Positions 1 through 64,000 of a stretch of DNA of 64,000 nt are shown in pieces (position 1 is the first letter of the stretch; every line of letters begins with the position of its first letter). This DNA is from an uncultured Collinsella sp. Lineage in GTDB: Bacteria; Actinomycetota; Coriobacteriia; Coriobacteriales; Coriobacteriaceae. Location of the stretch: assembly GCA_900751755.1 (NCBI GenBank), contig CAADSP010000075.1, positions 13,916 to 77,915 of the forward strand, given 5' to 3'. Below the pieces are notes generated by a model that had not been told where the DNA came from, made no database searches, and saw only the letters and a list, made by a program, of their open reading frames with translations. A program made the translations under genes and the position numbers.

Positions 1-737
1 ACACCTTCGGCACCCCGTATCTGTTCCGTCCGCTGGAGCATGGTGCCAACATCGTCGTCCACTCCGCAACCAAGTTTATCGGCGGCCACGGCACCTCGCT
101 GGGCGGTGTGATCGTCGACGGCGGTAACTTCGATTGGAAGGCGAGTGGCAAGTACGCCCAGATCGCTGAGCCCAACCCCTCCTACCACGGTGTTTCGTTT
201 TCCGAGGCTGCCGGTCCCGCCGCCTTCGCAACCTATGTTCGCGCTATCCTGCTGCGTGACGAGGGCGCCTGCATCAGCCCGTTCAACGCCTGGGTCCTGC
301 TCCAGGGCACCGAGACTCTGTCGCTGCGCGTTGACCGTCATGTCGAGAACACCAAGAAGGTCGTTGAGTTCCTGACCGGTGACAGCCACGTCGCCAAGGT
401 GAACCACCCGAGCCTGCCCGAGCATCCCGACCATGAGCTGTACCAGAAGTACTTCCCCAACGGCGGTGCCTCGATCTTTACCTTTGAGGTTAAGGGTGGC
501 CAGGAGGCAGCTTGGAAGTTCATCGATCATCTGCAGGTGTTCTCGCTGCTCGCCAACGTGGCCGACGTCAAGTCGCTCGTCGTGCACCCGGCTACCACCA
601 CGCACTCCCAGCTCTCTGCCGAGGAGCTCGCCGAGCAGAACATCACGCCCTCCACGATCCGTCTTTCCATCGGTACCGAGAACGCCGAGGACATCATTTG
701 GGATCTGAAGCAGGCCTTCGCCGCGCTGGACGAGTAA
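1..737 (+). CDS. 3' portion of Cys/Met-metabolism PLP enzyme, likely O-acetylhomoserine sulfhydrylase (5' end outside window)
   Basis: In-frame translation from nt 3 gives [24 protein letters not shown] (PLP-lysine SATK motif). The open frame continues to the window edge. Confidence 0.85.
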
Positions 738-796
738 GGCGACTTGTGCAAGGACCCCTTGCGACTCGATGGTATAACTGCATTAAATGCCTGCTC

Positions 797-838
797 AAGG
801 CGCCTGTGCGAACAATGGTCGCACCGGCGCCTTTTTTG
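797..838 (+). terminator. Rho-independent terminator after sulfhydrylase gene
   Basis: 15-bp stem AAGGCGCCTGTGCGA/TCGCACCGGCGCCTT (1 mismatch), 7-nt loop, then TTTTTT. Confidence 0.8.
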
Positions 839-1048
839 CATAGAGAGGGTGCAAAAACAGGGTTTTTGGCACGCTTTATGCATTCGAGTTGTGGAAAACT
901 CCTGTTGAGAGGATGTGAGTTTTACGCAATTGACGTGCACCTTTTGAGTAAAACCGCAGGTCGCGATTTGCTCGGGGTACTATGCAGCGCGATCGAATCA
1001 CACACAGCTCAAACGCAGCAAAAACGCACTACGGAGGTTTCCAGCTAC

Positions 1049-1825
1049 ATGAGGATTGATTCACGAAAACCGAAAGCCGCCGCCCTTTCCGCCGCTCTGA
1101 CCGTGGCACTTTTGACGGGCGCCGGCGCAACTGATGTCCACGCGGCAACACTATCCGATACGGTCGGATCCACGCCGTCCGAGGCGACGCTGATGCAGCC
1201 CGTCGACTATCGCGGCGACGGCTTTGGCTCCATGCAGGAGTGGAACGCCTCTATGGGGGCCAAGCGCGATTCCCTAGAGGTTCGCGCCCAGATCATCATG
1301 AACATGTACGGTGACTATGCCACCGATGACGAGCGCGCTGTACTGCAAGGTTGTATCGATGGTGCGGGCAGTCTTTTGACGATGGAGGAGGTCGACGCGA
1401 AGTCGACCGAGCTCGATGAGCTGCGCACGACGCTTGAGGATGCCAAGCGTGAGGCGCTCGAGGTTGCGGCCGCCGAAGCCGAGGCCGCTGAGGCCGTTCA
1501 GGCTTTGTATTACAACGCCGGCTCCGGCTCGTCTTACGCGTCTGCTGCGTATTACGCGAACGGCTCGGGCCTGACGCGCTCGAGCGGCGTCAATAACTAT
1601 AACGGTCGTCGTGAGACCTATTACAGCAGCAACGTGCTCTACCATCACCGCACGGGCGAGTGGACTCAGGATTCCGAGGGCTTTTGGCGCGATTCCGATG
1701 GTTACTACGTCGTTGCCGCGGGCGATAAGGCTCAGGGCTCCACGTTTACCGGTTCCAAGGGCGAGTGCAAGGTCTATGACTCCGGCTGCGCAGCCGGAAC
1801 CACCGACTACTATACCGGTTGGTAA
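1049..1825 (+). CDS. Secreted protein of unknown function (signal peptide, Gly/Tyr-rich C-terminus)
   Basis: GGAGG 9 nt upstream of the ATG. N-terminus MRIDSRKPKAAALSAALTVALLTGAGATDVHAA is signal-peptide-like. The longer track ORF from 512 would overlap the upstream gene. Confidence 0.6.
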   Translation: MRIDSRKPKAAALSAALTVALLTGAGATDVHAATLSDTVGSTPSEATLMQPVDYRGDGFGSMQEWNASMGAKRDSLEVRAQIIMNMYGDYATDDERAVLQGCIDGAGSLLTMEEVDAKSTELDELRTTLEDAKREALEVAAAEAEAAEAVQALYYNAGSGSSYASAAYYANGSGLTRSSGVNNYNGRRETYYSSNVLYHHRTGEWTQDSEGFWRDSDGYYVVAAGDKAQGSTFTGSKGECKVYDSGCAAGTTDYYTGW

Positions 1826-2013
1826 TCTGCCATAAGCCAATAGGACATGACGGGCGGGCGTCTTTACCGAGCCTTTGGGCAACGTAAGGGCGTCCGTTTT
1901 TTTGTGCATGCTTGAGCTAACAGAGCGCTTACCGTGGCAGTACGCCGCGCATATGGGCGCGGGGCACACTGGTTCTTGAGAATTAAGGTCTTTCTCTTGG
2001 AGGAAGTGGTCTT

Positions 2014-2220
2014 GTGAACGCTCGAGATATCGCCGTTGCCGCCGTCGCATTGGTGCTTGGCTGCCTTGGTCCTACGGCCGCGCTCGTTGCGGGCATGCAG
2101 GGGGCATGCGGGGCTACTCCAACCGTGGTTGGCGCGCTGATCGCAGCGGCGCTGCTGGGAAGCGCCGGCGTGCTGCTTTGCCGCGATGACGAGGACGAGG
2201 TGCCGGAGTCGCAACGCTAA
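2014..2220 (+). CDS. Small hydrophobic protein (68 aa), hypothetical
   Basis: GTG start 10 nt after GGAGG. Ala/Leu-rich hydrophobic peptide with an acidic tail. A terminator follows. Confidence 0.35.
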   Translation: MNARDIAVAAVALVLGCLGPTAALVAGMQGACGATPTVVGALIAAALLGSAGVLLCRDDEDEVPESQR

Positions 2221-2257
2221 CTGTTGAGAGATTGGCCGCCGGTCATAGACGAAGATG

Positions 2258-2297
2258 AAAGCCGCCGCAGGGGGAACGGTTTCCTTGCGGCGGCTTT
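2258..2297. terminator. Bidirectional hairpin terminator between small ORF and panE
   Basis: 12-bp stem AAAGCCGCCGCA/TGCGGCGGCTTT with an A-tract upstream and a T-tract downstream. Confidence 0.7.
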
Positions 2298-2330
2298 GCT
2301 GTTAAGGCTGTTGAATGCGGTGCGTTGGCG

Positions 2331-3254
2331 CTACCAGCTTTTCTCGATATCGAGAATGCGTCGATAGAGCCAATCGTTTTGCGGCACCTGGATATCGTGT
2401 TTGGCTGCGAGGCGGCAGATGGTGCCCGCGAACTCATCAACCTCGGTTTTGCGCCTTGCGATGCGGTCTTGAGCCATCGAGGGCATACCGGCGGGGTCGA
2501 TTCCCTCGATGAGGTGCACCATTTGCGTCAGGTCTGCCTCGGTCAGCTCAATGCCCTCGGCGTTAGCGACCGCAAGCGTTTCGCGCATGGCGGAAACAAA
2601 GCAGCGACGCTGCTCGGAGCCCGGCTCCGTGGCGCTTCCGTAGGTCCCGCCGTAGGCCATGCAGGTCTGGTTGACGCCGTCGTTGAGCATGAGTTTGGCC
2701 CACATGCGGTGCGCAATGTCGCTCTCGACGGTATGGGCGACGCCGCAGCGCGTATAGAGCTCGTCGATGGTGGTAACGGTTGCGGGCTCGGTGCCCGCTG
2801 CCGCGCCAAAGCGAATCTCGCCCGCATTGGTAAAGGTGAGCTCTCCGTTGAGGAACACGGCGTCCATGCCTTGGCAGATGCCCAGGACGGTGTGCTCCCA
2901 GCCAAAGCGCTCGGCAATCTTTTGCTCGCTCGTAATGCCGTTGCACAGCGAGGCGATGAGCGTATTGGGGCCCACGATGTGTTCCATAGTCTTGAGCGCC
3001 TGGTCGAGTCCAGTCGTCTTGACCGTGAGAATGACCAGATCGGCGGGCGTTGCCTCGCTGGCGCGCACGGACTTGAGTGCGCAGGGCTCGCCGTTGACCG
3101 TAAGGGCGTCGCCTGCGTGACGCTCGAAACGGGCGTCGTCCATGACGTATTCGACGGCATCGTCGCCGAGTGCCTGGGCGATCATGCTGCCGTAGAGTAG
3201 CCCGACGCCGCCCTTGCCGATAAAGGCGACCTTGTTGATCTGCATGTGAATCAT
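2331..3254 (-). CDS. panE: 2-dehydropantoate 2-reductase (ketopantoate reductase)
   Basis: N-terminal Rossmann motif KVAFIGKGGVGLLYG, ApbA/PanE-like overall, 307 aa. The upstream leader reads GAGGAGATGATTCACATG. Confidence 0.8.
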   Translation of the reverse strand: MIHMQINKVAFIGKGGVGLLYGSMIAQALGDDAVEYVMDDARFERHAGDALTVNGEPCALKSVRASEATPADLVILTVKTTGLDQALKTMEHIVGPNTLIASLCNGITSEQKIAERFGWEHTVLGICQGMDAVFLNGELTFTNAGEIRFGAAAGTEPATVTTIDELYTRCGVAHTVESDIAHRMWAKLMLNDGVNQTCMAYGGTYGSATEPGSEQRRCFVSAMRETLAVANAEGIELTEADLTQMVHLIEGIDPAGMPSMAQDRIARRKTEVDEFAGTICRLAAKHDIQVPQNDWLYRRILDIEKSW

Positions 3255-3260
3255 CTCCTC

Positions 3261-3290
3261 ATATAAAAGGCGCCCGCGTAAGGGGCGCCT
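3261..3290 (-). terminator. Terminator or attenuator hairpin in the panE leader, read on the minus strand
   Basis: On the minus strand, stem AGGCGCCC/GGGCGCCT is followed by TTTTATAT. Confidence 0.55.
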
Positions 3291-3368
3291 GATGGATTGT
3301 ATGCTGCCAGGGTGATCGGTGGATGCGCGGGGCTGCTGTTATGAAAAAGAAACTATTGCACTGTGCGC

Positions 3369-3563
3369 TTATGCCGTGGAACAGGCCGCGAAAACGCGTG
3401 CGGGATATCCAACGCCATCGCGCATCTTGGGGAAGGTGCAGAAGATGACGGCGCCCATGGCGGGAAGCTCGTCCAGATGGTCCATGACCTCGATCTGATA
3501 GCGGTCGACCGAGAGGATGTATTGCTCGCCGGGATAGGGGTGGGCATCCTCACGTGTGGTCAC
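3369..3563 (-). CDS. Small hypothetical protein (64 aa)
   Basis: GTG start preceded by GAAGGGAGG with a 5-nt spacer. Its own downstream hairpin plus T-tract sits at 3261..3290. No recognisable domain. Confidence 0.4.
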   Translation of the reverse strand: MTTREDAHPYPGEQYILSVDRYQIEVMDHLDELPAMGAVIFCTFPKMRDGVGYPARVFAACSTA

Positions 3564-3707
3564 GCTCGCCTCCCTTCATCGGGCTTTTTGCTGATGTTAA
3601 AGCGGTGCCGTGACAGCTCGATTTCTGCTGCGTTACGATACGTTCTCGATTGCGATTCCACGATGTTTCGGCCGCGTGACCATTGTGTTTCGCCTTGCCG
3701 AGCGCTG

Positions 3708-4916
3708 ATGGCGAAGGGAGGGTCCGTGCAATACCGCGTTGACCCCAAAAGTGGTAACCGAATATCTGCTCTGGGTCTGGGCTGCATGAGGTTTCCCGGT
3801 GCGCCGGGACATCCCGATGCGAAGACGGCCGATGCCATCATTTCCCGTGCGGTGGAGCAGGGGATTAATTATCTGGATACCGCGTATCTCTATCCCGGCA
3901 ACGAGGTGTGCGTGGGCGCCTCGCTTGAGCGCTTGGGACTGCGCGACCGGGTGTTGCTGGCGACTAAGTTGCCGCACGCTTCGTGTACTTGCGCAGAGGA
4001 TTTCGACCGTTTCTTTGACGAACAGCTGCGTCGGCTACGGACCGACCGTATCGACTATTACCTTATGCACAACATTACCTCGCCCGCCCAGTGGGAACGT
4101 GTGGTGGCGTTGGGCATCGAGGACTGGATCGCGCGTCAAAAGGCGGCGGGGCGCATTCGCCAGATTGGTTTTTCGTATCACGGCAGCGCGGGGGATTTCC
4201 TGACGGTGCTTGACGCATATGACTGGGATTTTTGCCAGATCCAGTACAACTATGCCGGCGAGCGTTACCAAGCGGGAACGGCAGGACTCATGGCGGCTGC
4301 GGAGCGCGGTCTTGCGGTGTTTGTGATGGAGCCACTGCTGGGCGGTCGTCTAGCGGGCAAACTTCCGCCGCGGGCACGCGCTGTGCTCGATGGCGCCCGT
4401 GACCCGCATTTGCGCACTCCGGCCGCCTGGGGGCTTTCGTGGGTGTGGAACCATCCTCAGGTGACGATGCTGCTTTCGGGTATGACCGATACCGCGCAAG
4501 TGGATGAGAACGCGGCGTTGGCCGATCGGGCCCTGCCGGATTCGATGACGGCTGCTCAGCTCGATGCCATCGCACGCGTGCTGAGGGAGTTTGAAAAATC
4601 GAATCGCGTGCCCTGCACGGGATGCGGCTATTGCATGCCGTGTCCTAAAGGCATCAATATCCCTGGGTGTTTTGCTGCCTACAACGCAAGCTATGCGCAC
4701 AGCTGGTTTACGGGGCTGTCTCAATACTTTACGGCGAGCGCGGTGCGGACGAACGAGCCCAAGCTGGTGAGCAATTGCGTCAAGTGCGGCAAATGCGCGC
4801 GGCATTGCCCGCAGCACATCGATATCCCCGGGCGCTTGGACGACGTACGCCGCCGTTTTCAGCCTGGCCCCGTGACGGCGGTGCTTAAGGCCTTCGGCAA
4901 AACGCGCTCCTCGTGA
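3708..4916 (+). CDS. Aldo/keto reductase with C-terminal 2x[4Fe-4S] ferredoxin domain
   Basis: AKR signature (LGLGCMRF, IDYYLMH) plus CTGCGYCMPCP and CVKCGKCARHCP cysteine clusters. The true start may be the GTG at 3726, 4 nt after AGGGAGGG. Confidence 0.8.
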   Translation: MAKGGSVQYRVDPKSGNRISALGLGCMRFPGAPGHPDAKTADAIISRAVEQGINYLDTAYLYPGNEVCVGASLERLGLRDRVLLATKLPHASCTCAEDFDRFFDEQLRRLRTDRIDYYLMHNITSPAQWERVVALGIEDWIARQKAAGRIRQIGFSYHGSAGDFLTVLDAYDWDFCQIQYNYAGERYQAGTAGLMAAAERGLAVFVMEPLLGGRLAGKLPPRARAVLDGARDPHLRTPAAWGLSWVWNHPQVTMLLSGMTDTAQVDENAALADRALPDSMTAAQLDAIARVLREFEKSNRVPCTGCGYCMPCPKGINIPGCFAAYNASYAHSWFTGLSQYFTASAVRTNEPKLVSNCVKCGKCARHCPQHIDIPGRLDDVRRRFQPGPVTAVLKAFGKTRSS

Positions 4917-4995
4917 CCCTTTTATAACTTGCGGTGGAATAGTTCCTGCTTGCGGCAGAATAAGGCATCGACAGGAACTATTTCACCGCAACTGA
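4917..4995 (+). repeat. 79-nt palindromic leader element, copy A
   Basis: 78/79 identical to 6104..6182. A 20-bp stem TTGCGGTGGAATAGTTCCTG/CAGGAACTATTTCACCGCAA with a 23-nt loop. Starts right after the AKR stop and ends just before the RBS of the next gene. Confidence 0.85.
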
Positions 4996-5006
4996 AGGGG
5001 GCTGTC

Positions 5007-6026
5007 GTGGGCCATCGGGATTCATGTGATGATTTGCGTGAGGTTCGTTGGGGCGTTTTGGGCGCTGGACGCATTTCTCATCGATTTGCATCGTCGCTCA
5101 AGAAGGTCGACGGGGCACGGCTGGTGGCTGCGGCCGGTCGCACCCCTTCGCATGTTGAGGAGTTTTGCAGGGCGTTTTCGATTGATGCCGCGCACAGTTA
5201 TGCCACGGCTGACGATAGCGGCGATGCGGCTTATGATGCGCTGATTGCCGACCCCGATGTCGACGTAATCTACTTGGCTCTTCCACATGGCATGCATGCG
5301 CATTGGGTCTGTCGGGCACTGCGCGCGGGAAAGGCCGTGCTGTGCGAAAAGCCGGCCGTTTTGAACGAAGAAGAGGCTCTCTCGATTGCCTCCACCTCTC
5401 GCGAGCGCGGCGTGCTGTTTATGGAGGCGATGAAAAATCGGTTTTGTCCGATGCGTACTCGCGTGAAGGGCTTGCTTGCGTCTGGCGAGCTCGGCCGTAT
5501 CGTCTCGATTGAAAGCGTGCAAAAACTCGATTATGGTGAGCCCCCTTCGAGTTATCTGCTCGACCCATTGCAGGGTGGCTGTCTATATGACATGGGCTGC
5601 TATGCGGTCGGTTGGTTTGAGGATTTGCTCGCGGGCGCGTGCGAGGTTTCGTCCCATGAAGTTCGCTGGCGTGACGTATCGGGCGGCCGCGTCGATTGGG
5701 CCGACGAGGTCCATATGAGCGTCGGCGGTATACCCATTCATATGGTGTGTGACGGCAAAGCAGCATATGAAAGCCGCTTAACGATTGCCTGCGAGCGGGG
5801 TTCGTTGGAAATCGAGCGCCTCCATCGCCCCGAGCTCGCCCATGTGAAGTACTCCGACGGACGAATGCTCGAAATAAATGCCCCGTTTGAGGTCGATGAT
5901 TTCTACGGCGAAATCCAGCATGCGACCCAGCTCATCCGGGCGGGGAAACACGAGAGCCCCGTCATGCCCCTTGCCGCCACACAGCGCTGCGCGCGCATTA
6001 TCGATGCAATCCGTCTAGCCCTCTAG
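5007..6026 (+). CDS. Gfo/Idh/MocA family NAD(P)-dependent oxidoreductase
   Basis: GTG start 5 nt after AAGGGGG. N-terminus RWGVLGAGRISHRF is a Rossmann motif. The extension to 4929 would translate the repeat element. Confidence 0.75.
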   Translation: MGHRDSCDDLREVRWGVLGAGRISHRFASSLKKVDGARLVAAAGRTPSHVEEFCRAFSIDAAHSYATADDSGDAAYDALIADPDVDVIYLALPHGMHAHWVCRALRAGKAVLCEKPAVLNEEEALSIASTSRERGVLFMEAMKNRFCPMRTRVKGLLASGELGRIVSIESVQKLDYGEPPSSYLLDPLQGGCLYDMGCYAVGWFEDLLAGACEVSSHEVRWRDVSGGRVDWADEVHMSVGGIPIHMVCDGKAAYESRLTIACERGSLEIERLHRPELAHVKYSDGRMLEINAPFEVDDFYGEIQHATQLIRAGKHESPVMPLAATQRCARIIDAIRLAL

Positions 6027-6103
6027 GACCTGGCGCTGACGCGTGAGGGATCATGACGCCGGCGCCCGTAGCCGTAGTGCTCGGTGGCCCGCATCTCTGA
6101 TGC

Positions 6104-6182
6104 CCCTTTTATAACTTGCGGTGGAATAGTTCCTGTTTGCGGCAGAATAAGGCATCGACAGGAACTATTTCACCGCAACTGA
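6104..6182 (+). repeat. 79-nt palindromic leader element, copy B
   Basis: Near-identical to 4917..4995. Followed by GAGGGGGAG and the nfo ATG. Confidence 0.85.
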
Positions 6183-6198
6183 TGAGGGGGAGCTGGGG

Positions 6199-7065
6199 AT
6201 GCTGACGATCGGATGTCATCTATCCACGACGAAGGGCTATCGGGCGATGGGGGAGACGGCGTTGTCAATTGGCGCCAATACCTTTGCATTCTTTACGCGC
6301 AACCCGCGCGGCGGCAAGGCGAAAGACCTTGACATGGATGACGTGGCCGCCCTGCGCGAGCTTATGGAACAGAACGATTTTGGCCCGCTTGTGGCTCATG
6401 CCCCGTATACCTATAACCCCTGCTCGGCCAAAGAGCGGGCGCGCGAGTTTGCCTTGGAGGCCATGGCGGAGGACCTGCGGCGCATGGAAGCGCTGCCCGG
6501 CAACTACTACAACTTCCATCCCGGTGCGCATGTGGGGCAGGGCTCCGACGCCGGCATTCAGATGATCGTCGACACCCTGTGCCAGGTGATGTTTGAGGGC
6601 CAACAGACGACGGTGCTGCTCGAGACCATGGCCGGCAAGGGCACCGAGGTGGGCCGCAGCTTTGAGGAACTGGCACTCATCATCCAGGGCGTTGCCGACA
6701 AGTGTCCCGAGCTGTCGGCCAAGTTGGGCGTTTGCTTGGACACCTGCCATGTGAATGACGCCGGCTACGACATCGTCCACGATCTTGAAGGCGTGCTCGA
6801 CGAGTTCGATCGTGTGGTGGGTATCGAGCGCCTGCGCGCCGTGCATATCAATGACTCCAAGAACCCCTGCGGCGCCCATAAGGACCGCCACGAATGCATC
6901 GGTAAGGGCTACCTGGGTAGCGAAGAGTTTGGCGGCGGTATGCAGGTTATGCAGAATATTGTATCGAATGGCCGCTTGCGCGCATTGCCATTCATTTTGG
7001 AGACACCGAACGAACTTGCAGGTTATGCGGCTGAAATCAAATTGTTAAGGTCATTGCAGCAGTGA
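6199..7065 (+). CDS. nfo: Endonuclease IV (AP endonuclease, deoxyribonuclease IV)
   Basis: Xylose-isomerase-like TIM barrel with Nfo metal-ligand motifs (HAPY, ETMAGKG, CLDTCH, HINDSK), 288 aa. Confidence 0.85.
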
Positions 7066-7212
7066 TGACTGTCATAAAGTGGAGTGCTCCATTCACGTTA
7101 TGGGTTTGTTTCAATCAGTTTTCTAATTGCGGATTCTTCCAAGCGGGTGCATAATAACCCTCAGTTTTTGCAGATCCCTGAATCACGTGGGGTCATTGGA
7201 AGGAGACTGATT

Positions 7213-8073
7213 ATGAAGCTGAAGAAGCTTGGCGCATTTGCCGCCACGGGTGCTATGGCGCTCGCCCTTGCTCTGACGGGCTGCGGCTCGTCCAACGCCA
7301 CCTCTGGTTCTGATGCCAGTTCCAGCAGCTCTGACGACGCTAAGGTCGAGAAGGTCGACGGTTCCAAGGAGTACGCGCTCGTCAAGGACGGTACGCTGAC
7401 CGTCGGCACCTCTGCCGAGTACGCTCCGTTTGAGTACAAGGATGACAACGGCGATTATCAGGGCTTTGACCTTGAGCTCATCAAGGCTATCGGCGACAAG
7501 CTGGGCCTGGATGTCGAGTATGTCAACAATGACTTTGACACGCTGGTTCCGGGCGTCGCTTCGGGCGCTAAGTATGACGTCTCCATCGCGGCTATCACCG
7601 ACACGCCCGAGCGTGAGAAGGAAGTCACTTTCTCCGATTCCTACTACATGGACGATCAGGCTATCGTGACCAAGGTCGATAACACCGACATCACGGCCGA
7701 CAACTACAGCGAGAAGCTCAACAACGCCGACGCTACCATCATCGTCCAGTCTGGCTCGACCGCCGAGTCCTTTGCCCAGGAGAACTTCCCCAAGGCCAAG
7801 ATTGTCCCCTACAAGGACGCCACCGAGTGCTTCAGCGCCCTGCAGTCCGATAAGGGCGACGCCGTAGTCACCAACCGCTCCGTTGCCAGCCAGCTGACCG
7901 CCGAGCAGTTCAACACCTGCCAGACCATTAAGCAGATCAGCACCGGCGAGGAGTACGCCATCGCCATCAACCAGGGCAACACCAAGCTCAAGGACGATAT
8001 CAACCAGGCCATCAAGGACCTGACTGACAACGGTACCGTTGACGCCCTCATGGCTAAGTACAACATCAAGTAA
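7213..8073 (+). CDS. ABC transporter substrate-binding lipoprotein (polar amino acid, family 3 SBP)
   Basis: GGAAGGAG RBS. Signal peptide plus lipobox LTGCGS. SBP_bac_3-like body. Confidence 0.75.
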   Translation: MKLKKLGAFAATGAMALALALTGCGSSNATSGSDASSSSSDDAKVEKVDGSKEYALVKDGTLTVGTSAEYAPFEYKDDNGDYQGFDLELIKAIGDKLGLDVEYVNNDFDTLVPGVASGAKYDVSIAAITDTPEREKEVTFSDSYYMDDQAIVTKVDNTDITADNYSEKLNNADATIIVQSGSTAESFAQENFPKAKIVPYKDATECFSALQSDKGDAVVTNRSVASQLTAEQFNTCQTIKQISTGEEYAIAINQGNTKLKDDINQAIKDLTDNGTVDALMAKYNIK

Positions 8074-8099
8074 ATAGATGCTTGATTGCGCGTAGGCCC

Positions 8100-8133
8100 T
8101 TTCCGTTTTGCGGAGAGGGCCTTTGCGCTTCTC
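8100..8133 (+). terminator. Intercistronic hairpin (partial terminator/attenuator) between SBP and permease genes
   Basis: Stem GGCCCTTTCCG/CGGAGAGGGCC (1 mismatch) followed by TTT. Confidence 0.4.
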
Positions 8134-8189
8134 TCGACGGAGAGCGTTTCCGTCTCGTTTTGCCGGCAACTTCTACGATAGGAGCCACC

Positions 8190-9551
8190 TTGTCTCGACT
8201 GAACAAAGGGGCCGCAGAGCAGTGTTTTCCACTGCCCGCCTTGCTCCAAAAGCTAGTCTGCGTCATGGCCGTGGCGCTCGCGCTGGTGTGCGCGGGGGCA
8301 TATGCGCCCACGACCGCCCAGGCGCTTGAGACCGCAAAGATTACCGCCCGACCCAACACCGGTTCGGGCAGCGCTGTGGTCGGCGGCACCGAGACGCGCA
8401 TTACCTGGGAAGTTCAGGCCGATGCCGACGAGGAGCTGAGCGGTCTTTCTCTGACGTTTGTCGACGGCACAACGTTTGGTACCGATGACACGCGATTGAC
8501 GATGCTCTCGGGCGAGGACCTCATGGATCGTACGCCCATGAAGTCCACGTGCAAGGCTGACGGCCAGACGCTCAAGATTGACTTTGGCGAGACGGCGCCT
8601 GCCGGCGGCTTTTTCCGTGTCGAGGTTTACGGCGTGACGTTTCCCGTCGAGGGCGGCGAAGAGGCCTTTAGCGGCACCTATACGCTTGCCGACGGTTCGA
8701 CCAAGAAGATTTCCAAGATTCCTTCCGTCGAGATCAAGGGCGTGACGGCATTCGATAACTTCCTGGCCGATCTTAAGGAGCAGCCGTGGGTCGAGGCCTG
8801 GAACTCCAATATGTTCCTGCGCCTGTTCTTGAACCCGGTCATTTTGGTCCAGAGCCTGCCGATCGTCTTCAAAGGCTTCCTCATGTCGCTCTCGATTGTG
8901 CTCGTGGCGTTTCCGCTGGCAATTCCCTTTGGCTTTGCCCTGTCGCTCATGCGCATCTCCAAGTCGCGCATCCTGCGTTGCCTTGCCGGCATCTACGTGA
9001 ATATCATCCGCGGTACGCCGGCGTTCCTGCAGATCTATATTGCATTCTTTGGCCTGCCGCTTGCCGGCGTCAAGGTGGACGACTATGTCTTGGGCGTCAT
9101 CGTCATGGCCATGAACTCGTCCGCCTACCTGTGCGAGATCTTCCGCGCCGGTATTCAGTCGATCCCCAAGGGCCAGAATGAGGCTGCTCGCTCGCTGGGC
9201 ATGAACGCCTTCCAGACGCTGCTCTACGTCATGATTCCGCAGACGTTCCGCAATGTCCTGCCTACGTTGACCAGCGAGTTCATCCTGCTTTACAAGGATA
9301 CGTCGCTGCTCGCGGCCGTGGGCGTGGTCGAGATCGTCATGAACGCCCGCACCATCGTGGCCACGACGGGCTCCATTACGCCGTATGTGGTTGCCGCCCT
9401 GTTCTATCTGGTCATTACCCTGCCGCTTGCGCGCTTGGTGAGCGGTCTTGAGGCGAGGCTGCTGGGTACGGCCGAAACCAAAAAGAAGCGTCCCACCAAG
9501 AGCGCCGGACAGGTTGTCGCGACGCCCGCCGACCATATCGCTGGTCTGTAA
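8190..9551 (+). CDS. Amino-acid ABC transporter permease fused to an N-terminal ~200-aa extracytoplasmic domain of unknown function
   Basis: TTG start 5 nt after GGAG. Signal/TM segment, then a beta-rich domain, then a HisM/GlnP-type permease core (EAA-like GTPAFLQIYIAFFGLP). The start is uncertain; alternative ATG near 8262. Confidence 0.65.
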   Translation: MSRLNKGAAEQCFPLPALLQKLVCVMAVALALVCAGAYAPTTAQALETAKITARPNTGSGSAVVGGTETRITWEVQADADEELSGLSLTFVDGTTFGTDDTRLTMLSGEDLMDRTPMKSTCKADGQTLKIDFGETAPAGGFFRVEVYGVTFPVEGGEEAFSGTYTLADGSTKKISKIPSVEIKGVTAFDNFLADLKEQPWVEAWNSNMFLRLFLNPVILVQSLPIVFKGFLMSLSIVLVAFPLAIPFGFALSLMRISKSRILRCLAGIYVNIIRGTPAFLQIYIAFFGLPLAGVKVDDYVLGVIVMAMNSSAYLCEIFRAGIQSIPKGQNEAARSLGMNAFQTLLYVMIPQTFRNVLPTLTSEFILLYKDTSLLAAVGVVEIVMNARTIVATTGSITPYVVAALFYLVITLPLARLVSGLEARLLGTAETKKKRPTKSAGQVVATPADHIAGL

Positions 9552-9563
9552 GGAGGTTCTATC

Positions 9564-10316
<753 letters not shown>

Positions 10317-10341
10317 CTGCTTTATATGACTGACATAGCAG

Positions 10342-10378
10342 AAAACGGGAGCTGGATGTGATCCGGCTCCCGTTTTTG
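10342..10378. terminator. Bidirectional terminator between ABC operon and flavodoxin gene
   Basis: AAAACGGGAGCTGG ... CCGGCTCCCGTTTTTGTT. Confidence 0.75.
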
Positions 10379-10433
10379 TTGGGACACGAATGTGTTTTGG
10401 CGCAGAGCGCGTTACGGGCGGAGCTCATTGCCG

Positions 10434-10853
10434 CTAGGCGAGCTCGGCTCCAAGGGCGCGGCAGGCCGCCTCGCCCTCATCGTCGGGGGCGTCGTAACAG
10501 ATGACGGAGTCGACCACGTTGACGCCTGCCTCATCGGCGTCCGCCTTCCAATTGTCCATCCATTCGCCTTCGGCCCACGAATAAGAGCCAAAGAGGACGA
10601 CCTTCTTGTCGCCGAGGGTCTCCTTGACTTCGTCCCACATCGGTTGGAACTCATCGTATTCAAGCTCCTCGGAGCCCATGGCGGGGCAACCGAAGGCGAA
10701 GGCATCATAGTCGGCGGCCCTGCCGGCAGAGAAGTCGGCGCAGGGGATGACTTCGGCCTCGGCGCCCGCGGACGTGGTGCCCTCGGCAACGAGGTTTGCC
10801 ATGGCCTCGGTGTTGCCCGTGCCGCTCCAATAGACGACGGCGATCTTGCTCAT
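10434..10853 (-). CDS. Flavodoxin (short-chain)
   Basis: MSKIAVVYWSGTGNTE FMN-binding loop, 139 aa. AAAGGA RBS. The track ORF is over-extended to 11312. Confidence 0.85.
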   Translation of the reverse strand: MSKIAVVYWSGTGNTEAMANLVAEGTTSAGAEAEVIPCADFSAGRAADYDAFAFGCPAMGSEELEYDEFQPMWDEVKETLGDKKVVLFGSYSWAEGEWMDNWKADADEAGVNVVDSVICYDAPDDEGEAACRALGAELA

Positions 10854-10899
10854 GTTGAGTCCTTTCGGTTGTGCGGCGTGCGGCCGCGGTTTGTACGTT

Positions 10900-11604
10900 C
10901 TATCGGGTCGCCTGGGCAAGGTGCGCCAAGCTGCAGCCCTGCTGATAGATAAAGGTGAGGTGTTGGGTGCAGGCACGGTACGCATCAAACGTCGCAAGTG
11001 CCTGCTCGACATTCGTATAGACCTTCCAGGCTCCAAAGATCTTGTAGTTCTCGCCACGCTGGGCGATGAACTCGTATACGTCGTCGCAGGGGTACCCCAG
11101 GAAGTAGCCAATCTCGTGTGGAAATTCGCAGGCGCAGTCGTTGTTGCAGCAGACTTGCTGATCCAGTGCGCATCGAGTCTGGCCGCAGGCGCATTCCGCG
11201 GCGTTATTGCTCGCGAGCGTGATGCGTGATGCCAGGTGCACAAGACATGCCGAGAGGTTGCCGGTGTCGTAGCCCTTCTTGGCGAGTGCCGTTTTGGCGC
11301 GCGGGTCAGCAAGGTAAGTGGCGAGGCTATTGGGCCGATATGCGTATACGAGCGCCCCGCAGGGGCGCCAGACCAAAACGCTCAGATGGATACCGAACGG
11401 ATTAAGCTCGTGATTGCACCGGACGATAACGTTGAGCAGGCGTGCTCGGCGATCCTCGATCGCCGCAGTTACGCTTGAGCCGTCTTGATCGGCATAAACT
11501 CCTGGATAGGTAAAGAGCGATGCCGGTTTGATGCCCGCGAGCGTGGGGGAGCAGTTGCGCACGACTGCCGCCTGAAACGTTGGGATGTCTATGGTTCGAG
11601 TCAC
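10900..11604 (-). CDS. Cys-rich hypothetical protein, DUF3793-like (typically flavodoxin-associated)
   Basis: 234 aa with several conserved-looking Cys pairs (CACGQTRC, CCNNDCAC). Adjacent to and co-oriented with flavodoxin. The family assignment is from memory. Confidence 0.5.
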   Translation of the reverse strand: MTRTIDIPTFQAAVVRNCSPTLAGIKPASLFTYPGVYADQDGSSVTAAIEDRRARLLNVIVRCNHELNPFGIHLSVLVWRPCGALVYAYRPNSLATYLADPRAKTALAKKGYDTGNLSACLVHLASRITLASNNAAECACGQTRCALDQQVCCNNDCACEFPHEIGYFLGYPCDDVYEFIAQRGENYKIFGAWKVYTNVEQALATFDAYRACTQHLTFIYQQGCSLAHLAQATR

Positions 11605-11732
11605 GACGCTCCTTACGGATCTAAACTGTTAGCCTAGGAAAACTTATACACGAAAGTAAGCCTTGGTCAACTAAAAAGTTTGAATAGGGAAACTAATTGA
11701 CCGAACGGACATGATTTTGGGTTAAGATGGAG

Positions 11733-11749
11733 ACACCCCATGGGGGTAT
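11733..11749 (+). promoter_or_regulatory. GC-tract palindrome ACACCCCATGGGGGTAT, candidate CsoR-type metal-responsive operator
   Basis: Lies between promoter-like hexamers (TTGACC ... TAAGAT) and the RBS of the HMA-domain gene. Confidence 0.35.
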
Positions 11750-11778
11750 CTAGATAGTGCTACTTGAAAGGGGAACGC

Positions 11779-12162
11779 ATGAGTGACTTGCTCAACCCTG
11801 CGAATCTCATCGTGCTGGCTGTCATTGCCGTCGGCATGTTTTTTGGACTGCGTCGCATTGCCGCTTCGACACACGGGAAGAGTTGTTGCAGCGATGGCGC
11901 GAGCGGCAAGAGGGCCAAAAAGGTTGTTGTGGTGGATACCGATGCATCGCACTATCCCTATAGCGACGAGCTGCTCATCGGCGGCATGAGCTGTGACGGC
12001 TGCGCTCAGAACGTAGCCAATGCCCTCAATACGCTTGATGGCGTGTGGGCTACGGTGACGTATGCGGACCACACGGCACGCGTACGCTCGAAGCGCCCGG
12101 TTGATCGCGACGCACTCGAGACGGCGGTGAGGGGCGCGGGCTATTACGTTATGAAAATGTAG
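11779..12162 (+). CDS. Membrane-anchored heavy-metal-associated (HMA) domain protein, copper-chaperone-like
   Basis: N-terminal TM helix, Cys-rich segment (KSCCSDG), then an HMA fold with the GMSCDGC metal-binding motif. Confidence 0.7.
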   Translation: MSDLLNPANLIVLAVIAVGMFFGLRRIAASTHGKSCCSDGASGKRAKKVVVVDTDASHYPYSDELLIGGMSCDGCAQNVANALNTLDGVWATVTYADHTARVRSKRPVDRDALETAVRGAGYYVMKM

Positions 12163-12435
12163 GCGTTGCCCTCTCCGGTGGGTACCAGCCTCCTGCCCAT
12201 TGTGACTATCGGTATCCAAAAATTTGCGCAAAAAATAATCTTTAGATGCGGCGAAAGTGGAGTTTGGTGACGGTTTGCGCGGAATTCGCCACCAATCGAG
12301 CATCTATTAACCCGTCCAAAAAATTACAGGTGTATATTTATACGCTGATTATTGCTGCGCCCAGATCGCAATTAAACGTGGACAGAGATGAGAAATGCTA
12401 AAACTGGGCTTAAGGTCAGGGGAGGCTATAGCTTT

Positions 12436-14997
12436 ATGAGACGAGTGAGAACACTTGGCTTGGTGGCAGCGCTTGCCGCTATCTTGGTATCGCCGCTGCC
12501 GGCGCACGCCGAAGACGCTTCGGGTGCCGTTACCTACAATGCGGGAAATGGGTATTCCTTTGAGAAGCTCTCGCATCCTACGGTAGGAACGTCGCAGCCG
12601 GATGGCATCGTCGACTACCAGGGTAACGGTGCCGTTGCCGTTCCGGGTGCCGATGGTAATACGGCCAACAACGAAGGCGATCGCGGCCAGAGCTACACTT
12701 GGGCGGCTGCGAGCTATGGTGACTGGCTTTATGTGGGCACCTGCTATGCGGCGATGGGCAACACGCTTACGCTCATGGACAGCACGCTGGGCGATTCCTT
12801 TGATGCCGAGACCATGCGCCTGACGCTGGAGGCCATGTTTAACGGCACGTTCTTCTATGGACAGCAGAAGGAGGACGGCACGGCCGACAAGGACAGCGGC
12901 GGCATCTTGGTTAAGATCAATACCAAGACCGGTGAGACCAAGCTGCTGCTCTCTGAATCGCTCAACGGCGTCGGTCCTTTGTTCCGCAATGCCGTGAGCT
13001 ATAAGGGTAAGCTCTATTTCTGCGGCAGCGTCAGGACCAATGGCGGCAAAAGCGGTCTGCCTTCTGTATACGAGATCGATCCTAAGACGGATGAGTGGAA
13101 AGTTGTCTATCAGGGCCTTTCGAGCGTGGACGATTACCGCGATGCCTACAAGCAGGGCATCTCAACCGGTATCCGCGGCATGTGCGTCCATGATGGCCAG
13201 CTCGTCATCAGCAATGTGGGTAAAGCGGGCAATGAGTTTGTGGCGACAATCCTGACGTCATCTGACCCTTCGAAGGGCCAGGCTAGCTTCACCGAGATTG
13301 CTAACTCGAAGACGCTGTTTGGCTATCCGGCGATTCGCTATCAGGACAGCATCTACGGTGGCGCCATTTGGGATATGGTTTCGTACAATGGCCATCTCTA
13401 TGCGACCATCTGCACCGGTACGCCCGAGAACGCTCCCGATGATAATTCCATGCAGTCGTTTGCCATGGTTCGTGGCGACAAGAACGCCGACGGCAGCTAT
13501 TCGTGGACTCCCATTGTTGGCGATAAGGATGCGACCGATCCAAAGTGCCGTGCAAAGTACTGCTTTGGCATCGATCCTGCCCGTACCCGTTCTGGCGCTG
13601 CCAACCTCATCGTCTACAACGACTACCTCTATATCGGTGAATACAACGACGAGGAGATTGCCCTCGAGCGCATCCTGTTCAACAAATCCAACACCGAAGA
13701 GGGCGGCAAGAGCAGCATGGGCGGCGTTGACTGCTCGTTTGTGAATGCCAATCTTGAGCAGTCGGTTAACATCTATCGCATGGACAAGGACGAGAACATG
13801 GAGCTCGTCGTTGGCGATCGCACCGACATGTTCCCCGAGGGCGGCATTTCCGGCCTGACTTCGGGCTTTGGCCGAAACGAGAACCAGTACATTTGGCGCA
13901 TGCAGAAGTTCGACGGCAAGCTGTATATCGGTACCTTTGATACCGCGAGCCTGCTTGAGCCGATCGGCCAGTTCTCCAATGGCGACATTATCGATATGAC
14001 GCCCGAGGAGTGGGACTCTCAGGTTCAGCGCCTTAGGGACCTGCTCGATCACCTGCTCGACAAGAAATCGCCTGACGACCCCATCGTTCCCGTGAACACG
14101 CTTGCGGACGATGATTCAAACGAGGCCGTCGAGGTCGATGATTCGAACGAAGCTGCCGAGGTTGATGATTCAAACGAGGCCGTCGATGTCGATGACGAGA
14201 AGACCGAGGTTGCTAAGGGCTTTGGCGATCTAAGCGATGCGCTGGAGGATGCCACGGGCGATCTTTGCGATCAGGCCTCGACGATGTCCCAGGACTTTGA
14301 GGACGACGCCGCTTATGTCCAGAAGATCGATGGCGAGATCGCGTACTTCAAGTCCTTTGCCGACCAGTATCAGGACATGCTCGATAGCTATGAGAGCCTG
14401 AAGCAGCAGTACGAGGATGCCTATGGCACCGAGCTGCCGGGCGATATTCAGGATGCGCTCGATAAGCTGCTGAGCGAGGAGAACCTCAAGAAGCTGCAGA
14501 GCGTGCTTACGTGCATGTACTACCTGCGCGATGCCGAGCGCGGCTTTGATATGTATGTGACCGAGGACGGCGTGAACTTTACGACGCTGACGACCAATGG
14601 CTTTAACGATCCGTATAACCATGGTCTGCGCACCTTTGCGGTGACCAACCAGGGTCTGTGCCTTGGTACCGCCAACCCGTTCTATGGCTGCCAGGTTTGG
14701 ATCCAGCGCAAGGAGAATTCGGAGAATCCGATTGATCCCGGTACTCCGGATCCGACGAAACCCACCAATCCTTCGCAGCCGGGTGGCGGCGATCAGCCTG
14801 GTGGCAGCCAGACGGGCGGCAACGACCAGTCGAGCAGCACCACGACCACCGTCACGACGGCCACTAAGAAGACTCCGAAGGACGGCTCGCTGCCTCACGC
14901 TGGCGACTCGACCCTCACGCTGGTCTTGGGATTGCTGGTTGCAGCTGCCGCGGTGCTTGGCATTGCCCTCGTCTTGCGCAAGCGTTCTTGTCGCTAG
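12436..14997 (+). CDS. Large cell-surface protein with a cell-wall sorting signal (LPHAG, then TM, then RKRSCR)
   Basis: Signal peptide. Repeated G-x-LY-x-G strand motifs suggest a beta-propeller. Acidic tandem repeats. Pro/Thr-rich stalk. A C-terminal sortase-type signal. Confidence 0.75.
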   Translation: MRRVRTLGLVAALAAILVSPLPAHAEDASGAVTYNAGNGYSFEKLSHPTVGTSQPDGIVDYQGNGAVAVPGADGNTANNEGDRGQSYTWAAASYGDWLYVGTCYAAMGNTLTLMDSTLGDSFDAETMRLTLEAMFNGTFFYGQQKEDGTADKDSGGILVKINTKTGETKLLLSESLNGVGPLFRNAVSYKGKLYFCGSVRTNGGKSGLPSVYEIDPKTDEWKVVYQGLSSVDDYRDAYKQGISTGIRGMCVHDGQLVISNVGKAGNEFVATILTSSDPSKGQASFTEIANSKTLFGYPAIRYQDSIYGGAIWDMVSYNGHLYATICTGTPENAPDDNSMQSFAMVRGDKNADGSYSWTPIVGDKDATDPKCRAKYCFGIDPARTRSGAANLIVYNDYLYIGEYNDEEIALERILFNKSNTEEGGKSSMGGVDCSFVNANLEQSVNIYRMDKDENMELVVGDRTDMFPEGGISGLTSGFGRNENQYIWRMQKFDGKLYIGTFDTASLLEPIGQFSNGDIIDMTPEEWDSQVQRLRDLLDHLLDKKSPDDPIVPVNTLADDDSNEAVEVDDSNEAAEVDDSNEAVDVDDEKTEVAKGFGDLSDALEDATGDLCDQASTMSQDFEDDAAYVQKIDGEIAYFKSFADQYQDMLDSYESLKQQYEDAYGTELPGDIQDALDKLLSEENLKKLQSVLTCMYYLRDAERGFDMYVTEDGVNFTTLTTNGFNDPYNHGLRTFAVTNQGLCLGTANPFYGCQVWIQRKENSENPIDPGTPDPTKPTNPSQPGGGDQPGGSQTGGNDQSSSTTTTVTTATKKTPKDGSLPHAGDSTLTLVLGLLVAAAAVLGIALVLRKRSCR
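14098..14190 (+). repeat. Three tandem 30-nt coding repeats (DDSNEAVEV units) inside the surface-protein gene
   Basis: GATGATTCAAACGAGGCCGTCGAGGTC appears three times with silent or conservative changes. Confidence 0.8.
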
Positions 14998-15419
14998 GCG
15001 CGTCCGCGCAGCTCGATGTTTTTGATATCGTCGAAGTCGATGGCGATATCCCTGAGTTTGAGCAGCTTGAATGCGGGTAACACTTCGTCGAGAATGCCCG
15101 TGCGGCTACGATAGCCGTACATATCGTAATAGGTGACGCGCACCAGGTCGCCGCGTTTGAGGCCCTCGAGCTTTTTCGAAAGCTCGAGGGCGTTTTCTTC
15201 CGTGAGTTCGCATTTGGGCTCAACAGTGATCTCTTGTTTGCGCACGAGCTCGTAGTATCCCGTGAGGGCGGCAAAGGGCATAAACTGTGCGGCACGGCCG
15301 GCGCGGACGGCGCCGTTGGCGGTGAGCTTGGGGTCGGCGGATCGACGTCTTCCCTCGGGGTCCGCTAGACGTTCAAAAGGCGTCGGTGGCCGCATCGGCT
15401 GTTGTTGGGACTTAGGCAC
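14994..15419 (-). CDS. YolD-like protein (accessory to Y-family polymerase)
   Basis: GTG start 6 nt after AGGAGG, overlapping the polymerase stop. The C-terminal region resembles YolD family proteins found downstream of uvrX/yqjW-type polymerases. Confidence 0.6.
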   Translation of the reverse strand: MPKSQQQPMRPPTPFERLADPEGRRRSADPKLTANGAVRAGRAAQFMPFAALTGYYELVRKQEITVEPKCELTEENALELSKKLEGLKRGDLVRVTYYDMYGYRSRTGILDEVLPAFKLLKLRDIAIDFDDIKNIELRGRA

Positions 15420-16989
15420 GATGTCCTCCTACCTGATCGTTGCGTTCGCGTGCGGTGGCGCCGGCGGTGAAGCTTAATCCCTTGACGAGCGCGTTCTTGC
15501 CGTACTTGCCCTTCACGGCCAGGACGGCGCGCGCCAGGTCGCGCTCGCGCTCATCGGCCTTAACATCGCTGAACAGGTCGATAGTGGCAAATTCCTCGGG
15601 CACCAGATTGCCAAATCCCAGGTTGATGCGCTTGACCGGTCGTTTGGGATCGACAGTCTGCGCCCAGAGCTCATCGAAATAGCCCATGATCTTCTTAAAC
15701 GAATTGGTGCGCTCGGGCAGCTTGCGCGAGGCGTTGGAGTGCGCAAAGAGCGCGGCATAGCCACCACGCGGCTTGCCGCCGTGTTCGCCCACAAAGATGC
15801 CGTCAATCGCCTGTGCCTCTCGCACCAAACGTCGGCGTTCGTCATCGCGCTGGACGGGCTTGGGCGCGCGGGGTGCGAGCTTGGGGCCGGCGGTTGCGGC
15901 GGGTTCGATGCTCGACGTGCTCGAACGCAAATGCCCGCATCCGTCTACATATTGCGCTGTGCCGCTGGCGTCGAGGCGGCGTATGTCGGCGCGCTCGCTC
16001 GCGTAGCCTACAAAGAGCGAGATGCTGTTGCACACCACGTGCTTATCGACTAAGTCCAGCACAGCGTTGTCGACCATCTCGCGCAACACGGTGTAGGCTT
16101 GCTCATAGGCATAACCCTTCGATAGCACTTGCCCCGTGGTTGTTGAGGTTGCCTGCGGGCGATAGGCCTGAATATCGGCGATAGTTGTCGGCTCGCGCCC
16201 AAAGGCGTGGTCGATAAGATACTCGGCATTGACGCCGAGCTCGTCGTAGAGCAGGTTTTCGTCGAGCGCCGCGACGCCCATCAGATCGTAGACGCCGTAT
16301 TTTTCGAGTCGTGCTGCCACGCCGGGCCCAATGCCCCAGATGTCGGTGATGGGGCGATGGGGCCAGATCTCCTTGCGAAAGGTCTCGTCGTCGAGTTTGC
16401 CGATGCGGCTGGGTACGTGCTTGGCGGTAATGTCGAGTGCCACCTTGGCCTGGAATAGGTTGGGGCCGATGCCAACCGTTGCCGTGATGCCGGTGCGCGC
16501 CAGGACCTCGTCGCGCAACATGCAGGCGAAGCCTTCAGCGTCGGTGTGATAGAGGTCCAGATAGGGTGTCACGTCGATAAAGCATTCGTCGATGGAGTAG
16601 ACGTGCACGTCTTGCGGACTCACGTATTCCAGATAGATACCGTAAATTTGCGCCGACACCTCCATGTAGTGCTGCATGCGCGGTATGGCCTTGATGTAGT
16701 CGATGCCGTCGGGAATTTCGAACAGACGGCAGCGATTGTGTATCCCCAGGTCCTTCATGGCCTGTGTGATGGCGAGGCAGATGGTCGTGCGCCCGCGCGA
16801 TTCGTCGGCAACGACCAGGTTGGTGGTGAGCGGGTTGAGCCCGCGGTCAACGCACTCGACGCTAGCGTAGAACGTCTTAAGGTCGATGCAGACATAGGTG
16901 TGACGCTCGTGCCCCACGCGTCCTCCCATCAAACACATGTTCTTATCGAATACATGTTCGATAATACCCGCTTGTGCGGACATCGTCAA
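15412..16989 (-). CDS. Y-family (translesion) DNA polymerase, UmuC/DinB-like
   Basis: N-terminal catalytic core motifs (YVCIDLKTFYASVE, SIDECFIDVT), 525 aa. TTG/ATG start after AAAGGGA. Confidence 0.85.
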   Translation of the reverse strand: MTMSAQAGIIEHVFDKNMCLMGGRVGHERHTYVCIDLKTFYASVECVDRGLNPLTTNLVVADESRGRTTICLAITQAMKDLGIHNRCRLFEIPDGIDYIKAIPRMQHYMEVSAQIYGIYLEYVSPQDVHVYSIDECFIDVTPYLDLYHTDAEGFACMLRDEVLARTGITATVGIGPNLFQAKVALDITAKHVPSRIGKLDDETFRKEIWPHRPITDIWGIGPGVAARLEKYGVYDLMGVAALDENLLYDELGVNAEYLIDHAFGREPTTIADIQAYRPQATSTTTGQVLSKGYAYEQAYTVLREMVDNAVLDLVDKHVVCNSISLFVGYASERADIRRLDASGTAQYVDGCGHLRSSTSSIEPAATAGPKLAPRAPKPVQRDDERRRLVREAQAIDGIFVGEHGGKPRGGYAALFAHSNASRKLPERTNSFKKIMGYFDELWAQTVDPKRPVKRINLGFGNLVPEEFATIDLFSDVKADERERDLARAVLAVKGKYGKNALVKGLSFTAGATARERNDQVGGHRA

Positions 16990-17130
16990 AACCTGTCCCT
17001 TTTTGGTCGGTTGCCGTTTGGGGGGCCGATTGGCAACGCTCGCTGATTGTAGTCTTGACCTGCGCTAGAATAGTGGCATCTGAATGTCCGGGCGCATGGA
17101 GGCGTGCGCCCGTATGCTGAGGAGGACTTT

Positions 17131-18825
17131 ATGGCAACTGTTGCCGCACCTATCGATGCTACGTCGACTGCCGCTTGGAAGGCGCTCGAGGCTCATCAGG
17201 AGAAGCTCGAGGCCGAAGGTATCGACCTCAAGGCCTGGTTCGCCGCCGATGCCGAGCGCGTGAACAAGCTGAGCTTTGACGCTGGTGACCTGCACTTCGA
17301 TCTGTCCAAGAACCTGGTGACCGATGAGACCGTCAAGCTGCTGTGCGATCTTGCCCGCGAGGTGAAGCTCGAGGAGCGCCGCGACGCCATGTTCTCCGGC
17401 GAGCACATCAACACCACCGAGGACCGCGCCGTCCTGCACACCGCGCTGCGCCGCCCGGCAAGCGAGAAGGGCCAGCTCATCGTCGACGGCCAGGACGTCG
17501 TCGCCGACGTGCACGAGGTCCTCGACCGCATGTATGCCTTTGCCGAGCGCGTGCGCTCCGGTGAGTGGAAGGGCGTTACCGGCAAGAAGATCGAGCATCT
17601 GGTGTCCATCGGCATCGGCGGCTCCGACCTGGGCCCGGTCATGGCCTACGAGGCCCTGCGTCCCTACGCCGACGCCGGTATCGACTGCCGTTACATCTCC
17701 AACATTGACCCCAACGATCAGGCAGAGAAGCTCAAGGGCCTCGATCCCGAGACCACGCTCGTGATCATTGTCTCCAAGACCTTCACCACGCTCGAGACCC
17801 TCACCAACGCCCGCGAGGTCAAGACCTGGATGCTCGAGCAGCTCAAGGCTCAGGGCGCCATCGACGGCTCCGATGAGCAGAACGCCGAGGCCGTGGCAAA
17901 GCACTTCGTCGCCGTCTCCACCGCACTCGAGAAGGTTGAGGCCTTCGGTATCGACCCCGCCAACGCCTTCGGTTTCTGGAACTGGGTCGGCGGCCGCTAC
18001 TCCGTCGACTCCGCCGTGGGCCTGTCGCTGATCGTCGTGCTTGGCCCCGAGCGCTTCCAGCAGTTCCTCGAGGGCTTCCACGCCATCGACGAGTACTTCT
18101 GCAACACGCCGCTCGAGAACAATGCCGTCGCGCTGATGGGTCTGCTCAACGTCTGGTACGTCAACTTCTTCGGTTCCAAGAGCCACGCCGTGCTTCCGTA
18201 CTGCCAGTATCTGCACCGCTTCCCGGCCTACCTGCAGCAGCTCACCATGGAGTCCAACGGCAAGCATGTCCGCTGGGACGGCAGCGCCGTGACCTCCGAC
18301 ACCGGTGAGATCTTCTGGGGCGAGCCCGGCACCAACGGCCAGCATGCCTTCTACCAGCTGCTGCACCAGGGCACCGTGGTGGTTCCGGCCGATTTCATCG
18401 CCTTCGCCAACACTGCCAACCCTGCGACCGATAGCGGTCAGGACGTGCATGAGCTGTTCCTGGGCAACTTCCTGGCCCAGACCAAGGCGCTCGCTTTTGG
18501 TAAGACGGCCGATGAGGTGCGCGCCGAGGGCACGCCCGAGCAGATCGTCCCGGCCCGTTGCTTTGAGGGCAACCGCCCGACGACCTCGATCTTCGGCGAC
18601 ACGCTGACCCCGTTTGCGCTCGGCGAGCTCATCGCCCTGTACGAGCACATCACGTTTGTCGAGGGCACGGTCTGGGGCATCGACTCCTACGACCAGTGGG
18701 GCGTCGAGCTGGGCAAGCAGCTTGCCAAGCAGATCACCCCGGCCTTCCACGACGACGCCGCCAAGGCCGAGCAGGACGCTTCGACCCAGGCGCTCATCGA
18801 GTTCTACCGCGCTCACCGCAAGTAG
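17131..18825 (+). CDS. pgi: Glucose-6-phosphate isomerase (long, actinobacterial/eukaryote-like type)
   Basis: GAGGAGG RBS. PGI signatures ([29 protein letters not shown]), 564 aa. Confidence 0.9.
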
Positions 18826-18857
18826 TCGCTGCTGTTAACGCATTGCGCCTTATAGCC

Positions 18858-18897
18858 AGGGCCCCGTATCCCATCGGATGCGGGCCCCTTTGCTTTG
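18858..18897. terminator. Hairpin terminator after pgi, also usable by the convergent island operon
   Basis: GGGCCCCGTATCC/GGATGCGGGCCCC stem (about 13 bp with 1 mismatch and 1 G:U) followed by TTTGCTTTG. Confidence 0.65.
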
Positions 18898-18966
18898 CCG
18901 TGGTCCCGGGGCGCACGGCCTTTGTGGAACATCGCCGGGGCGCCGCGCGCTGCGAGAACCCTGCGC

Positions 18967-20271
18967 CTAGATCTCGGCCTCCGCATGGCCTCGCTGCGCC
19001 TCGGGCAGCTCCCCGTAGAGCGGATGGTCTTCGAGCCTAAAGCGCTCGACCTGTTCGGGAGTGCGACCGCGTACAAAGAGCCACGAGCGATCGATCGGCG
19101 TCGCCATGAGCGTGCTGGGCAGCGCGTCGGCGCGGTCGGAAAACACCCGGGCACTCTCGGGATCCTGGAACGCCAGCACCAGATGCGTGTCGCAGTTGCC
19201 CATGATGGAGCGTGCGCGTGCCTCGCCATAGAGCGCATCGAGCTGGTTGGTCGACTGCAGCAGCAGCGTTGCCCAGATGTTGCGGCTTCGGATAATCGAG
19301 AGCACGTTGTCGATCTGGGGGATCTGCAGATTTGCGAAGTCATCGAGCATAAAGCGCACGGGCACGGGCAGGCTGCCGTCGGGCTGTCTATCGGCCTCGC
19401 GAATGAGGCCCATAAACGCCTGCGTAATAAAGAGGCCGGTCAGCGGATCGAGATTGCGGTCGATATCGCTCACGGTTACAAACAGGGCGCAGGGGGTGTG
19501 TCCCATGGAAGCGAAGTCCACCTGATGGTACTCACGATAGAGCTGTGCCGCACCGTCGAATCCCAGGCACATGACCTTTTCGGCAAGGATGCCGACGATG
19601 CTCGCGTGCATGCGCTCGGCATTTTGCGTAATGGCGTAGCGCCGCCATAGCGAGAGGGCATAGCTTTGGGGGTCGGTCGTGATCAGGTCGTCAAACAATC
19701 GACCCGTGGCACCGTCCTGCAGGTGCTCGATCAGCTTGATGACCGAGCTGATCGTCTGCTCGTCGGCGGGTAGCTGTTCGGTGACGTAGGCGATAAGACA
19801 CGACAGCAGGTTTGCCGCCGCATGATCCCAAAAAGGCTGGTTGTTGTCCTCGATGGGGCAGATGGCCTTTGCCACCGAGAGGATGTCCTGCTGGTTGGGC
19901 CTGCCGTCCGCCTTGCGGCGAATGTGCCTCAGGGGGTTGTAGCCGCAGCGCTCGATGCCGGGCGCAAGGGCCGGGACGGTGTTGAGGTCGGCGAAGTTGA
20001 GACATTGCACGCGGTAACCGTGGGCTGCCAGCACGGGTCCCACTTCGCGACAGAGCGTGCCTTTGGTGTCGAGCACGATGTAGCTTGCGTTCATTTGCAG
20101 CAGGTTGGGCTTGAGGACGTTTCGGGTCTTGCCGGCTCCCGAGGGGCCGATCACAAGTGCATTGTTGTTGAGTCCCGTTTGGCGGGTGTCGCAGGAAAGC
20201 GTTCGATCCTTGGCGAGGATGGTGGACGATGCGGACTCAGATGCGGCGAGGCGGCTGGCGAGGTTAGACAT
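18967..20271 (-). CDS. Soluble VirD4/TraG/TrwB-like P-loop ATPase (type IV coupling-protein ATPase domain without a membrane anchor)
   Basis: AAGGAGG RBS. Start overlaps the ClpP-like stop by 8 nt. Motif order is Walker A VIGPSGAGKT, KPNLL, SYIVLDTKG, YNPL, FWDHAAANLL, and a C-terminal TraG-D_C-like region. No TM helices. The track ORF extends into a Ser/Pro-rich false N-terminus. Confidence 0.6.
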   Translation of the reverse strand: MSNLASRLAASESASSTILAKDRTLSCDTRQTGLNNNALVIGPSGAGKTRNVLKPNLLQMNASYIVLDTKGTLCREVGPVLAAHGYRVQCLNFADLNTVPALAPGIERCGYNPLRHIRRKADGRPNQQDILSVAKAICPIEDNNQPFWDHAAANLLSCLIAYVTEQLPADEQTISSVIKLIEHLQDGATGRLFDDLITTDPQSYALSLWRRYAITQNAERMHASIVGILAEKVMCLGFDGAAQLYREYHQVDFASMGHTPCALFVTVSDIDRNLDPLTGLFITQAFMGLIREADRQPDGSLPVPVRFMLDDFANLQIPQIDNVLSIIRSRNIWATLLLQSTNQLDALYGEARARSIMGNCDTHLVLAFQDPESARVFSDRADALPSTLMATPIDRSWLFVRGRTPEQVERFRLEDHPLYGELPEAQRGHAEAEI

Positions 20272-20881
20272 GGGCGACCTCCTTGGTGGCCGAGAGGATT
20301 TCGTGGGCAAAGCCGAGCTCGACGGCGCGCTCGGCCGAAAGGTAGGTGTCTTTTGCAGTGAGGGACTGGATGCGCTTGGGCGTGAGGCCGCTGCGGTCCG
20401 AGAGGATTTGCGTGAGGATCTTGCGGGTCTGCATGAGACGCCGGCTGGTTTCCTGCAGCGCAAGTGCCGAGCCGCCTGCCCCCTGGGGGATCAGCGGGTC
20501 GTGAATCATGAGCTCTGCATGGGGCGCCATACGGCGATCGTCGCCGCCCATAAAGATCACGGCGCCCATGGACGCGGCGAATTCCAGGCAGACGGTGCGG
20601 ATGGGGCACGATGCGAGGCGCATGGCGTCATAGATCGCAAGGCCCGATCGCACGCTTCCGCCGGCGCTGGCGACAAATATGGTGATGGGGCGGCTGGGGT
20701 CGGTGGCATCGAGCAGGCGGATCTGCTGGCATAGGTCGTGGGCCATCGGGGTTTCGATGTTTCCCATGACGGAGAGCTCGCGACGGGCGAGCATCTCATC
20801 GTAAATGCTGGTGAGCGTGATACCTCGGGCGGATTCACGCATGGTGAGGGGACTGATGATGGGGGAATGATTGGTGTCCAT
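20264..20881 (-). CDS. ClpP-family (S14) serine peptidase homologue
   Basis: AAAGGAG RBS. Catalytic signature AASMGAVI (Ser), MIHDP (His), AKDTYLSAERAVELG (Asp region), 205 aa. Confidence 0.7.
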   Translation of the reverse strand: MDTNHSPIISPLTMRESARGITLTSIYDEMLARRELSVMGNIETPMAHDLCQQIRLLDATDPSRPITIFVASAGGSVRSGLAIYDAMRLASCPIRTVCLEFAASMGAVIFMGGDDRRMAPHAELMIHDPLIPQGAGGSALALQETSRRLMQTRKILTQILSDRSGLTPKRIQSLTAKDTYLSAERAVELGFAHEILSATKEVAHV

Positions 20882-20944
20882 GAGGACTCCTTTCTGTTGG
20901 TTGTGTTGTGGAATAGGATTGTTGCCCGCGGAGGGGCTGGCGGG

Positions 20945-21835
20945 CTACAGGGCTCGTCCGAGCCTGAGATCGAGCTCGGTTGTGGGGCAGGCTGCCTGTT
21001 CGTGCGGCTCGCAAGCACCAAAGGCTCCAAAGCGATGGAGCGTTGCGGCGGGCGTGGTGTAGGCGAGCCGCAGCTGATGCTCGACAGGGGCACATCCGTC
21101 ATTTTTGTAATGAGCCGCGTAGTACTGCGCGATGCTGGCGTTCATCTCGCTGCCATTGCGATGGCGCTCAAACTGGCGTCTGCAGGTCTCGATGATCTTT
21201 GCTACCGACTTGGGTGCCGTCGCGGGAACAAGGGCGAGATAGCCCTCAAATAGCTCGTTGATGCTCAGGAGGCACAGCAGATCGATCAGCGTCCTTATGG
21301 CTGCTCCCTCGGCGGAAAAGTGCGCGGTCATGCGGTTATATCGGTTGCGGTCGACGATGGCCGCATGGGGTCTTGGAGTTTTCTGCCCCGTGGTCCCGGG
21401 CTTTTGCCGCGCCTGTGTATTGAGCTCGACGTTGCAGCGCTTGAGGCCGTCCAGCGGAAGGAACAGTGCGGTGCGCAGGGTGTTCCGCTTGCTTTCGAGT
21501 TCATGACGCTCGTCGGGTTCCCATTCGAGCTTGAGTTTCGTGTCGAGCGCCGTAAGCATATGGGCTAGGCAGCCTACGGTAAGAACGTGCGAATCGTTGT
21601 CGCGTTTTGGGGCATAGGGGTCTGTCAGCTTGCGAATGTCGGGGTCGCCCATGATCTTTGTGCAGCGCTTCAGCAGTTGAGGATGGTCGGCCAAGATCGT
21701 CGCGAGCGGTAGCGACGCGTGGTTCTTGATGGTCGCGGCGGCAAAGGCGGCATCATATTCGTTTGCATATGCTCGCTCAATTCGGGCATCCAGAATGCTT
21801 TTCTTATCGCTGTCTTCAGCGTGGTGGTTTGTCAT
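20945..21835 (-). CDS. Hypothetical protein (296 aa), first gene of the island operon
   Basis: GGAGAAG RBS 5 nt before the ATG. Predicted mostly helical. No recognisable domain. A long AT-rich leader lies upstream. Confidence 0.5.
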   Translation of the reverse strand: MTNHHAEDSDKKSILDARIERAYANEYDAAFAAATIKNHASLPLATILADHPQLLKRCTKIMGDPDIRKLTDPYAPKRDNDSHVLTVGCLAHMLTALDTKLKLEWEPDERHELESKRNTLRTALFLPLDGLKRCNVELNTQARQKPGTTGQKTPRPHAAIVDRNRYNRMTAHFSAEGAAIRTLIDLLCLLSINELFEGYLALVPATAPKSVAKIIETCRRQFERHRNGSEMNASIAQYYAAHYKNDGCAPVEHQLRLAYTTPAATLHRFGAFGACEPHEQAACPTTELDLRLGRAL

Positions 21836-22324
21836 AGCTTCTCCAATCGGTTGATGTTCGTGCTGTTTGTTGATGTGTTGGTTGTCGTGAGTGATGTGCT
21901 TGCCGTGGGTGATGTGCTGACGTTGGGGTGCTATGCGGTTTTCAATGAGCCCGTGAGGCAGTTGCTGCAGGGGCGGGATGGAACGGCCCATGCAAGGCGG
22001 AAGGCATCGTGCTCAAAATCGAGACAGCAATGCCCTGGGTGCCTCACATGTGGCAGTCACCTCATTAAGTTGTCATTGCGTTTGGGGTTGTACTTTGCCG
22101 ATCTTCCTTCTCTTACACGCTAAAACTCAAACTTTATATGCTCGATCTACTTAAAACCGCAACGGCGGTCTTTTATCAACTTATATGTCGGAACGCGTCT
22201 TTGCAAGTACTTTTTTGCCTTTGTTTCAAATGGGGTGGTTTTGCAACCGTCATGCGCGCGCTGTGCGAACGTGCCCCGGCTCGGATAAGATAGTGCGCGA
22301 TAAAAACGATGCAAGGAGGCATAT

Positions 22325-23167
22325 ATGGCAATCAAAGCCATCGCGATGGATATCGACGGTACGCTTACCAACGATCAGAAAGTGATTAGCCCGCGTACGC
22401 GCGAGAAGCTGCTCGCGGCGCAGGAGTCGGGCATTAAGCTCATTTTGGCTTCGGGCCGTCCCGCATGGGGGCTGCACGCCTTGGCGCAGGAGCTCGACCT
22501 TCAAAACCATGACGGTCTGCTGGTGGCCTTTAACGGCGCTCACGTCGTCGATGCCCAGACCGATGAGGTCCTTTTTGACCAGGCCATGCCGGCTGACGAA
22601 CTGCATCGCCTGATTGATCACCTGCGTAATTTTGACGTGATCCCTATGATTTCGCTCGGTCGCGATCTGCACGTCGAGGATTCGTACCATTGCATGATCA
22701 CGCTGCCTGACGGCTCGCAGAAGAATATCGTCAAGTATGAGCGCGACGCGTGCGATCTTAAGATTCGCGAGGTGGAGAGCCTGCATGAGGTCGCTGATGC
22801 TTATCCCGTGGACAAGCTACTCACCGCGGGCGATCCGACCTACCTGCAGGCGCATTACGAGGAGATGTATGCGCCCTTTACCCAGACGCTTTCGGGCATG
22901 TTTACGGCCGACTGGTACTTTGAGTACACGGCGCCCGGTATCGACAAGGCCCGTGCGCTCGAGGGCGCCCTGCCCAAGCTCGGCATCGATGCCAGCGAGG
23001 TCGTATCGTTTGGCGACGGCCAGAATGACAAGTCCATGATTGAGTGGGCCGGCACCGGTGTTGCCATGGGCAACGCGGTCGATGAGGTTAAGGCCGTGGC
23101 CCAGATGGTGACCGCCAATAACAACGAAGACGGCATTGCGGTGGCGCTGGATAAGCTGCTGGGTTAG
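22325..23167 (+). CDS. Cof-type HAD-IIB family hydrolase (sugar phosphatase-like)
   Basis: AAGGAGG RBS. MDIDGTL motif I. Cof family layout. Confidence 0.85.
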   Translation: MAIKAIAMDIDGTLTNDQKVISPRTREKLLAAQESGIKLILASGRPAWGLHALAQELDLQNHDGLLVAFNGAHVVDAQTDEVLFDQAMPADELHRLIDHLRNFDVIPMISLGRDLHVEDSYHCMITLPDGSQKNIVKYERDACDLKIREVESLHEVADAYPVDKLLTAGDPTYLQAHYEEMYAPFTQTLSGMFTADWYFEYTAPGIDKARALEGALPKLGIDASEVVSFGDGQNDKSMIEWAGTGVAMGNAVDEVKAVAQMVTANNNEDGIAVALDKLLG

Positions 23168-23230
23168 AATCGCCGATAATGCATGGTTCGGGCGCCTGCT
23201 TACAGGCGCCCTTTTGTTAGGGAGGGTGCC

Positions 23231-23890
23231 GTGTCCGCATTTCCGTTCGACGCCGTTATCTTTGACATGGACGGCGTCATTGTCGATACCGAGTATTACT
23301 ACCTGGGCGAGACTGCCGCGTTTGCCAAGGAGCTTGGGCTTAATCTGACTCAAGAGGAGTTGAATGGGCAGGTCGGTACCTCGCATCAGTTCTTCCTGCA
23401 TTTGCTGGTCGATTGGTTTGAGCGCGCCGGTAAGGGGCATTTCACTGGCGAGGAAGCGTTGGCCCGTTGGGACGAGTGGGCGCATAAGCGTCCGCGCGAC
23501 TATCAGGCTTTGATTAACCCAGGCGCCGTTGATACGATTCGAGAGCTGCCGCGCCGCGGCGTTCGCGTGGCGCTTGCCAGCTCGTCGCCCATGGATAGTA
23601 TCGAGGAAGTGCTCAATGCGTGTGGGCTGTCGGATGCCTTTGAGTATGTAGTGAGCGGCGAGCAATTTAAGGAGAGCAAGCCCGAGCCCGACATTTACCT
23701 GCATGCACTGGACCTGCTGGGGCTGCCCGCGAATCGCTGCTGCTGCGTTGAGGATTCGGTACCTGGTATCACTGCCGGCAAACGCGCGGGGTTGACGGTG
23801 ATTGCCAAGCGCGAGGAGCGGTTTGGCTTTAGCCAGGATGCCGCGGATAAGATTATCGACCAGCTGCCGGAACTGCTCACGCTTTCTTAG
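23231..23890 (+). CDS. HAD-IA family hydrolase (beta-phosphoglucomutase/phosphatase-like)
   Basis: GTG start after GGAGGG. DAVIFDMDGVIVDTE motif I. Motif III CCVEDSVPGITAGKRAG. Confidence 0.8.
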   Translation: MSAFPFDAVIFDMDGVIVDTEYYYLGETAAFAKELGLNLTQEELNGQVGTSHQFFLHLLVDWFERAGKGHFTGEEALARWDEWAHKRPRDYQALINPGAVDTIRELPRRGVRVALASSSPMDSIEEVLNACGLSDAFEYVVSGEQFKESKPEPDIYLHALDLLGLPANRCCCVEDSVPGITAGKRAGLTVIAKREERFGFSQDAADKIIDQLPELLTLS

Positions 23891-24040
23891 AAGCGCGGTA
23901 GTTGCGCGTTTTTCGGGTCAGATGAGTAAATACCCGACATTTTGGTGCGGCAGCAAGCATACTTAATGCTAATGCGGGCTTAAGGGCTTGCTGAATGCCC
24001 TTGGGCCCGCTTTAGACTTAATTGTGCTGGGAGAGGGTAT

Positions 24041-24784
24041 ATGCCACCGACTGAAGGGCTAACTGACGGTAAAGCAGCGATACCGCTGTACCAACAGGTT
24101 ATCGATATCATTAAAAACGAAATCAACTCCGGTGCCTACAAGGCGGGCGCGCGGATACCCAACGAATTCGAATTGGCTGAGAGCTATAAAGTTGGCCGCG
24201 TTACCGTGCGACGCGCTATTGAGGAGCTCGTCCAGCAGGGCTATCTAACGAAGCGGCAGGGGAAAGGCACGTTTGTCAATGCCCCCAAGCTTAAGCGCAA
24301 GATTCGCCAGAAGGATGACGTCCAGAGTTTTTCGGACGCATGCCGCGTTAACGGAATGGAGCCGGGGGCGTGCGTCATTTCGAGAAAGATACTGCCGGCG
24401 GATTCCACCGAAGCGCAGTTCTTTGGTGTTCCCGTTGGAACTGATTTGATTTGCGTTGAGCGTGTGCGTACTGCCGATGGAGTCCCCGTCATGCTCGAGA
24501 ACAATATATACGTTTACGAGGACAACGCTTATCTATCAACGGCACCTCTATCTAACCAATCCATTTTTGAGTTCGTGCGTAACCGGACGGGCCGTACGCC
24601 CGCGTTTACCGACCCGTGCACACTCGAGATCGCGTGCGCGTCGCCTGAGGTCGCTCGGCTGTTGGCAGTTCCCGTTGGCGAACCCTTGTTTTATATGGAA
24701 GCCTTCTTTTTCGATGAGCAGCGGCGGCCGTTTATCATCGGTCGTCAGCGGATCGTTGGGTCTCGCTACGTCTTTGACATCTAG
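24041..24784 (+). CDS. GntR/HutC-family transcriptional regulator (FrlR-like)
   Basis: N-terminal winged HTH (IPNEFELAESYKVGRVTVRRAIEEL) plus a C-terminal UTRA effector domain. Confidence 0.85.
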   Translation: MPPTEGLTDGKAAIPLYQQVIDIIKNEINSGAYKAGARIPNEFELAESYKVGRVTVRRAIEELVQQGYLTKRQGKGTFVNAPKLKRKIRQKDDVQSFSDACRVNGMEPGACVISRKILPADSTEAQFFGVPVGTDLICVERVRTADGVPVMLENNIYVYEDNAYLSTAPLSNQSIFEFVRNRTGRTPAFTDPCTLEIACASPEVARLLAVPVGEPLFYMEAFFFDEQRRPFIIGRQRIVGSRYVFDI

Positions 24785-24796
24785 GACATTGCGAAT

Positions 24797-24832
24797 GGAG
24801 ACGCCCGGTTGATCATCTCACCGGGCGTCTCC
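24797..24832 (+). terminator. Perfect 12-bp hairpin after the GntR gene
   Basis: GGAGACGCCCGG-12 nt-CCGGGCGTCTCC. No T-tract, so it may be an attenuator or RNA-stability element. Confidence 0.5.
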
Positions 24833-25002
24833 ATACCGTTCACGGCGCGAACGCAACCGTTCAACCGCGTCGCGGCAATCAGTTTGAAATTATCTTGATG
24901 ATGGGAAAAACTGCTGGTAATCTATGGAACGTCATAGAACGTTTGCCTTGCGCAGGCGTTGAAGCGAGATGCGATGCAGTCTCGAGTTCTTTGGAGGTAT
25001 CT

Positions 25003-26466
25003 ATGTCAGATACGAAGGCGAAGAAGACAAACAGACGTTTTAAGTTCAAATTACCGCATGTCTATACGATCATGTTCTTGCTGATCGTTGTCTTTGCGGT
25101 CCTGACTTGGATCGTTCCCTCTGGTCAGTATCAGCGCAAGACGATTTCGACAGCGGCGGGCGAGCGTGAAGTCGCCGTTGCTGGAACCTATGAACAGGTT
25201 GATAAGAACTACACCGATTCCGAGACCGGCGAGACCATCAATCTGGGCCAGGATATCTTTGCGGTCCTGCAAGCGCCTACTAAGGGCATCCAGGAGGCTG
25301 CCGACGTCGTTGCGTTCGTCTTATTGATTGGCGGATCGTTCGCAGTCATCACCAAGACCAACGCTTTGAATGCCGGCATGAGCCGTGTGATTAAAAAGCT
25401 CAAGAACAAGGACATCCTCATCATTCCCATCACGATGACGTTGCTGTCCATTTGCGGCACTACGTTTGGTATGTCTGAGGAAGCCCTGCCGTTCTATGCC
25501 ATCTTCATTCCCATCATGATGGGTATCGGGTATGACTCGATGACGGCGTTTATCATCTGCTTCCTTGGTCCTAACCTGGGATATTGTGCTTCGACCATCG
25601 ACCCGTTTAATGTTTTGATCGCCCAAGGCATCATTGGTATCGAGGGCAATCCTCAGCTGTGGCTGCGCGCCGTTTCTTGGGTCATCTTCACTGCCGTTGG
25701 TATCGCATGGGCCATGCGCTACGCCATGCGTGTCAAGAAAAATCCCGAGTCGTCCATTGTGTACGAGGACGATAAGCTCAAGCGTGTTGAGTTTTCCGTG
25801 ACCGATGCCTCCATCGAGGAAGAGTTCACTACCCGTCAGAAGCTCGTGCTTATCGATTTTGCCTGCGGCATGGGCATTATCGTCTGGGGTCTTGTTACCC
25901 AGGGCTGGTACATGAATGAGATTTCCGCCGTGTTCCTTGGTATGGGCTTGCTTGCCGGTATCCTGGGCGGCCTTGACCAGCAGACGATCGCCGAGGAGTT
26001 CGTTAAAGGCATTGCCGACTTTGCGTATGCCGCTATCGTCATCGGCATCGCTCGCGGTATCTTGGTCATCGCAGAGGGTGGCATGATCATCGACACCATC
26101 CTCCAGGCGCTCGCTACTGCACTGGCCGGTGCACCTGCCGCCGTCTACACCACGTTTATGTATATCGTCCTTGGCCTGCTCTCTTTGCTGGTTCCCTCGA
26201 GCTCTGGACTTGCGGCGCTCACCATGCCCGTCATGGGTCCGCTGACCGAGCTTATGGGCCTCAATCCCGAAGCCGCCGTTACCGCGCTCCAGTTTGCTAA
26301 TCAGACCATCAACACCATCAGTCCCGTGGCGGGCATGACGGTTGCCGGTCTTGCCGTGGCAAAGATCTCGTTTGGTCAATGGTGGAAGACCATTTGGAAG
26401 TTCTTCATTTTCATGGTCGTCTTTGGCCTGATCGTAACGGCAATCTCTGGCATGCTTCCGGCGTAG
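25003..26466 (+). CDS. YfcC/DcuC-type integral membrane transporter (putative substrate importer of the locus)
   Basis: GGAGG RBS. About 12 TM helices. C4-dicarboxylate-anaerobic-carrier-like (YfcC family) topology. Confidence 0.75.
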   Translation: MSDTKAKKTNRRFKFKLPHVYTIMFLLIVVFAVLTWIVPSGQYQRKTISTAAGEREVAVAGTYEQVDKNYTDSETGETINLGQDIFAVLQAPTKGIQEAADVVAFVLLIGGSFAVITKTNALNAGMSRVIKKLKNKDILIIPITMTLLSICGTTFGMSEEALPFYAIFIPIMMGIGYDSMTAFIICFLGPNLGYCASTIDPFNVLIAQGIIGIEGNPQLWLRAVSWVIFTAVGIAWAMRYAMRVKKNPESSIVYEDDKLKRVEFSVTDASIEEEFTTRQKLVLIDFACGMGIIVWGLVTQGWYMNEISAVFLGMGLLAGILGGLDQQTIAEEFVKGIADFAYAAIVIGIARGILVIAEGGMIIDTILQALATALAGAPAAVYTTFMYIVLGLLSLLVPSSSGLAALTMPVMGPLTELMGLNPEAAVTALQFANQTINTISPVAGMTVAGLAVAKISFGQWWKTIWKFFIFMVVFGLIVTAISGMLPA

Positions 26467-26475
26467 GTGGTTGTG

Positions 26476-28059
26476 ATGTCTGATCGTTTGACGGTCCTGA
26501 CGTCTAAGAGCGTCTTTACCGGTACGGGGGACCTGCCGTTTGAAGGTTTCGTAGCGGTCCGTGGCAATCGAATTGAGGCTGTTGGCACCAAGTGTGAGCT
26601 AGCTTCGTATTTGACCCAGGCGGACGAGGTAGTTGACCTGGGCGACCGCACCGTCATGCCTGGCCTGATCGATGTGCATACCTTCTATACAGGCTGGGCG
26701 CTGCGGACGTTGGGGCCTGATCTGTCCGGCATCGCTGATGCCAAAGAGGCCGTGTCGCTCTTGCGTGCATGGAAAGAAGATCGTCCGGATTGCGCGGCGG
26801 CTTTTGGCCACAACCTACCCGAAACGTTGGCATCGGATGCCGATAACGCAAATACAGCAGCTGTGTTTGACGAGTGTTTTGGCGATATCCCCGTCGTCTG
26901 CTTTACACCGGGCGCGGATACCTGTGTTCTCAATGCTGCCGCCAGTGCGCGATACGGCTTCACACCCCAGGCGTGCTATGCCGAGAAGATCTGGCGCATG
27001 ATGAGCGATTTCCTCGCGCTGCCCGAGGTGCGTGCAGGGTATTCGGACTACATGAGCATGCTTAACGAACGCGGCGTTACCGCCATCAAGGAGATGGCGT
27101 TTGATGACTACTACGGCTTTGCCGACGAAATGGCTCGCCGTGAGGAATCTGGTGAGCTGACGGTTCGCGTCTCTATGATGTCGCAGCCGGTGGGTGCCGG
27201 TGCAAATCTTGCATATGCCCGCGAGGCGCGAGAGCGCTTCCGGGGACCGTTCGTTCGTTTTTCTGGCTTCAACCGTATGACCGATCGCGGCGTATGGGCG
27301 GGGCTTGCCGAGATGATTGACCCCTATGTGGACACGGCCGATGCGGGCGCTGCCGGCAAGACGGTCGTCGAGGAGCCAGAGTGGGATCTGATTGAGAACG
27401 AGCTGCGTGCAATTGATGCTGACGGATTCCGATATTCCTTGCATTGCCAGGGCGATGGGGCCGTTCGTCGCACCGTGGCGCTCTATGCCTCGCTGCCTCG
27501 AGACGAGCATGGACGGATGCTTCGCCGCCATGCGATTACCGATCTCGAGAACTCTGACCCGACCGATCTTGTCGAGTTTGGCAAGTTAGGTGGAATTTGC
27601 GAGGTCTATCCGCAGATTCTGACGCTGGGCCGGCGCGAGGATTGCCTGTCGATGATGCGTCGACAAATTGGCGAGACGCGACTTTTGCACAGCTGGAATC
27701 GCCGCGGCATGGAAGATTCCGGATGCACAGTGTGCTGCGGCACGGATCTGCCGCTGCTGATTCCGAGCCTGGGCGAGTCAATCTACAGCGCGTGCGGCGG
27801 ATTCTTCGCCGACGGACTGCCCGTGAATGAGGTCAACACGCTGACGCTTGTCGAGCTCTTGCGCGCTTGGACTGCCGGGGGCGCGTACGATCTGATGCGC
27901 GAAGACGAGCTGGGTACGCTTGAGGTTGGCAAGCTTGCCGATATCTGCGTGCTCGATCGGGATGTGTTCGACCTCGATTATCGCGACGCACGCGATCTTG
28001 CGGTTGATATGACGATGTCGGACGGACAAATCGTGTTCGATCGAAATAAGGAGGCATAA
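26476..28059 (+). CDS. Amidohydrolase-3 family metal-dependent hydrolase
   Basis: MPGLIDVHTF metal-binding motif near the N-terminus, 527 aa. AGGTGG RBS. Confidence 0.75.
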   Translation: MSDRLTVLTSKSVFTGTGDLPFEGFVAVRGNRIEAVGTKCELASYLTQADEVVDLGDRTVMPGLIDVHTFYTGWALRTLGPDLSGIADAKEAVSLLRAWKEDRPDCAAAFGHNLPETLASDADNANTAAVFDECFGDIPVVCFTPGADTCVLNAAASARYGFTPQACYAEKIWRMMSDFLALPEVRAGYSDYMSMLNERGVTAIKEMAFDDYYGFADEMARREESGELTVRVSMMSQPVGAGANLAYAREARERFRGPFVRFSGFNRMTDRGVWAGLAEMIDPYVDTADAGAAGKTVVEEPEWDLIENELRAIDADGFRYSLHCQGDGAVRRTVALYASLPRDEHGRMLRRHAITDLENSDPTDLVEFGKLGGICEVYPQILTLGRREDCLSMMRRQIGETRLLHSWNRRGMEDSGCTVCCGTDLPLLIPSLGESIYSACGGFFADGLPVNEVNTLTLVELLRAWTAGGAYDLMREDELGTLEVGKLADICVLDRDVFDLDYRDARDLAVDMTMSDGQIVFDRNKEA

Positions 28060-28060
28060 G

Positions 28061-28912
28061 ATGTCTGAATCCAAACCGACGCTGCACCGCGAACAGATTG
28101 CGGGCATGAATATCCACTACATCATGTGGTCGCTCGATTACTTCCTTGATGTGCAGCAGCGCTTGGGCTTTGAGTCCATTGAGCTGTGGTGTGCAGAGCC
28201 GCATGTGACGCTCGACCATACGGGCTACTTTGAGGCTGAGGTCTTGGCGAAAAAGGCTGCAGATCGTGGGCTTAGGTATCGTACTCTGTGCCCCGAGAAT
28301 GTTGTCTATCCTTGGCAGTATTGCGCACGCAAACCGCTGCATGAACAGCGCAGCCTGGCGTACTTTAAGCACGGCATTGAGCTTGCCGAGGTACTTGGGT
28401 GCGACCGTATGTCCATCAACTCGGGCTGGGGCGACTGGGACGAGGACCGCGAGGAAGCCTGGAAGCGCAGCCGCGAGCACTTGTCCATTCTGGCGGAGTA
28501 TGCCGGCGAGCACGGTCTGGTGCTTACGATGGAAAGCCTGCGTCCCGAGGAGAGCAACCTTGTGACGACGGTTTCCGATGCGAAGCGCATGATTGACGAG
28601 GTCGCGAGCCCGTACTTACAGCCCATGGTTGATACAACCGCGATGGGCGTTGCAGGCGAGACGCTCGAGGACTGGTTTGCCGCCTTTGGTGATGGGGCAA
28701 TTCACGAGATGCACTTTATCGACGGTGACCCGTATGGCCATCTGGTGTGGGGCGATGGCAAGCACGATATGGACGCCTTCGTCGCCACGCTCAACGCTCA
28801 TGGTTTCGACGGCATGCTGGGCCAGGAAATCACGGACGGTCGTTACTACGATGACCCGGCGGCGGCAGATGCCAAGAACATGGCCGCATTCGAGAAATAT
28901 CTGATTGACTAA
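28061..28912 (+). CDS. Sugar phosphate isomerase/epimerase (xylose-isomerase-like TIM barrel, FrlC-like)
   Basis: AAGGAGG RBS with 6-nt spacing. AP_endonuc_2/TIM-barrel pattern. Size matches fructoselysine 3-epimerase. Confidence 0.7.
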   Translation: MSESKPTLHREQIAGMNIHYIMWSLDYFLDVQQRLGFESIELWCAEPHVTLDHTGYFEAEVLAKKAADRGLRYRTLCPENVVYPWQYCARKPLHEQRSLAYFKHGIELAEVLGCDRMSINSGWGDWDEDREEAWKRSREHLSILAEYAGEHGLVLTMESLRPEESNLVTTVSDAKRMIDEVASPYLQPMVDTTAMGVAGETLEDWFAAFGDGAIHEMHFIDGDPYGHLVWGDGKHDMDAFVATLNAHGFDGMLGQEITDGRYYDDPAAADAKNMAAFEKYLID

Positions 28913-28974
28913 AACAACCATCGGCCACGCAACCAACGTCATTGATTGCGGGCCAAATAAGAAAGGAACTGGAT

Positions 28975-29943
28975 ATGAACGCACACGATCTGATCAAAGA
29001 GGCAATTGCCGAGAAGGGCAAGTTCGACAGCGTCTACTGGATTGCTTGCGGTGGCTCCATGATCGATTTGATCCCGGCTCATGAGCTTCTGCAGCGCGAG
29101 GCAACCACCTTCACTTCGTATATCTATACGGCTCGCGAGTTTGATATCATGCGTCCGCGTCGTCTGGGCGAGAAGTCCCTGGTCATCGCTTGTAGCCACA
29201 GTGGCAACACCCCGGAGGTCGTCGAGGGCTGCGAGATTGCCCTTGCTGCCGGCGCTACGGTGATCGCCCAGACCGACAACGCTGGATCCAAGATCGACTC
29301 CGGCAAGTGGACCACGTGGGTCTACCCATGGGGCGAGGGCGTGCCGCAGGCCGAGGTCCCCGCTGGCATTTCGCTGTCGCTTGCAGCAGAGCTGCTCGAT
29401 CAACAGGAGGGCTACGCCGATCTTGCCGATATGTATGCCGGTATTGCCGAGATGGATAAGATTCTTCCCCCGGCACGCGAGAAGGTAAATGCCGAGCTGG
29501 GCGATCGCTTTGCCAAGCTTTGCCAGGAGCACGAGTTCTTCTATATTCTGGGCAGCGGTCCCAACTTTAGCCAGACCTACGGTTTTGCTATCTGCTCTCT
29601 TATGGAGATGCAGTGGCAGCACTGCAGCTACATCCACTCTGCCGAGTACTTCCATGGCCCCTTCGAGGCTACTCAGGATGGCGTATTTTACTTCCTGCAG
29701 ATGGGTTCCAGCGAGTGCCGTGCTATGGACGAGCGCGCCCTGGCGTTCCTTAAGACGCATACCGATACGCTGATGGTGCTCGATGCCAAGGAGTACGGTA
29801 TGGAAGCCGTGCCGGCGAGCGTCCGTGCCTATCTGGACCCGGTGCTGTTCTACGCCATGAACTGCGAGCTGCGTGCTGCACGTGGCAAGGTGTTTGATCA
29901 CGACCCCGATTTCCGTCGCTATATGGGTGTTGTCGAGTACTAG
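28975..29943 (+). CDS. SIS-domain sugar isomerase/deglycase (FrlB-like)
   Basis: Two SIS repeats (ACSHSGNTPEV ...), 322 aa. Co-located with PfkB kinases. Confidence 0.7.
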   Translation: MNAHDLIKEAIAEKGKFDSVYWIACGGSMIDLIPAHELLQREATTFTSYIYTAREFDIMRPRRLGEKSLVIACSHSGNTPEVVEGCEIALAAGATVIAQTDNAGSKIDSGKWTTWVYPWGEGVPQAEVPAGISLSLAAELLDQQEGYADLADMYAGIAEMDKILPPAREKVNAELGDRFAKLCQEHEFFYILGSGPNFSQTYGFAICSLMEMQWQHCSYIHSAEYFHGPFEATQDGVFYFLQMGSSECRAMDERALAFLKTHTDTLMVLDAKEYGMEAVPASVRAYLDPVLFYAMNCELRAARGKVFDHDPDFRRYMGVVEY

Positions 29944-29957
29944 AAGGGACAAAGGCC

Positions 29958-30821
29958 ATGGCATTTAACGTTAATGCGCTCGGATTTGGCGACAACGTCG
30001 TCGATCGCTACGAGCATATCCACACCATGTATCCTGGCGGTAACGCGGTTAACTTCGCCGTTTATGCCAAGAAATGCGGTGCCGCACGCTCCGCATACAT
30101 GGGCATTTTTGGCAATGACGCCGCTGCCGAGCATGTCATTGCAAGCCTCGAGGATGAAGGTATCGAGCTTGACAAGTGCGAGCAGATGATTGGCGAGAAC
30201 GGAGCGGCTCGCGTGACCGTCGTTGACGGTGACCGTGTCTTCCTCGGCTCCAACGAGGGCGGTATCCGTGGCGATGCGCGCTATGTCCTCGATCGCTTTG
30301 ACCTTTCGTACATGAAGCAGTTCGATGTGGTTCATTCGGGTAACTATTGCTTTACCGAGCGTGAGCTGCCCAAGCTGAAGGCTGCGGGCGTCACGGTTTC
30401 TTTTGACTTTTCGGACGACTCCACCGACGAGTACTACGAGCAGATTGCGCCCTACGTTGATTTTGCTTTCTTTAGTGCGGCGGATGCTGCGAGTGAGGAC
30501 GAGATTCGCGAGCGTTTGGCATGGGTGAAGGGCCTGGGTCCGCGTTTTGTGTCGGCTACGGCGGGCGCCGAGGGCTGCATTGCTTACGACGGCGAGCGTT
30601 ATTACCGCCAGCTGGCTAAACCGGTAACGGACATGAAGGACACCATGGGGGCGGGCGACTCGTTCCTCACCTCGTTTTTGATGTGCTATCTCGATTCCGC
30701 CAAGCGTGGTGAGGATGGCGCCGAGGCCATCGAGCGCGCGCTCGACTTTGCTGCCGGGTTTGCCTCGACCGTGTGCGGCATGGAAGGTTCTTGGGGCCAC
30801 GGAGCACCAATTGTCGAATAG
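29958..30821 (+). CDS. PfkB-family carbohydrate kinase (FrlD-like fructosamine kinase candidate)
   Basis: Ribokinase-like fold with C-terminal DTMGAGDSF anion-hole motif. Confidence 0.75.
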   Translation: MAFNVNALGFGDNVVDRYEHIHTMYPGGNAVNFAVYAKKCGAARSAYMGIFGNDAAAEHVIASLEDEGIELDKCEQMIGENGAARVTVVDGDRVFLGSNEGGIRGDARYVLDRFDLSYMKQFDVVHSGNYCFTERELPKLKAAGVTVSFDFSDDSTDEYYEQIAPYVDFAFFSAADAASEDEIRERLAWVKGLGPRFVSATAGAEGCIAYDGERYYRQLAKPVTDMKDTMGAGDSFLTSFLMCYLDSAKRGEDGAEAIERALDFAAGFASTVCGMEGSWGHGAPIVE

Positions 30822-30891
30822 CTTAAGAAAGCGTACGGCGGTCTGGCTATGAGGCCTTGGACAGCCGACGCAAAACAATAAGCGAAACGCG

Positions 30892-30926
30892 AAAAGGGGG
30901 CTCGCCATGTGGTGGGCCCCCTTTTG
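30892..30926. terminator. Bidirectional intrinsic terminator
   Basis: Perfect AAAAGGGGGC-14 nt-GCCCCCTTTT. Confidence 0.85.
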
Positions 30927-30942
30927 AACATTGGAGAAGACC

Positions 30943-31743
30943 ATGGGTATTAAAGCGTGCGCAGCTGGTTTTTGCTGTGCGGACGTCTATCAAAACATCG
31001 GCGTATTCTATCCGACTGGTAATGGTATTGACTGGGGTATCCATCTTGCACGAATGGGCGTTTCGGTATCCGCTGTGTCGGTTGTCGGCAAGGACGAGTA
31101 CGGAGACAAGATGAGAGAGGCGCTGGCCGCTGAGGGGTTCGATATCTCACATCTGCGGGTGGAAGATGGCGACACCTCGGTGATGCTCATGGCATTGAAA
31201 GACGGCGTCGATCGCGTGCATCTCGAGGCAATCGATGGCGTAATGGAGACATATCGACCGAATGAAGACGACCGGGCGTTTATCCTAGAGCATGACATCA
31301 TTCATACCGACCTGTTTGGCAATTGTTTGGACCTCCTGCCCGAATGGCATGATGCGGGCAAGACGGTGGTTATGGACTTCTCGGTGTTCAGCCAGGATCC
31401 CGAATATGCATGCGAGGCTCATTTTCCTTACGTAGACTATGCGTTCATGTCGTTTGAAGAGGACACTCCGGAGCTGCGGGACTGGGTACGCCACGTGCAG
31501 GAATTGGGACCGCGCGTTGCGGTTGCCACGCTTGGCGAGAAGGGGAGCATTGCCTATGACGGTGATCGCTTCTATGAGTGCGGGATCGTACCGGCGGAGA
31601 AGGTCGTTAATACCGTGGGTGCCGGCGACTCGTATATTGCCGGGTTTACCAAGGGCGTGATCGATGGCCTTGATATTCCGGCGTGTATGAAGGCGGGCGC
31701 TGAGCTGTCGTCCCGAGTGATTGGTTCGTTTGAGCCGTACTAG
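30943..31743 (+). CDS. Second PfkB-family carbohydrate kinase (paralogue)
   Basis: GGAG RBS. NTVGAGDSY motif. Confidence 0.75.
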   Translation: MGIKACAAGFCCADVYQNIGVFYPTGNGIDWGIHLARMGVSVSAVSVVGKDEYGDKMREALAAEGFDISHLRVEDGDTSVMLMALKDGVDRVHLEAIDGVMETYRPNEDDRAFILEHDIIHTDLFGNCLDLLPEWHDAGKTVVMDFSVFSQDPEYACEAHFPYVDYAFMSFEEDTPELRDWVRHVQELGPRVAVATLGEKGSIAYDGDRFYECGIVPAEKVVNTVGAGDSYIAGFTKGVIDGLDIPACMKAGAELSSRVIGSFEPY

Positions 31744-31770
31744 GGTCAAATGCCTGGAAAGGAGTATGAA

Positions 31771-32631
31771 ATGGTTATCGACATGTTGGTCCATCCTATG
31801 CTCTACGGCGAGATCTGTACGCCGGGTGATGAGCCTGATGGATTCGGTTTTTGGTCACGAGAATTTGGTATGGGGCATATGGGCCCCATGGATTGGGATG
31901 AGCTTCAAGTCGAGATGGACGTCTGTGACGTGCAGAAGAGCGTGCTCATGCCGCTCGATGTAACCACGGCATGCGGAGGGCACTTTGGCACTAATGACCA
32001 GATTGCCATGCTGGTTGCCGCGCATCCCGATCGTCTGTGGGGATTTGCGAGCGTAGACCCGCAGGTGAGCGGTGCCGCAGACGAACTGGAGCGCGCCTTT
32101 ACCGAGTTGGGGGCAAAGGGGCTTTGCCTGCATCCTGCAAAGCAGGGTTTTGCCCCCGATGATGCTGTGGCCGAGCCGCTTTACGAGCTGTGCGAGCGCT
32201 ATAACAAGCCGGTGGTTTTCCATGCCGGTATGTCTTGGGAGCCTGGCGCAGAGCTCTCGCGCAGTAACCCGCTTGCATTTGAGCACACAATCGCAACGCA
32301 TCCAAATGTGCGCTTTAGTTTGACCCACTTTGGCTGGCCCTGGGTGCGCGAGACCGTGGCGATGCTGCTCAAGTATCCCAACTGCTACACGGACACCTCT
32401 ATCACTTACATCGATTCGCCCGAGGAGATGATGCAGCGTCTTTTCACGGTCGATATGGGGCCGCAGTGGTATGAGCGCGCGCTATCGCACCAAGTGATGT
32501 TCGCCAGCAATACGCCGCGCTTCCGTGCATTCAAACTCAAGCGGGCGCTCGATACCGTGCCCATGCGCGATGATGCGCGAGAAAGGCTCTACTGGGGTAA
32601 TGCCCTGCGTTTTCTTGAAGGGGATGAGTAA
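31771..32631 (+). CDS. Amidohydrolase-2 family (TIM-barrel metal-dependent hydrolase)
   Basis: GGAAAGGAG RBS. PF04909-like motifs (HFG, HAGM..., HFGWPW). Confidence 0.7.
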   Translation: MVIDMLVHPMLYGEICTPGDEPDGFGFWSREFGMGHMGPMDWDELQVEMDVCDVQKSVLMPLDVTTACGGHFGTNDQIAMLVAAHPDRLWGFASVDPQVSGAADELERAFTELGAKGLCLHPAKQGFAPDDAVAEPLYELCERYNKPVVFHAGMSWEPGAELSRSNPLAFEHTIATHPNVRFSLTHFGWPWVRETVAMLLKYPNCYTDTSITYIDSPEEMMQRLFTVDMGPQWYERALSHQVMFASNTPRFRAFKLKRALDTVPMRDDARERLYWGNALRFLEGDE

Positions 32632-32633
32632 AC

Positions 32634-33062
32634 ATGGTGACGCTCGAGACATTGAGCTATCTATCGACTGCTCCGGACCAGTTCATCGATATTACCGAAG
32701 ACGTGCACGCTGCCATCGAACGCAGCTCGGTGACCAATGGCTTGGCAGCGATTATTTTGTCGCATACGACCTGTGGAATCGTGGTAAACGAGGGGCTGCC
32801 CTGCGTGGAGACGGATCTTATGGAGACGCTTGATCGCATCGCCCCACTCGATGCCCCCTATGCGCATGCACACTTCCTGCCGAGCTATGGAGCCACCGGC
32901 AACAACTCCTGTGGGCATATCAAGAGCATGATTTGTGGAAACAGTTGCTTCTTTCCCGTCCAAGATGGCCACATCGTGTGCGGAAGTGCCCAGAACATCT
33001 ATCTTGCGGAGTTTGACGGTCCGCAGAAGCGAAAAGTGTACGTCGAGGTGCTGGGGGAGTAA
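32634..33062 (+). CDS. YjbQ/UPF0047 family protein (secondary thiamine-phosphate synthase-like)
   Basis: 142 aa. Conserved ILSHTTCGIVVNE and HIKSMICG motifs. Confidence 0.7.
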   Translation: MVTLETLSYLSTAPDQFIDITEDVHAAIERSSVTNGLAAIILSHTTCGIVVNEGLPCVETDLMETLDRIAPLDAPYAHAHFLPSYGATGNNSCGHIKSMICGNSCFFPVQDGHIVCGSAQNIYLAEFDGPQKRKVYVEVLGE

Positions 33063-33095
33063 CGTCCCTGCAATAACTCTATGAAGGAGCACGTT

Positions 33096-33905
33096 ATGTC
33101 GTTTCTAACCTCGATGTTCAAGACCGAAAAGCCGGTTATCGGAATGCTGCACCTGCGTCCTCTGCCGGGCGATCCACTGTATTACCCGGGCGGAAGCGTG
33201 TCGCAGGTCGTGGAAGCCGCCAAGCGCGATCTCGAGGCGTTGCAGCAGGGCGGTGTCGATGGCATTTTGATTACCAATGAGCTCTCGATGCCCTATGAGC
33301 AGCACGTTTCTCCCTCAACCCTTGCATCGATGGGCTATGTAATCGGGGCTCTATCCCATGATCTGTCGACCCCTTGGGGAGCTGAGGCTATTTACGATGG
33401 TGATGCCACAATCGAGCTGTGCGCTGCCGTCGACGCGCAGTTCACACGCTGCAATTTTTGCGGTGCCTGGGCCGGTGATCTTGGGCTGATTAACCGAGAT
33501 TTCGCGCACACCATGCGTCGCAAGGCGGCGCTGCGCTTGGACGACCTCAAGCTTTTTCACTTCATCACGAGCGAGGGGGAGGTTTATCTCAACGACCGCA
33601 CGACTGCGGACATTGCCGATTCACTTCTCTTTAATTGCCTTCCGGATGCAATGGTCATCGGCGGTTCGGCTGCCGGTCGTGGCGCTTCGGGCGAGCTTGC
33701 CGATGAAGTCCGCGAGCGTGTTGGCGAAGTACCCGTGGTATGTGGCACCGGTTGTCGCGAAAATACCGTGGCTGACGTATTTGCTCACTACGATGGTGCG
33801 TTTGTCGGCACCTGCTTAAAGCGCGACGGAAAGCTGGATGCCCCGGTTGATGTTGAGCGGGTAGCTCGTTTTATGGCTGCCGCTCGTACGGCGCGAGGGG
33901 AGTAG
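33096..33905 (+). CDS. BtpA/SgcQ family TIM-barrel protein
   Basis: GAAGGAG RBS. PVIGMLHLRPLPG N-terminus typical of the BtpA/SgcQ family. Confidence 0.65.
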   Translation: MSFLTSMFKTEKPVIGMLHLRPLPGDPLYYPGGSVSQVVEAAKRDLEALQQGGVDGILITNELSMPYEQHVSPSTLASMGYVIGALSHDLSTPWGAEAIYDGDATIELCAAVDAQFTRCNFCGAWAGDLGLINRDFAHTMRRKAALRLDDLKLFHFITSEGEVYLNDRTTADIADSLLFNCLPDAMVIGGSAAGRGASGELADEVRERVGEVPVVCGTGCRENTVADVFAHYDGAFVGTCLKRDGKLDAPVDVERVARFMAAARTARGE

Positions 33906-33911
33906 GCACCT

Positions 33912-35429
33912 ATGGCGCTCTATCTGGGTATTGATATCGGGACAAGCGCCTCTAAAGGCGTTTTAATCGATGATCGATGCAACATCGTTTGCCAAGCCTC
34001 TTGTGGACATGAGACGGACAACCCGTGTGACGGATGGTACCAGCATGATGCGGAGGCAGTTTGGTGGGGCGATTTTTGCCGCTTGTCGCGCGAGCTGGTG
34101 GCGCGATCGGGGGTTAACGCGGCACAGATCGGATGCGTGGGCCTTTCCGCATTGGGTTGCGACTGTGTGCCGGTCGATACCGAGTGCAACGCGCTGGCGC
34201 CCGCGATTTTGTATGGAGTCGATGCACGTTCGAAGCCGCAGATTGACGAGCTTCTTTCCGAATATGGGTCAGATTGCGCACGCGAGCTTTTCGGGCACGA
34301 TCCCTGTTCGTCAGATATTGCTCCCAAGATCTTGTGGTTTAAGGAGAATATGCCCGAGGTGCACGAACGTGCCGCGAAGTTCCTGACGGCGTCGTCGTTT
34401 CTATGCGCAAAGTTGACGGGGCGTTTTACGGTGGACCGTTATTTGGCGGAGGATTTTCTTCCCCTATACGACCGCTACACCTGGAAGGTTGATGCTCGGG
34501 AATGTGCTCGTTTCTGCCGGCCTGACCAGATGGCGGAGGTAATGTCGGCTACCGATATTGCCGGGGTGATTACGCGGCGTGCGGCTGAGGCGACGGGGCT
34601 CGCGGCAGGGACACCTGTCTTAGTGGGAACGGGCGATTCTGGTGCCGAGGCCATTTCGACGGGTGTATTCCGTCCCGGCGATATGATGGTTCAGTTGGGG
34701 AGTACGGCGTATTTCATCTACCTAGCTGATCATATGATCGATGATGCCCGCCTGTGGCCGGGGACGTTTATTATTCCCGGAACTTACGGGATCTGCGCGG
34801 GAACCAATACGGCGGGCGCACTCACATCGTGGCTGCGCCAAGAGCTGTATCGCGACGCCGTAGAGGCCGAGGGCCACGGTGGTCCCGATGCCTATTCGGT
34901 TATGGCGCATGATGCCGCCGATGTGGCGCCGGGTGCCGATGGGCTCCTGTGTCTGCCGTACTTTGCGGGGGAGCGTACTCCGCTCAACGATCCCGAGGCG
35001 CGTGGCGTCTTCTTTGGCCTGACCGGAAGGCATACGCGAGCCCATATGGTTCGCGCCGCCTTGGAAGGCGTCGCGTATACCGTTGCATCCCATGTCGACA
35101 TTATCGAGCGAGAGCATGGACTGCCAATTGGGCGCATTATGCTTGTCGGAGGTGGAACCAAGAATCCAGTTTGGATGCAGGCTATCGCCGACGTATGCGG
35201 GCGCGAGGTCTCGGTTGCCAAGGTTACGGTGGGTGCATGCTTCGGTGATGCCATCATGGCAGCTCTCGCAGGTGGCGCCTATGCATCATGGGATGAACTC
35301 GCCCGAGTCCTTGGCGTTGCGCAAACAATCGTGCCCGATATGACTGCCCACGAGTTATATGCGTCGCGCCGTCATATCTTCGACGAATTGTATGCACGCA
35401 ACCGTGATCTCATGCACGAATTGGTGTAA
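33912..35429 (+). CDS. FGGY-family carbohydrate kinase (xylulokinase-like)
   Basis: LGIDIGTSASKGVL N-terminal motif, 505 aa. FGGY N- and C-domains. Confidence 0.85.
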   Translation: MALYLGIDIGTSASKGVLIDDRCNIVCQASCGHETDNPCDGWYQHDAEAVWWGDFCRLSRELVARSGVNAAQIGCVGLSALGCDCVPVDTECNALAPAILYGVDARSKPQIDELLSEYGSDCARELFGHDPCSSDIAPKILWFKENMPEVHERAAKFLTASSFLCAKLTGRFTVDRYLAEDFLPLYDRYTWKVDARECARFCRPDQMAEVMSATDIAGVITRRAAEATGLAAGTPVLVGTGDSGAEAISTGVFRPGDMMVQLGSTAYFIYLADHMIDDARLWPGTFIIPGTYGICAGTNTAGALTSWLRQELYRDAVEAEGHGGPDAYSVMAHDAADVAPGADGLLCLPYFAGERTPLNDPEARGVFFGLTGRHTRAHMVRAALEGVAYTVASHVDIIEREHGLPIGRIMLVGGGTKNPVWMQAIADVCGREVSVAKVTVGACFGDAIMAALAGGAYASWDELARVLGVAQTIVPDMTAHELYASRRHIFDELYARNRDLMHELV

Positions 35430-35508
35430 TGCTGCCGAATTGTACTGCCTACCAATAGGGACTGCGTTGTGCGATTCACATGTCCCTTGGCATTTTAGCC
35501 CACAGGGG

Positions 35509-36291
35509 TTAGCGAAGGTCAAAAACAGCGTGCGCATTTGCTAAAACTGCCGACTCGATGCGCTTTGCGTCACAGTTTTTGAGTGAGGCAATGCGCATCG
35601 AGGTCCTTGTGAGCGATCTGATGAGCGACTGTGCGCTTGTTTCTGTGTTTGGTTCGGCTGGTGAATCGGTCTCGAGCAGTAAACGATCGAGTGGAATCTG
35701 TCGTGCGTATTCGTGTCCTCGTTTAGATGCGAGCATGCGTTCGTTGACGGAAAAATAACAGCCCGCATTACGCGCGCGGACGAGTTCGTCCGAAGTACCG
35801 CTAAACCAGTGGAAGATGATAACGGGGGAGTCGGGGTTTGGGATGAGTAGTCCATGCGATTCGAGGACGTCCAGTACGGCTCCTGCCGAACGAACGGCGT
35901 GAATTGATATCACGCGCCCGATAAGAGGATGCTGCACGAGCGCATCGCAGAGCCGGTTAAGTGCCTGTATTTGTAGCGGCTCACTTCCAGCAAAGCGCGC
36001 GGAAAAGTCGAGTCCGACTTCGCCGATGTAGCGCTCTTGGGCAGCAACTTCGCAAAGCAGATTGACTTCGGTAGGACCGCAGTGACCGTCGGCGAGCCAC
36101 CAGGGGTGAAGCCCAACGCCGGCGATGATACTTGGTTGGCGACAGGCGCGCTCGTTTGCGGCCGAAAAGTCGCGCGGATTGACGCCGCAGTCAAATAGAC
36201 CCAAGCCCAGCGCCGTCGCCTCATCGGCAACGGCGTCCGGGTGAGCCATTAAATTAAGGTGGCAGTGTGCGTCAAATAACCGGGGCTCCAT
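35509..36291 (-). CDS. TatD-family metal-dependent hydrolase (DNase)
   Basis: FDAHCHL N-terminal motif, 260 aa. Confidence 0.8.
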   Translation of the reverse strand: MEPRLFDAHCHLNLMAHPDAVADEATALGLGLFDCGVNPRDFSAANERACRQPSIIAGVGLHPWWLADGHCGPTEVNLLCEVAAQERYIGEVGLDFSARFAGSEPLQIQALNRLCDALVQHPLIGRVISIHAVRSAGAVLDVLESHGLLIPNPDSPVIIFHWFSGTSDELVRARNAGCYFSVNERMLASKRGHEYARQIPLDRLLLETDSPAEPNTETSAQSLIRSLTRTSMRIASLKNCDAKRIESAVLANAHAVFDLR

Positions 36292-36305
36292 CTCGGTGCG
36301 CTCCG

Positions 36306-37103
36306 CTAGTCCAGACGTTGGCCATCGGAGCGTACGCGCTCAGTGCCGCGGCCGCTGATCTGGCGGATAACCTCGCCGGCAATCATCTGGCCCATGATGG
36401 GCGGCATAAAGCTGGCGGTTCCCAGCTCGGTGCGCTCGTGGATGTTGGAAGGGTCGCGGGGCTGTGTCTTAACCGATTCCTCGCAGCTAAACAGTACATG
36501 CAGGCTCTTGATTCCGCGCTTCTTGCATTCTTTACGCATGATGCGGCTCATGGGGTCACGTACCGTATCGAAAATGTCGGCAAAGCGGAGGCACTCGGGA
36601 TGGAGCTTGTTAGCCCCGCCCATGGAGCTAACCAAACGAATGCCGTGGTCCTGAGCATATTTGGCAATGGTGAGCTTGGCCGAGATGGTGTCGATGGCGT
36701 CGACGACGTAGTCGAGCTTGCCGTCCGTCTGCTCCAAAACGCTCGCGAAGAAATCATCGATGTTGTCGCTCAGCAGGTATTCGGTGCGCTTGATGACGGT
36801 AGCGGCGGGATTGATGTCGTGAATCATAGCCTCCATGACGTCGACTTTGCGCTTGCCGACGGTGCTGTGAAAGGCGATGGCCTGGCGATTGATATTGCTG
36901 GGCGCGATGATGTCCTTATCCAGAATGACGAAATGACCGATGCCGCCGCGGGCGAGTGCCTCGCAGCAGTTGGAGCCCACGCCTCCGCAGCCGAGCACTA
37001 GTACCGTAGCATCGGCGAGCTTATCGAGTGCCTCGCGGCCCATGATAATCTCGAGCTTGGTATCGCGTGTCTCGATGGGAGTTGCGGCTGTGGTTTCGGT
37101 CAT
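36306..37103 (-). CDS. tcdA: tRNA threonylcarbamoyladenosine dehydratase (ThiF/MoeB E1-like)
   Basis: LVLGCGGVGSNCCEALARGGIG Rossmann motif. TcdA/CsdL size and layout. Confidence 0.75.
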   Translation of the reverse strand: MTETTAATPIETRDTKLEIIMGREALDKLADATVLVLGCGGVGSNCCEALARGGIGHFVILDKDIIAPSNINRQAIAFHSTVGKRKVDVMEAMIHDINPAATVIKRTEYLLSDNIDDFFASVLEQTDGKLDYVVDAIDTISAKLTIAKYAQDHGIRLVSSMGGANKLHPECLRFADIFDTVRDPMSRIMRKECKKRGIKSLHVLFSCEESVKTQPRDPSNIHERTELGTASFMPPIMGQMIAGEVIRQISGRGTERVRSDGQRLD

Positions 37104-37282
37104 AGATATCCTCCGATGGGGAAGCGAATCGTGTTTTAGCTATCGTCATTATAGGTAATCGCCCATAGGTTGCGATGGCGTTTGCTTTGATGTGGTTTGA
37201 AGCATTGCGATTAGATAATTAAACAAACATCTAAATATCGAGTATAGTGTGCACGTCATGAGAGATGATGAGAGGAGGCCTT

Positions 37283-37561
37283 ATGCCGGGAGAGGGTTTT
37301 AAGGCGCTTGCCGATCCAACGCGACGGCGCATTTTGGAGTTGCTGCGCGAGGGCAATTGCACGGCGGGGGAGCTTGCCGAGCATTTCGATATCAGTAAGC
37401 CGTCGCTGAGCCATCACTTGGCGACGCTCAAAAACGCCGGGTTGGTGACCGACGAGCGCCATGGCCAAAACATCGTATACAGCTTAAACACCACCGTCAT
37501 GCAGGACTTGATCGGTTGGTTTATGGGCTTTACAAACACGGAAGGTGATAAGGATGAATAA
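37283..37561 (+). CDS. ArsR/SmtB-family transcriptional regulator (SdpR-like)
   Basis: GAGGAGG RBS. HTH ALADPTRRRILELL...ELAEHFDISKPSLSHHL. Confidence 0.85.
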   Translation: MPGEGFKALADPTRRRILELLREGNCTAGELAEHFDISKPSLSHHLATLKNAGLVTDERHGQNIVYSLNTTVMQDLIGWFMGFTNTEGDKDE

Positions 37562-38258
37562 CGAAAACAAGGGCGTTCACGCCACGGGGGTATCGTCGCG
37601 CGTGTGGGCCATGCTTGTTGTGGTCTGCGCTATTAATGTTGTAGCGCACCTCATGGTGATGCCGAGCCTGCCTGCACAGATTCCCACGCACTGGGGCGCG
37701 AACGGCGCCGTCGACGGTTGGGGTCCTAGTTGGATGGCCTCCGCGCTCGGCGTGCTGCCTCTGGCGCTTCTCGCAATGTTCTGCATGGTGCCGCGCATCG
37801 ACCCCAAAGGTGAGGCATATCGAACCTCGGGCAAGTTCTACCAGGGCTTCGTAATCGCCTTCACCTTGTTCATGTGCGCCATAAGCTGGCTGGGAGAGCT
37901 TACGGTCTGGGGCGTGGTGCCGGCGGTCGGTTCGGTTAACGTGTTGATTTCCGGTGTTGTCGGTTTGCTGTTCATCGGCGTAGGCAACTACTTGCCGCGT
38001 GTGAAGCAGAACTATACGCTCGGTATCAAGACACCTTGGGCGCTTGCCGATCCCGAGAACTGGCGCCGTACGCAGCGTTTTGGCGGCGCCTGCTTTATGG
38101 TGCTGGGTATTGGCCTGATTGTGATGGGCGTGGCAGGCAGCGTGCTTTCGAGTGAAGTCGTCGCCGCGGTGATTGCGGTTCTGGCGTTTGGTTCGGTTGG
38201 AGCCGTCTACGTCTACTCGTATCTGTTGTGGCGCAAATCGCAGCGAGCCGTTCGTTAA
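37554..38258 (+). CDS. SdpI/YhfL-family membrane protein (DUF1648 plus SdpI domain)
   Basis: Start overlaps the ArsR stop (ATGAATAA). About 6 TM helices. Matches the sdpR-sdpI-like pair architecture. Confidence 0.7.
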   Translation: MNNENKGVHATGVSSRVWAMLVVVCAINVVAHLMVMPSLPAQIPTHWGANGAVDGWGPSWMASALGVLPLALLAMFCMVPRIDPKGEAYRTSGKFYQGFVIAFTLFMCAISWLGELTVWGVVPAVGSVNVLISGVVGLLFIGVGNYLPRVKQNYTLGIKTPWALADPENWRRTQRFGGACFMVLGIGLIVMGVAGSVLSSEVVAAVIAVLAFGSVGAVYVYSYLLWRKSQRAVR

Positions 38259-38441
38259 GGTTGCGGAAAACTAGCGTACGCAGTTCATAGTATGTTCTGG
38301 GGGACTTTTCCCAGGTAGTATTAGGGGGTGTGGGCAACCATGCCCCTTTTCGTTACGTTTCAGAGCTGATTTCCTCATTTCGTTTCCACTAAAGCGAAAC
38401 AGGAATAGGAAAACGGCAGGTAGAAAGGATAAAACAGGCAA

Positions 38442-40121
38442 ATGGCGGAGTTTATCTACCAGATGTATCAGGCTCGCAAGGCCCATGGCGACAAGGTGAT
38501 CCTTGACGATGTGACCCTGAGCTTCTATCCCGGCGCCAAGATCGGCGTCGTGGGCCCCAACGGCATGGGCAAGTCGACCCTGCTCAAGATCATGGCCGGC
38601 ATCGAAGAGGTCTCCAACGGCGATGCCAGACTTACCCCCGGCTACACCGTGGGCATCCTGCAGCAGGAGCCGCCGCTCGACGATGACAAGACCGTCATCG
38701 AGAACGTGCGCATGGCGTTTGGCGACATGATCGCCAAGGTCGATCGCTTCAATAAGATCGGCGAGGAGATGTGCGACCCGGACTGCGACATGGATGCCCT
38801 CATGGCCGAGATGGGCAAGCTCCAGGACGAGATCGACGCCGCCGACGGCTGGGACATCGATTCCAAGCTCGGCCAGGCCATGGACGCCCTGCAGCTGCCC
38901 GATTCCGACATGCCGGTCAACGTGCTTTCCGGCGGCGAGCGCCGCCGCGTGGCCCTGTGCAAGCTGCTGCTCGAGGCTCCCGACCTGCTGCTGCTCGACG
39001 AGCCCACGAACCACCTGGACGCCGAGTCGATCCTGTGGCTCGAGCACTTCCTGCACAACTACCAGGGCGCGGTGCTTGCCGTTACGCACGACCGCTACTT
39101 CTTGGATAACGTTGCCGAGTGGATCTGCGAGGTTGACCGCGGTCACCTTTATCCCTACAAGGGCAACTACTCCACGTATCTGGAGACCAAGGCCGCCCGT
39201 ATCGAGGCACAGGGCAACCGCGATGCCAAGCTCGCCAAGCGCATGGAGGCCGAGCTCGAGTGGGTACGCAGCTCGCCCAAAGCTCGCCAGGCAAAGAACA
39301 AGGCCCGTCTGGCTCGCTACGAGGAGATGGAGGCCGAGGCCCGCGCAAGCCAGAAGCTCGACTGGACCGACATCCGCATCCCTGTGGGCCCGCGTTTGGG
39401 CAACAAGGTGCTCGAGGCCCATCATCTGCACAAGGAGTTCGATGGCCGCGTGCTCATCGATGACCTTTCGTTCACCCTGCCGCGCAACGGCATCGTGGGC
39501 GTGATCGGTCCCAACGGCGTGGGCAAGACCACACTGTTCAAGACGATTGTGGGTCTGGAGCCGCTGACTTCGGGCGAGCTCGAGGTGGGCGAGACCGTCA
39601 AGATCTCCTATGTCGATCAGAACCGTTCCGGCATCGACCCCGATAAGAACCTGTGGGAGGTCGTCTCGGATGGCCTGGACCACATGATGGTCGGTGAGAC
39701 CGAGGTTCCGAGCCGTGCTTATGTGGCGAGCTTTGGCTTTAAAGGCCAGGACCAGCAGAAGCGCGCCGGCGTACTCTCCGGTGGCGAGCGCAACCGTCTG
39801 AACTTGGCGCTTACGCTCAAGCAGGGCGGCAACCTGCTGCTCCTCGACGAGCCCACGAATGACCTCGACGTCGAGACGCTGTCCTCGCTCGAAGCGGCGC
39901 TGCTCGAGTTCCCGGGCTGCTCGGTGGTCATTAGCCACGACCGTATGTTCCTGGACCGCGTCGCCACGCACATTCTGGCGTGGGAGGGCACCGACGAGAA
40001 TCCGGGCAACTGGTATTGGTTTGAGGGCAACTTCGAGGCCTATCAGGCCAACCGCATCGAGCGCCTTGGCGAGGACGCAGCCCAGCCGCATCGTATTCAC
40101 CGTAAGCTGACGCGCGACTAG
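38442..40121 (+). CDS. ettA: Energy-dependent translational throttle protein EttA (ABC-F ATPase)
   Basis: Two ABC cassettes plus arm. The N-terminus MAEFIYQMYQARKAHGDKVIL is nearly invariant in EttA. Confidence 0.9.
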   Translation: MAEFIYQMYQARKAHGDKVILDDVTLSFYPGAKIGVVGPNGMGKSTLLKIMAGIEEVSNGDARLTPGYTVGILQQEPPLDDDKTVIENVRMAFGDMIAKVDRFNKIGEEMCDPDCDMDALMAEMGKLQDEIDAADGWDIDSKLGQAMDALQLPDSDMPVNVLSGGERRRVALCKLLLEAPDLLLLDEPTNHLDAESILWLEHFLHNYQGAVLAVTHDRYFLDNVAEWICEVDRGHLYPYKGNYSTYLETKAARIEAQGNRDAKLAKRMEAELEWVRSSPKARQAKNKARLARYEEMEAEARASQKLDWTDIRIPVGPRLGNKVLEAHHLHKEFDGRVLIDDLSFTLPRNGIVGVIGPNGVGKTTLFKTIVGLEPLTSGELEVGETVKISYVDQNRSGIDPDKNLWEVVSDGLDHMMVGETEVPSRAYVASFGFKGQDQQKRAGVLSGGERNRLNLALTLKQGGNLLLLDEPTNDLDVETLSSLEAALLEFPGCSVVISHDRMFLDRVATHILAWEGTDENPGNWYWFEGNFEAYQANRIERLGEDAAQPHRIHRKLTRD

Positions 40122-40124
40122 ATC

Positions 40125-40151
40125 GTTACGCGGTTTTCCAAACCGCGTAAC
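40125..40151 (+). repeat. Stop-codon-proximal palindrome GTTACGCGGTTT-tcc-AAACCGCGTAAC (copy 1)
   Basis: Perfect 12-bp stem starting 4 nt after the ettA stop. A related copy lies 3' of dapH at 49866..49896. Confidence 0.7.
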
Positions 40152-40292
40152 TGCTCGACGCTGCGCGGGCCGCAAGCACCCCATCTTGCCGTTCAAGCCG
40201 TCGCTCGCGTACCGAAGTACGCGTCGCTCCTCTTTCACGGCAACCTGGGGCACTTGCGGCCCGCTCGCTGTTGGTTACGCAACATCAACAAA

Positions 40293-40334
40293 TAAAAACG
40301 GCTCAAATCCTGATTTGGATTTGAGTCGTTTGTC
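40293..40334. terminator. Bidirectional terminator between ettA and the convergent gene
   Basis: AAAAACGGCTCAAATCC-tgat-GGATTTGAGTCGTTTG. Confidence 0.75.
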
Positions 40335-40335
40335 G

Positions 40336-41637
40336 TTACTGCTCGGGTTCTTCGACTTTATCGATGGCCCAGGTGGATCCGAGGCCACCGGTGGTATTGC
40401 GGCGGATGCGCACGGCAACCTCGCGGCGCTCGCCGGCCTGCGTGTAGCGCAGGGGGAAGCTTGCGCGGTTTCGCGCGGCCTCGATGGTACCGCGCTCGCG
40501 GGCGATCCAGTAGTACTCGCCGACAATGCCGAGGGTATCGGCGCCGTAGGGGAGATAGGTCGACAGCTGGTGCAGAAGCGGGCCGGGGCAGAAGACCTCG
40601 GTTGCGAAATCGATGGGGAAGTCCTCGGGGATGGTCGGTGCTGCGGGTGCGGGGGTTGGTGCCATCGCCGGTGCGGAGGCCCGCTCATTGACGGGTGTCA
40701 CCTCGATGACGGGCGCGGGTTCGGTGCCGAGTACTGATTCGGTGTCCGCTTTCGGCATCGCCGCGGAATCTGCGGGCTTGTCGATGGCGGGTGCGTCTGC
40801 GGTCGCGGTGTCGAGCTCGACTTGCGGAGCGCTCTGATTCTCGACGCTCGGCTTTACCTCGATGGGCGTGGATGCCATGGTGGTGATGCCGGCGTTGGCG
40901 TTCTCGGGGTCATAGACGACCGTGAGCGAGATGGCGGGCTGCGGCGTCTCGGGCTCCGGCGCCGACTCGGTAGCGTCTTGATTTGCGGGCTCGTCGGACT
41001 GATCGTCCTCGGCCTCGTTGCCAAAGACATCGCTGTTTTGGAACGCAGGCGTCTCGGGTTGGTCAGCAGCTTCTTTGGTTGTCGACTTGGGAGCCTCGTT
41101 GAGCTCCACAGTGGCTTCCTGCTCGGATATGTCTTTGAGATCGGTCGTGGCGGCGATTTCGGTTTCGGCTTCTGCCGTTACCTCAATAGCGACTTCGATC
41201 TCTGTCTCGGGCTCGGGTTCCGGCGCGGCTTCAACCATGGTTTCTGGCTCGGTGCGCTTAACGTGCTTGGGGCGCACGGCCTTGAGGTCCTTCTCACCGC
41301 GCTTTTTCTTTTTGTAGGACTGCTTGGCGCCCTTGGCGGTCTTGGGCTTGTCCTCGCCCTTGGCAAGTGCGGCATCCCAGGCCTCGTTGGCGATGACGGT
41401 GGCATACAGGCGGCCGCCCTTAAAGACAGTCAGTTTAATGCAGTCGTCGAGTTCCTCGAGCAACTCGCGCGTGGACTCGAAGCCCAGGTCATAAGCGGTC
41501 ATGTCGCCAGCGGCGAGCGCCTCTTCGACCTGCGTCATAAACGTTTGCTTGCCGCATCCAATCGCATCGCGCAGCAGGCGATACAGATAGATGTGGTTGC
41601 CCAGCGAAAGCGTGGGCCTAACTATTGTCTTGCTCAT
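40336..41637 (-). CDS. Hypothetical protein with a long acidic E/P/T/A-rich linker and a conserved C-terminal domain (DUF3825-like?)
   Basis: GAGGAG RBS. 434 aa. N-terminal folded domain, roughly 250 aa of low complexity, then a C-terminal domain (WIARERG...). Confidence 0.55.
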   Translation of the reverse strand: MSKTIVRPTLSLGNHIYLYRLLRDAIGCGKQTFMTQVEEALAAGDMTAYDLGFESTRELLEELDDCIKLTVFKGGRLYATVIANEAWDAALAKGEDKPKTAKGAKQSYKKKKRGEKDLKAVRPKHVKRTEPETMVEAAPEPEPETEIEVAIEVTAEAETEIAATTDLKDISEQEATVELNEAPKSTTKEAADQPETPAFQNSDVFGNEAEDDQSDEPANQDATESAPEPETPQPAISLTVVYDPENANAGITTMASTPIEVKPSVENQSAPQVELDTATADAPAIDKPADSAAMPKADTESVLGTEPAPVIEVTPVNERASAPAMAPTPAPAAPTIPEDFPIDFATEVFCPGPLLHQLSTYLPYGADTLGIVGEYYWIARERGTIEAARNRASFPLRYTQAGERREVAVRIRRNTTGGLGSTWAIDKVEEPEQ

Positions 41638-41777
41638 GGCAAATCTCCTCTTTACACATGTAAAGCATCTTACCATCGCATGGCGTTCGCCATGGCGGCG
41701 CCCAAGGCAAACGGGCGCGAACCGCTTTCGATTCGCGCCCGTTGTACAGGTCGGTTATCTATGAGAGGCAAACGTGC

Positions 41778-42731
41778 TTAGTTGCCCGATGCCGTGCCTT
41801 GGCTCGAGTTGTCAGATGCCGTGCCGGAAGCGGTTCCGCTCGAGCTGTTGGTGTTGTTACTGTCTGCCGTGCCCGTTCCCGACGTGGTGTCGCTCATCTG
41901 GCCTCCCGTGTTCGGCTGTGAACCGTCAGTCGTTTGGCTTGAGTCGGTCGTGCCGGACGGCGTGCCACTGTTGGCCGTAGAGGAATCGGTGCCCTGCGAT
42001 TGGTTTTGGGTGTTCGAGGACGAATTGGCAGAGGTAGGACTGTCTTGCGTGTCGTCCGTCTGTGCCTGCTGATCCTGCGGCTGAGTGTTGCCATTTGCAT
42101 CGCTCTCGGTCGTGCGCGACGACAGGATTGGCTCGGGACGCTCGCCCAGACCCTCACCGGCAGTGGTGATAAGGATGGCGCCGGCGCAGGCGATGACCGC
42201 GACGATGGCGATGGCGATCGAGAAGACGATGACCTTCTTTTGTGTCTGGCTGCGCTCTGCCGCCGCCTTGGCGCGCAGACTGTTGGGGGCGACGCGCGCC
42301 GTGGTCGCGCGTCCCGCAACCTGGCGCATCTCCTGCGTGGTCGCGGCGCCACCTAGGTGCTCCTCGACATCGGGCTCAACGGGCTCGTAGGCGCCGGCAG
42401 GGTAGTCGACAGCGGCATGCGTGCCCTTGATTGCTTCGGCGCTGGCGGAGATAAAGTGGCGATAGACCTGCGAGGACACAACAGTGATGACTGAGCTCAC
42501 AGCGGCACCAATCACCGAGCCGGCAATGCCGATCTTTGAAGCAAGCGCCACGCTCGTGGCGGCAGCTGCGGCGCCGGCGATGATCTGGGGAATGGAAATG
42601 TCGTCGAACAGGCCCTTTTTGGGCGCGATGGCCATGGTCTGTCCAATGGAATGGTTTTCGTGTACGCCGTTGTTGAGCGATGCCGGCGTCATGACGCGCG
42701 TGCGCGGCGCGTCGGTGTACTTGGTTGTCAT
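41778..42731 (-). CDS. Membrane protein with a Ser/Thr/Asn/Gln-rich extracellular tail
   Basis: GGGAGGA RBS. Two long hydrophobic segments. A C-terminal disordered tail of about 130 aa. Confidence 0.55.
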   Translation of the reverse strand: MTTKYTDAPRTRVMTPASLNNGVHENHSIGQTMAIAPKKGLFDDISIPQIIAGAAAAATSVALASKIGIAGSVIGAAVSSVITVVSSQVYRHFISASAEAIKGTHAAVDYPAGAYEPVEPDVEEHLGGAATTQEMRQVAGRATTARVAPNSLRAKAAAERSQTQKKVIVFSIAIAIVAVIACAGAILITTAGEGLGERPEPILSSRTTESDANGNTQPQDQQAQTDDTQDSPTSANSSSNTQNQSQGTDSSTANSGTPSGTTDSSQTTDGSQPNTGGQMSDTTSGTGTADSNNTNSSSGTASGTASDNSSQGTASGN

Positions 42732-42934
42732 ACGGGGTCCTCCCGGTGTAAATCTGCTTCGTTTCGTGTAGCCATCAGGGTACCCACCAGATGTGAATCG
42801 TACGTGACATTTAACAGATACCATCAACTCATCAATTGCTCACCAAGTTGGTGGGATGCGGTTCCACCCGGCGGTTGAACTACAATAGGACTTGCTAATT
42901 GTTGTGAATGGCGTCTACGCACGGGAGCATTCTT

Positions 42935-44914
42935 ATGAATCTTCACCTTTCTCAGTCTGATGGCTTTTTGCGTGTGGCGGCGGCGTCGCCGCAGATTCGC
43001 GTGGCCGATGTCGAGGGCAATGCCGAGGTTGCGCTGGCGGCTGTTCGCGATGCTGCCGGGCGTGGCGTTCGCGCGTTGGTGTTGCCCGAGCTTAATCTGA
43101 CTGGCTATACCGCGGCCGATCTGTTCCATAACCGCACACTGCTGCATGCCTGCGAGGCTGCTCTGGTGCATATCCTCGATGAAACCCGTGAGCTGCCGAT
43201 CGTCTTTACCATCGGTCTTCCCGTTGCGGTTGCCGAGAATATCTACAACTGTGCCGCCGTGTGCTGGGCGGGCGAGCTTTTGGGCCTCACGGCCAAGAAG
43301 TATCTGCCCAACTATGGCGAGTTCTATGAGCGTCGCTGGTTTGCTCCGTCGCCTGCGGATCCCGTGTGGGTTGAATTTGCCGGTCAGGGTCCGGTTCCGC
43401 TGGGTTCGGGGCTTGTCTACCGCTGCTGTGATGAGGGTGCCGAGGATATGGTGCTGGGCGTTGAAGTCTGCGAGGACCTGTGGGTGCCGGCGCCCCCTTC
43501 GACCGAGATGGCGCTTGCCGGTGCGACGGTGATTCTCAACCCGTCGGCCTCGGACGAGATTATCGGTAAGGCAGATTACCGCCGCAGCCTTATCTCCAAT
43601 CAGAGCGCGCGCCTGTACTGCGCCTATGCCTACGCGGACGCGAGCGAGGGCGAGTCCACGACCGACATGGTCTTTGCGGGTGAGAACCTCGTCTACGAAA
43701 ACGGCTCCAAGCTCGCCGCGACCAAACTGCTTACCTGCGATATGGCCATCGCCGACGTTGACCTTGACCGCCTGGTTGCCGAGCGCCGTCGCTCGACGAC
43801 GTGGACGCGCACCGACGATGCGCCGGAATCCGCGACCGTTGAGTTTTCGTTTGAGGGCGTACTGGCCGAAGAACCTGTCCTGCGCGATGCGCTCGGCATA
43901 GACCGTGTCTTCCCCCGCGCGCCCTTCGTGCCTGCCGACCATGGTGACCTGGCTGAGCGCTGCGAGACCATCCTCGACCTGCAGACCGCGGGCCTCAAGA
44001 CCCGCCTTGCCCATACGGGCACCAAGGCGGCCGTTATCGGCCTTTCGGGCGGTCTCGATTCCACGCTGGCGCTGCTTGTGACCGTGCGTGCCTTCGATGC
44101 ACTGGGGCTGCCGCGCACTGGTATCACAGCCGTGTCCATGCCCGGCTTCGGCACGACGCATCGCACCAAGTCGAATGCCGAGTCGCTCGCTCGCGACCTG
44201 GGTGTGAGCTTCCGCGAGGTTTCGATCCACGCGGCTGTGGAGCAGCACTTCAAGGACATTGAGCATGATCCAGCTGTGCAGGACGTGACCTACGAGAACA
44301 GCCAGGCGCGCGAGCGTACGCAGATTCTGATGGATCTGGCCAACCAGGCTGGCGGTTTTGTCATTGGCACGGGCGACCTGTCGGAGCTGGCGCTCGGCTG
44401 GGCTACCTATAACGGCGACCACATGAGCATGTACGCCGTCAACGCGAGCGTGCCCAAGACGCTTGTGCGCCATCTGGTGCGCTATGCCGCCGATGTCTTT
44501 GGCGGGCGCATTGCCGAGGTCTTGCTCGATATCCTCGATACGCCGGTGTCCCCCGAGCTTCTGCCGCCCACGGGCGACGGCGAGATTGCGCAGAAGACCG
44601 AGGATTTGGTGGGCCCGTACGAGTTGCACGACTACTTCCTCTACTACCTGCTGCGTTTTGGCTTTGAGCCGGGCAAGATCTACCGCATGGCGCTCAAGAG
44701 CTTCGAGGGCGTCTACGACGCCAAGACCGTCCACACGTGGCTACGTACGTTCTACCGTCGCTTCTTTGCCCAGCAGTTTAAGCGCAGCTGCCTGCCCGAT
44801 GGTCCCAAGGTGGGCTCGGTGACGCTCAGCCCGCGCGGCGATTGGCGTATGCCGAGTGACGCTAGCTCGCGTCTGTGGCTTGCGCAGATCGATGCGCTCA
44901 ATCCAGTTGACTAA
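42935..44914 (+). CDS. nadE: Glutamine-dependent NAD+ synthetase (CN-hydrolase plus NAD synthase domains)
   Basis: N-terminal nitrilase domain, then SGGLDS P-loop. 659 aa. Confidence 0.9.
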   Translation: MNLHLSQSDGFLRVAAASPQIRVADVEGNAEVALAAVRDAAGRGVRALVLPELNLTGYTAADLFHNRTLLHACEAALVHILDETRELPIVFTIGLPVAVAENIYNCAAVCWAGELLGLTAKKYLPNYGEFYERRWFAPSPADPVWVEFAGQGPVPLGSGLVYRCCDEGAEDMVLGVEVCEDLWVPAPPSTEMALAGATVILNPSASDEIIGKADYRRSLISNQSARLYCAYAYADASEGESTTDMVFAGENLVYENGSKLAATKLLTCDMAIADVDLDRLVAERRRSTTWTRTDDAPESATVEFSFEGVLAEEPVLRDALGIDRVFPRAPFVPADHGDLAERCETILDLQTAGLKTRLAHTGTKAAVIGLSGGLDSTLALLVTVRAFDALGLPRTGITAVSMPGFGTTHRTKSNAESLARDLGVSFREVSIHAAVEQHFKDIEHDPAVQDVTYENSQARERTQILMDLANQAGGFVIGTGDLSELALGWATYNGDHMSMYAVNASVPKTLVRHLVRYAADVFGGRIAEVLLDILDTPVSPELLPPTGDGEIAQKTEDLVGPYELHDYFLYYLLRFGFEPGKIYRMALKSFEGVYDAKTVHTWLRTFYRRFFAQQFKRSCLPDGPKVGSVTLSPRGDWRMPSDASSRLWLAQIDALNPVD

Positions 44915-45032
44915 GGTTGGCTAAATTGAACCAATACGGGGGTTGCAAGCGTTACACTTTTGCAATCTGATGGCCCGTATCGCGCGGCGCTCTTGTCGGA
45001 GCGCCGCGTTTTTCATATCGAAAGGTGGCACC

Positions 45033-46196
45033 ATGCAGGCATCGCAGCGTCTCGACCGCTTTGGCGCGGAGGTCTTCGCCTCGCTCAACAACAAGCTTCT
45101 CGCGCTGAAGGCTCAGGGCAAGACCATTTACAACATGAGCGTGGGCACGCCCGATTTTAAGCCGTACGACCATGTGGTCGAGGCGCTCACGCAGGCAGCC
45201 CAAGATCCCGAGATGTGGAAGTATGCCCTGCGCGACCTGCCCGAACTCAAGCAGGCCGTGTGCGATTACTATGAGCGTCGCTTTGGCGTTTCGGGCATTA
45301 CGCCGTCTATGGTGCAGTCGTGCAACGGCACGCAGGAGGGCGTGGGCCATTTGGGCCTGGCCCTGCTCGATCCGGGTGACACCATTCTGGTTCCCGATCC
45401 GTGTTACCCGGTCTTTGAGGCGGGCGCCAAGATCGCCGATGCCAAGCTCGAGTACTATCCGTTGGTTGCCGAGCATAATTACCTGCCCTATGTGGCGGGT
45501 ATCGATCCCGAGGTGGCCGATCGTGCCAAGTATATGATCGTGTCGCTGCCCGCGAACCCGGTCGGCTCGGTGGGCACGCCCGAGGTCTACGAGGAGATTA
45601 TCGCCTTTGCCCGCGAGCATGATCTGTTGATCGTTCATGACAACGCGTACTCCGACATCGTGTTTGACGGTGAGCCGGGTGGCAGCTTCCTGCAGTACCC
45701 CGGTGCGCTCGAGGTGGGCGTGGAGTTCTTCTCGCTCTCCAAGTCGTTTAACGTCACCGGCGCGCGCATCGGCTTTTTGGTCGGTCGCGAGGATGTGGTC
45801 TCGGCCTTTGCCAAGCTGCGCGGCCAGATCGACTTCGGCATGTTCTTCCCGATCCAGAAGGCCGCCATCGCCTGTCTGAACGGTCCGCGCGATGAGGTCG
45901 AGGCGCAGCGTCTGAAGTACCAGGAGCGCCGCGATGCCCTGTGCGACGGTCTTGAGGGCCTGGGCTGGGGGCGTCCCAACGCGCATGGCTCTATGTTTGT
46001 GTGGGCCAAGCTTCCCGGTGGCCGCACCGATTCCATGGCGTTTTGCGAGGAGCTCATGGAGAAGGCCGGCGTTGTGGTGACGCCGGGCGCGAGTTTTGGT
46101 CCTTCGGGCGAGGGACACGTGCGCATGGCGCTGGTCCTACCGCCCGATCAGATCGCTTTGGCTGTCGAGGCCATTCGCGAGGCGGGCCTGTATTAG
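45033..46196 (+). CDS. Class I/II PLP-dependent aminotransferase (LL-DAP / aspartate aminotransferase-like)
   Basis: SLSKSFNVTGARIGF PLP-lysine region. 387 aa. Confidence 0.8.
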   Translation: MQASQRLDRFGAEVFASLNNKLLALKAQGKTIYNMSVGTPDFKPYDHVVEALTQAAQDPEMWKYALRDLPELKQAVCDYYERRFGVSGITPSMVQSCNGTQEGVGHLGLALLDPGDTILVPDPCYPVFEAGAKIADAKLEYYPLVAEHNYLPYVAGIDPEVADRAKYMIVSLPANPVGSVGTPEVYEEIIAFAREHDLLIVHDNAYSDIVFDGEPGGSFLQYPGALEVGVEFFSLSKSFNVTGARIGFLVGREDVVSAFAKLRGQIDFGMFFPIQKAAIACLNGPRDEVEAQRLKYQERRDALCDGLEGLGWGRPNAHGSMFVWAKLPGGRTDSMAFCEELMEKAGVVVTPGASFGPSGEGHVRMALVLPPDQIALAVEAIREAGLY

Positions 46197-46222
46197 AAAC
46201 CTATTTCGACTCGTCAATAGCT

Positions 46223-46236
46223 CGAAACCGATTTCG
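46223..46236 (+). promoter_or_regulatory. Palindrome CGAAACCGATTTCG in the ldh leader (Rex/cre-like half-sites)
   Basis: TTCGA...TCGAAA nested inverted repeats lie 170 nt upstream of ldh. They resemble GAAA-N4-TTTC operator cores. Confidence 0.3.
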
Positions 46237-46397
46237 CGCAGTTATTTTACGAATACTGCAAACAATTTCGGTAAACGGTCGATTTTTGGCTGCGAATAGG
46301 GGCATAATCAAAGTCCCGATTGGATGTATTGGGATTACGACAAGCCGCTCGGGTCGTTCCCGGGCGGCTTGTTTGTGGAGAGAGATGGGAGTTTCTA

Positions 46398-47348
46398 ATG
46401 GTTAACGAGAAGAAGGTCGCTATTGTCGGCTGCGGTTTCGTCGGTTCGTCTTCGGCGTTCGCACTGATGCAGAGTGGTCTGTTCTCCGAGATGGTCCTCA
46501 TCGACGTGGACAAGAACCGTGCCGAGGGTGAGGCCCTGGATATCGCGCACGGCATGACGTTTGCCGAGCCGATGAAGATCTACGCCGGCGATTATTCCGA
46601 TGTCGCCGACGCCGCCATGATCGTCGTCACTGCTGGCGCTGCCCAGAAGCCCGGTGAGACCCGCCTGGACCTGGTCAACAAGAACGTCAGCATCTTCAAG
46701 TCCATTATTCCCGAGATTAAGAAGTCCGGCTTCGACGGCATTCTGCTAATCGTCTCCAACCCGGTCGATGTTCTGACCTACGCCGCCATCAAGATGTCCG
46801 GCCTGCCCGAGGGCCACGTCATCGGTTCCGGCACCGTGCTCGACACCGGCCGCCTGCAGCAGATGCTTGGTGCCCACGTCGAGGTTGACCCGCGCGATGT
46901 CCAGGCCTATGTCATGGGCGAGCACGGTGACTCCGAGTTTGTCGCTTGGTCCAGCGCTCAGGTTGCTGGCGTTCCGCTGAACACCTTCTGTGAGCTTCAC
47001 GGCCACCTGGAGCATGAGGCTGCCGAGAAGCGCATCGCCGAGGACGTCAAGAACTCCGCCTACACCATCATCGAGAAGAAGCACGCCACCTACTATGGCG
47101 TCGCCATGGCCGTCAAGCGCATCTGCACCGCCGTTATGCGCGATGAGCAGACCGTTCTGCCTGTCTCCTCGCTCATGGTGGGCGAGTATGGCCTGTCCGA
47201 TCTTGCCATCTCCATGCCGACCGTCGTTGGCCGCGACGGCGTTGTCTGCCGCGTCCCCGTGCCGCTGAACGATGACGAGCAGCATGAGCTCACCGTCTCC
47301 GCCAAGGCCCTCAAGGACATCATCGACAGCGTCGATTTCTCCTGCTAA
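46398..47348 (+). CDS. ldh: L-lactate dehydrogenase
   Basis: KVAIVGCGFVGSS Rossmann motif. LDH active-site motifs (IGSGTVLDTGR, GEHGDS). Confidence 0.9.
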   Translation: MVNEKKVAIVGCGFVGSSSAFALMQSGLFSEMVLIDVDKNRAEGEALDIAHGMTFAEPMKIYAGDYSDVADAAMIVVTAGAAQKPGETRLDLVNKNVSIFKSIIPEIKKSGFDGILLIVSNPVDVLTYAAIKMSGLPEGHVIGSGTVLDTGRLQQMLGAHVEVDPRDVQAYVMGEHGDSEFVAWSSAQVAGVPLNTFCELHGHLEHEAAEKRIAEDVKNSAYTIIEKKHATYYGVAMAVKRICTAVMRDEQTVLPVSSLMVGEYGLSDLAISMPTVVGRDGVVCRVPVPLNDDEQHELTVSAKALKDIIDSVDFSC

Positions 47349-47379
47349 ATCAAGCTCGCTAGAGCGAAAAGCTACAATG

Positions 47380-47416
47380 AAGGCGTCCGGGTCCACACGG
47401 CCCGGGCGCCTTTTGG
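47380..47416 (+). terminator. Intrinsic terminator after ldh
   Basis: AAGGCGTCCGGG-9 nt-CCCGGGCGCCTTTTGG. Confidence 0.8.
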
Positions 47417-47445
47417 TGCAAAGTAACCTGACCCCAATGCACCAT
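47413..47445 (+). repeat. Palindromic element TTGGTGCA-N17-TGCACCA, copy 1 (upstream of DUF2974 gene)
   Basis: Near-identical to 48638..48671, including the loop core AACCTG(A/T)CCCC. Confidence 0.7.
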
Positions 47446-47474
47446 CCCAATACACCATAGTTGATGGGAGGGCC

Positions 47475-48635
47475 ATGTCGGATTCGCCTAATTTTTTGAC
47501 CTATGCTCAGACGGCGTTTGATCCGTTTGAGGAGCGGCCGTTCTGCGCGGTGGACAGCCTGGTCTTTGCGTGGTTGTCCTATTTGCGTTTGCCGGGTGAT
47601 ATGGCGGAGCTGACGAACTGGCAGGGCCTGGACGTACGCGAGCTGCTGCGTGCCGAGTGCTATCGGGACATGATTGACGACTTGTGGGATCCAGAGGGGA
47701 GCAGGGCCTTGTTGGAGGCCGTGGCAGCAAGTCCTCGCTACCGTGGCGTGCACGTTTGCGGCTATCGTGCTGTGAGCGATATGGTGGCGACGGAGCAGTT
47801 TGCAGCCATGGCGTTCCGGTTTCCGGCGGGGTTTAGTTATCTTTCCTTCCGGGGGACCGATAGTACGATTGTGGGCTGGAAAGAAGACTTTAACATGGCG
47901 TTCCGGTGTCCTGTGCCGGCCCAGGAATCCGCGGCACGTTATGTGGACGAGGCGGCGGATGCGATTGGCGGGCCGCTTTTGTGCGGGGGTCATTCCAAGG
48001 GTGGAAACCTTGCGGTGTACGGTGCAGCGATGTGCTCCGATGTTGCCCGTGAACGAATCGAACGGGCGTATTCCCATGATGGCCCGGGCTTCGTCGAGGA
48101 GTTTCTGAACGGCAACGCCTTTGCCGATCTTTCCGGTCGAATCGACAAGACGCTACCTCGGTCGTCGATCTTTGGCATGATGTTCGAGACACAGGAGGAC
48201 TATGCCATCGTTGAGAGCACCGAGTTCAGCCTGCTGCAGCACAATCCCTTTAGCTGGGTGGTTGATGGTCACGACTTCGTGTACTGTGAGCGCCTGTCTG
48301 CCGGTGCTCGATACGTTGATGGTTCCATTCGTGAGATGCTGCTTGCAGTGTCGCCTAGCGAACGCGAGCGTTTTGTAGATGCGTTGTTCTCCGTGTTTGA
48401 GGCTACGGGTGCTGAGCGGTTTGCGGATATCGCTGGGAATCTGCGCGAGAGCCTGCCCGTGATGCTCCAGGCTGCGCAAGGCTTTGACGAGGATACACGA
48501 CGCTTTGTCTCGCAGACCATCGTTGCGATTCTTAAGTGTGCGCTGCTGCCCAAACGACCCCAGATCGACGTGCCCGCTGCCGGCAAGAGTTTGGCAGAAC
48601 AGCTCGAGGCTTGGCAGTCCGAGCTCCTGCGCTAA
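47475..48635 (+). CDS. Mbeg1-like/DUF2974 family predicted alpha/beta hydrolase (lipase-like)
   Basis: GGGAGG RBS. GHSKGG nucleophile-elbow motif. 386 aa. Confidence 0.7.
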   Translation: MSDSPNFLTYAQTAFDPFEERPFCAVDSLVFAWLSYLRLPGDMAELTNWQGLDVRELLRAECYRDMIDDLWDPEGSRALLEAVAASPRYRGVHVCGYRAVSDMVATEQFAAMAFRFPAGFSYLSFRGTDSTIVGWKEDFNMAFRCPVPAQESAARYVDEAADAIGGPLLCGGHSKGGNLAVYGAAMCSDVARERIERAYSHDGPGFVEEFLNGNAFADLSGRIDKTLPRSSIFGMMFETQEDYAIVESTEFSLLQHNPFSWVVDGHDFVYCERLSAGARYVDGSIREMLLAVSPSERERFVDALFSVFEATGAERFADIAGNLRESLPVMLQAAQGFDEDTRRFVSQTIVAILKCALLPKRPQIDVPAAGKSLAEQLEAWQSELLR

Positions 48636-48637
48636 CC

Positions 48638-48671
48638 ATTGGTGCAAGCAACCTGTCCCCGATGCACCAAT
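48638..48671 (+). repeat. Palindromic element ATTGGTGCA-N16-TGCACCAAT, copy 2 (2 nt after the DUF2974 stop)
   Basis: See 47413..47445. Confidence 0.7.
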
Positions 48672-48745
48672 CTTCGAAGCGCCTGGGGCGGGCTCGACCG
48701 CTATACTGATTCGTGCCGAAATCGATCTAGAACGGAATGCCGTAT

Positions 48746-49750
48746 ATGAAAATCAATCACGCGATTCTGCATATCCTGGACTTTGACTCTGCCGTCAACG
48801 TCATGAGCCAGCGAGAGCTCGATATCGAGAGCCGTACCGTGCGCAACTTCGTGACCACGCATCTGCGCCGCGCACGCACCTCGGCCGACAATAAACGCGC
48901 CACGTTTGCCGAGAACTCCGCATTCGGCGGCGAGCTCAAGGGCTATTTCTTTGGTGAGCGCGAGTTCGTGGACCTGTCGCAGCAGATTGCGGAGTTTATC
49001 TCCTCCGAGCTCGCCAAAGCCGAGAAAGCTGAGTCCACCGACGTGCTCGTGGCTGATTTTGACGACGATGAGGATGCCCGCTGGTTTGCCGTGATGCTGC
49101 TGGGCTCCAAGCAGGCTTTTATGCACGAAGTGGGCCGCGAGGAGGGGGAGGTGCGCAACGACATCGCGCGCCACTACGCCATTCTGCCGAACCCCTCGCA
49201 AAAGGTGCCGAGCTATGCCATCGTGCGCGCGAGCACCATGGAGATCGGCTATGTGGACAAGAAACGCAAGATCGCCGGCGAGGACCGTATGCTTATCCCC
49301 GATGGCCTGCTGCAGTGCGACACGGGCGTATCGGGCAAGGAGGTCATCGACACCGTGACGCGTGTGGTCGAGGAAGTCGCCGAGGAGCACGGTGCCAATA
49401 CGGCCGTAGCGCTCGCCAAGGTTAAGGCTGCTGTTGCCGAGAAGGTCGAGGATGACGAGGAGCTGCCGCCTTGGGATATCGTCGACGAGGTCTTTGAGGA
49501 CGAACCGGTTATCAAGGAGAGCGTGCGCGCGGCACTGACCGAGGAGAAGGTGCCTGAGCGTGTGCCCGTGGAGCGCAAGCAGGTCGAACGCGCGGCGGTG
49601 CGCAATCACAAGATTCGTACCGACACGGGTATCGAGATCAGCTTCCCGGCAGAGATGGGTTCGAATTCCGAGTACATTGAGTTCGTCAATGAGCCTAACG
49701 GCCTCATCTCCATCGAGCTCAAAAATATCGGTAGCATCGAGAATCGATAA
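48746..49750 (+). CDS. Nucleoid-associated protein NdpA/YejK family
   Basis: N-terminus MKINHAILHILDFDS resembles YejK (MSLDINQIALHQL...). About 335 aa with an acidic C-terminus. The start could be 48737. Confidence 0.55.
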   Translation: MKINHAILHILDFDSAVNVMSQRELDIESRTVRNFVTTHLRRARTSADNKRATFAENSAFGGELKGYFFGEREFVDLSQQIAEFISSELAKAEKAESTDVLVADFDDDEDARWFAVMLLGSKQAFMHEVGREEGEVRNDIARHYAILPNPSQKVPSYAIVRASTMEIGYVDKKRKIAGEDRMLIPDGLLQCDTGVSGKEVIDTVTRVVEEVAEEHGANTAVALAKVKAAVAEKVEDDEELPPWDIVDEVFEDEPVIKESVRAALTEEKVPERVPVERKQVERAAVRNHKIRTDTGIEISFPAEMGSNSEYIEFVNEPNGLISIELKNIGSIENR

Positions 49751-49865
49751 GTTGCGTTGCGCCTACAGCGAGAAAGCAAAGGCCGAAGCCCTTCGGGACT
49801 TCGGCCTTTTTTGTTTTCGGCTTGGTTGCTGACATTGCGCCGCAGGTTGGGCATACGTCAGCGAA

Positions 49866-49896
49866 AACGCGGTTTGTCAAAACCGCGTAACTATTA
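49866..49896 (-). repeat. Stop-codon-proximal palindrome (copy 2), reads GTTACGCGGTTTT-gac-AAACCGCGTTTTCG on the minus strand
   Basis: Directly 3' of the dapH stop. 9-bp stem plus T-tract, so it acts as the operon terminator. Confidence 0.65.
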
Positions 49897-50613
49897 AAGT
49901 TGACGTAAGCCCTCTTCCAGGCCGGTCTTGCTGTCGGTCTTCTCATCGCGCATCTTGATGACGCGGGCGGGGACACCGGCCACGACGGCGCCGGCGGGGA
50001 CGTCCTCGACGCACACGGCACCGGCAGCCACGACGGCGCCCTTGCCCACGCGCACGCCCTCCAGGACCACGGCGTTGGCGCCGATCATGACATCGTCCTC
50101 GATGATGACGGGCGTGGCGCTGGCGGGCTCAACGACGCCTGCCAGTACGGTGCCGGCGCCGATGTGGCAGTTCTTACCCACGGTTGCGCGGCCGCCCAGG
50201 ACGGCGCCCATATCAATCATAGAGCCTTCGCCAATGACGGAGCCGATGTTGATGATGGCGCCCATCATGATGACGGCGCGGTCGCCGATCTCGACGCGGT
50301 CGCGGATGATCGCGCCCGGTTCGATGCGGGCGTTGATGCCCTTAAGGTCGAGCATGGGCACGGCGGAGTTGCGGCAATCGTTCTCCACATCGTAGTAGTC
50401 GATGGAGTCGGCGTTGACGTCGAGGATTGCCTTGAGCTCATCCCAGTCACCAAAGACGGTCTTGCCGCGGCGACCGCCGTAGACGTGTGCATTGCCCCAC
50501 TGGACCTTTATGCCCGGCTTCTCGCGCACGTACAACTTGACGGGCGTCTTTTTGGGCGCGGTGGCGATGTAGTTGATAATCTCCTGTGCATCCATCTCGG
50601 CTGCGTTACTCAT
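49894..50613 (-). CDS. dapH: 2,3,4,5-tetrahydropyridine-2,6-dicarboxylate N-acetyltransferase
   Basis: Hexapeptide-repeat LbH domain with a DapH-type N-terminal domain. 239 aa. Confidence 0.85.
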
Positions 50614-50652
50614 TTGCTATCTCTCCTTTGGGCGGATTCGGTTGACACCTGG

Positions 50653-51393
50653 TTAGACAAACATGACCTGGTCGAACGTATAGAAGCCGGGTTCGCGGGT
50701 GACGAGCTTCTGCGCGGCTGCCAAGGCGCCGTTGACAAAGATCTGACGACTCGTGGCGCGGTGGGTGAGCGTGACCTCCTCGTCCTGGCCGAAAAAGCTT
50801 ACCTCGTGCACGCCGGCGACGGTGCCGCCGCGCAGCGAGTGCATACCGATCTCCTTGGGGTCACGCGCGCCGCACATGCCCTCGCGGCCATAGACGGGGT
50901 GGTAGCCTGCCTCGGGCTCAGCTTCGACGACGGCATCGAGCAGTAGCTTGGCAGTGCCGCTGGGGGCATCGACCTTTTGGTTGTGGTGCGTCTCGACGAT
51001 TTCGCAGTCAAAGCCGGGCAGCTCGCGTGTAGCCTGCGCTACCAGATGGCGCAGGGCTGCGATACCGATGGAGTAATTGCCCGAGTGCATAACGCGGGTG
51101 TTCTGGCCCAGCTCGCGCAGACGGTCCATCTGCTCGGGGGTGTAGCCTGTGGTGCCCGAGACCAACGCCGCGCCCGTGCGCTCGACATAGGCGACGACGG
51201 CATCGAAGGTCGCGACGTTCGAGAAGTCGATAATCACATCGGCAGCCGGTGCGTTCTCGAGCTTGCTCAAATCGAAGCCAATCTGGGCCACGATATCAAA
51301 AACGGGTTGACCGGCGGCGTCGACAACGCCCTCGGCGGTGGTGCGGATGAGCGAGCCCATGCGGCCCGTTCCCATAATGACGGTCTTAATCAA
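50653..51393 (-). CDS. dapB: 4-hydroxy-tetrahydrodipicolinate reductase
   Basis: GTGRMG Rossmann motif and EIVETHHNQKVDAPSGTA catalytic motif. Overlaps the upstream gene by 8 nt. Confidence 0.9.
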   Translation of the reverse strand: MIKTVIMGTGRMGSLIRTTAEGVVDAAGQPVFDIVAQIGFDLSKLENAPAADVIIDFSNVATFDAVVAYVERTGAALVSGTTGYTPEQMDRLRELGQNTRVMHSGNYSIGIAALRHLVAQATRELPGFDCEIVETHHNQKVDAPSGTAKLLLDAVVEAEPEAGYHPVYGREGMCGARDPKEIGMHSLRGGTVAGVHEVSFFGQDEEVTLTHRATSRQIFVNGALAAAQKLVTREPGFYTFDQVMFV

Positions 51394-53695
51394 GCAGACC
51401 AGCCCCCTTCAGAGCATCGGTAAGTGCAGAGCGCGTGTCGTCTGCCATGGGGCACAGCGGCATGCGGTAGTTTGCCTCGATCATACCCATCTGGGCGAGC
51501 GCCTCTTTGACGGGGATGGGGCTGACCTCACTAAAGAGGGCATTGATGAGCGGCTGGCCGGCAATTTGGATATCGCGGGCACGCGCCACGTCACCGTCCA
51601 AATAGGCGCGGCACATGTCATGCACGAGCTGCGGCTGCACGTCTGCCCACACGCTGATGGTGCCCGAGGCGCCCAGGCTCATGAGCGGCACGGTAAGCGC
51701 GTCCTCGCCCGAGTACATGCGGAAGTCGTCTGACAGCAGATGGGCGATCTTGGCCGCGTAGGCGACGTTGCCCGAGGCCTCCTTAATACCCATGATGTTG
51801 GGGTGCGCGGCCAGGCGCTCTACGTTGCGCTCGCTGATACCGCAGCCGCAGCGGCCGGGGATGTTGTACAGGATGCAGGGGATGTTCACGGCATCGGCGA
51901 CGGTCTTAAAGTGCTGATAGATACCCTCTTCGTTGGACTTGTTGTAGTAGGGGGTAATGAGCAGCAGGCCGTCGGCTCCCAAGCCCTGGTAAGTAAGCGA
52001 CTTGGTGAGCATGGTCTGCGTGGAGTTGGAGCCCGAGCCGGCAATGACGGGGACGCGTCCTGCAACATGCTTGACCACGGCGGCGACGACGGAGTTGTCC
52101 TCGTCGTCGGCCATCGTGGCGCTCTCGCCGGTGGTGCCCAGGGTGAGGATGGCGTCGGTGCCGTTTTGCAGGTGGAAATCGATAAGGCGCTCGAGTGCGT
52201 CAAAGTCGACACTGCCATCCTTTTTAAACGGCGTGACGAGGGCGACGATTGAGCCCTCGAGATTGCGGATGTCCATGTTCTTCTCCTTCGCGTCCGCGAT
52301 CTGGATGCGTTTGTTCCATTGGGCGGCGACTGCCAGGCGCTCGTCTTGGGCGCGACGGCGGGCACTTTCGGCGCGCGACTTGGCCAGCAGCTCTCGGCCG
52401 CTCGGCAGCACGTCGAGCGTGGCAAAGTAATCGCCCGGGCGCTCGGCGCGGCGGATGAGGTCGGCCGAGCCATCGGGGCGCAACAGGACCTCGGCGGAGC
52501 GCAGGCGTCCATTGTAGTTGTAGCCCATGGAGTAGCCATGCGCGCCGGTATCGTGGATCACAAGCAGGTCGCCCATGTCGATATGCGGCAGCTCGCGATC
52601 GATGGCGAACTTGTCGTTGTTCTCGCACAGATTGCCCGTGATGTCATAGGTGTCCGTGACGGGCGCTGTGGTCTTGTCGTCGCCACCCGGCTGGCCCATC
52701 ACCGTAATGTGGTGGTAAGCGCCATACATGGCAGGACGAATCAGATCGACGGCACTGGCGTCCACGCCGATATAGTCCTTGTAGATCTGCTTCTCGTGGA
52801 TGGCCTTGGTGACCAGGCATCCGTAGGGGCCCATCATAAAGCGACCCATCTCGGTGCAGATCGCCACATCGTCCATGCCGGCGGGGACCAGAATCTCGTC
52901 GTAGGCTGCGTGTACGCCCTCACCGATGGCGTGAATGTCGTTAGCCTGCTGCTCGGGCAGGTAGGGGATACCCACACCGCCGGACAGATTGATAAAGGCG
53001 ACATGTGCGCCGGTCTCGCGCTCCAGGCGCACGGCAAGTTTAAAGAGGATGCGTGCGAGCTTGGGATAGTAGTCGTTAGTGACGGTGTTACTGGCAAGGA
53101 AGGCATGGATGCCAAAATTCTCGGCGCCCTTGGCCTTGAGCATGCGGAAGGCCTCAAAGAGCTGCTCGGTGGTCATGCCATATTTGGAGTCGCCCGGGTT
53201 GTCCATGATGCCGTTGGAGAGCTGGAACAGACCGCCTGGATTAAAGCGGCAGCTGACCGTCTTGGGGATGGGCCCCGCAACGCGCTCAAAGAACTCGATG
53301 TGGCTGATGTCGTCAAAATTGACGATGGCACCCAGCTTGTCGGCGAGCTCAAAGTCGGCAGCCGGTGTGTCGTTGGACGAGAACATGATGTCGTGTCCCG
53401 TGATACCCAGTGAGCGGGCGATCATGAGCTCGGTATAGCTCGAGCAATCGCAGCCGCAGCCGTATTCGTTGAGAATGGAGATGAGCGCCGGGTTGGGATT
53501 GGCCTTGACGGCAAAGTATTCCTTAAAGCCCGGGTTCCATGCAAAGGCGTCGCGTACTTCTTGCATGTTGCGGCGGATGCCCGCCTCGTCGTATAGATGA
53601 AACGGCGTGGGGAACTGCTCGACGATATGCTCGAGTGTCTCCTTGTCCACAAACGGCTGCTTGGCCGCATATGCCTCGTTGGGGGTCAATGCCAT
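51386..53695 (-). CDS. Diaminopimelate decarboxylase (LysA, residues 1-430) fused in frame to 4-hydroxy-tetrahydrodipicolinate synthase (DapA, from Met474)
   Basis: Single 769-aa ORF. Orn/DAP/Arg decarboxylase PLP motifs (AVKAN, GxxxDCSS). A 40-aa basic linker. Then GAAGGAGAAGAAC-ATG and a complete DapA (GTTGES, catalytic K in MGIKEASG). The DapA part alone would be 51386..52276. Confidence 0.75.
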   Translation of the reverse strand: MALTPNEAYAAKQPFVDKETLEHIVEQFPTPFHLYDEAGIRRNMQEVRDAFAWNPGFKEYFAVKANPNPALISILNEYGCGCDCSSYTELMIARSLGITGHDIMFSSNDTPAADFELADKLGAIVNFDDISHIEFFERVAGPIPKTVSCRFNPGGLFQLSNGIMDNPGDSKYGMTTEQLFEAFRMLKAKGAENFGIHAFLASNTVTNDYYPKLARILFKLAVRLERETGAHVAFINLSGGVGIPYLPEQQANDIHAIGEGVHAAYDEILVPAGMDDVAICTEMGRFMMGPYGCLVTKAIHEKQIYKDYIGVDASAVDLIRPAMYGAYHHITVMGQPGGDDKTTAPVTDTYDITGNLCENNDKFAIDRELPHIDMGDLLVIHDTGAHGYSMGYNYNGRLRSAEVLLRPDGSADLIRRAERPGDYFATLDVLPSGRELLAKSRAESARRRAQDERLAVAAQWNKRIQIADAKEKNMDIRNLEGSIVALVTPFKKDGSVDFDALERLIDFHLQNGTDAILTLGTTGESATMADDEDNSVVAAVVKHVAGRVPVIAGSGSNSTQTMLTKSLTYQGLGADGLLLITPYYNKSNEEGIYQHFKTVADAVNIPCILYNIPGRCGCGISERNVERLAAHPNIMGIKEASGNVAYAAKIAHLLSDDFRMYSGEDALTVPLMSLGASGTISVWADVQPQLVHDMCRAYLDGDVARARDIQIAGQPLINALFSEVSPIPVKEALAQMGMIEANYRMPLCPMADDTRSALTDALKGAGLLD

Positions 53696-53699
53696 GTCC

Positions 53700-53925
53700 C
53701 GTAAACCTCGCTATCCAGACGGCGCCATCTGCGCATCGAATCCGCATAGCGTGGACCCAATGTCCGGATAGCGCTCCCGCATTGCTGCAGACAGTCCTGT
53801 GGGTGTTTCCCACAGGCCCACCAGGTTGTTCGTGCCCGAAAAACCCAGTTCGGCGGGTTTCGCCTCCCCACGGGGTCAAAGTCTGCCGACTCGCCCGTGG
53901 CTCTTCGTGCCCGCGCCTCTATCAA
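53700..53925 (-). promoter_or_regulatory. Lysine riboswitch (L-box) in the leader of the lysA-dapA-dapB-dapH operon
   Basis: The minus-strand RNA begins GATAGAGGCGCGGGCACGAAGAGCC. It contains GGGGAGGCGAAACCCGCCGAA, CCTGGTGGG and ACTGTCTGCAG L-box hallmarks. GCGCTATCC / GGATAGCGAGG can sequester the SD. Confidence 0.65.
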
Positions 53926-54073
53926 GTGGTAAAGACCCTATCACGTTGCACTTTACCAAACAAGAGTATTCGTATATAACGTTTAAAAAATGCAGCAATA
54001 TGCTGGAAACATGTGTGCCACAATCCTGTATCACAATAAGTTGCAACAGATGTGCCTCACGAAGGGATTCTCT

Positions 54074-55261
54074 ATGACCGAGCTCCAAGAACTCCGTCGC
54101 TATCGCCGCGATCTCCATCGCATTCCGGAGCTCGATTTCGATCTTCCGCAGACTATTGCCTATATCGAGGGCGTGTTGGCGCCGCTCGCTTGCGAGGTGA
54201 CCCATCCGTGTCCCAGCTGCGTCTGCGCTTTCTTCGACGCTGGCGTTGGTGCCGCGCGTGCCACGGCGATTCGCGCCGATATGGATGCGCTGCCCATCGC
54301 GGAGGCGACGGGAGCGGCCTTTGCCTCGATCCATCCCGGCAAGATGCACGCTTGCGGACATGACGGACACATGGCCATGGCACTTGCCGCCGCGACGTAT
54401 GTCGACCGTATGATTCGCGAGCAGCCGGGCGCCATTAGGCGCAACGTTCTCTTTGTGTTTCAGCCGGCCGAGGAGACGACTGGTGGTGCCAAGACGGTGT
54501 GCGAGAGCGGCGTGTTCGAGCGCTACGGGGTGGATCGCATCTTCGGCTTCCACGTGTGGCCCGATCTGCCCGCCGGCACGTTGGCGAGCTGCTCCGGTCC
54601 GTTGCTGGCGCGTTCGAGTGAGACACACATTCATATTCACGGGACGAGCATCCATATCGCTAAGACCTATGGCGTTCCGGTCGAGGAGTCGCACGATGCG
54701 GCGCTGGCGGCTGCCAAGTTCTTGGTTGCCGAGCGCGAACTGATGGACGAGCTGGGCACCGACGAGCCCTGTATCGGCAAGTTTGGTCTGCTGCAGGCCG
54801 GTACCGTCTGCAATGCGGTGGCGGGGGAGGCCCATGTTGCCGGCAGCCTGCGTGTGTTTACGGACGACATGTTCGACCGGGCGCGCGAAGGCGTGCGCCG
54901 CGTGCTGGACGATGCCTGTGCCGCAACAGGCTGTACGTACGATCTCGACTTTGCCGAGGGCTATCCGCCAGTCGATAACGACCCCGAGTTGTTTGCCAGC
55001 GTCGCGCCTGCCTTGCCCGGGCTGCAGCTTGTGGAGGAACCGCTGCTGATCGCCGAGGATTTCGCGTTCTATCAACGCCATCTGCCGGGCGTGTTTTTCC
55101 TGCTGGGCACGGGTATGCCAGAGGACCAAGACAACCCGAGTGATTCGGATGGCTGTCCCGCCTATGCCACAAGCGCTCTGCATACCGATAGCATGCTCTT
55201 CGACGAGGAAATCCTTCTCAAAGGCCTCGATGTCTACAAACGATTGCTTTTGCTTGACTAA
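54074..55261 (+). CDS. M20-family amidohydrolase, likely N-acetyldiaminopimelate deacetylase (completes the DapH branch)
   Basis: GAAGGGA RBS. M20D motifs (MHACGHDGH, FQPAEE). Divergent from the lysine operon. Confidence 0.7.
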   Translation: MTELQELRRYRRDLHRIPELDFDLPQTIAYIEGVLAPLACEVTHPCPSCVCAFFDAGVGAARATAIRADMDALPIAEATGAAFASIHPGKMHACGHDGHMAMALAAATYVDRMIREQPGAIRRNVLFVFQPAEETTGGAKTVCESGVFERYGVDRIFGFHVWPDLPAGTLASCSGPLLARSSETHIHIHGTSIHIAKTYGVPVEESHDAALAAAKFLVAERELMDELGTDEPCIGKFGLLQAGTVCNAVAGEAHVAGSLRVFTDDMFDRAREGVRRVLDDACAATGCTYDLDFAEGYPPVDNDPELFASVAPALPGLQLVEEPLLIAEDFAFYQRHLPGVFFLLGTGMPEDQDNPSDSDGCPAYATSALHTDSMLFDEEILLKGLDVYKRLLLLD

Positions 55262-55363
55262 GGCGCAAAGGACTATTTGTTCTAGAAAACACGAACAAAC
55301 GTACGATATAATAGAGATGTAAGTCTATAGAAACGTTTGACGTTACTAACGTAAGGCGATACT

Positions 55364-55645
55364 ATGATTGCATCGTATAAAGATGAGGATACCGAACGCT
55401 TTGCCATGGGTGTGCGGGTCAGGAGGTCCGTGCCCTTTGAGCGTGTTGCGTTGAGGAAGATTCGCCAACTGCAGGTTTGTGCTTCGCTTGATGATCTTCG
55501 CGTTCCACCGGGCAACCGCCTGGAAGCTTTGAAGGGCGATCGTGCCGGTCAATATAGCATCCGTGTTAACGAGCGCTATCGGGTCTGTTTTGAGTGGAGA
55601 CAGGAGATGGCTTGGAATGTCGAAATCGTCGATTATCACAAGTGA
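55364..55645 (+). CDS. higB: HigB-like type II toxin (RelE/ParE superfamily)
   Basis: 93 aa. LDDLRVPPGNRLEALKGDRAGQYSIRVNERYRVCFEW is near-consensus for HigB (plasmid maintenance killer). Confidence 0.85.
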   Translation: MIASYKDEDTERFAMGVRVRRSVPFERVALRKIRQLQVCASLDDLRVPPGNRLEALKGDRAGQYSIRVNERYRVCFEWRQEMAWNVEIVDYHK

Positions 55646-55958
55646 TGAGACTTCGGCCGATTTGCTGTCGCCGGTGACTCCTGGTGAGCTTCTCAAAGAG
55701 GAGTTTCTTGTTCCCATGGGCATTTCTCAATATCGCCTTGCGAAAGAGACTGGGATTCCGGCTCAGCGTATCGGGCAGATTGTCTTGGGAAAACGTCGCG
55801 TGACGGCCGACACCGACCTCCGTCTTTGCCGTTATTTTGGCCTGACGGATGGTTATTGGCTGCGCGCTCAGGTGGCGTTTGACCTTGAGGCCGAGAAAAG
55901 GCGGATCGAACCGGAACTCGACAAGATCGTTCCTGTTCAGCAGGCTATCGCACTGTAG
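55617..55958 (+). CDS. higA: HigA antitoxin (XRE-family HTH)
   Basis: Overlaps the higB 3' end. PGELLKEEFLVPMGISQYRLAKETGIPAQRIGQIVLGKRRVTADTDLRLCRYFG matches the HigA HTH. Confidence 0.8.
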   Translation: MSKSSIITSDETSADLLSPVTPGELLKEEFLVPMGISQYRLAKETGIPAQRIGQIVLGKRRVTADTDLRLCRYFGLTDGYWLRAQVAFDLEAEKRRIEPELDKIVPVQQAIAL

Positions 55959-55987
55959 TGCTCAAAGATGATGGGGGTGGCGCGGCG

Positions 55988-56311
55988 ATGAGGCGACGCC
56001 GACAATCTGCCGTATATAGTCCGGGTGGATGCGGGTGCGGTTTGCTGCTGCTTCCGGTCATCGCTGTGGGCATTGGCGTGATGTTTGTGCTTGCTGGGCT
56101 GGCTACGGCGGCACTCGTACTGTTTATCACTGCTATCGGCGTGACGATTTGGCTTTATCGCAGTCGTGAGCAGCGCCGCGCCGACGGTAAGACCAATGTA
56201 GGATGGATTGCCTTTTTGGTCATCGCCTACCTGCTGAGCATCAGCTATTTGGCCTTCTTTATCCTGTTGCTTGTGAGCACCTTTACCGGGGAATCCGTCA
56301 CGGTGGGTTGA
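55988..56311 (+). CDS. Small membrane protein (about 107 aa), hypothetical
   Basis: GGGGGTGG 8 nt before the ATG. Arg-rich N-terminus, then two or three TM helices. Confidence 0.35.
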   Translation: MRRRRQSAVYSPGGCGCGLLLLPVIAVGIGVMFVLAGLATAALVLFITAIGVTIWLYRSREQRRADGKTNVGWIAFLVIAYLLSISYLAFFILLLVSTFTGESVTVG

Positions 56312-56416
56312 TGCACTGCCAGCAGACGGTTGCGCAAAGTGCGTTTGCTCGGCGTTTGGATAACTGCATTGGCCGTTTACCGCAGCCTTAGCTCTCAGCT
56401 AATGAATTCAAGTTTA

Positions 56417-56470
56417 ATCCTTCCTACGATGTGCTGTGTGCCGGCACGGTAGCCGGATCGTAGGAAGGAT
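56417..56470 (+). promoter_or_regulatory. 5'-UTR hairpin sequestering the ribosome-binding site of the lipoprotein gene
   Basis: Perfect 14-bp inverted repeat ATCCTTCCTACGAT-26 nt-ATCGTAGGAAGGAT. The 3' arm contains the GGAAGGA SD located 2 nt before the ATG. Confidence 0.6.
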
Positions 56471-56472
56471 GC

Positions 56473-57018
56473 ATGATGAAAAAGCTTGAAAACGAAGTGC
56501 TGCTGAGCCGTCGCGCTGCACTGGGCGCATTCGCCACCGTCGCCTTGGGGACTGCCGGTCTTCTTACCGGTTGTGGTAGCGATAAGGCGACCGTCACCGA
56601 GGACGCTGGCGATGGCGACAAGAAGGAAGAGGCGAAGAAGGAAGAGCAGTCTACGACTGACCTGGCGGTTGGTGCGACGGTGACCACGGCTGCCGGTCTT
56701 TCCGTCGTTGTCGATTCCGTCCAGCCCGGCCTCACAAATTATGACGGTTCGACCATGACGGGCATTCACGTCACGTACGTCAACAATGGTGATGAGGGCG
56801 CAGATTACAACATCTACGACTGGAAGGGCGAGGACGCCAACGGCGCTCAGCAGAATCAGGGTTACTACAGCGAGGGCTCCGATGAGCTGCAGTCTGGTAC
56901 CCTTGCCGCTGGTGGCTCTGTGGCGGGCAATATCTACTTTGATGGCGATATCAAGAAGGCACTGTATTTTGCCAACATGTTTGATAAGTCTGCCACTGCA
57001 AGCTGGGTGTTGGCCTAG
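56473..57018 (+). CDS. DUF4352-like secreted lipoprotein
   Basis: Twin-Arg-like SRRAALGAFATVALG signal plus lipobox LTGCGS. Acidic linker, then an Ig-like DUF4352 body. Confidence 0.7.
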   Translation: MMKKLENEVLLSRRAALGAFATVALGTAGLLTGCGSDKATVTEDAGDGDKKEEAKKEEQSTTDLAVGATVTTAAGLSVVVDSVQPGLTNYDGSTMTGIHVTYVNNGDEGADYNIYDWKGEDANGAQQNQGYYSEGSDELQSGTLAAGGSVAGNIYFDGDIKKALYFANMFDKSATASWVLA

Positions 57019-57057
57019 CATGTCGCTACCGTTGCGCCGTATGGGAGGTGAAGTCGT

Positions 57058-57480
57058 ATGCCCGATAAAAAGCTGACTGACGAGTTGCTCAATGAGCTTC
57101 TCGACGCGCCAAACATCGATGGCTATATCAAAGAACACGACTTTGCCGCCCCGTCGCTTTCGAACTACCTGAAGCAGCTACTGCAGGAAAAGGGCTTGGA
57201 GCGCTCGCGCGTGGTTCGTATGGCCGATCTCAATGAGACCTTTGGCTATCAGATCTTTACCGGGGCGCGCCTTCCGAGTCGCAATAAGGTGCTGCAGATT
57301 GCCTTTGCGATGGCGCTGACGCTCAAAGAGACCAACCGTGCGCTGACGGCTGCCGGGGTAAGCGTCCTTAACTGCAAGGACCGCCGCGATGCGATTATCA
57401 TCTTTTGCATCGATCGCGGTTGCAGCCTCCAAAAGGTCAACGAGGAGCTGTATCGCTTTGGCGAGGAGACGGTGAGTTAG
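57058..57480 (+). CDS. XRE-like HTH domain protein (140 aa)
   Basis: GGGAGGTGA RBS. LERSRVVRMADLNETFGYQIFTGARLPSRNKVLQIAFAMALTL fits a helix-turn-helix pattern. Confidence 0.55.
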   Translation: MPDKKLTDELLNELLDAPNIDGYIKEHDFAAPSLSNYLKQLLQEKGLERSRVVRMADLNETFGYQIFTGARLPSRNKVLQIAFAMALTLKETNRALTAAGVSVLNCKDRRDAIIIFCIDRGCSLQKVNEELYRFGEETVS

Positions 57481-57566
57481 CGGCTGATATCCGGGCCGGC
57501 GGAGCTGCCGAACAACGATGCAAGCGAACGGGGCGCGGATGCCATGAGGTGTCTGCGCCCTGCGCT

Positions 57567-58958
57567 ATGATGGAGCCTATGGATACTCAGACCCCAACAT
57601 ATTCCGATGACGAGCTGACCGCAGCGCTTGCCGAGCACCTGGCGTCGCTCGATCGCGACGACAGCTATCGCGTGGAGCGTGTACTTAAGCGCTCGTCCGT
57701 TGAAACAACCGAGCTCGTGTACTTTGAAGGAACCGGCGGTGGCTCGCTCGGCCCCTTTGTCCGTAAAGGCATCGATGCTTCGGCTCAAATCGGCGGGGCA
57801 TACGAGCGCCTGTTTGCCGCTCAGCGGGCAGGCAGGCGTTTTGAGCACCTGCCCAGAATCGTCGATTGTCGTCGTGCGGGCGACGAGCTCAACGTGGTTA
57901 TGGAATACATCGAAGGGGAGACACTCGGGGCGCTGGTGGACCGTCTGGGAGCCACCCCCGATTATGCGCGTGAATTGTATCCTGCCCTATGCGATGCCGT
58001 GGGCGAGCTCCATGCCGGTTTTGCAATGGTGGGGGAGACGTCGGCGCCGGTGATCCATCGCGACCTCAAGCCGTCGAATATCATCGTGACAGGTGCCAAC
58101 TATACGCCTGATGACGGCCTGACATTTTCATCGCTGGTGATTATCGACCTGGGGATCGCGCGCGTATGGCGCGATGGCGCCGATGCTGACACCGTCAAGT
58201 TTGGCGCGCGACCCTATGCGCCGCCCGAGCAGTATGGGTTTGGGCAGACGAGTGTGCGCAGCGATGTCTACGCACTCGGGGCCCTGTTGTTCTTTTGCTT
58301 GACGGGAGTCGACCCTAAACCAGGGCTCGACATGCGCGAGCAATGTGAGGCATGCGGCATTCCCACTCCACTTGCCGATGCCGTCTGCATGTCGATGGCG
58401 CTCGACCCGGCCAAGCGTTTTGCGAGCGCGGAAGCGTTGGGACGGGCGACGCGCGCGGCATACGATCTAAGTCGCCCCGTGCGGCCTCCTGCGCCTGTGC
58501 TTGTCCGTGCTCCGGCCTCGGAGACGGTGTTGACGCCCCAAGGGCTCCAGAACCCCACAGGGCTTCCTAGGCCTGCCGCCTCCACTGCATGCGGTCTGCT
58601 CTCTCGCGTTCCGGAGTCTCTGGGGCGCATTTGGAATACGCTCGTCTTCTTCTCGCTGCTTGTGTTCTTTGCCGGAAGTCACTTTGCCGTCTTTCACCCC
58701 ACGGGAGCAAACCAAAGCTACCCGACGTGGCTTCTCATAATCGAGTATTTTTTCTTTGTCGATGGCCTTATGGCGCTTATGCATTTTGCGCTGCTCGATA
58801 AGCGCCGTCTTCGTCGGCGATTCGCACTGCTCGACAGCTATCGCGGCAAGAAGCTCGCGAAACTCTGGCTCAAGGCATTGGGTGTGCTGCTCCTATGCAT
58901 GATCGTCATAGTCGCGGTTGCCAATGCGACCGGCGTCGTCGATACCTCCGCTACCTAA
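57567..58958 (+). CDS. Hanks-type Ser/Thr protein kinase with a C-terminal membrane domain
   Basis: HRDLKPSNI catalytic loop, DLGIA, APE motif. About 4 TM helices at the C-terminus. The start is ambiguous (ATGs at 57567, 57570 and 57579). Confidence 0.8.
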   Translation: MMEPMDTQTPTYSDDELTAALAEHLASLDRDDSYRVERVLKRSSVETTELVYFEGTGGGSLGPFVRKGIDASAQIGGAYERLFAAQRAGRRFEHLPRIVDCRRAGDELNVVMEYIEGETLGALVDRLGATPDYARELYPALCDAVGELHAGFAMVGETSAPVIHRDLKPSNIIVTGANYTPDDGLTFSSLVIIDLGIARVWRDGADADTVKFGARPYAPPEQYGFGQTSVRSDVYALGALLFFCLTGVDPKPGLDMREQCEACGIPTPLADAVCMSMALDPAKRFASAEALGRATRAAYDLSRPVRPPAPVLVRAPASETVLTPQGLQNPTGLPRPAASTACGLLSRVPESLGRIWNTLVFFSLLVFFAGSHFAVFHPTGANQSYPTWLLIIEYFFFVDGLMALMHFALLDKRRLRRRFALLDSYRGKKLAKLWLKALGVLLLCMIVIVAVANATGVVDTSAT

Positions 58959-58959
58959 A

Positions 58960-58988
58960 AGAAAAAGGGCCCCATTGGGGCCCTTTGC
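58960..58988. terminator. Bidirectional terminator
   Basis: AAAAAGGGCCCC-att-GGGGCCCTTT. Confidence 0.85.
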
Positions 58989-58996
58989 AGTTGCAC

Positions 58997-60130
58997 TTAG
59001 ATGCGGTTCATCTGAGCGGCGACTTTGTTGTACCAGTCCTGCCACGTGGGCGGGCAGTACTTTTTGGCCGCTGCCGGGGTAAGGGTGGAGCCGTAGTTGG
59101 CGCCCAGATAGGCAACGTGAGCGGAGATGCCCTCGCTCCAGCTGCCAAAACTGCGCCAACCGCCGCCACGTGCACTCCAGCCCCAGGCGTTGTAAGAATT
59201 GGCGCAATAAGCACCCTTGGTGCTCTCGATGCAGGCGATGGCGGGGGACCAACGGGGGTCGACACCGGTATTCCAAGCGGCGACGGCAAAGTTATAGCCC
59301 TGGCCTGCCATGGGGGAGCCGGCGAGATAATTGTCGATGCGGCCTGTCCACTCATTAATGAACGAATCGTAATCGGAGTTACCAGTATTGGAGCTGTTCA
59401 CCGTGGTGTCGATGGTGGTGTTGGTGTTGGTGGCCTGGCTGCTGGAATTGCTGCCGCTTACGCCCTCGCCCGAGAGCTTCTCGGCGGCAGCGGCCTTATC
59501 GGCCTCAAGCTTGGCAAGCTCGGCGGCATTTTCCTGCTCGGCTTTTGCCTGCGCCTCGCTGCGGAGCTGCTGGGCCTGCGCCAGCGCGTCCTCGGCGTTT
59601 TTCTGCTCTGCCTCAAGTTGAGACTTGGCCTGCTGGAGCTCAGCCTTGTTCTGCTCGAGTTCGGTTTGCATGTTATTGAGCTGTTCGATCTCGTCGACGC
59701 TCGAGCTCGTGATCTGGTTGGTGTATTTGCAGGTCGTGATGAACTCACCCAGGCTCTGCGCGTTGACCAGGAAGCTCACGATGGGATTGGTGCCCTTCTG
59801 ATACTTGTACAGATCGCGCATGGCAGAGCTTGCCTTGGCCTGCTGCTCGGGAAGCTTAGCCTCGATTTCCTCGATGCTTGCCTCATTGGAGTCAATCTGC
59901 TTTTGCAGCTCATCGAGTTTGGTGCGGGCGTCGTTGTAGGCGCTCGTGGCGGCTTCGATCTTCTGCTGGGCTGCGGAAAGCTGGTCCTGCGTTGCCTGCG
60001 AGGCGGCATACGCCGCAACGGGGGAGAGCATCGGCGTGGCCGTCAGCGCAACGGCGAGCGCGGCGCTCGTGATGATACGAGCCGGCGTCGACGCAATGAG
60101 CGCTGCGGTGCGATGATTCGAATGCTGCAT
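58997..60130 (-). CDS. Secreted coiled-coil protein with a C-terminal glucosaminidase-like (GH73/FlgJ-type) peptidoglycan hydrolase domain
   Basis: AGAGGGA RBS. Signal peptide. About 200 aa of heptad-rich Q/E/A/K sequence. Ser/Thr/Asn linker. C-terminal IACIESTKG ... YNAWGW region. The domain assignment is tentative. Confidence 0.6.
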   Translation of the reverse strand: MQHSNHRTAALIASTPARIITSAALAVALTATPMLSPVAAYAASQATQDQLSAAQQKIEAATSAYNDARTKLDELQKQIDSNEASIEEIEAKLPEQQAKASSAMRDLYKYQKGTNPIVSFLVNAQSLGEFITTCKYTNQITSSSVDEIEQLNNMQTELEQNKAELQQAKSQLEAEQKNAEDALAQAQQLRSEAQAKAEQENAAELAKLEADKAAAAEKLSGEGVSGSNSSSQATNTNTTIDTTVNSSNTGNSDYDSFINEWTGRIDNYLAGSPMAGQGYNFAVAAWNTGVDPRWSPAIACIESTKGAYCANSYNAWGWSARGGGWRSFGSWSEGISAHVAYLGANYGSTLTPAAAKKYCPPTWQDWYNKVAAQMNRI

Positions 60131-60364
60131 CCAGTCCCTCTGCAATCAATCGTAGGTTATGGTTCGAACGGTATTCTACTACTGCTTTCGACCTCAACTT
60201 GAACCTTAAAGGTTCCAAAGGGTCAAGTTGAACTTGAGGCTTTGGCTTTGACCTGCAGTTATGATGAATTGTTGAGAAACCATAGAGTTCAACTTTAACG
60301 TTACGGGCGCCTGTTTGAGAAGAGTTTAGGGCTGTAAAAGCTATCTCAACGTGGGATTTTACAG

Positions 60365-60997
60365 CTACAGTGCGCCCTCCTGACGAGCCTGCTCAATCTC
60401 TTCGAGGGCTTCGGCAGGGGTGAACGAACAGGTGCCGTCGCCGAGTTTGATTACCTGGATATCGTCGCCGGCGTAGACCTCTCCGCCCTTTAGTACCACG
60501 CCAAAAACGCCCTCGTGGGGAAAGATGCAGTCGCCGACGAGATAGTAGATGGCACAGCGTGTGTGGCAGACCTTGCCGATTTGGCTGATTTCGACAAGCA
60601 CCTCGCTGCCAAGCTTGAGCTGTGTGCCCAAGGGGAGCGAGAGCAGGTTGATGCCCCGGGTTGTGAAGTTCTCGCCAAAGTCGCCCTCGTGCACATCGAG
60701 CCCGCGCGCCTGCGCCGTCTGGATAGACTCTGCAGCTAAAAAGGAAACCTGGCGGTGCCAATGCCCGGCGTGCGCATCAGAGGCGAGGCCAAATTGCTCT
60801 ATAACGGTGTCGTGCCCGTCGGCGACGGGTGACTTACGCGTGCCTTTGTGCTCCGACGTGTTGATTGAGACGATACGGGCAGGCCCGTTGTAGGCGTCGT
60901 TTGCCGTGCACAGGGGAGCGGTCGCTTTCGCGCGTTCCGCCAGCTCGTGCTTCGCGGCATTGAGGATGGGATTATCGGTCGGATGGTCTTGGGGCAC
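60365..60997 (-). CDS. MOSC domain-containing protein (YiiM-like)
   Basis: GTG start after GAAAGG. GDFGENFTTRG core motif of MOSC beta-barrel proteins. Confidence 0.7.
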   Translation of the reverse strand: MPQDHPTDNPILNAAKHELAERAKATAPLCTANDAYNGPARIVSINTSEHKGTRKSPVADGHDTVIEQFGLASDAHAGHWHRQVSFLAAESIQTAQARGLDVHEGDFGENFTTRGINLLSLPLGTQLKLGSEVLVEISQIGKVCHTRCAIYYLVGDCIFPHEGVFGVVLKGGEVYAGDDIQVIKLGDGTCSFTPAEALEEIEQARQEGAL

Positions 60998-61231
60998 GTG
61001 CGCGCCTTTCGCTCGAAGATGTCAATACGCTGAATCCTACAACAACGGTAGGTTCATTGCCTATTGTCATACAACGGTGAGCGCCGTCTTCGTGCTGGCC
61101 TTCGTGCTGGACGATTGCGTCGATTGCCATAGATACGGTGGAGCTTTGGGCGTCGGCGGCTTGGCACGCTAGAATAAATCAGTTGCGCAAAGACCGCCCG
61201 TTGTGTGGGCAGTTCATGATAGGAAGTTTCC

Positions 61232-62488
61232 ATGGCATTGCAATTTACAGAGCGCGAGTTCATTCCCGTGCTGCTCGGTGGCGACATCAACGCCTATTCG
61301 GTGGCGCGCGCCTTCTACGAGGAGTACCAGGTCAAGAGTCTGGTCTTTGGCAAGTATCAGACGGGTCCCGCGTACCGCAGCCAGATTATCGACTACACGC
61401 CCAACGTGGATATCGACACCATGCCCGTGATGCTCAAAACCGTCAACGGCATTGCCCAAACGCATGCCGATAAGACGATTGTCCTTGTGGGCTGTGGCGA
61501 CAACTATGTCGCTCTCGTGGCTCAGGCCAAGGATGCTCATGAGCTGGCGGATAACATCGTCGCTCCCTACGCGCCCTACAGTATGCTCGAGCAGTGCCAG
61601 AAGAAGGAGATCTTCTACGAGCTGTGCGAGAAGCATGGTGTGCCCTATCCGCATACCTTTACCTTCACCATGGCGATGCTGAACACCCAAGGCGAGGCAC
61701 CTGCCGAAGTGCTCGACCAGATCGATTTTCCTTACCCGATGATTCTGAAGCCTTCTGACGGCATCATGTGGTGGCAGCACGAGTTCGAGGGCCAGAAAAA
61801 AGCCTATGAGATTGCCGACCGCGCCGAGCTGGAACAGGTCATTCGCGATTCGTATGCCAGCGGCTACACCGACGACCTGATCTTGCAGGATCGCGTGCCC
61901 GGCAACGACGAGTACATGCGCGTGCTCACCAGCTATTCCGACCGCAACGGTAAGGTCCGCATGATGTGCCTGGGCCATGTGCTGCTCGAGGAGCATCAGC
62001 CCCACGGTGTCGGCAACCATGCCTGTATCATTACCGAGCCCAACGACGAGCTCATGGGCGGCGTGCGCAAGCTGCTCGAGGACCTTCACTTTGTGGGCTA
62101 TTCCAACTTTGACGTTAAGTACGACGAGCGCGACGGCTCGTTTAAGTTCTTCGATTTCAACACGCGCCAGGGTCGCAGCAACTACTACGTCACCAACAGC
62201 GGCTTTAACGTTGCCAAGTATGTGGTGGACGAGTATGTGTTCAACCGCCCGTTTGAGCCGGAGTTTGTGACGGCACAGGACGAGGCGCTGTGGATGGTCG
62301 TCCCCATGGGCGTCGTCGACAAGTACGTCAAGGATCCCGAGCTGCGCGCTAAGGTGCATCGCCTGGACAAGGAAGGCAAGGGCGCCGACCCTTCGTTTAT
62401 GAAGGGCGACTTTGTCTTTAACCGCTGGCTGCGCATGTGGCACACCAAGCTGCGCCACTTTAAGCTGTTCAAGACGTATTACAAGTAG
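61232..62488 (+). CDS. ATP-grasp ligase, candidate D-aspartate (D-amino acid) ligase for peptidoglycan side chains
   Basis: AGGAAG RBS. ATP-grasp fold (PMILKPSDG ... DFNTRQGRSNYY). 418 aa. Immediately followed by an aspartate racemase gene. Confidence 0.6.
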   Translation: MALQFTEREFIPVLLGGDINAYSVARAFYEEYQVKSLVFGKYQTGPAYRSQIIDYTPNVDIDTMPVMLKTVNGIAQTHADKTIVLVGCGDNYVALVAQAKDAHELADNIVAPYAPYSMLEQCQKKEIFYELCEKHGVPYPHTFTFTMAMLNTQGEAPAEVLDQIDFPYPMILKPSDGIMWWQHEFEGQKKAYEIADRAELEQVIRDSYASGYTDDLILQDRVPGNDEYMRVLTSYSDRNGKVRMMCLGHVLLEEHQPHGVGNHACIITEPNDELMGGVRKLLEDLHFVGYSNFDVKYDERDGSFKFFDFNTRQGRSNYYVTNSGFNVAKYVVDEYVFNRPFEPEFVTAQDEALWMVVPMGVVDKYVKDPELRAKVHRLDKEGKGADPSFMKGDFVFNRWLRMWHTKLRHFKLFKTYYK

Positions 62489-62572
62489 ATGAGTGCGGCG
62501 CCCGTCCGGTTTACATCGGGCGGGCGCGGGTATGATACGCGCAATTGCGCAAGCGTCACCAAGGAGGCGGCG

Positions 62573-63319
62573 ATGGAAAAGCTGGGAGTTATCGGCGGCA
62601 TGGGCGCCGAGGCCACGTCGTATTACTACGACCAGGTGGTGCGTCATACGGCTGCTGCCTGCGATCAGGAACATATCGACATGGTGGTGCTCTCCAAGTC
62701 GACCATGCCCGACCGCACGCTGGCTATTAAGACCGGCGAGCATGCCAAGCTGCTGGCGACCATGAAAGAGTGTGCCCAGGCACTCGAGTCGCTGGGCTGT
62801 GCGCACATTGCCATTCCCTGCAACACGTCGCACTACTTCTACGACCAGATCCAGTCGTTTACGAAGGTGCCGATTATCCACATGCCGCGTGAGTCGGTGC
62901 GCTATGCTCTGGCCGGTGCGGTGATGGGGGAGTGCGAGTTCGACCCCAACCTGAGTATGCCGGCCGAGCCGGTGCACAAGATTGGCATCATGGGCACCGA
63001 CGGTACCGTGGGCGCGGGCGTCTACGGCCGCGAATGTAAGGCTGCGGGTGTTGAGGTTGTCTATCCCAGCGAGAAACGTCAGAACGATGTGATGTCGCTT
63101 ATCTATGATGATGTGAAGGCCGGACGTGAGCCCGATATGGATAAGTTCGACCGCGTGATGTGGGAGTTCGCTCGTAGCGGCTGCGACCGCGTCATTCTGG
63201 CCTGCACCGAGCTCTCGGTGCTGCAGAAGTACCGAGAGATGCCCGAGGTCACCCTCGACGCCATGGACGTCCTGGTGCGTGAATCCATCATCCGCAGCGG
63301 CGCCCCCTACCGCCTCTAG
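62573..63319 (+). CDS. Asp/Glu racemase-family protein (aspartate racemase candidate)
   Basis: AAGGAGG RBS. LGVIGGMG motif and second-half Cys (LACTELS). 248 aa. Confidence 0.75.
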   Translation: MEKLGVIGGMGAEATSYYYDQVVRHTAAACDQEHIDMVVLSKSTMPDRTLAIKTGEHAKLLATMKECAQALESLGCAHIAIPCNTSHYFYDQIQSFTKVPIIHMPRESVRYALAGAVMGECEFDPNLSMPAEPVHKIGIMGTDGTVGAGVYGRECKAAGVEVVYPSEKRQNDVMSLIYDDVKAGREPDMDKFDRVMWEFARSGCDRVILACTELSVLQKYREMPEVTLDAMDVLVRESIIRSGAPYRL

Positions 63320-63444
63320 CTTCCGACCTGTCAAAAAGGGACAGGTTAATTTTGGTAGGTTTTATCTGGTGAAACAGTAAAGTCCTCGGCTCGTTTGGTG
63401 CGAGCCGAGGCCTTTTGCGTTGGGCGGTTGCTGTCAGTGGTGAA

Positions 63445-63990
63445 CTAGAACAGGAAGCCGATGGCGATGAGGGCGATGCTGACGATGAGCACGGCGATGT
63501 CCAGGCCTTTGATGGGGTAGCGCTTGTACGAGCTGGCGCGCGTACGCAGGTAGAAGCCGCGCTGTTCTGCCGCCAAGGCTGTGGCATCGGTCTTGCCCAC
63601 GCTCGAGATGAGCAGCGGCACGCACAGTGGCAGCATGAGCTTAAGCTTCTTGATGGGGTTCTTGGTGTCGTACTCGACGCCGCGTGCGGTCTGCGCCTCC
63701 ATGATGGCGTTCATCTCCTGACCAAACACCGGCACAAAGCGCAACGCCGTGGTAAAGGTGAAGGCATAGCGATACGGCACGTGCAGCACCTCGACGCAGG
63801 CGTTGGCAAGGTCGTTGAGCTTGGTCACCATGAGCATGAGGATGAGTGGTAACGCCACACCCAGCAGGCGCAGGCAGGCCTTCGATCCTGTGATGAGGCC
63901 CGTGTCGGTGATAAAACCCCACACCACGTTGCCATCGCGCATAAAGGCCAGCTGGAGCACCAGCATGATAAGCGCGAGCGGAATCAGCAA
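63445..63990 (-). CDS. ECF transporter T component (EcfT/CbiQ family), 3' part only (5' end beyond window)
   Basis: Polytopic membrane protein with the EcfT C-terminal region. The ORF is open to the window edge. Confidence 0.65.
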   Translation of the reverse strand: MLIPLALIMLVLQLAFMRDGNVVWGFITDTGLITGSKACLRLLGVALPLILMLMVTKLNDLANACVEVLHVPYRYAFTFTTALRFVPVFGQEMNAIMEAQTARGVEYDTKNPIKKLKLMLPLCVPLLISSVGKTDATALAAEQRGFYLRTRASSYKRYPIKGLDIAVLIVSIALIAIGFLF

Positions 63991-64000
63991 CTTGAGCAGC

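Follow-up and report, generated by a model that had tools for sequence, protein, structure and literature searches.

An interspersed palindromic repeat family specific to Collinsella, and a pair of its copies bracketing a dispensable oxidoreductase gene

The window analyzed here is a 64-kb stretch of DNA from an uncultured Collinsella sp., in which genes for an aldo/keto reductase (AKR), a Gfo/Idh/MocA oxidoreductase (Gfo), and endonuclease IV (nfo) lie in the same orientation and two noncoding hairpin elements, copies A and B, bracket the Gfo gene (Table 1). An identical Gfo protein is annotated as a gene product in public assemblies. The initial annotation described two near-identical hairpins with a 20-bp stem and a 23-nt loop, and this was confirmed, the repeat being slightly longer than first delimited (88 vs. 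79 nt). A direct-repeat search returned a single family, consisting of the two full units with 95% identity over 88 nt and a start-to-start distance of 1187 nt. Within the 79-nt span the only mismatch is C4949 versus T6136 (78/79), and outside the 88-nt repeat no similarity was detected (local alignment score of 9 vs. 8.7 ± 1.7 for shuffles). Each copy had also been said to begin after a TGA; the TGA directly before copy A is indeed the AKR stop codon, with 12 nt to the 5′ arm, a spacing typical of the family, but the TGA at 6098-6100 before copy B is not the stop codon of Gfo, which is a TAG at 6024-6026. The nfo ATG is 20 nt downstream of the copy B 3′ arm, and the 3′ end of copy B, GAGGGGG, is the nfo ribosome-binding site. 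The best 120 matches in a search for nfo homologs were all at least 96% identical, so no distant synteny could be derived from them.

The arms TTGCGGTGGAATAGTTCCTG and CAGGAACTATTTCACCGCAA form 19 Watson-Crick pairs and one G.U pair (+ strand) around the 23-nt loop. Predicted RNA folds are very stable for both copy A (−48.5 kcal/mol, z = −5.8) and copy B (−58.1 kcal/mol, z = −8.6), with 0 of 200 shuffles as stable in either case, and in the predicted fold an outer stem, CCC(C)UUUUAU paired with (A/U)GAGGGGG, takes up the purine-rich ribosome-binding sites of the Gfo gene and nfo. Four matches to the 20-mer arm at three or fewer mismatches were observed in the window, with 0.00 expected. The covariance model R1 detected copy A (71.3 bits, E = 1.5e-18) and copy B (75.3 bits, E = 9.6e-20) and nothing else in the 64 kb. 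The loop also has a third partial motif (TTGCGGCAGAATA), which is specific to the AKR-nfo locus and absent as a family feature. We did not detect any sigma-70-like promoter match inside the element, nor, by consensus scan, a U-tract terminator at copy A or B. The Rfam scan proposed in the initial annotation identified no family at gathering threshold for the element: the sole match in the window was a lysine riboswitch away from the elements, and those at the element were chance resemblances to microRNA precursors, scoring 17-28 bits where 77-95 were required.

Table 1. Genes and repeat features at the AKR-Gfo-nfo locus (window coordinates)
Feature	Position	Strand	Remarks
AKR with 4Fe-4S domain	3363..4916	+	Pfam PF00248 and Fer4 families; gene calls in L001-L011
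Copy A, full 88-nt unit	4914..5001	.	CCCTTTTATAAC outer flank, core hairpin, and CTGAAGGGGG; direct repeat D1
Copy A 5′ arm	4929..4948	+	TTGCGGTGGAATAGTTCCTG
Copy A loop	4949..4971	+	23 nt, CTTGCGGCAGAATAAGGCATCGA; locus-specific part
Copy A 3′ arm	4972..4991	+	CAGGAACTATTTCACCGCAA
Gfo/Idh/MocA oxidoreductase	5007..6026	+	GTG start; Pfam PF01408, PF22725; between copies A and B
Copy B, full 88-nt unit	6101..6188	.	direct repeat D1 and inverted repeat I2
Copy B 5′ arm	6116..6135	+	
Copy B loop	6136..6158	+	23 nt, TTTGCGGCAGAATAAGGCATCGA
Copy B 3′ arm	6159..6178	+	
nfo (endonuclease IV)	6199..7065	+	Pfam PF01261; named deoxyribonuclease IV in Collinsella
Repeat period absent from Gfo-less strains	4929..6115	.	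1187 bp

The hairpin is one of a family of palindromic repeats that is interspersed through Collinsella genomes and specific to the genus, with a few dozen copies in each genome. The family is previously undescribed, and a literature search did not find the arm sequence in papers or supplements. An exact 18-mer scan of species-representative genomes retrieved at least 120 stretches, with all matches listed being Collinsella or Coriobacteriaceae, and 154 elements, alike in their arms and unrelated in their loops, were collected, representing at least 47 nonorthologous loci. Uniqueness of the element to the two sites, an outcome allowed for in the initial annotation, is contradicted by these loci; the suggestion of a dispersed, REP/MITE-like element is borne out. 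Model R1 detected about 128 elements in 748 kb of the 18-mer-selected stretches and 11 in a contiguous 576 kb of C. aerofaciens NZ_OY725717.1, where their spread is uneven, with none in the first 300 kb and all 11 in the remaining 276 kb. The density of ~1 per 34 kb obtained from the selected 8-kb stretches is biased by clustering, and the contiguous 576-kb survey (~1 per 50 kb) was used instead. Among viral contigs there were only two real element matches, both of Collinsella-like G+C content, and a phage collection gave none, on which grounds a phage origin of the family was rejected.

The unit has a core of ~63 nt, extending to ~88 nt with weak CCCC...GGGG outer flanks, and contains no open reading frame. 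Its arms are two inverted 23-nt copies of AAGTTGCGGTGRAATAGTTCCTG, of which the first 12 bp are invariant, and the spacer of ~23 nt varies in sequence from locus to locus, keeps its length, and has a small stem of its own. Loops that are unrelated among paralogs yet fixed in length are unusual for MITEs and REPINs. The element has 45% G+C, the genome 59%. No unpaired single arms were found in about 1.5 Mb of Collinsella DNA, and a 32-nt mini version (L124:1940-1977) consists of the stem base only, followed by a T-tract on the strand of the gene. The CCCC/GGGG flanks were considered as a locus-specific stem, as would result from insertion into existing terminator hairpins, but pairing is no stronger between the flanks of one element than between flanks of different elements (−6.9 vs. 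−7.35 kcal/mol); the tendency is a weak family consensus.

Family members are found 7-60 nt past stop codons, in intergenic regions that are tandem or convergent and never divergent. With each orthologous group counted once, 18 sites are convergent, 30 are tandem, and none is divergent; the 11 copies in NZ_OY725717.1 (PGAP annotation) comprise four convergent, seven tandem, and no divergent cases, and 8 of the 11 lie 7-24 nt past the upstream stop codon. The elements occur in both orientations, at random with respect to transcription, and the next start codon is usually more than 70 nt distant. Only at the compact AKR-Gfo-nfo locus does the element abut start codons, and the G-rich flank, a weak family feature, is rarely used by downstream genes. 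No element lies inside a gene, and single copies are dispersed among core genes without forming arrays.

This placement bears on whether the hairpin is a dedicated cis-regulatory 5′ leader that hides the ribosome-binding sites of the Gfo gene and nfo, acting as an RNA thermometer, RNase III site, or riboregulator target. Consistent with such a leader, CCC(C)UUUU in both copies is paired with the GGGGG of the ribosome-binding site within very stable folds, the 88-nt unit, flanks included, is conserved before nfo across species whose neutral tails share only 71% identity, and a stem position that forms a G.U pair on the + strand would be a C.A mismatch on the − strand. Across the family, however, the elements hug upstream stop codons, are often convergent and without any downstream gene, usually lie far from the next start, and are oriented at random to transcription; G.U pairs are not favored on the sense strand, and there is no Rfam match. 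A general leader role, or an outward-facing ribosome-binding site as first envisaged, does not fit this pattern, and we consider a dedicated leader unlikely; such a function could be a local secondary effect.

In 173 orthologous pairs, identity was 97.3% for arms, 90.1% for loops, and 89.4% for flanks, and between the window and L132 the element cores are 87-94% identical and their arms almost entirely so, compared with 79% for Gfo, 87% for nfo, and 71% for a noncoding tail. The arms are thus conserved beyond neighboring coding sequence. The covariation analysis that had been called for revealed fully compensated stem variants in subfamilies (GTTCC/GGAAC to GGGAC/GTCCC or CGGAC/GTCCG, and GAATAG to GATATAG) and four compensated pairs in succession in the orthologous copy B of L060, L063, and L064. 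The stem base is invariant in sequence and the inner stem is constrained to pairing alone, while loops fold more stably than shuffled loops (mean z = −1.45, t = −7.6, n = 47). Loop inversion between the inverted arms was considered and rejected, since no loop matched its ortholog better when inverted (0 of 173 pairs). Stem mismatches on the transcribed strand comprised 29 G.U and 26 A.C, and because there is no G.U bias, selection at the RNA level is not demonstrated by them; a role at the level of DNA, through a cruciform, single-stranded DNA, or the binding of a protein, suits the symmetry equally well. Family-wide, the T count in the 10 nt past the hairpin in the sense direction was 2.5 versus 2.0, a marginal difference (p = 0.06).

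A DNA-level site would be one at which a host protein (a nucleoid, segregation, topoisomerase, or repair factor) binds the 12-bp stem base as duplex or cruciform, with the position after gene ends being merely where such sites are tolerated. The invariant stem base over an inner stem that needs only pairing, the full symmetry without strand bias, and the uneven spread along the chromosome all agree with this. Against it, the retained pairing at the loop tip and the compensated stems favor an extruded hairpin over two duplex half-sites, the distance from the stop codon is very tight (7-24 nt), and no candidate protein is known. We regard a site of this kind as unlikely.

The AKR-A-Gfo-B-nfo order is old and ancestral, since the A-Gfo-B order is present in species with a Gfo protein only 77-79% identical. 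Several other species show 10-17 differences between A and B over 75 positions, and the sequences of A and B covary within genomes. The old arrangement, together with the A/B differences elsewhere, indicates that the near-identity in the window (78/79) arose by gene conversion between the copies, rather than by the recent duplication or mobility to which it had been ascribed. An AKR C-terminus remnant before copy B, as a longer duplication would have left, was sought, and the alignment score was at the level of shuffled sequence.

The suggestion that direct repeats could excise the oxidoreductase cassette fared better. Strains L001 and L005 have no Gfo gene and possess only AKR, a single hybrid element, and nfo, with the left flank of the 95-nt intergenic region derived from A and the right flank from B. 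Recombination between A and B deletes the 1187-bp oxidoreductase segment, leaving the hybrid copy before nfo, as expected of a deletion between the repeats. The two strains have different upstream haplotypes. The Gfo gene is dispensable: some strains have lost it and many others carry a frameshifted or truncated version, gene calls giving 191-306 aa in strains other than L001 and L005, and many Gfo protein clusters are truncated. At another locus, an AAA_14/DUF4143 gene is bracketed by two elements in L039 and L074, whereas L056 has only one element, with a 5′ arm of hybrid appearance; in this case the left flanks have no clean match.

Copies are mostly at orthologous positions between species, with no sign of recent activity, and it is their dispersal that suggests past mobility. 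A clean empty site with target duplication was not found: of the three comparisons between filled and empty sites, one proved to be a partial deletion, one a replacement, and one a tandem pair. Flanks are often AT|AAG...CTT|AT, a pattern that a longer palindrome would show equally well. We detected neither a parent insertion sequence with the same ends nor arms bracketing a transposase in the roughly 1.5 Mb of Collinsella sequence searched. The genes that are bracketed by elements do not encode transposases but a GntR regulator, an M24 peptidase, XdhC, YqeC, an HTH protein, and the AAA_14/DUF4143 protein. The only tnpA genes seen are of the IS200/IS605 type; neither of the two in NZ_OY725717.1 adjoins an element, and an IS200-type tnpA at L008:14340-14810, considered as a mobilizer, has unrelated flanks.

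Among known repeats, the Collinsella elements resemble REPs and REPINs in being extragenic, in numbering tens of copies per genome, in lying after gene 3′ ends in both tandem and convergent regions, in being conserved above neutral expectation, and, as in REPINs, in having two inverted conserved 23-nt units and a less conserved spacer of ~23 nt that form one long hairpin. The roles of REPs in mRNA 3′-end protection and attenuation suit the position of the elements. They differ in that the arm is not an imperfect palindrome (self-complementarity within TTGCGGTGGAATAGTTCCTG is limited to 4 bp, GGAA/TTCC, and subfamilies have lost it), lacks the 5′ GTAG motif, and occurs in an actinobacterial host, REPs being found in Proteobacteria; spacers are unrelated between copies yet fixed at ~23 nt, and no gene flanked by elements was seen, in the stretches examined, for a RAYT, the Y1 transposase that mobilizes REPs and REPINs. 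With MITEs such as Correia/NEMIS of Neisseria and ERIC/IRU of enterobacteria they share small size (63-88 nt), the absence of coding sequence, a higher A+T content than the genome, long terminal inverted repeats that would form a hairpin on transcription, a location in operon intergenic regions, and possibly signals acting on neighboring genes. Correia hairpins are RNase III substrates. No target-site duplication, clean empty site, or parent insertion sequence was found in the sequence covered, and, unlike in MITEs, the internal region is not common to copies and the copies are mostly orthologous in position.

The DNA uptake sequences of Neisseria (DUS) and Haemophilus (USS) likewise occur as conserved inverted pairs just past genes, convergent sites included, where they also serve as terminators, but the Collinsella arms are always paired, are 23 nt rather than 9-12 nt long, and occur only between genes at ~1 per 50 kb rather than ~1 per kb. 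Collinsella has comEC and dprA. Like intrinsic terminators, the elements lie just past the stop codon, but a U-tract is absent at A and B, and the T-tract is confined to the mini version. Finally, attC sites and Vibrio cholerae repeats are imperfect palindromes with conserved ends and a variable center, placed, as here, at the 3′ ends of single genes. That a site-specific recombinase recognizes the hairpins and inserts or excises single genes between them is nonetheless very improbable: the exact presence or absence of the Gfo gene between two copies, the AAA_14/DUF4143 gene as a second case, and the position at gene 3′ ends would fit, but the Gfo order is ancestral and ordinary recombination between 88-nt repeats accounts for its deletion, the elements are single among core genes in both orientations without arrays, their ends (TTATAAC ... 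CAACTGA) do not match the attC consensus (RYYYAAC ... GTTRRRY), their nearly perfect stems lack the extrahelical bases typical of attC, no integrase was seen beside the locus or in the 20-kb neighborhoods, and the second case has no clean left-flank match.

Taken as a whole, we find it fairly probable that a dispersed repeat family, gene conversion and deletion at this locus, and a REP/MITE-like hairpin acting at mRNA 3′ ends together explain the observations, the last being the most likely role of the element as judged from its sequence and position. The element probably spread in the past as a nonautonomous REP/MITE-like unit, and selection would now keep it as a long hairpin at transcript 3′ ends that can be read from either strand. 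The hairpin would block 3′ exonucleases and/or, with no need of a U-tract, terminate or attenuate transcription, and a factor reading the invariant stem base may take part. At the compact AKR-Gfo-nfo locus the hairpin is predicted also to bury the ribosome-binding sites of the Gfo gene and nfo, so their translation is probably lowered or uncoupled; we take this to be a local side effect and not the purpose of the family. There is an outside chance that the hairpins form a working system rather than a selfish repeat in decay, in which a Collinsella factor would read the invariant 12-bp stem base on the extruded hairpin and the hairpins would be both transcript ends and preferred recombination points, providing sequence-defined transcript ends in a genome largely without U-tract terminators and allowing single genes (Gfo, AAA_14/DUF4143) to be lost or gained; if true, this would be cassette logic without an integron.

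Few genera of the human gut are as strain-diverse as Collinsella, and to our knowledge its noncoding DNA is almost unstudied. The consensus, covariance model, and positional rule allow a few dozen conserved noncoding elements per genome to be marked in annotation, and the repeat family helps to account for assembly breaks and for apparent structured RNAs in metagenomic screens. With its natural variants, the AKR-Gfo-nfo locus is a worked example of how repeats erase an accessory gene, and it shows that gene conversion can give old repeats the look of a recent duplication. If it is true that the hairpins define transcript ends, they would offer a tractable model of U-tract-independent 3′-end formation in the Actinomycetota.

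The hairpins on either side of the Gfo/Idh/MocA oxidoreductase gene, copies A and B (table below), constitute a single direct-repeat family with a period of 1187 nt. Their near-identity, as first annotated, was confirmed: 78 of 79 nt are shared, the sole difference being C4949 versus T6136, and both copies have 20-nt arms TTGCGGTGGAATAGTTCCTG and CAGGAACTATTTCACCGCAA enclosing a 23-nt loop. The arm has four matches across the window, whereas chance predicts 0.00. Alignment of the surroundings detected no similarity past 88 nt. Folded as RNA, the + strand reaches −48.5 kcal/mol in copy A (z = −5.8) and −58.1 kcal/mol in copy B (z = −8.6), with an outward extension in which CCC(C)UUUUAU pairs with the GGGGG ribosome-binding sites of Gfo and nfo. 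The G-run of the Gfo site (4994-5006, and the same site in loci L002, L004, L006, and L010) varies between GGGGG and GGGG among strains, and in GGGG strains Gfo is called with a later start (300-306 aa). An amino-acid ABC transporter follows nfo. AKR and Gfo (3363-6026) fall far below their neighbors on the genome's codon-usage model, scoring 39 (517 aa) and 28 (365 aa) versus 100 for nfo (288 aa).

Repeat pair and associated genes, with nucleotide identity between the window and L132, a locus from a more distant Collinsella
Feature	Position in window	Description	Identity to L132
AKR	3363-4916	Aldo/keto reductase with 4Fe-4S domain	85%
Copy A	4914-5001	88-nt direct repeat, 95% identical to copy B	
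Gfo	5007-6026	Gfo/Idh/MocA oxidoreductase	79%
Tail after Gfo		Non-coding	71%
Copy B	6101-6188	88-nt direct repeat, 95% identical to copy A	
nfo	6199-7065	Endonuclease IV	87%
Element cores			87-94%; arms essentially unchanged

The hairpin is a member of a dispersed family. When species-representative genomes were searched for exact matches to GCGGTGRAATAGTTCCTG, at least 120 stretches were found, all those listed being from Collinsella or Coriobacteriaceae assemblies, and 154 elements from at least 47 non-orthologous loci were listed in them. Each half of the element has the conserved sequence AAG-TTGCGGTG-R-AATAGTTCCTG and then three A/T-rich positions; beyond these there is only a weak tendency to C-richness on the left and G-richness on the right. 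Loops are mostly 23 nt (range 21-24) and unrelated in sequence between loci; they are nonetheless more stably folded than shuffled controls (mean z = −1.45, t = −7.6, n = 47), typically with a GGCC...GGCC mini-stem. In the window, a covariance model of the family (R1) detected copies A and B alone; in 748 kb of the selected stretches it found ∼128 elements. An unbiased count in 576 kb of contiguous Collinsella aerofaciens TSDC17.2-1.1 chromosome (NZ_OY725717.1, stretches L141-L152) gave 11 elements; the first 300 kb were devoid of them and all lay in the following 276 kb, which suggests a few dozen unevenly spread copies per genome. The number of loci and the chromosomal copies support the REP/MITE-like reading of the initial annotation. 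PLSDB labels this 900-kb record "plasmid 6" of the strain, but it is a piece of the chromosome because recA, dnaE, rpoB/C, rho, secA/Y, and most ribosomal protein operons are on it; it also carries many IS21, IS30, IS256, IS3, IS110, and IS200 copies and a BREX system.

Family members lie after gene ends. When genes were called from codon usage and each orthologous group was represented by one element, 18 contexts were convergent, 30 tandem, and none divergent; PGAP annotation of the 11 chromosomal copies gave four, seven, and none, respectively. Eight of these 11 lie 7-24 nt from the closest upstream stop codon, and in tandem contexts the following start codon is usually >70 nt off, so the typical element sits directly after a gene and not before one. 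Spacing at the nfo locus is exceptionally tight, and there the hairpin also touches a start codon; the proposed role as a 5′ leader is at best a local side effect.

The hairpin itself is conserved. In 173 orthologous pairs, identity was 97.3% in arms, 90.1% in loops, and 89.4% in 60-nt flanks. Between species, Gfo evolves faster than AKR or nfo. Some members carry two-sided inner-stem changes (GTTCC/GGAAC to GGGAC/GTCCC or CGGAC/GTCCG; GAATAG/CTATTC to GATATAG/CTATATC), and in three loci (L060, L063, and L064) the orthologous copy B has four compensated pairs in a row with a loop that is still homologous, while the first 12 bp of the stem are invariant in the family. A 32-nt mini hairpin, CTGCGGTGGAATC-GATAGG-GATTCCACCGCAG (stretch L124, 1940-1977), retains the family stem base alone. 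A T-tract comes after it on the strand of the preceding gene, which is a paralogue of the gene bearing a full element at L124:137-211. Together, the identity pattern, compensated stems, invariant base, and mini version indicate that what is conserved is an extruded hairpin with a sequence-specific base. Sense-strand stem mismatches are divided between G.U (29) and A.C (26), and conservation with compensated stems would be compatible with action as either RNA or DNA. In the sense direction, the sequence past the hairpin shows only a marginal excess of T, a terminator scan found no canonical terminator at the window copies, and the genome shows no enrichment of U-tract terminators (22 found versus 17.6 expected).

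Both deletion and gene conversion have occurred at the AKR-nfo locus. The unchanged nfo protein is found on many Collinsella contigs from human gut, and 9 of 11 compared loci (L001-L011) have the order AKR-A-Gfo-B-nfo. The other two, L001 and L005, lack Gfo and have one element each, with the left flank of A and the right flank of B, leaving just 95 nt between AKR and nfo; this hybrid is the exact product of direct-repeat recombination, in support of the earlier suggestion that the repeats could mediate excision of the oxidoreductase cassette. Upstream of the locus, 247 sites in 3 kb distinguish L001 from L005, and each is nearer some Gfo-bearing strain, so the deletion occurred at least twice or a recombination breakpoint lies at the element. 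Strain relationships among L001-L011 and the window change across the locus: those in the upstream 3 kb are not those in the downstream 4 kb (L003 and L002, for instance, are 309 sites apart upstream and only 3 downstream), so a recombination mosaic boundary lies at or near the elements. Called Gfo lengths vary by strain (339, 306, 300, 244, or 191 residues) and truncated protein clusters are many; the gene is decaying.

The arrangement is old. In L132 and L134, from more distant Collinsella whose Gfo is 77-79% identical, the order is AKR-A-Gfo-B-nfo with both copies present, and in a still more distant relative (L133; Gfo 59% identical), Gfo precedes an Nramp gene and the same transporter genes without an element; Gfo is thus ancestral at the site, and Gfo-less strains are deletions. 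Copies A and B differ at 1-2 of 75 positions in 8 of 13 genomes, in all of which both copies share a loop type, either ...AATAAGGCATCGA or ...AATAGGGGCCAAA; they differ at 5 positions in L132 and at 10-17 in L090, L064, L063, and L060. Joint change of loop type is the signature of gene conversion, so the 78/79 identity in the window is a derived, homogenized state and not, as first proposed, a sign of recent duplication. The homogenized copies offer 88 nt of uninterrupted homology, which makes deletion easy. In L132, CCTGATGCCCCTTTT is present twice directly upstream of copy A (3880-3925), and CTGATGCCCCTTTTATAA lies before both copies, which takes the repeated unit there a few bases further left than in the window.

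Three filled-versus-empty comparisons gave no direct evidence of mobility: L103 versus L031 is a partial deletion, L109 and L057 versus L113 a substitution in which an unrelated plain hairpin occupies the element's place past the stop codon, and L129 versus L055 and L087 a tandem pair versus a single element. No unpaired arms and no transposase between two arms were seen in the sequence scanned, and most loci are common to several species (29 orthologous groups). A second segment of gene size, around an AAA_14/DUF4143 gene, is also bounded by elements and variably present (L039 and L074 versus L056); its left junction is not clean. The element was probably mobile in the past. A different A+T-rich insertion of ∼250-300 nt adjoining a family element (L096:4735-5010; also in L053, L057, L071, and L113, absent from L109) has long terminal inverted repeats, TTTCAAAACTATGCCGGATTACGGGGCTG ... 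CAGCCCCGTAATCCGCCATAGTTTTGAAA, and looks like a second Collinsella MITE. The spacer between an ABC transporter ATPase gene and a flavodoxin gene is also strain-variable: it holds an IS200/IS605-type tnpA in L008 (14340-14810), rejected as the mobilizer of the element because its ends are unrelated, and a 1559-aa protein with a weak FIVAR match in L004 (14517-19196). Farther downstream, past an HMA gene, L009 has an HTH_38 transposase-like gene (16366-17724).

Elsewhere in the window, the sole Rfam match is a lysine riboswitch aptamer (RF00168; 53761-53929, − strand; 82 bits versus a gathering score of 30). Three tandem 27-nt GATGATTCAAACGAGGCCGTCGAGGTCGATGA-like repeats (14110-14195) within a long ORF (12388-14997) probably encode an acidic repeat, and an inverted repeat at 40165-40264 has 48-nt arms, 73% complementary, 4 nt apart.

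The hairpin element has no Rfam match, and its arm sequence was not found in the literature searched. Intrinsic terminators, integron attC sites, and DNA uptake sequences do not describe it. The closest kinds are REP/REPIN and bacterial MITEs (Correia, ERIC), with which it shares size, hairpin, copy number, and position after genes. However, REPs are palindromic units with GTAG, which this element is not, and have a cognate RAYT, none of which was seen in the sequence examined; MITEs have a parent with the same ends, and none was found in the sequence searched. These likenesses and differences argue for a new family of a known kind, interspersed palindromic repeats. In its present role the element would form hairpins at the 3′ ends of transcripts, and in this window it may also mask two ribosome-binding sites.

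What the first reader, a model, noticed from the sequence alone, without database searches (positions are those of the whole stretch)
18826..22324. Compact island of unknown protein, ClpP-like peptidase and soluble VirD4/TraG-like ATPase, inserted between pgi and a HAD hydrolase
Three co-directional, translationally coupled genes on the minus strand:
- 20945..21835: a 296-aa protein with no recognisable domain.
- 20264..20881: a ClpP-family peptidase retaining the Ser/His/Asp signature.
- 18967..20271: a 434-aa P-loop NTPase. Its motif order (VIGPSGAGKT, KPNLL, IVLDTKG, YNPL, FWDHAAANLL) is that of VirD4/TraG/TrwB coupling-protein ATPase domains. It lacks the N-terminal membrane anchor, and no relaxase, T4SS, capsid or integrase genes sit anywhere nearby.

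The ClpP-like stop and the ATPase start overlap by 8 nt. The operon is preceded by a roughly 490-bp leader that is conspicuously AT-rich for this genome. Both flanks are core metabolic genes.

A stand-alone peptidase plus FtsK/HerA-superfamily ATPase plus orphan partner, placed as an island between housekeeping genes, is the typical architecture of anti-phage, abortive-infection or toxin-like modules. I do not recognise this particular combination as a described system.
Basis: partly seen in the sequence, partly recalled or inferred. Interest (0 to 1): 0.8.

Follow-up and report, generated by a model that had tools for sequence, protein, structure and literature searches.

The report
ClpP protease paired with soluble VirD4-like ATPase
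A strain-variable three-gene cassette in the gut bacterium Collinsella joins a ClpP-type protease to a conjugation-type (VirD4-like) ATPase that has lost its membrane anchor and its secretion system, plus a fast-evolving orphan protein. It looks like an undescribed protease-based conflict or defence module.

Summary
Three minus-strand genes sit between pgi and a Cof-type HAD gene: an orphan 296-aa protein, a ClpP-like peptidase with an intact Ser/His/Asp triad, and a 434-aa VirD4-like ATPase without a membrane anchor.

- **Host and island status.** The host is the Collinsella aerofaciens complex. Seven of 10 neighbourhood types with an identical PGI protein join pgi directly to the HAD gene.
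- **Two haplotypes.** A second haplotype keeps PGI at 99% but has the orphan at 43-45%, ClpP at 82-83% and the ATPase at 80-81%.
- **Age of the cassette.** Its synonymous divergence is 4-10 times lower than that of its flanks.
- **Spread of the pairing.** Short anchorless ATPases lie next to a ClpP in loci of 37-72% GC and never next to T4SS genes. Long anchored relatives show the opposite pattern. The two groups separate in a tree.
- **Clade-specific signatures.** The ATPase Walker B is DD rather than DE. The ClpP motif is IHDP rather than IHQP.
- **Other searches.** The orphan has no family or fold match. PADLOC, phage, plasmid and literature searches found no described system.

Best reading, by inference: an exapted coupling-protein ATPase works with a dedicated ClpP as a proteolytic conflict or defence module. 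The function is untested.

The parts
18895..22311 (.). Full extent of the variable cassette (about 3.4 kb). In cassette-free strains it is replaced by about 160 bp of unrelated spacer.
   Evidence: blastn of empty sites L101, L102, L108 and L110 against the window. Left homology ends at 18890-18894, just after the pgi terminator hairpin. Right homology resumes at 22311-22312, 13 nt before the HAD start codon. No repeated sequence stood out at the two junctions on inspection (no repeat search was run), no integrase or other mobility gene lies within 10 kb, and the window holds no tRNA.
18967..20271 (-). Soluble VirD4/TraG-like P-loop ATPase, 434 aa. It belongs to a ClpP-linked clade derived from Firmicutes-type (CD1115-family) coupling proteins.
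   Evidence: Pfam and NCBIfam hits. No TM-like segment. About 29-30% identical to 590-620-aa plasmid T4CPs that sit in T4SS clusters. Separate monophyletic group in an NJ tree. dN/dS 0.08.
20125..20148 (-). Walker A motif GPSGAGKT (Lys48).
   Evidence: Read from the sequence. GPSGxGKT is invariant in the ClpP-linked clade, against G(G/S)SGSGKT in T4SS-linked relatives.
19339..19344 (-). Walker B Asp310-Asp311. The catalytic Glu of canonical coupling proteins is replaced by Asp.
   Evidence: DD in 31 of 31 ClpP-linked ATPases, DE in 11 of 11 T4SS-linked ones.
20264..20881 (-). ClpP-family serine peptidase, 205 aa, with triad Ser104/His127/Asp178. It belongs to a distinct subfamily with an IHDP motif and a CP(I/V)xTVC motif.
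   Evidence: PF00574 E 3.9e-44, but below every NCBIfam ClpP cut-off. E 2e-32 against solved ClpPs with the triad aligned. Subfamily signatures. dN/dS 0.15.
20945..21835 (-). Orphan, fast-evolving, all-alpha 296-aa protein ('gene A'). It is the cognate partner of the ATPase.
   Evidence: No family hit. Only 27 cluster representatives among 1.84 billion proteins. AF2 model pLDDT 73.5 and pTM 0.73, with no fold match in PDB or BFVD. dN/dS 0.36, so it is a real gene. A homologue sits directly upstream of each ATPase copy in L097 and L138 and upstream of ClpP in L093.
21836..22311 (-). AT-rich leader and promoter region that belongs to the cassette.
   Evidence: GC 0.48-0.50. It lies inside the cassette boundaries. 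No Rfam family at gathering scores and no excess RNA structure (z 0.19).
21852..21917 (-). Array of four (G/A)(C/A)ACATCA repeats spaced 18, 21 and 19 nt apart, ending just before the RBS of gene A. It is a candidate operator or iteron-like regulatory site.
   Evidence: Sequence, TRF period 18 and pattern search. The divergent haplotype keeps four perfect GCACATCA copies at the same place although its coding sequence cannot be aligned.
22096..22147 (-). 52-nt leader block about 90% identical between the two haplotypes. It is probably the promoter or a regulatory element.
   Evidence: blastn and MAFFT of window against L011 and L012.

Best explanation
This is an autonomous, horizontally exchanged three-gene accessory module. 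It is not a piece of conjugation machinery.

A coupling-protein (VirD4/TraG-type, FtsK/HerA-superfamily) ATPase has lost its membrane anchor and its secretion system. It has become the obligate partner of a dedicated ClpP-family peptidase.

Proposed mechanism (inferred):
- The ring ATPase takes the role that AAA+ unfoldases (ClpX, ClpA, ClpC) play for ordinary ClpP. It recognises a protein and either feeds it into the ClpP chamber or gates that chamber.
- The fast-evolving helical protein encoded upstream is the ATPase's cognate specificity or regulatory subunit (adaptor, bait, inhibitor or substrate).
- The invariant Walker B Glu-to-Asp change suggests a slow, switch-like ATPase rather than a processive motor.

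The population behaviour points to a role in genetic conflict. The cassette is present or absent between strains, exists as two ancient haplotypes at one site, has spread recently across lineages, and is carried in mobile or defence-rich regions in other phyla. The likely role is triggered proteolysis that aborts phage infection, or that destroys incoming conjugative-element proteins which a coupling protein would naturally recognise.

Shown: gene content, strict pairing, separate clade, signature substitutions, polymorphism and purifying selection. Inferred: the physical ClpP-ATPase complex, the role of gene A and the biological target.
For: **Strict pairing**
- Among 31 non-redundant short (about 425-450 aa, no TM) ATPases from loci of 37-72% GC, 28 have a ClpP gene within 61 nt.
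- Two more are extra paralogues in clusters that contain a ClpP, and one is cut by a contig end.
- None of 11 long (about 590-690 aa as called; two shorter calls of 473 and 501 aa) relatives has a ClpP in its locus; all five whose N-termini were checked carry a TM-like segment.

**T4SS genes**
- PcfB, Maff2, VirB6, PrgI, VirB4 and the C40 peptidase flank only the long form.

**Phylogeny and co-evolved signatures**
- The two forms are separate clades.
- Walker B is DD against DE (31/31 against 11/11).
- The ClpP motif is IHDP against IHQP.
- Start and stop codons overlap or abut.

**Cognate third gene**
- Gene A homologues precede each ATPase copy in L097 and L138, which share a single ClpP.
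- In the low/mid-GC clade another small family occupies the same position. It shows weak profile similarity to gene A (hhalign probability 71%, E 3.6e-5).

**All three genes are functional**
- dN/dS is 0.36, 0.15 and 0.08 for gene A, ClpP and the ATPase.

**Accessory and conflict-like behaviour**
- Empty sites in 7 of 10 neighbourhood types with 100% identical PGI, with precise boundaries.
- A second haplotype with PGI 99% but gene A 43-45%, ClpP 82-83% and ATPase 80-81%.
- Cassette dS 0.03-0.05 against 0.17 (pgi) and 0.32 (HAD) in the same 66 genomes.
- Neighbours in distant loci include DpnII R-M plus GmrSD, AbiLi/RloB, DpdF/PsyrT-like helicases, large serine recombinases and D5-type primases.

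**Background knowledge, not tested here**
- Coupling proteins form hexameric rings and recognise T4SS substrates.
- Deregulated ClpP is lethal to bacteria, as shown by acyldepsipeptide antibiotics.
Against: - There is no experimental or structural evidence that the ATPase binds ClpP.
- The 'CLGF' tripeptide I considered as an IGF-loop analogue is not specific to the ClpP-linked clade.
- The apparent ClpP-ATPase fusion proteins are frameshifts, not true fusions.
- No toxin or effector domain is recognisable beyond ClpP itself.
- PADLOC gives only a weak mad8 hit.
- Defence-gene neighbours were seen in only a handful of loci, without a statistical control.
- In Collinsella the cassette sits among metabolic genes.
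- The low dS of the cassette is partly exposed to ascertainment bias, because the loci were chosen by ATPase similarity.
- The Walker B Asp could reduce motor activity, which fits an unfoldase role poorly.
- I could not check whether Collinsella also has a canonical clpP/clpX.
Confidence: 0.45

Rival explanations
1. Remnant or accessory of an integrative mobilisable or conjugative element. The ATPase would still work as a coupling protein that hands DNA to a T4SS encoded elsewhere. ClpP and gene A would be element cargo or regulators.
For: - The ATPase passes the NCBIfam equivalog cut-off for CD1115-family VirD4-like proteins (256.8 against 250).
- Its nearest annotated relatives are plasmid and ICE coupling proteins.
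- Some distant loci carry serine recombinases and D5-type primases, as integrative elements do.
Against: - It has no membrane anchor.
- No relaxase, T4SS gene or integrase is seen next to it in any Collinsella locus, and the window holds no tRNA.
- No T4SS gene lies beside any short ATPase in about 50 loci.
- The short form is a separate clade with an altered Walker B.
- The strict ClpP linkage is absent from true coupling proteins.
- All three genes are under purifying selection, so this is not a decaying remnant.
Confidence: 0.12
2. Toxin-antitoxin-like addiction module. Gene A would be a labile antitoxin or autoregulator (or a toxin) whose level is set by the dedicated ClpP-ATPase protease. 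The cassette would persist because its loss is harmful, with no defence role.
For: - It is a small, self-contained cassette with a fast-evolving first gene.
- A conserved array of four direct repeats overlaps the promoter and RBS region, as in autoregulated operons.
- Some distant loci are mobile-element contexts.
- It is established knowledge that antitoxins are commonly controlled by Lon or Clp proteolysis.
Against: - No recognisable toxin or antitoxin fold.
- The cassette is frequently absent from close relatives.
- Frameshifted ClpP variants are common and evidently tolerated, which argues against strong addiction.
- Known TA systems borrow host proteases rather than encode a two-gene protease.
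Confidence: 0.2
3. Non-conflict accessory proteolysis. The module would be a strain-variable quality-control or regulatory protease acting on a host substrate, for example in stress or carbohydrate metabolism given the pgi and HAD neighbours.
For: - Chromosomal location among metabolic genes in Collinsella, and next to Cof-type HAD genes again in Thermophilibacter.
- Native-like GC and GC3.
- Purifying selection.
Against: - Presence/absence polymorphism, two ancient haplotypes and a dS far below that of the flanks are atypical of metabolic regulators.
- Contexts in other taxa share no metabolic theme.
- The extreme divergence of gene A suggests an arms race or relaxed specificity.
Confidence: 0.15
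4. Phage-derived remnant. ClpP would be a prohead maturation protease and the ATPase a packaging-related enzyme of a defective prophage or satellite.
For: The ClpP-like protein hits PHROG head-maturation protease families (best 8.8e-37).
Against: - It matches cellular ClpP better and over its full length.
- No capsid, portal or terminase gene lies nearby.
- IMG/VR holds no relative of the ATPase or of gene A.
- The best phage ClpP hits are at most 36% identical.
Confidence: 0.03

Closest known systems
Type IV coupling proteins of the CD1115 family (VirD4/TraG/TrwB class; Tn1549/CTn4-type elements and Firmicutes plasmids)
   Same: - Same ATPase domain architecture (T4SS-DNA_transf, TrwB_AAD_bind, TraG-D_C).
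- Scores just above the NCBIfam cut-off.
- 28-33% identity over the whole domain.
   Different: - Lacks the roughly 110-190-residue N-terminal extension with TM segment.
- Never lies beside PcfB, VirB4, VirB6 or PrgI.
- Always lies beside ClpP.
- Walker B is DD instead of DE, and Walker A is GPSG instead of G(G/S)SG.
- Forms a separate clade.
ClpXP / ClpCP / ClpAP ATP-dependent proteases
   Same: - A ClpP-fold serine peptidase with an intact triad, encoded with a ring ATPase.
- A hexamer-on-heptamer architecture is plausible (inference).
   Different: - The partner is a RecA-fold FtsK/HerA-superfamily coupling-protein ATPase, not an AAA+ unfoldase.
- No clade-specific IGF/LGF-type docking loop was found.
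- The ClpP is a divergent subfamily (IHDP motif; below all NCBIfam ClpP cut-offs).
- The module is strain-variable rather than core.
Protease- or HerA/FtsK-class-ATPase-containing defence systems (for example IetAS, BREX BrxL, SIR2-HerA and DUF4297-HerA, MADS mad8). This list is recalled from knowledge.
   Same: - A small operon that combines a P-loop ATPase with an effector enzyme.
- Island-like, variable distribution.
- A weak PADLOC hit of the ATPase to mad8 (E 6.7e-8).
   Different: - No PADLOC model matches ClpP or gene A.
- None of the partner genes of those systems is present.
- I know of no described system that uses a ClpP-family effector with a VirD4-like ATPase, and none was found in the literature library.
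ClpP-like prohead maturation proteases of tailed phages (MEROPS S14 relatives)
   Same: Same fold family, with significant PHROG hits.
   Different: - Full-length cellular-type ClpP.
- No capsid, scaffold, portal or terminase context.
- Absent from the viral collections searched.

Membership tests
Type IV coupling protein (VirD4/TraG/TrwB; NCBIfam NF045973 CD1115 family) | ATPase domain matches the family HMM above its curated cut-off | tested here: met
   256.8 bits against a cut-off of 250. Pfam PF02534 2.1e-32, PF12696 and PF10412.
Type IV coupling protein (VirD4/TraG/TrwB; NCBIfam NF045973 CD1115 family) | N-terminal transmembrane anchor that docks the hexamer at the secretion channel | tested here: not met
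   No hydrophobic segment in the 434-aa protein. The ATPase domain starts within about 20-30 residues of the N-terminus. The five long relatives checked have TM-like segments within residues 21-164, and the ATPase domain starts at about residue 110-190 in ten of the eleven.
Type IV coupling protein (VirD4/TraG/TrwB; NCBIfam NF045973 CD1115 family) | Encoded with a relaxase and/or T4SS (VirB4, VirB6, PrgI, PcfB) | tested here: not met
   None within +/-10 kb in Collinsella. None beside any short ATPase in the metagenome set, while every long form whose contig extends far enough has them.
Type IV coupling protein (VirD4/TraG/TrwB; NCBIfam NF045973 CD1115 family) | Canonical Walker B Asp-Glu | tested here: not met
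   Asp310-Asp311. DD in 31 of 31 ClpP-linked members against DE in 11 of 11 T4SS-linked ones.
ClpP family peptidase (Pfam PF00574, MEROPS S14) | ClpP fold match and Ser-His-Asp triad | tested here: met
   PF00574 3.9e-44 over profile positions 6-180 of 182. Ser104, His127 and Asp178 align with the triad of solved ClpPs and are conserved across the subfamily.
Housekeeping ClpP (equivalog TIGR00493 / NF001368) | Score above the equivalog or subfamily cut-off; core gene working with ClpX/A/C | tested here: not met
   122 bits against a cut-off of 308.6, and 149.6 against 249. The gene is absent from many strains with identical PGI. The partnership with ClpX or ClpC could not be tested.
Phage prohead maturation protease | Located in a head-morphogenesis module (portal, scaffold, capsid, terminase) | tested here: not met
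   PHROG hits exist, but no such genes are nearby and the viral collections hold no relatives of its partners.
Known anti-phage defence systems (PADLOC-DB v2.0.0, including PDC and HEC candidates) | Component proteins match the models of a system and co-occur as that system requires | tested here: not met
   Only a weak mad8 hit for the ATPase (E 6.7e-8). Nothing for ClpP or gene A. No other MADS genes are present.
Defence or conflict islet (operational definition) | Strain-variable presence at a conserved site, multiple divergent alleles, evidence of horizontal exchange, association with other defence or mobile genes | tested here: met
   - Empty and occupied sites.
- A second haplotype.
- Cassette dS far below flank dS.
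- R-M, GmrSD, AbiL, recombinase and primase neighbours in distant loci.
- The neighbour association was not tested statistically.
Defence system (functional definition) | Protects against phage or foreign DNA | not testable with these tools
   Requires phage-challenge or conjugation assays.

The most novel reading that the evidence does not exclude
The module is the first example of a ClpP protease driven or gated by a non-AAA+, FtsK/HerA-superfamily ring ATPase derived from a conjugative coupling protein. It would work as an immune system. The soluble coupling-protein homologue keeps its ancestral ability to recognise proteins of invading elements (relaxases, other T4SS substrates or phage proteins). 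It would then either feed them to ClpP or unleash ClpP on the cell (abortive infection). The hypervariable gene A product would set the specificity.
Probability: 0.25. Interest if true: 0.9.

Novelty: new variant of a known kind. Interest (0 to 1): 0.72.

Why it matters
- **A new kind of Clp protease.** ClpP is known to work with AAA+ partners. An obligate pairing with a coupling-protein-type ATPase, found from Coriobacteriia to low-GC lineages, would widen the known architectures of ATP-dependent proteases. It would also show a new fate for conjugation genes, namely exaptation.
- **Relevance to the gut microbiome.** The cassette is strain-variable in Collinsella aerofaciens, one of the most prevalent human gut Actinobacteria. 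It may therefore affect phage susceptibility or uptake of the abundant Tn1549/CTn4-type conjugative elements in the gut.
- **Testable handles.** The cassette has clean boundaries, natural empty-site strains, two natural haplotypes, and diagnostic residues to mutate (ClpP S104; ATPase K48, D310 and D311).

Tried and rejected
1. **IGF-loop analogue.** The conserved 'CLGF' in the ATPase looked like the ClpX IGF loop. The equivalent position is hydrophobic-x-F in T4SS-linked coupling proteins too, and it is not LGF in the low-GC ClpP-linked clade. Rejected.
2. **Rosetta-stone fusions.** The 637-aa 'ClpP+VirD4' proteins (P0121, P0122) are frameshifts inside clpP that read into the alternative frame. 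The gene A-ClpP 'fusions' (P0013, P0030) and the internally duplicated gene A protein P0001 do not read as true domain fusions and look like assembly or deletion artefacts.
3. **Gene A related to PcfB**, the small protein encoded upstream of true CD1115 coupling proteins. hhalign probability is 0.1%.
5. **RNA element in the leader.** No Rfam family at gathering scores and no excess structure. The promoter and terminator scans were uninformative.
6. **Species-level genome survey.** The genome-contig scan returned only near-identical Collinsella loci, because GTDB splits the genus into many species. It gave the host identity but no diversity. Diversity came from the metagenome scan, seeded with a divergent member.
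7. **Compositional foreignness.** GC and GC3 lie within the range of the flanks.
8. **Prophage origin.** No IMG/VR relatives.
9. **Literature.** Searches for CD1115 and for ClpP with VirD4 or TraG and defence found nothing relevant.

Full report
**1. What is there**

- **Gene A** (20945-21835, 296 aa) matches nothing in Pfam, NCBIfam, PADLOC or PHROGs.
- **The second gene** (20264-20881, 205 aa) is a full-length ClpP-family peptidase (PF00574, 3.9e-44). Its triad is Ser104, His127 and Asp178. It matches solved ClpPs at E about 2e-32, but it falls far below every curated NCBIfam ClpP cut-off.
- **The third gene** (18967-20271, 434 aa) carries the three Pfam domains of type IV coupling proteins. 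It just passes NCBIfam NF045973, 'VirD4-like conjugal transfer protein, CD1115 family' (256.8 against 250 bits).
  - Its Walker A is G42-T49 and its Walker B is D310-D311.
  - It has no hydrophobic segment.
- clpP and the ATPase gene overlap by 8 nt. Gene A and clpP are separated by 63 nt.
- The 489-bp leader has GC 0.48-0.50, against 0.59 for the window.
- Homologue alignments show that gene A starts at the MTNHH Met, not at the upstream ATG that many gene callers use.

**2. Host and local context**

- Record titles of identical loci name Collinsella aerofaciens and many 'Collinsella sp.' genomes.
- Within +/-10 kb the genes are metabolic or housekeeping: PfkB, SIS, amidohydrolase, DcuC, GntR, two HAD genes, pgi, a Y-family polymerase, an HMA protein, flavodoxin and an ABC transporter.
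- No integrase, relaxase, T4SS or capsid gene is present, and the window has no tRNA.

**3. Island test**

- I looked up contigs that encode exactly the window's PGI protein. Seven of 10 distinct neighbourhood types join pgi directly to the first HAD gene. One of these is the complete chromosome AP031421.1.
- Three of the 10 carry the trio. One of these is CP084004.1, and another has an IS inserted next to the trio.
- Aligning empty and occupied sites puts the cassette at about 18895-22311. It starts directly after the pgi terminator hairpin and ends 13 nt before the HAD start codon. In empty alleles it is replaced by about 160 bp of unrelated spacer. No repeated sequence stood out at the junctions on inspection.
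- The same intergenic site variably holds a 224-aa deoC-like gene, on either side of the trio. It is therefore a hot spot for variable cargo.

**4. Two haplotypes and recent spread**

- Loci L011 and L012 have PGI 99%, HAD1 95-97% and the polymerase 93% identical to the window. Their gene A, ClpP and ATPase are only 43-45%, 82-83% and 80-81% identical.
- I then compared 66 genomes that carry the window-type haplotype.
  - Mean pairwise dS is 0.032 for gene A, 0.048 for clpP and 0.031 for the ATPase gene.
  - In the same genomes dS is 0.167 for pgi and 0.318 for HAD1.
  - dN/dS is 0.36, 0.15 and 0.08 for the three cassette genes.
- All three genes are therefore under purifying selection, gene A least so.
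- The cassette is much younger than its flanks, which means it has moved between Collinsella lineages.
- Caveat: these loci were retrieved by ATPase similarity, which biases cassette divergence downward. Vertical inheritance would still predict equally similar flanks, and that is not what is seen.
- GC and GC3 of the trio are native-like, so the exchange is probably among relatives.

**5. The module outside Collinsella**

- **Thermophilibacter (L093).** The order is gene A-like, ClpP, ATPase.
- **Another Coriobacteriia genome (L097, and likewise L138).** There are two [gene A-like + ATPase] pairs and one ClpP. This links each ATPase to its own gene A and makes ClpP the shared component.
- **Metagenome scan.** I seeded it with a divergent member and it returned 80 loci. 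Local HMM analysis split them cleanly.
  - ATPases of about 425-450 aa without a TM segment lie beside a ClpP gene, at a distance of 61 nt or less, in loci of 37-72% GC. The only exceptions are extra paralogues and contig edges. They never lie beside T4SS genes.
  - ATPases called at about 590-690 aa (two shorter calls of 473 and 501 aa), with a TM-like N-terminal segment in all five checked, never have a ClpP in the locus. Where the contig extends far enough, they have PcfB, Maff2, VirB6, PrgI, VirB4 and a C40 peptidase.
  - A midpoint-rooted NJ tree separates the two groups.
- **Annotated plasmid relatives** (about 29-30% identity) are 600-620-aa coupling proteins inside T4SS clusters without ClpP.
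- **Active-site signatures.**
  - The catalytic Walker B pair is DD in 31 of 31 ClpP-linked ATPases and DE in 11 of 11 T4SS-linked ones.
  - The module's ClpPs have IHDP instead of the canonical IHQP, in all but the most basal member. They also share a conserved CP(I/V)xTVC motif and a two-residue deletion.
- **Third gene in the low/mid-GC clade.** A different small family (110-260 aa, 8 loci) takes gene A's place upstream of ClpP. Its N-terminal part shows weak profile similarity to gene A (hhalign 71%, E 3.6e-5).
- **Collections with no hit.** No relative of the ATPase or gene A is in IMG/VR. PLSDB plasmids and INPHARED phages contain only canonical ClpPs at 36% identity or less.

**6. Gene A**

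- Its family is tiny: 27 cluster representatives among 1.84 billion proteins, and only five of them are full-length divergent members.
- With those members in the alignment, AF2 gives an all-alpha globular model (pLDDT 73.5, pTM 0.73). The C-terminal helix is conserved (the ELxRRL motif) and sits on a low-confidence linker.

**7. Regulatory region**

- The two haplotypes share a 52-nt block (22096-22147, about 90% identity).
- Directly upstream of the RBS they also share an array of four (G/A)(C/A)ACATCA repeats about 18-21 nt apart (21852-21917). This holds although the adjacent coding sequence cannot be aligned.
- The spacing is about two helical turns, which suggests a DNA-binding regulator. 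This is inference.
- No Rfam family and no excess RNA structure were found.

**8. Neighbours in distant loci**

- These include a DpnII-type R-M system plus GmrSD (L143), AbiLi plus RloB (L152) and DnaB-like and DEAD/DpdF/PsyrT-like helicases.
- They also include three large serine recombinases and D5-type primases.
- This fits carriage on integrative elements or defence islands. The sample is small and has no control.

**9. Interpretation**

- **Firmly shown.**
  - An anchorless clade of coupling-protein ATPases has left conjugation and become the obligate genomic partner of a specialised ClpP, together with a rapidly diverging third protein.
  - In Collinsella the cassette behaves like an exchangeable accessory islet.
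- **Most economical mechanism (inference).** It is an ATP-dependent or ATP-gated proteolytic machine. The ring ATPase replaces the AAA+ partner, and gene A provides specificity or control.
- **Walker B.** The Glu-to-Asp change hints at a slow, switch-like ATPase.
- **Biological role.** The population genetics favour genetic conflict: defence against phage or conjugative elements, or addiction. There is no direct evidence.
- **Rivals.**
  - A mobilisation coupling protein. This is disfavoured by the missing anchor, the missing T4SS and relaxase, and the altered Walker B.
  - A TA-like addiction module, which is possible.
  - An accessory housekeeping protease. This is disfavoured by the polymorphism and the sign of horizontal transfer.
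  - A prophage remnant, which is largely refuted.

**10. Novelty**

- PADLOC v2 (2023) has no model for ClpP or gene A and gives only a weak mad8 hit for the ATPase.
- Full-text searches found no paper describing a ClpP plus VirD4/TraG-like module.
- NCBI annotation currently calls the ATPase a conjugal transfer protein, which the context contradicts.
- I rate the module a new variant of a known kind: a ClpP-based protease or candidate defence module with an unprecedented partner. If the ClpP-ATPase complex and an immune role are confirmed, it would be categorically new.

Noticed in passing
window 53761-53929 (-): Lysine riboswitch (Rfam RF00168, 82 bits, full length). It is the only Rfam hit at gathering score in the window.
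   Followed up: no
window 12388-14997 (+): An 869-aa secreted protein with a signal-peptide-like N-terminus, an acidic repeat region and a C-terminal LPHAG motif followed by a TM segment and a basic tail (sortase-anchor type). No Pfam family is recorded for it. It is present in some strains (window, L105, L107) and absent from others with identical PGI (L101-L104, L106, L108-L110). It is a second presence/absence polymorphism about 4 kb from the cassette.
   Followed up: partly
window 22312-22324 region; L002 6988-7662; L012 12856-13530: A 224-aa deoC/aldolase-like gene is variably inserted in the same pgi-HAD intergenic hot spot in 28 of the roughly 100 Collinsella loci fetched. In window-type loci it lies between the HAD gene and gene A. 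In the second haplotype (L012) it lies between the ATPase gene and pgi. The two haplotypes may therefore be independent insertions.
   Followed up: partly
window 23183-23890 (+): The second HAD hydrolase gene has two deeply divergent alleles among strains, 69-70% against 95-100% protein identity. The adjacent first HAD gene stays at 95% or more. The whole region looks recombination-prone.
   Followed up: no
window 14994-16989 (-): A Y-family DNA polymerase gene (IMS domain, 525 aa) overlaps by 8 nt a conserved 141-aa gene with no Pfam family. This is the same kind of start/stop overlap as the clpP-ATPase pair.
   Followed up: no
proteins P0121 and P0122 (window-type clpP and ATPase genes): 637-aa 'ClpP-VirD4' proteins are clpP frameshifts that read into the alternative frame upstream of the ATPase start. 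One of the two clusters holds 47 member sequences. Either a clpP-inactivated lineage circulates or there is a recurrent sequencing error.
   Followed up: partly
L095 4501-12044: In one Coriobacteriia lineage the module is expanded. The order is ClpP, a 269-aa protein, a 102-aa ATPase fragment, proteins of 115, 369 and 638 aa, a full ATPase, and a 262-aa protein. The 269-aa and 262-aa proteins are paralogues of each other and are not recognisably related to gene A.
   Followed up: partly
L141 4505-6388; L143 5038-6162; L151 4180-6537: In three low-GC loci a helicase lies within a few kb of the ClpP-ATPase pair. It is DnaB_C-like in L141 and L143 and DEAD/DpdF-like in L151. The three proteins cluster together by sequence and may be a fourth component in that clade.
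   Followed up: no
L101-L104, L106-L110 about 7226-7801 (upstream of pgi): A short Fe-ADH fragment gene (174-191 aa) lies upstream of pgi in all empty-site strains and in two of the three trio-carrying neighbourhood types (L107, L109). It is absent from the window-type arrangement and from L105. L012 has the full-length 394-aa gene plus a glycerol-3-phosphate-dehydrogenase-like cluster.
   Followed up: no
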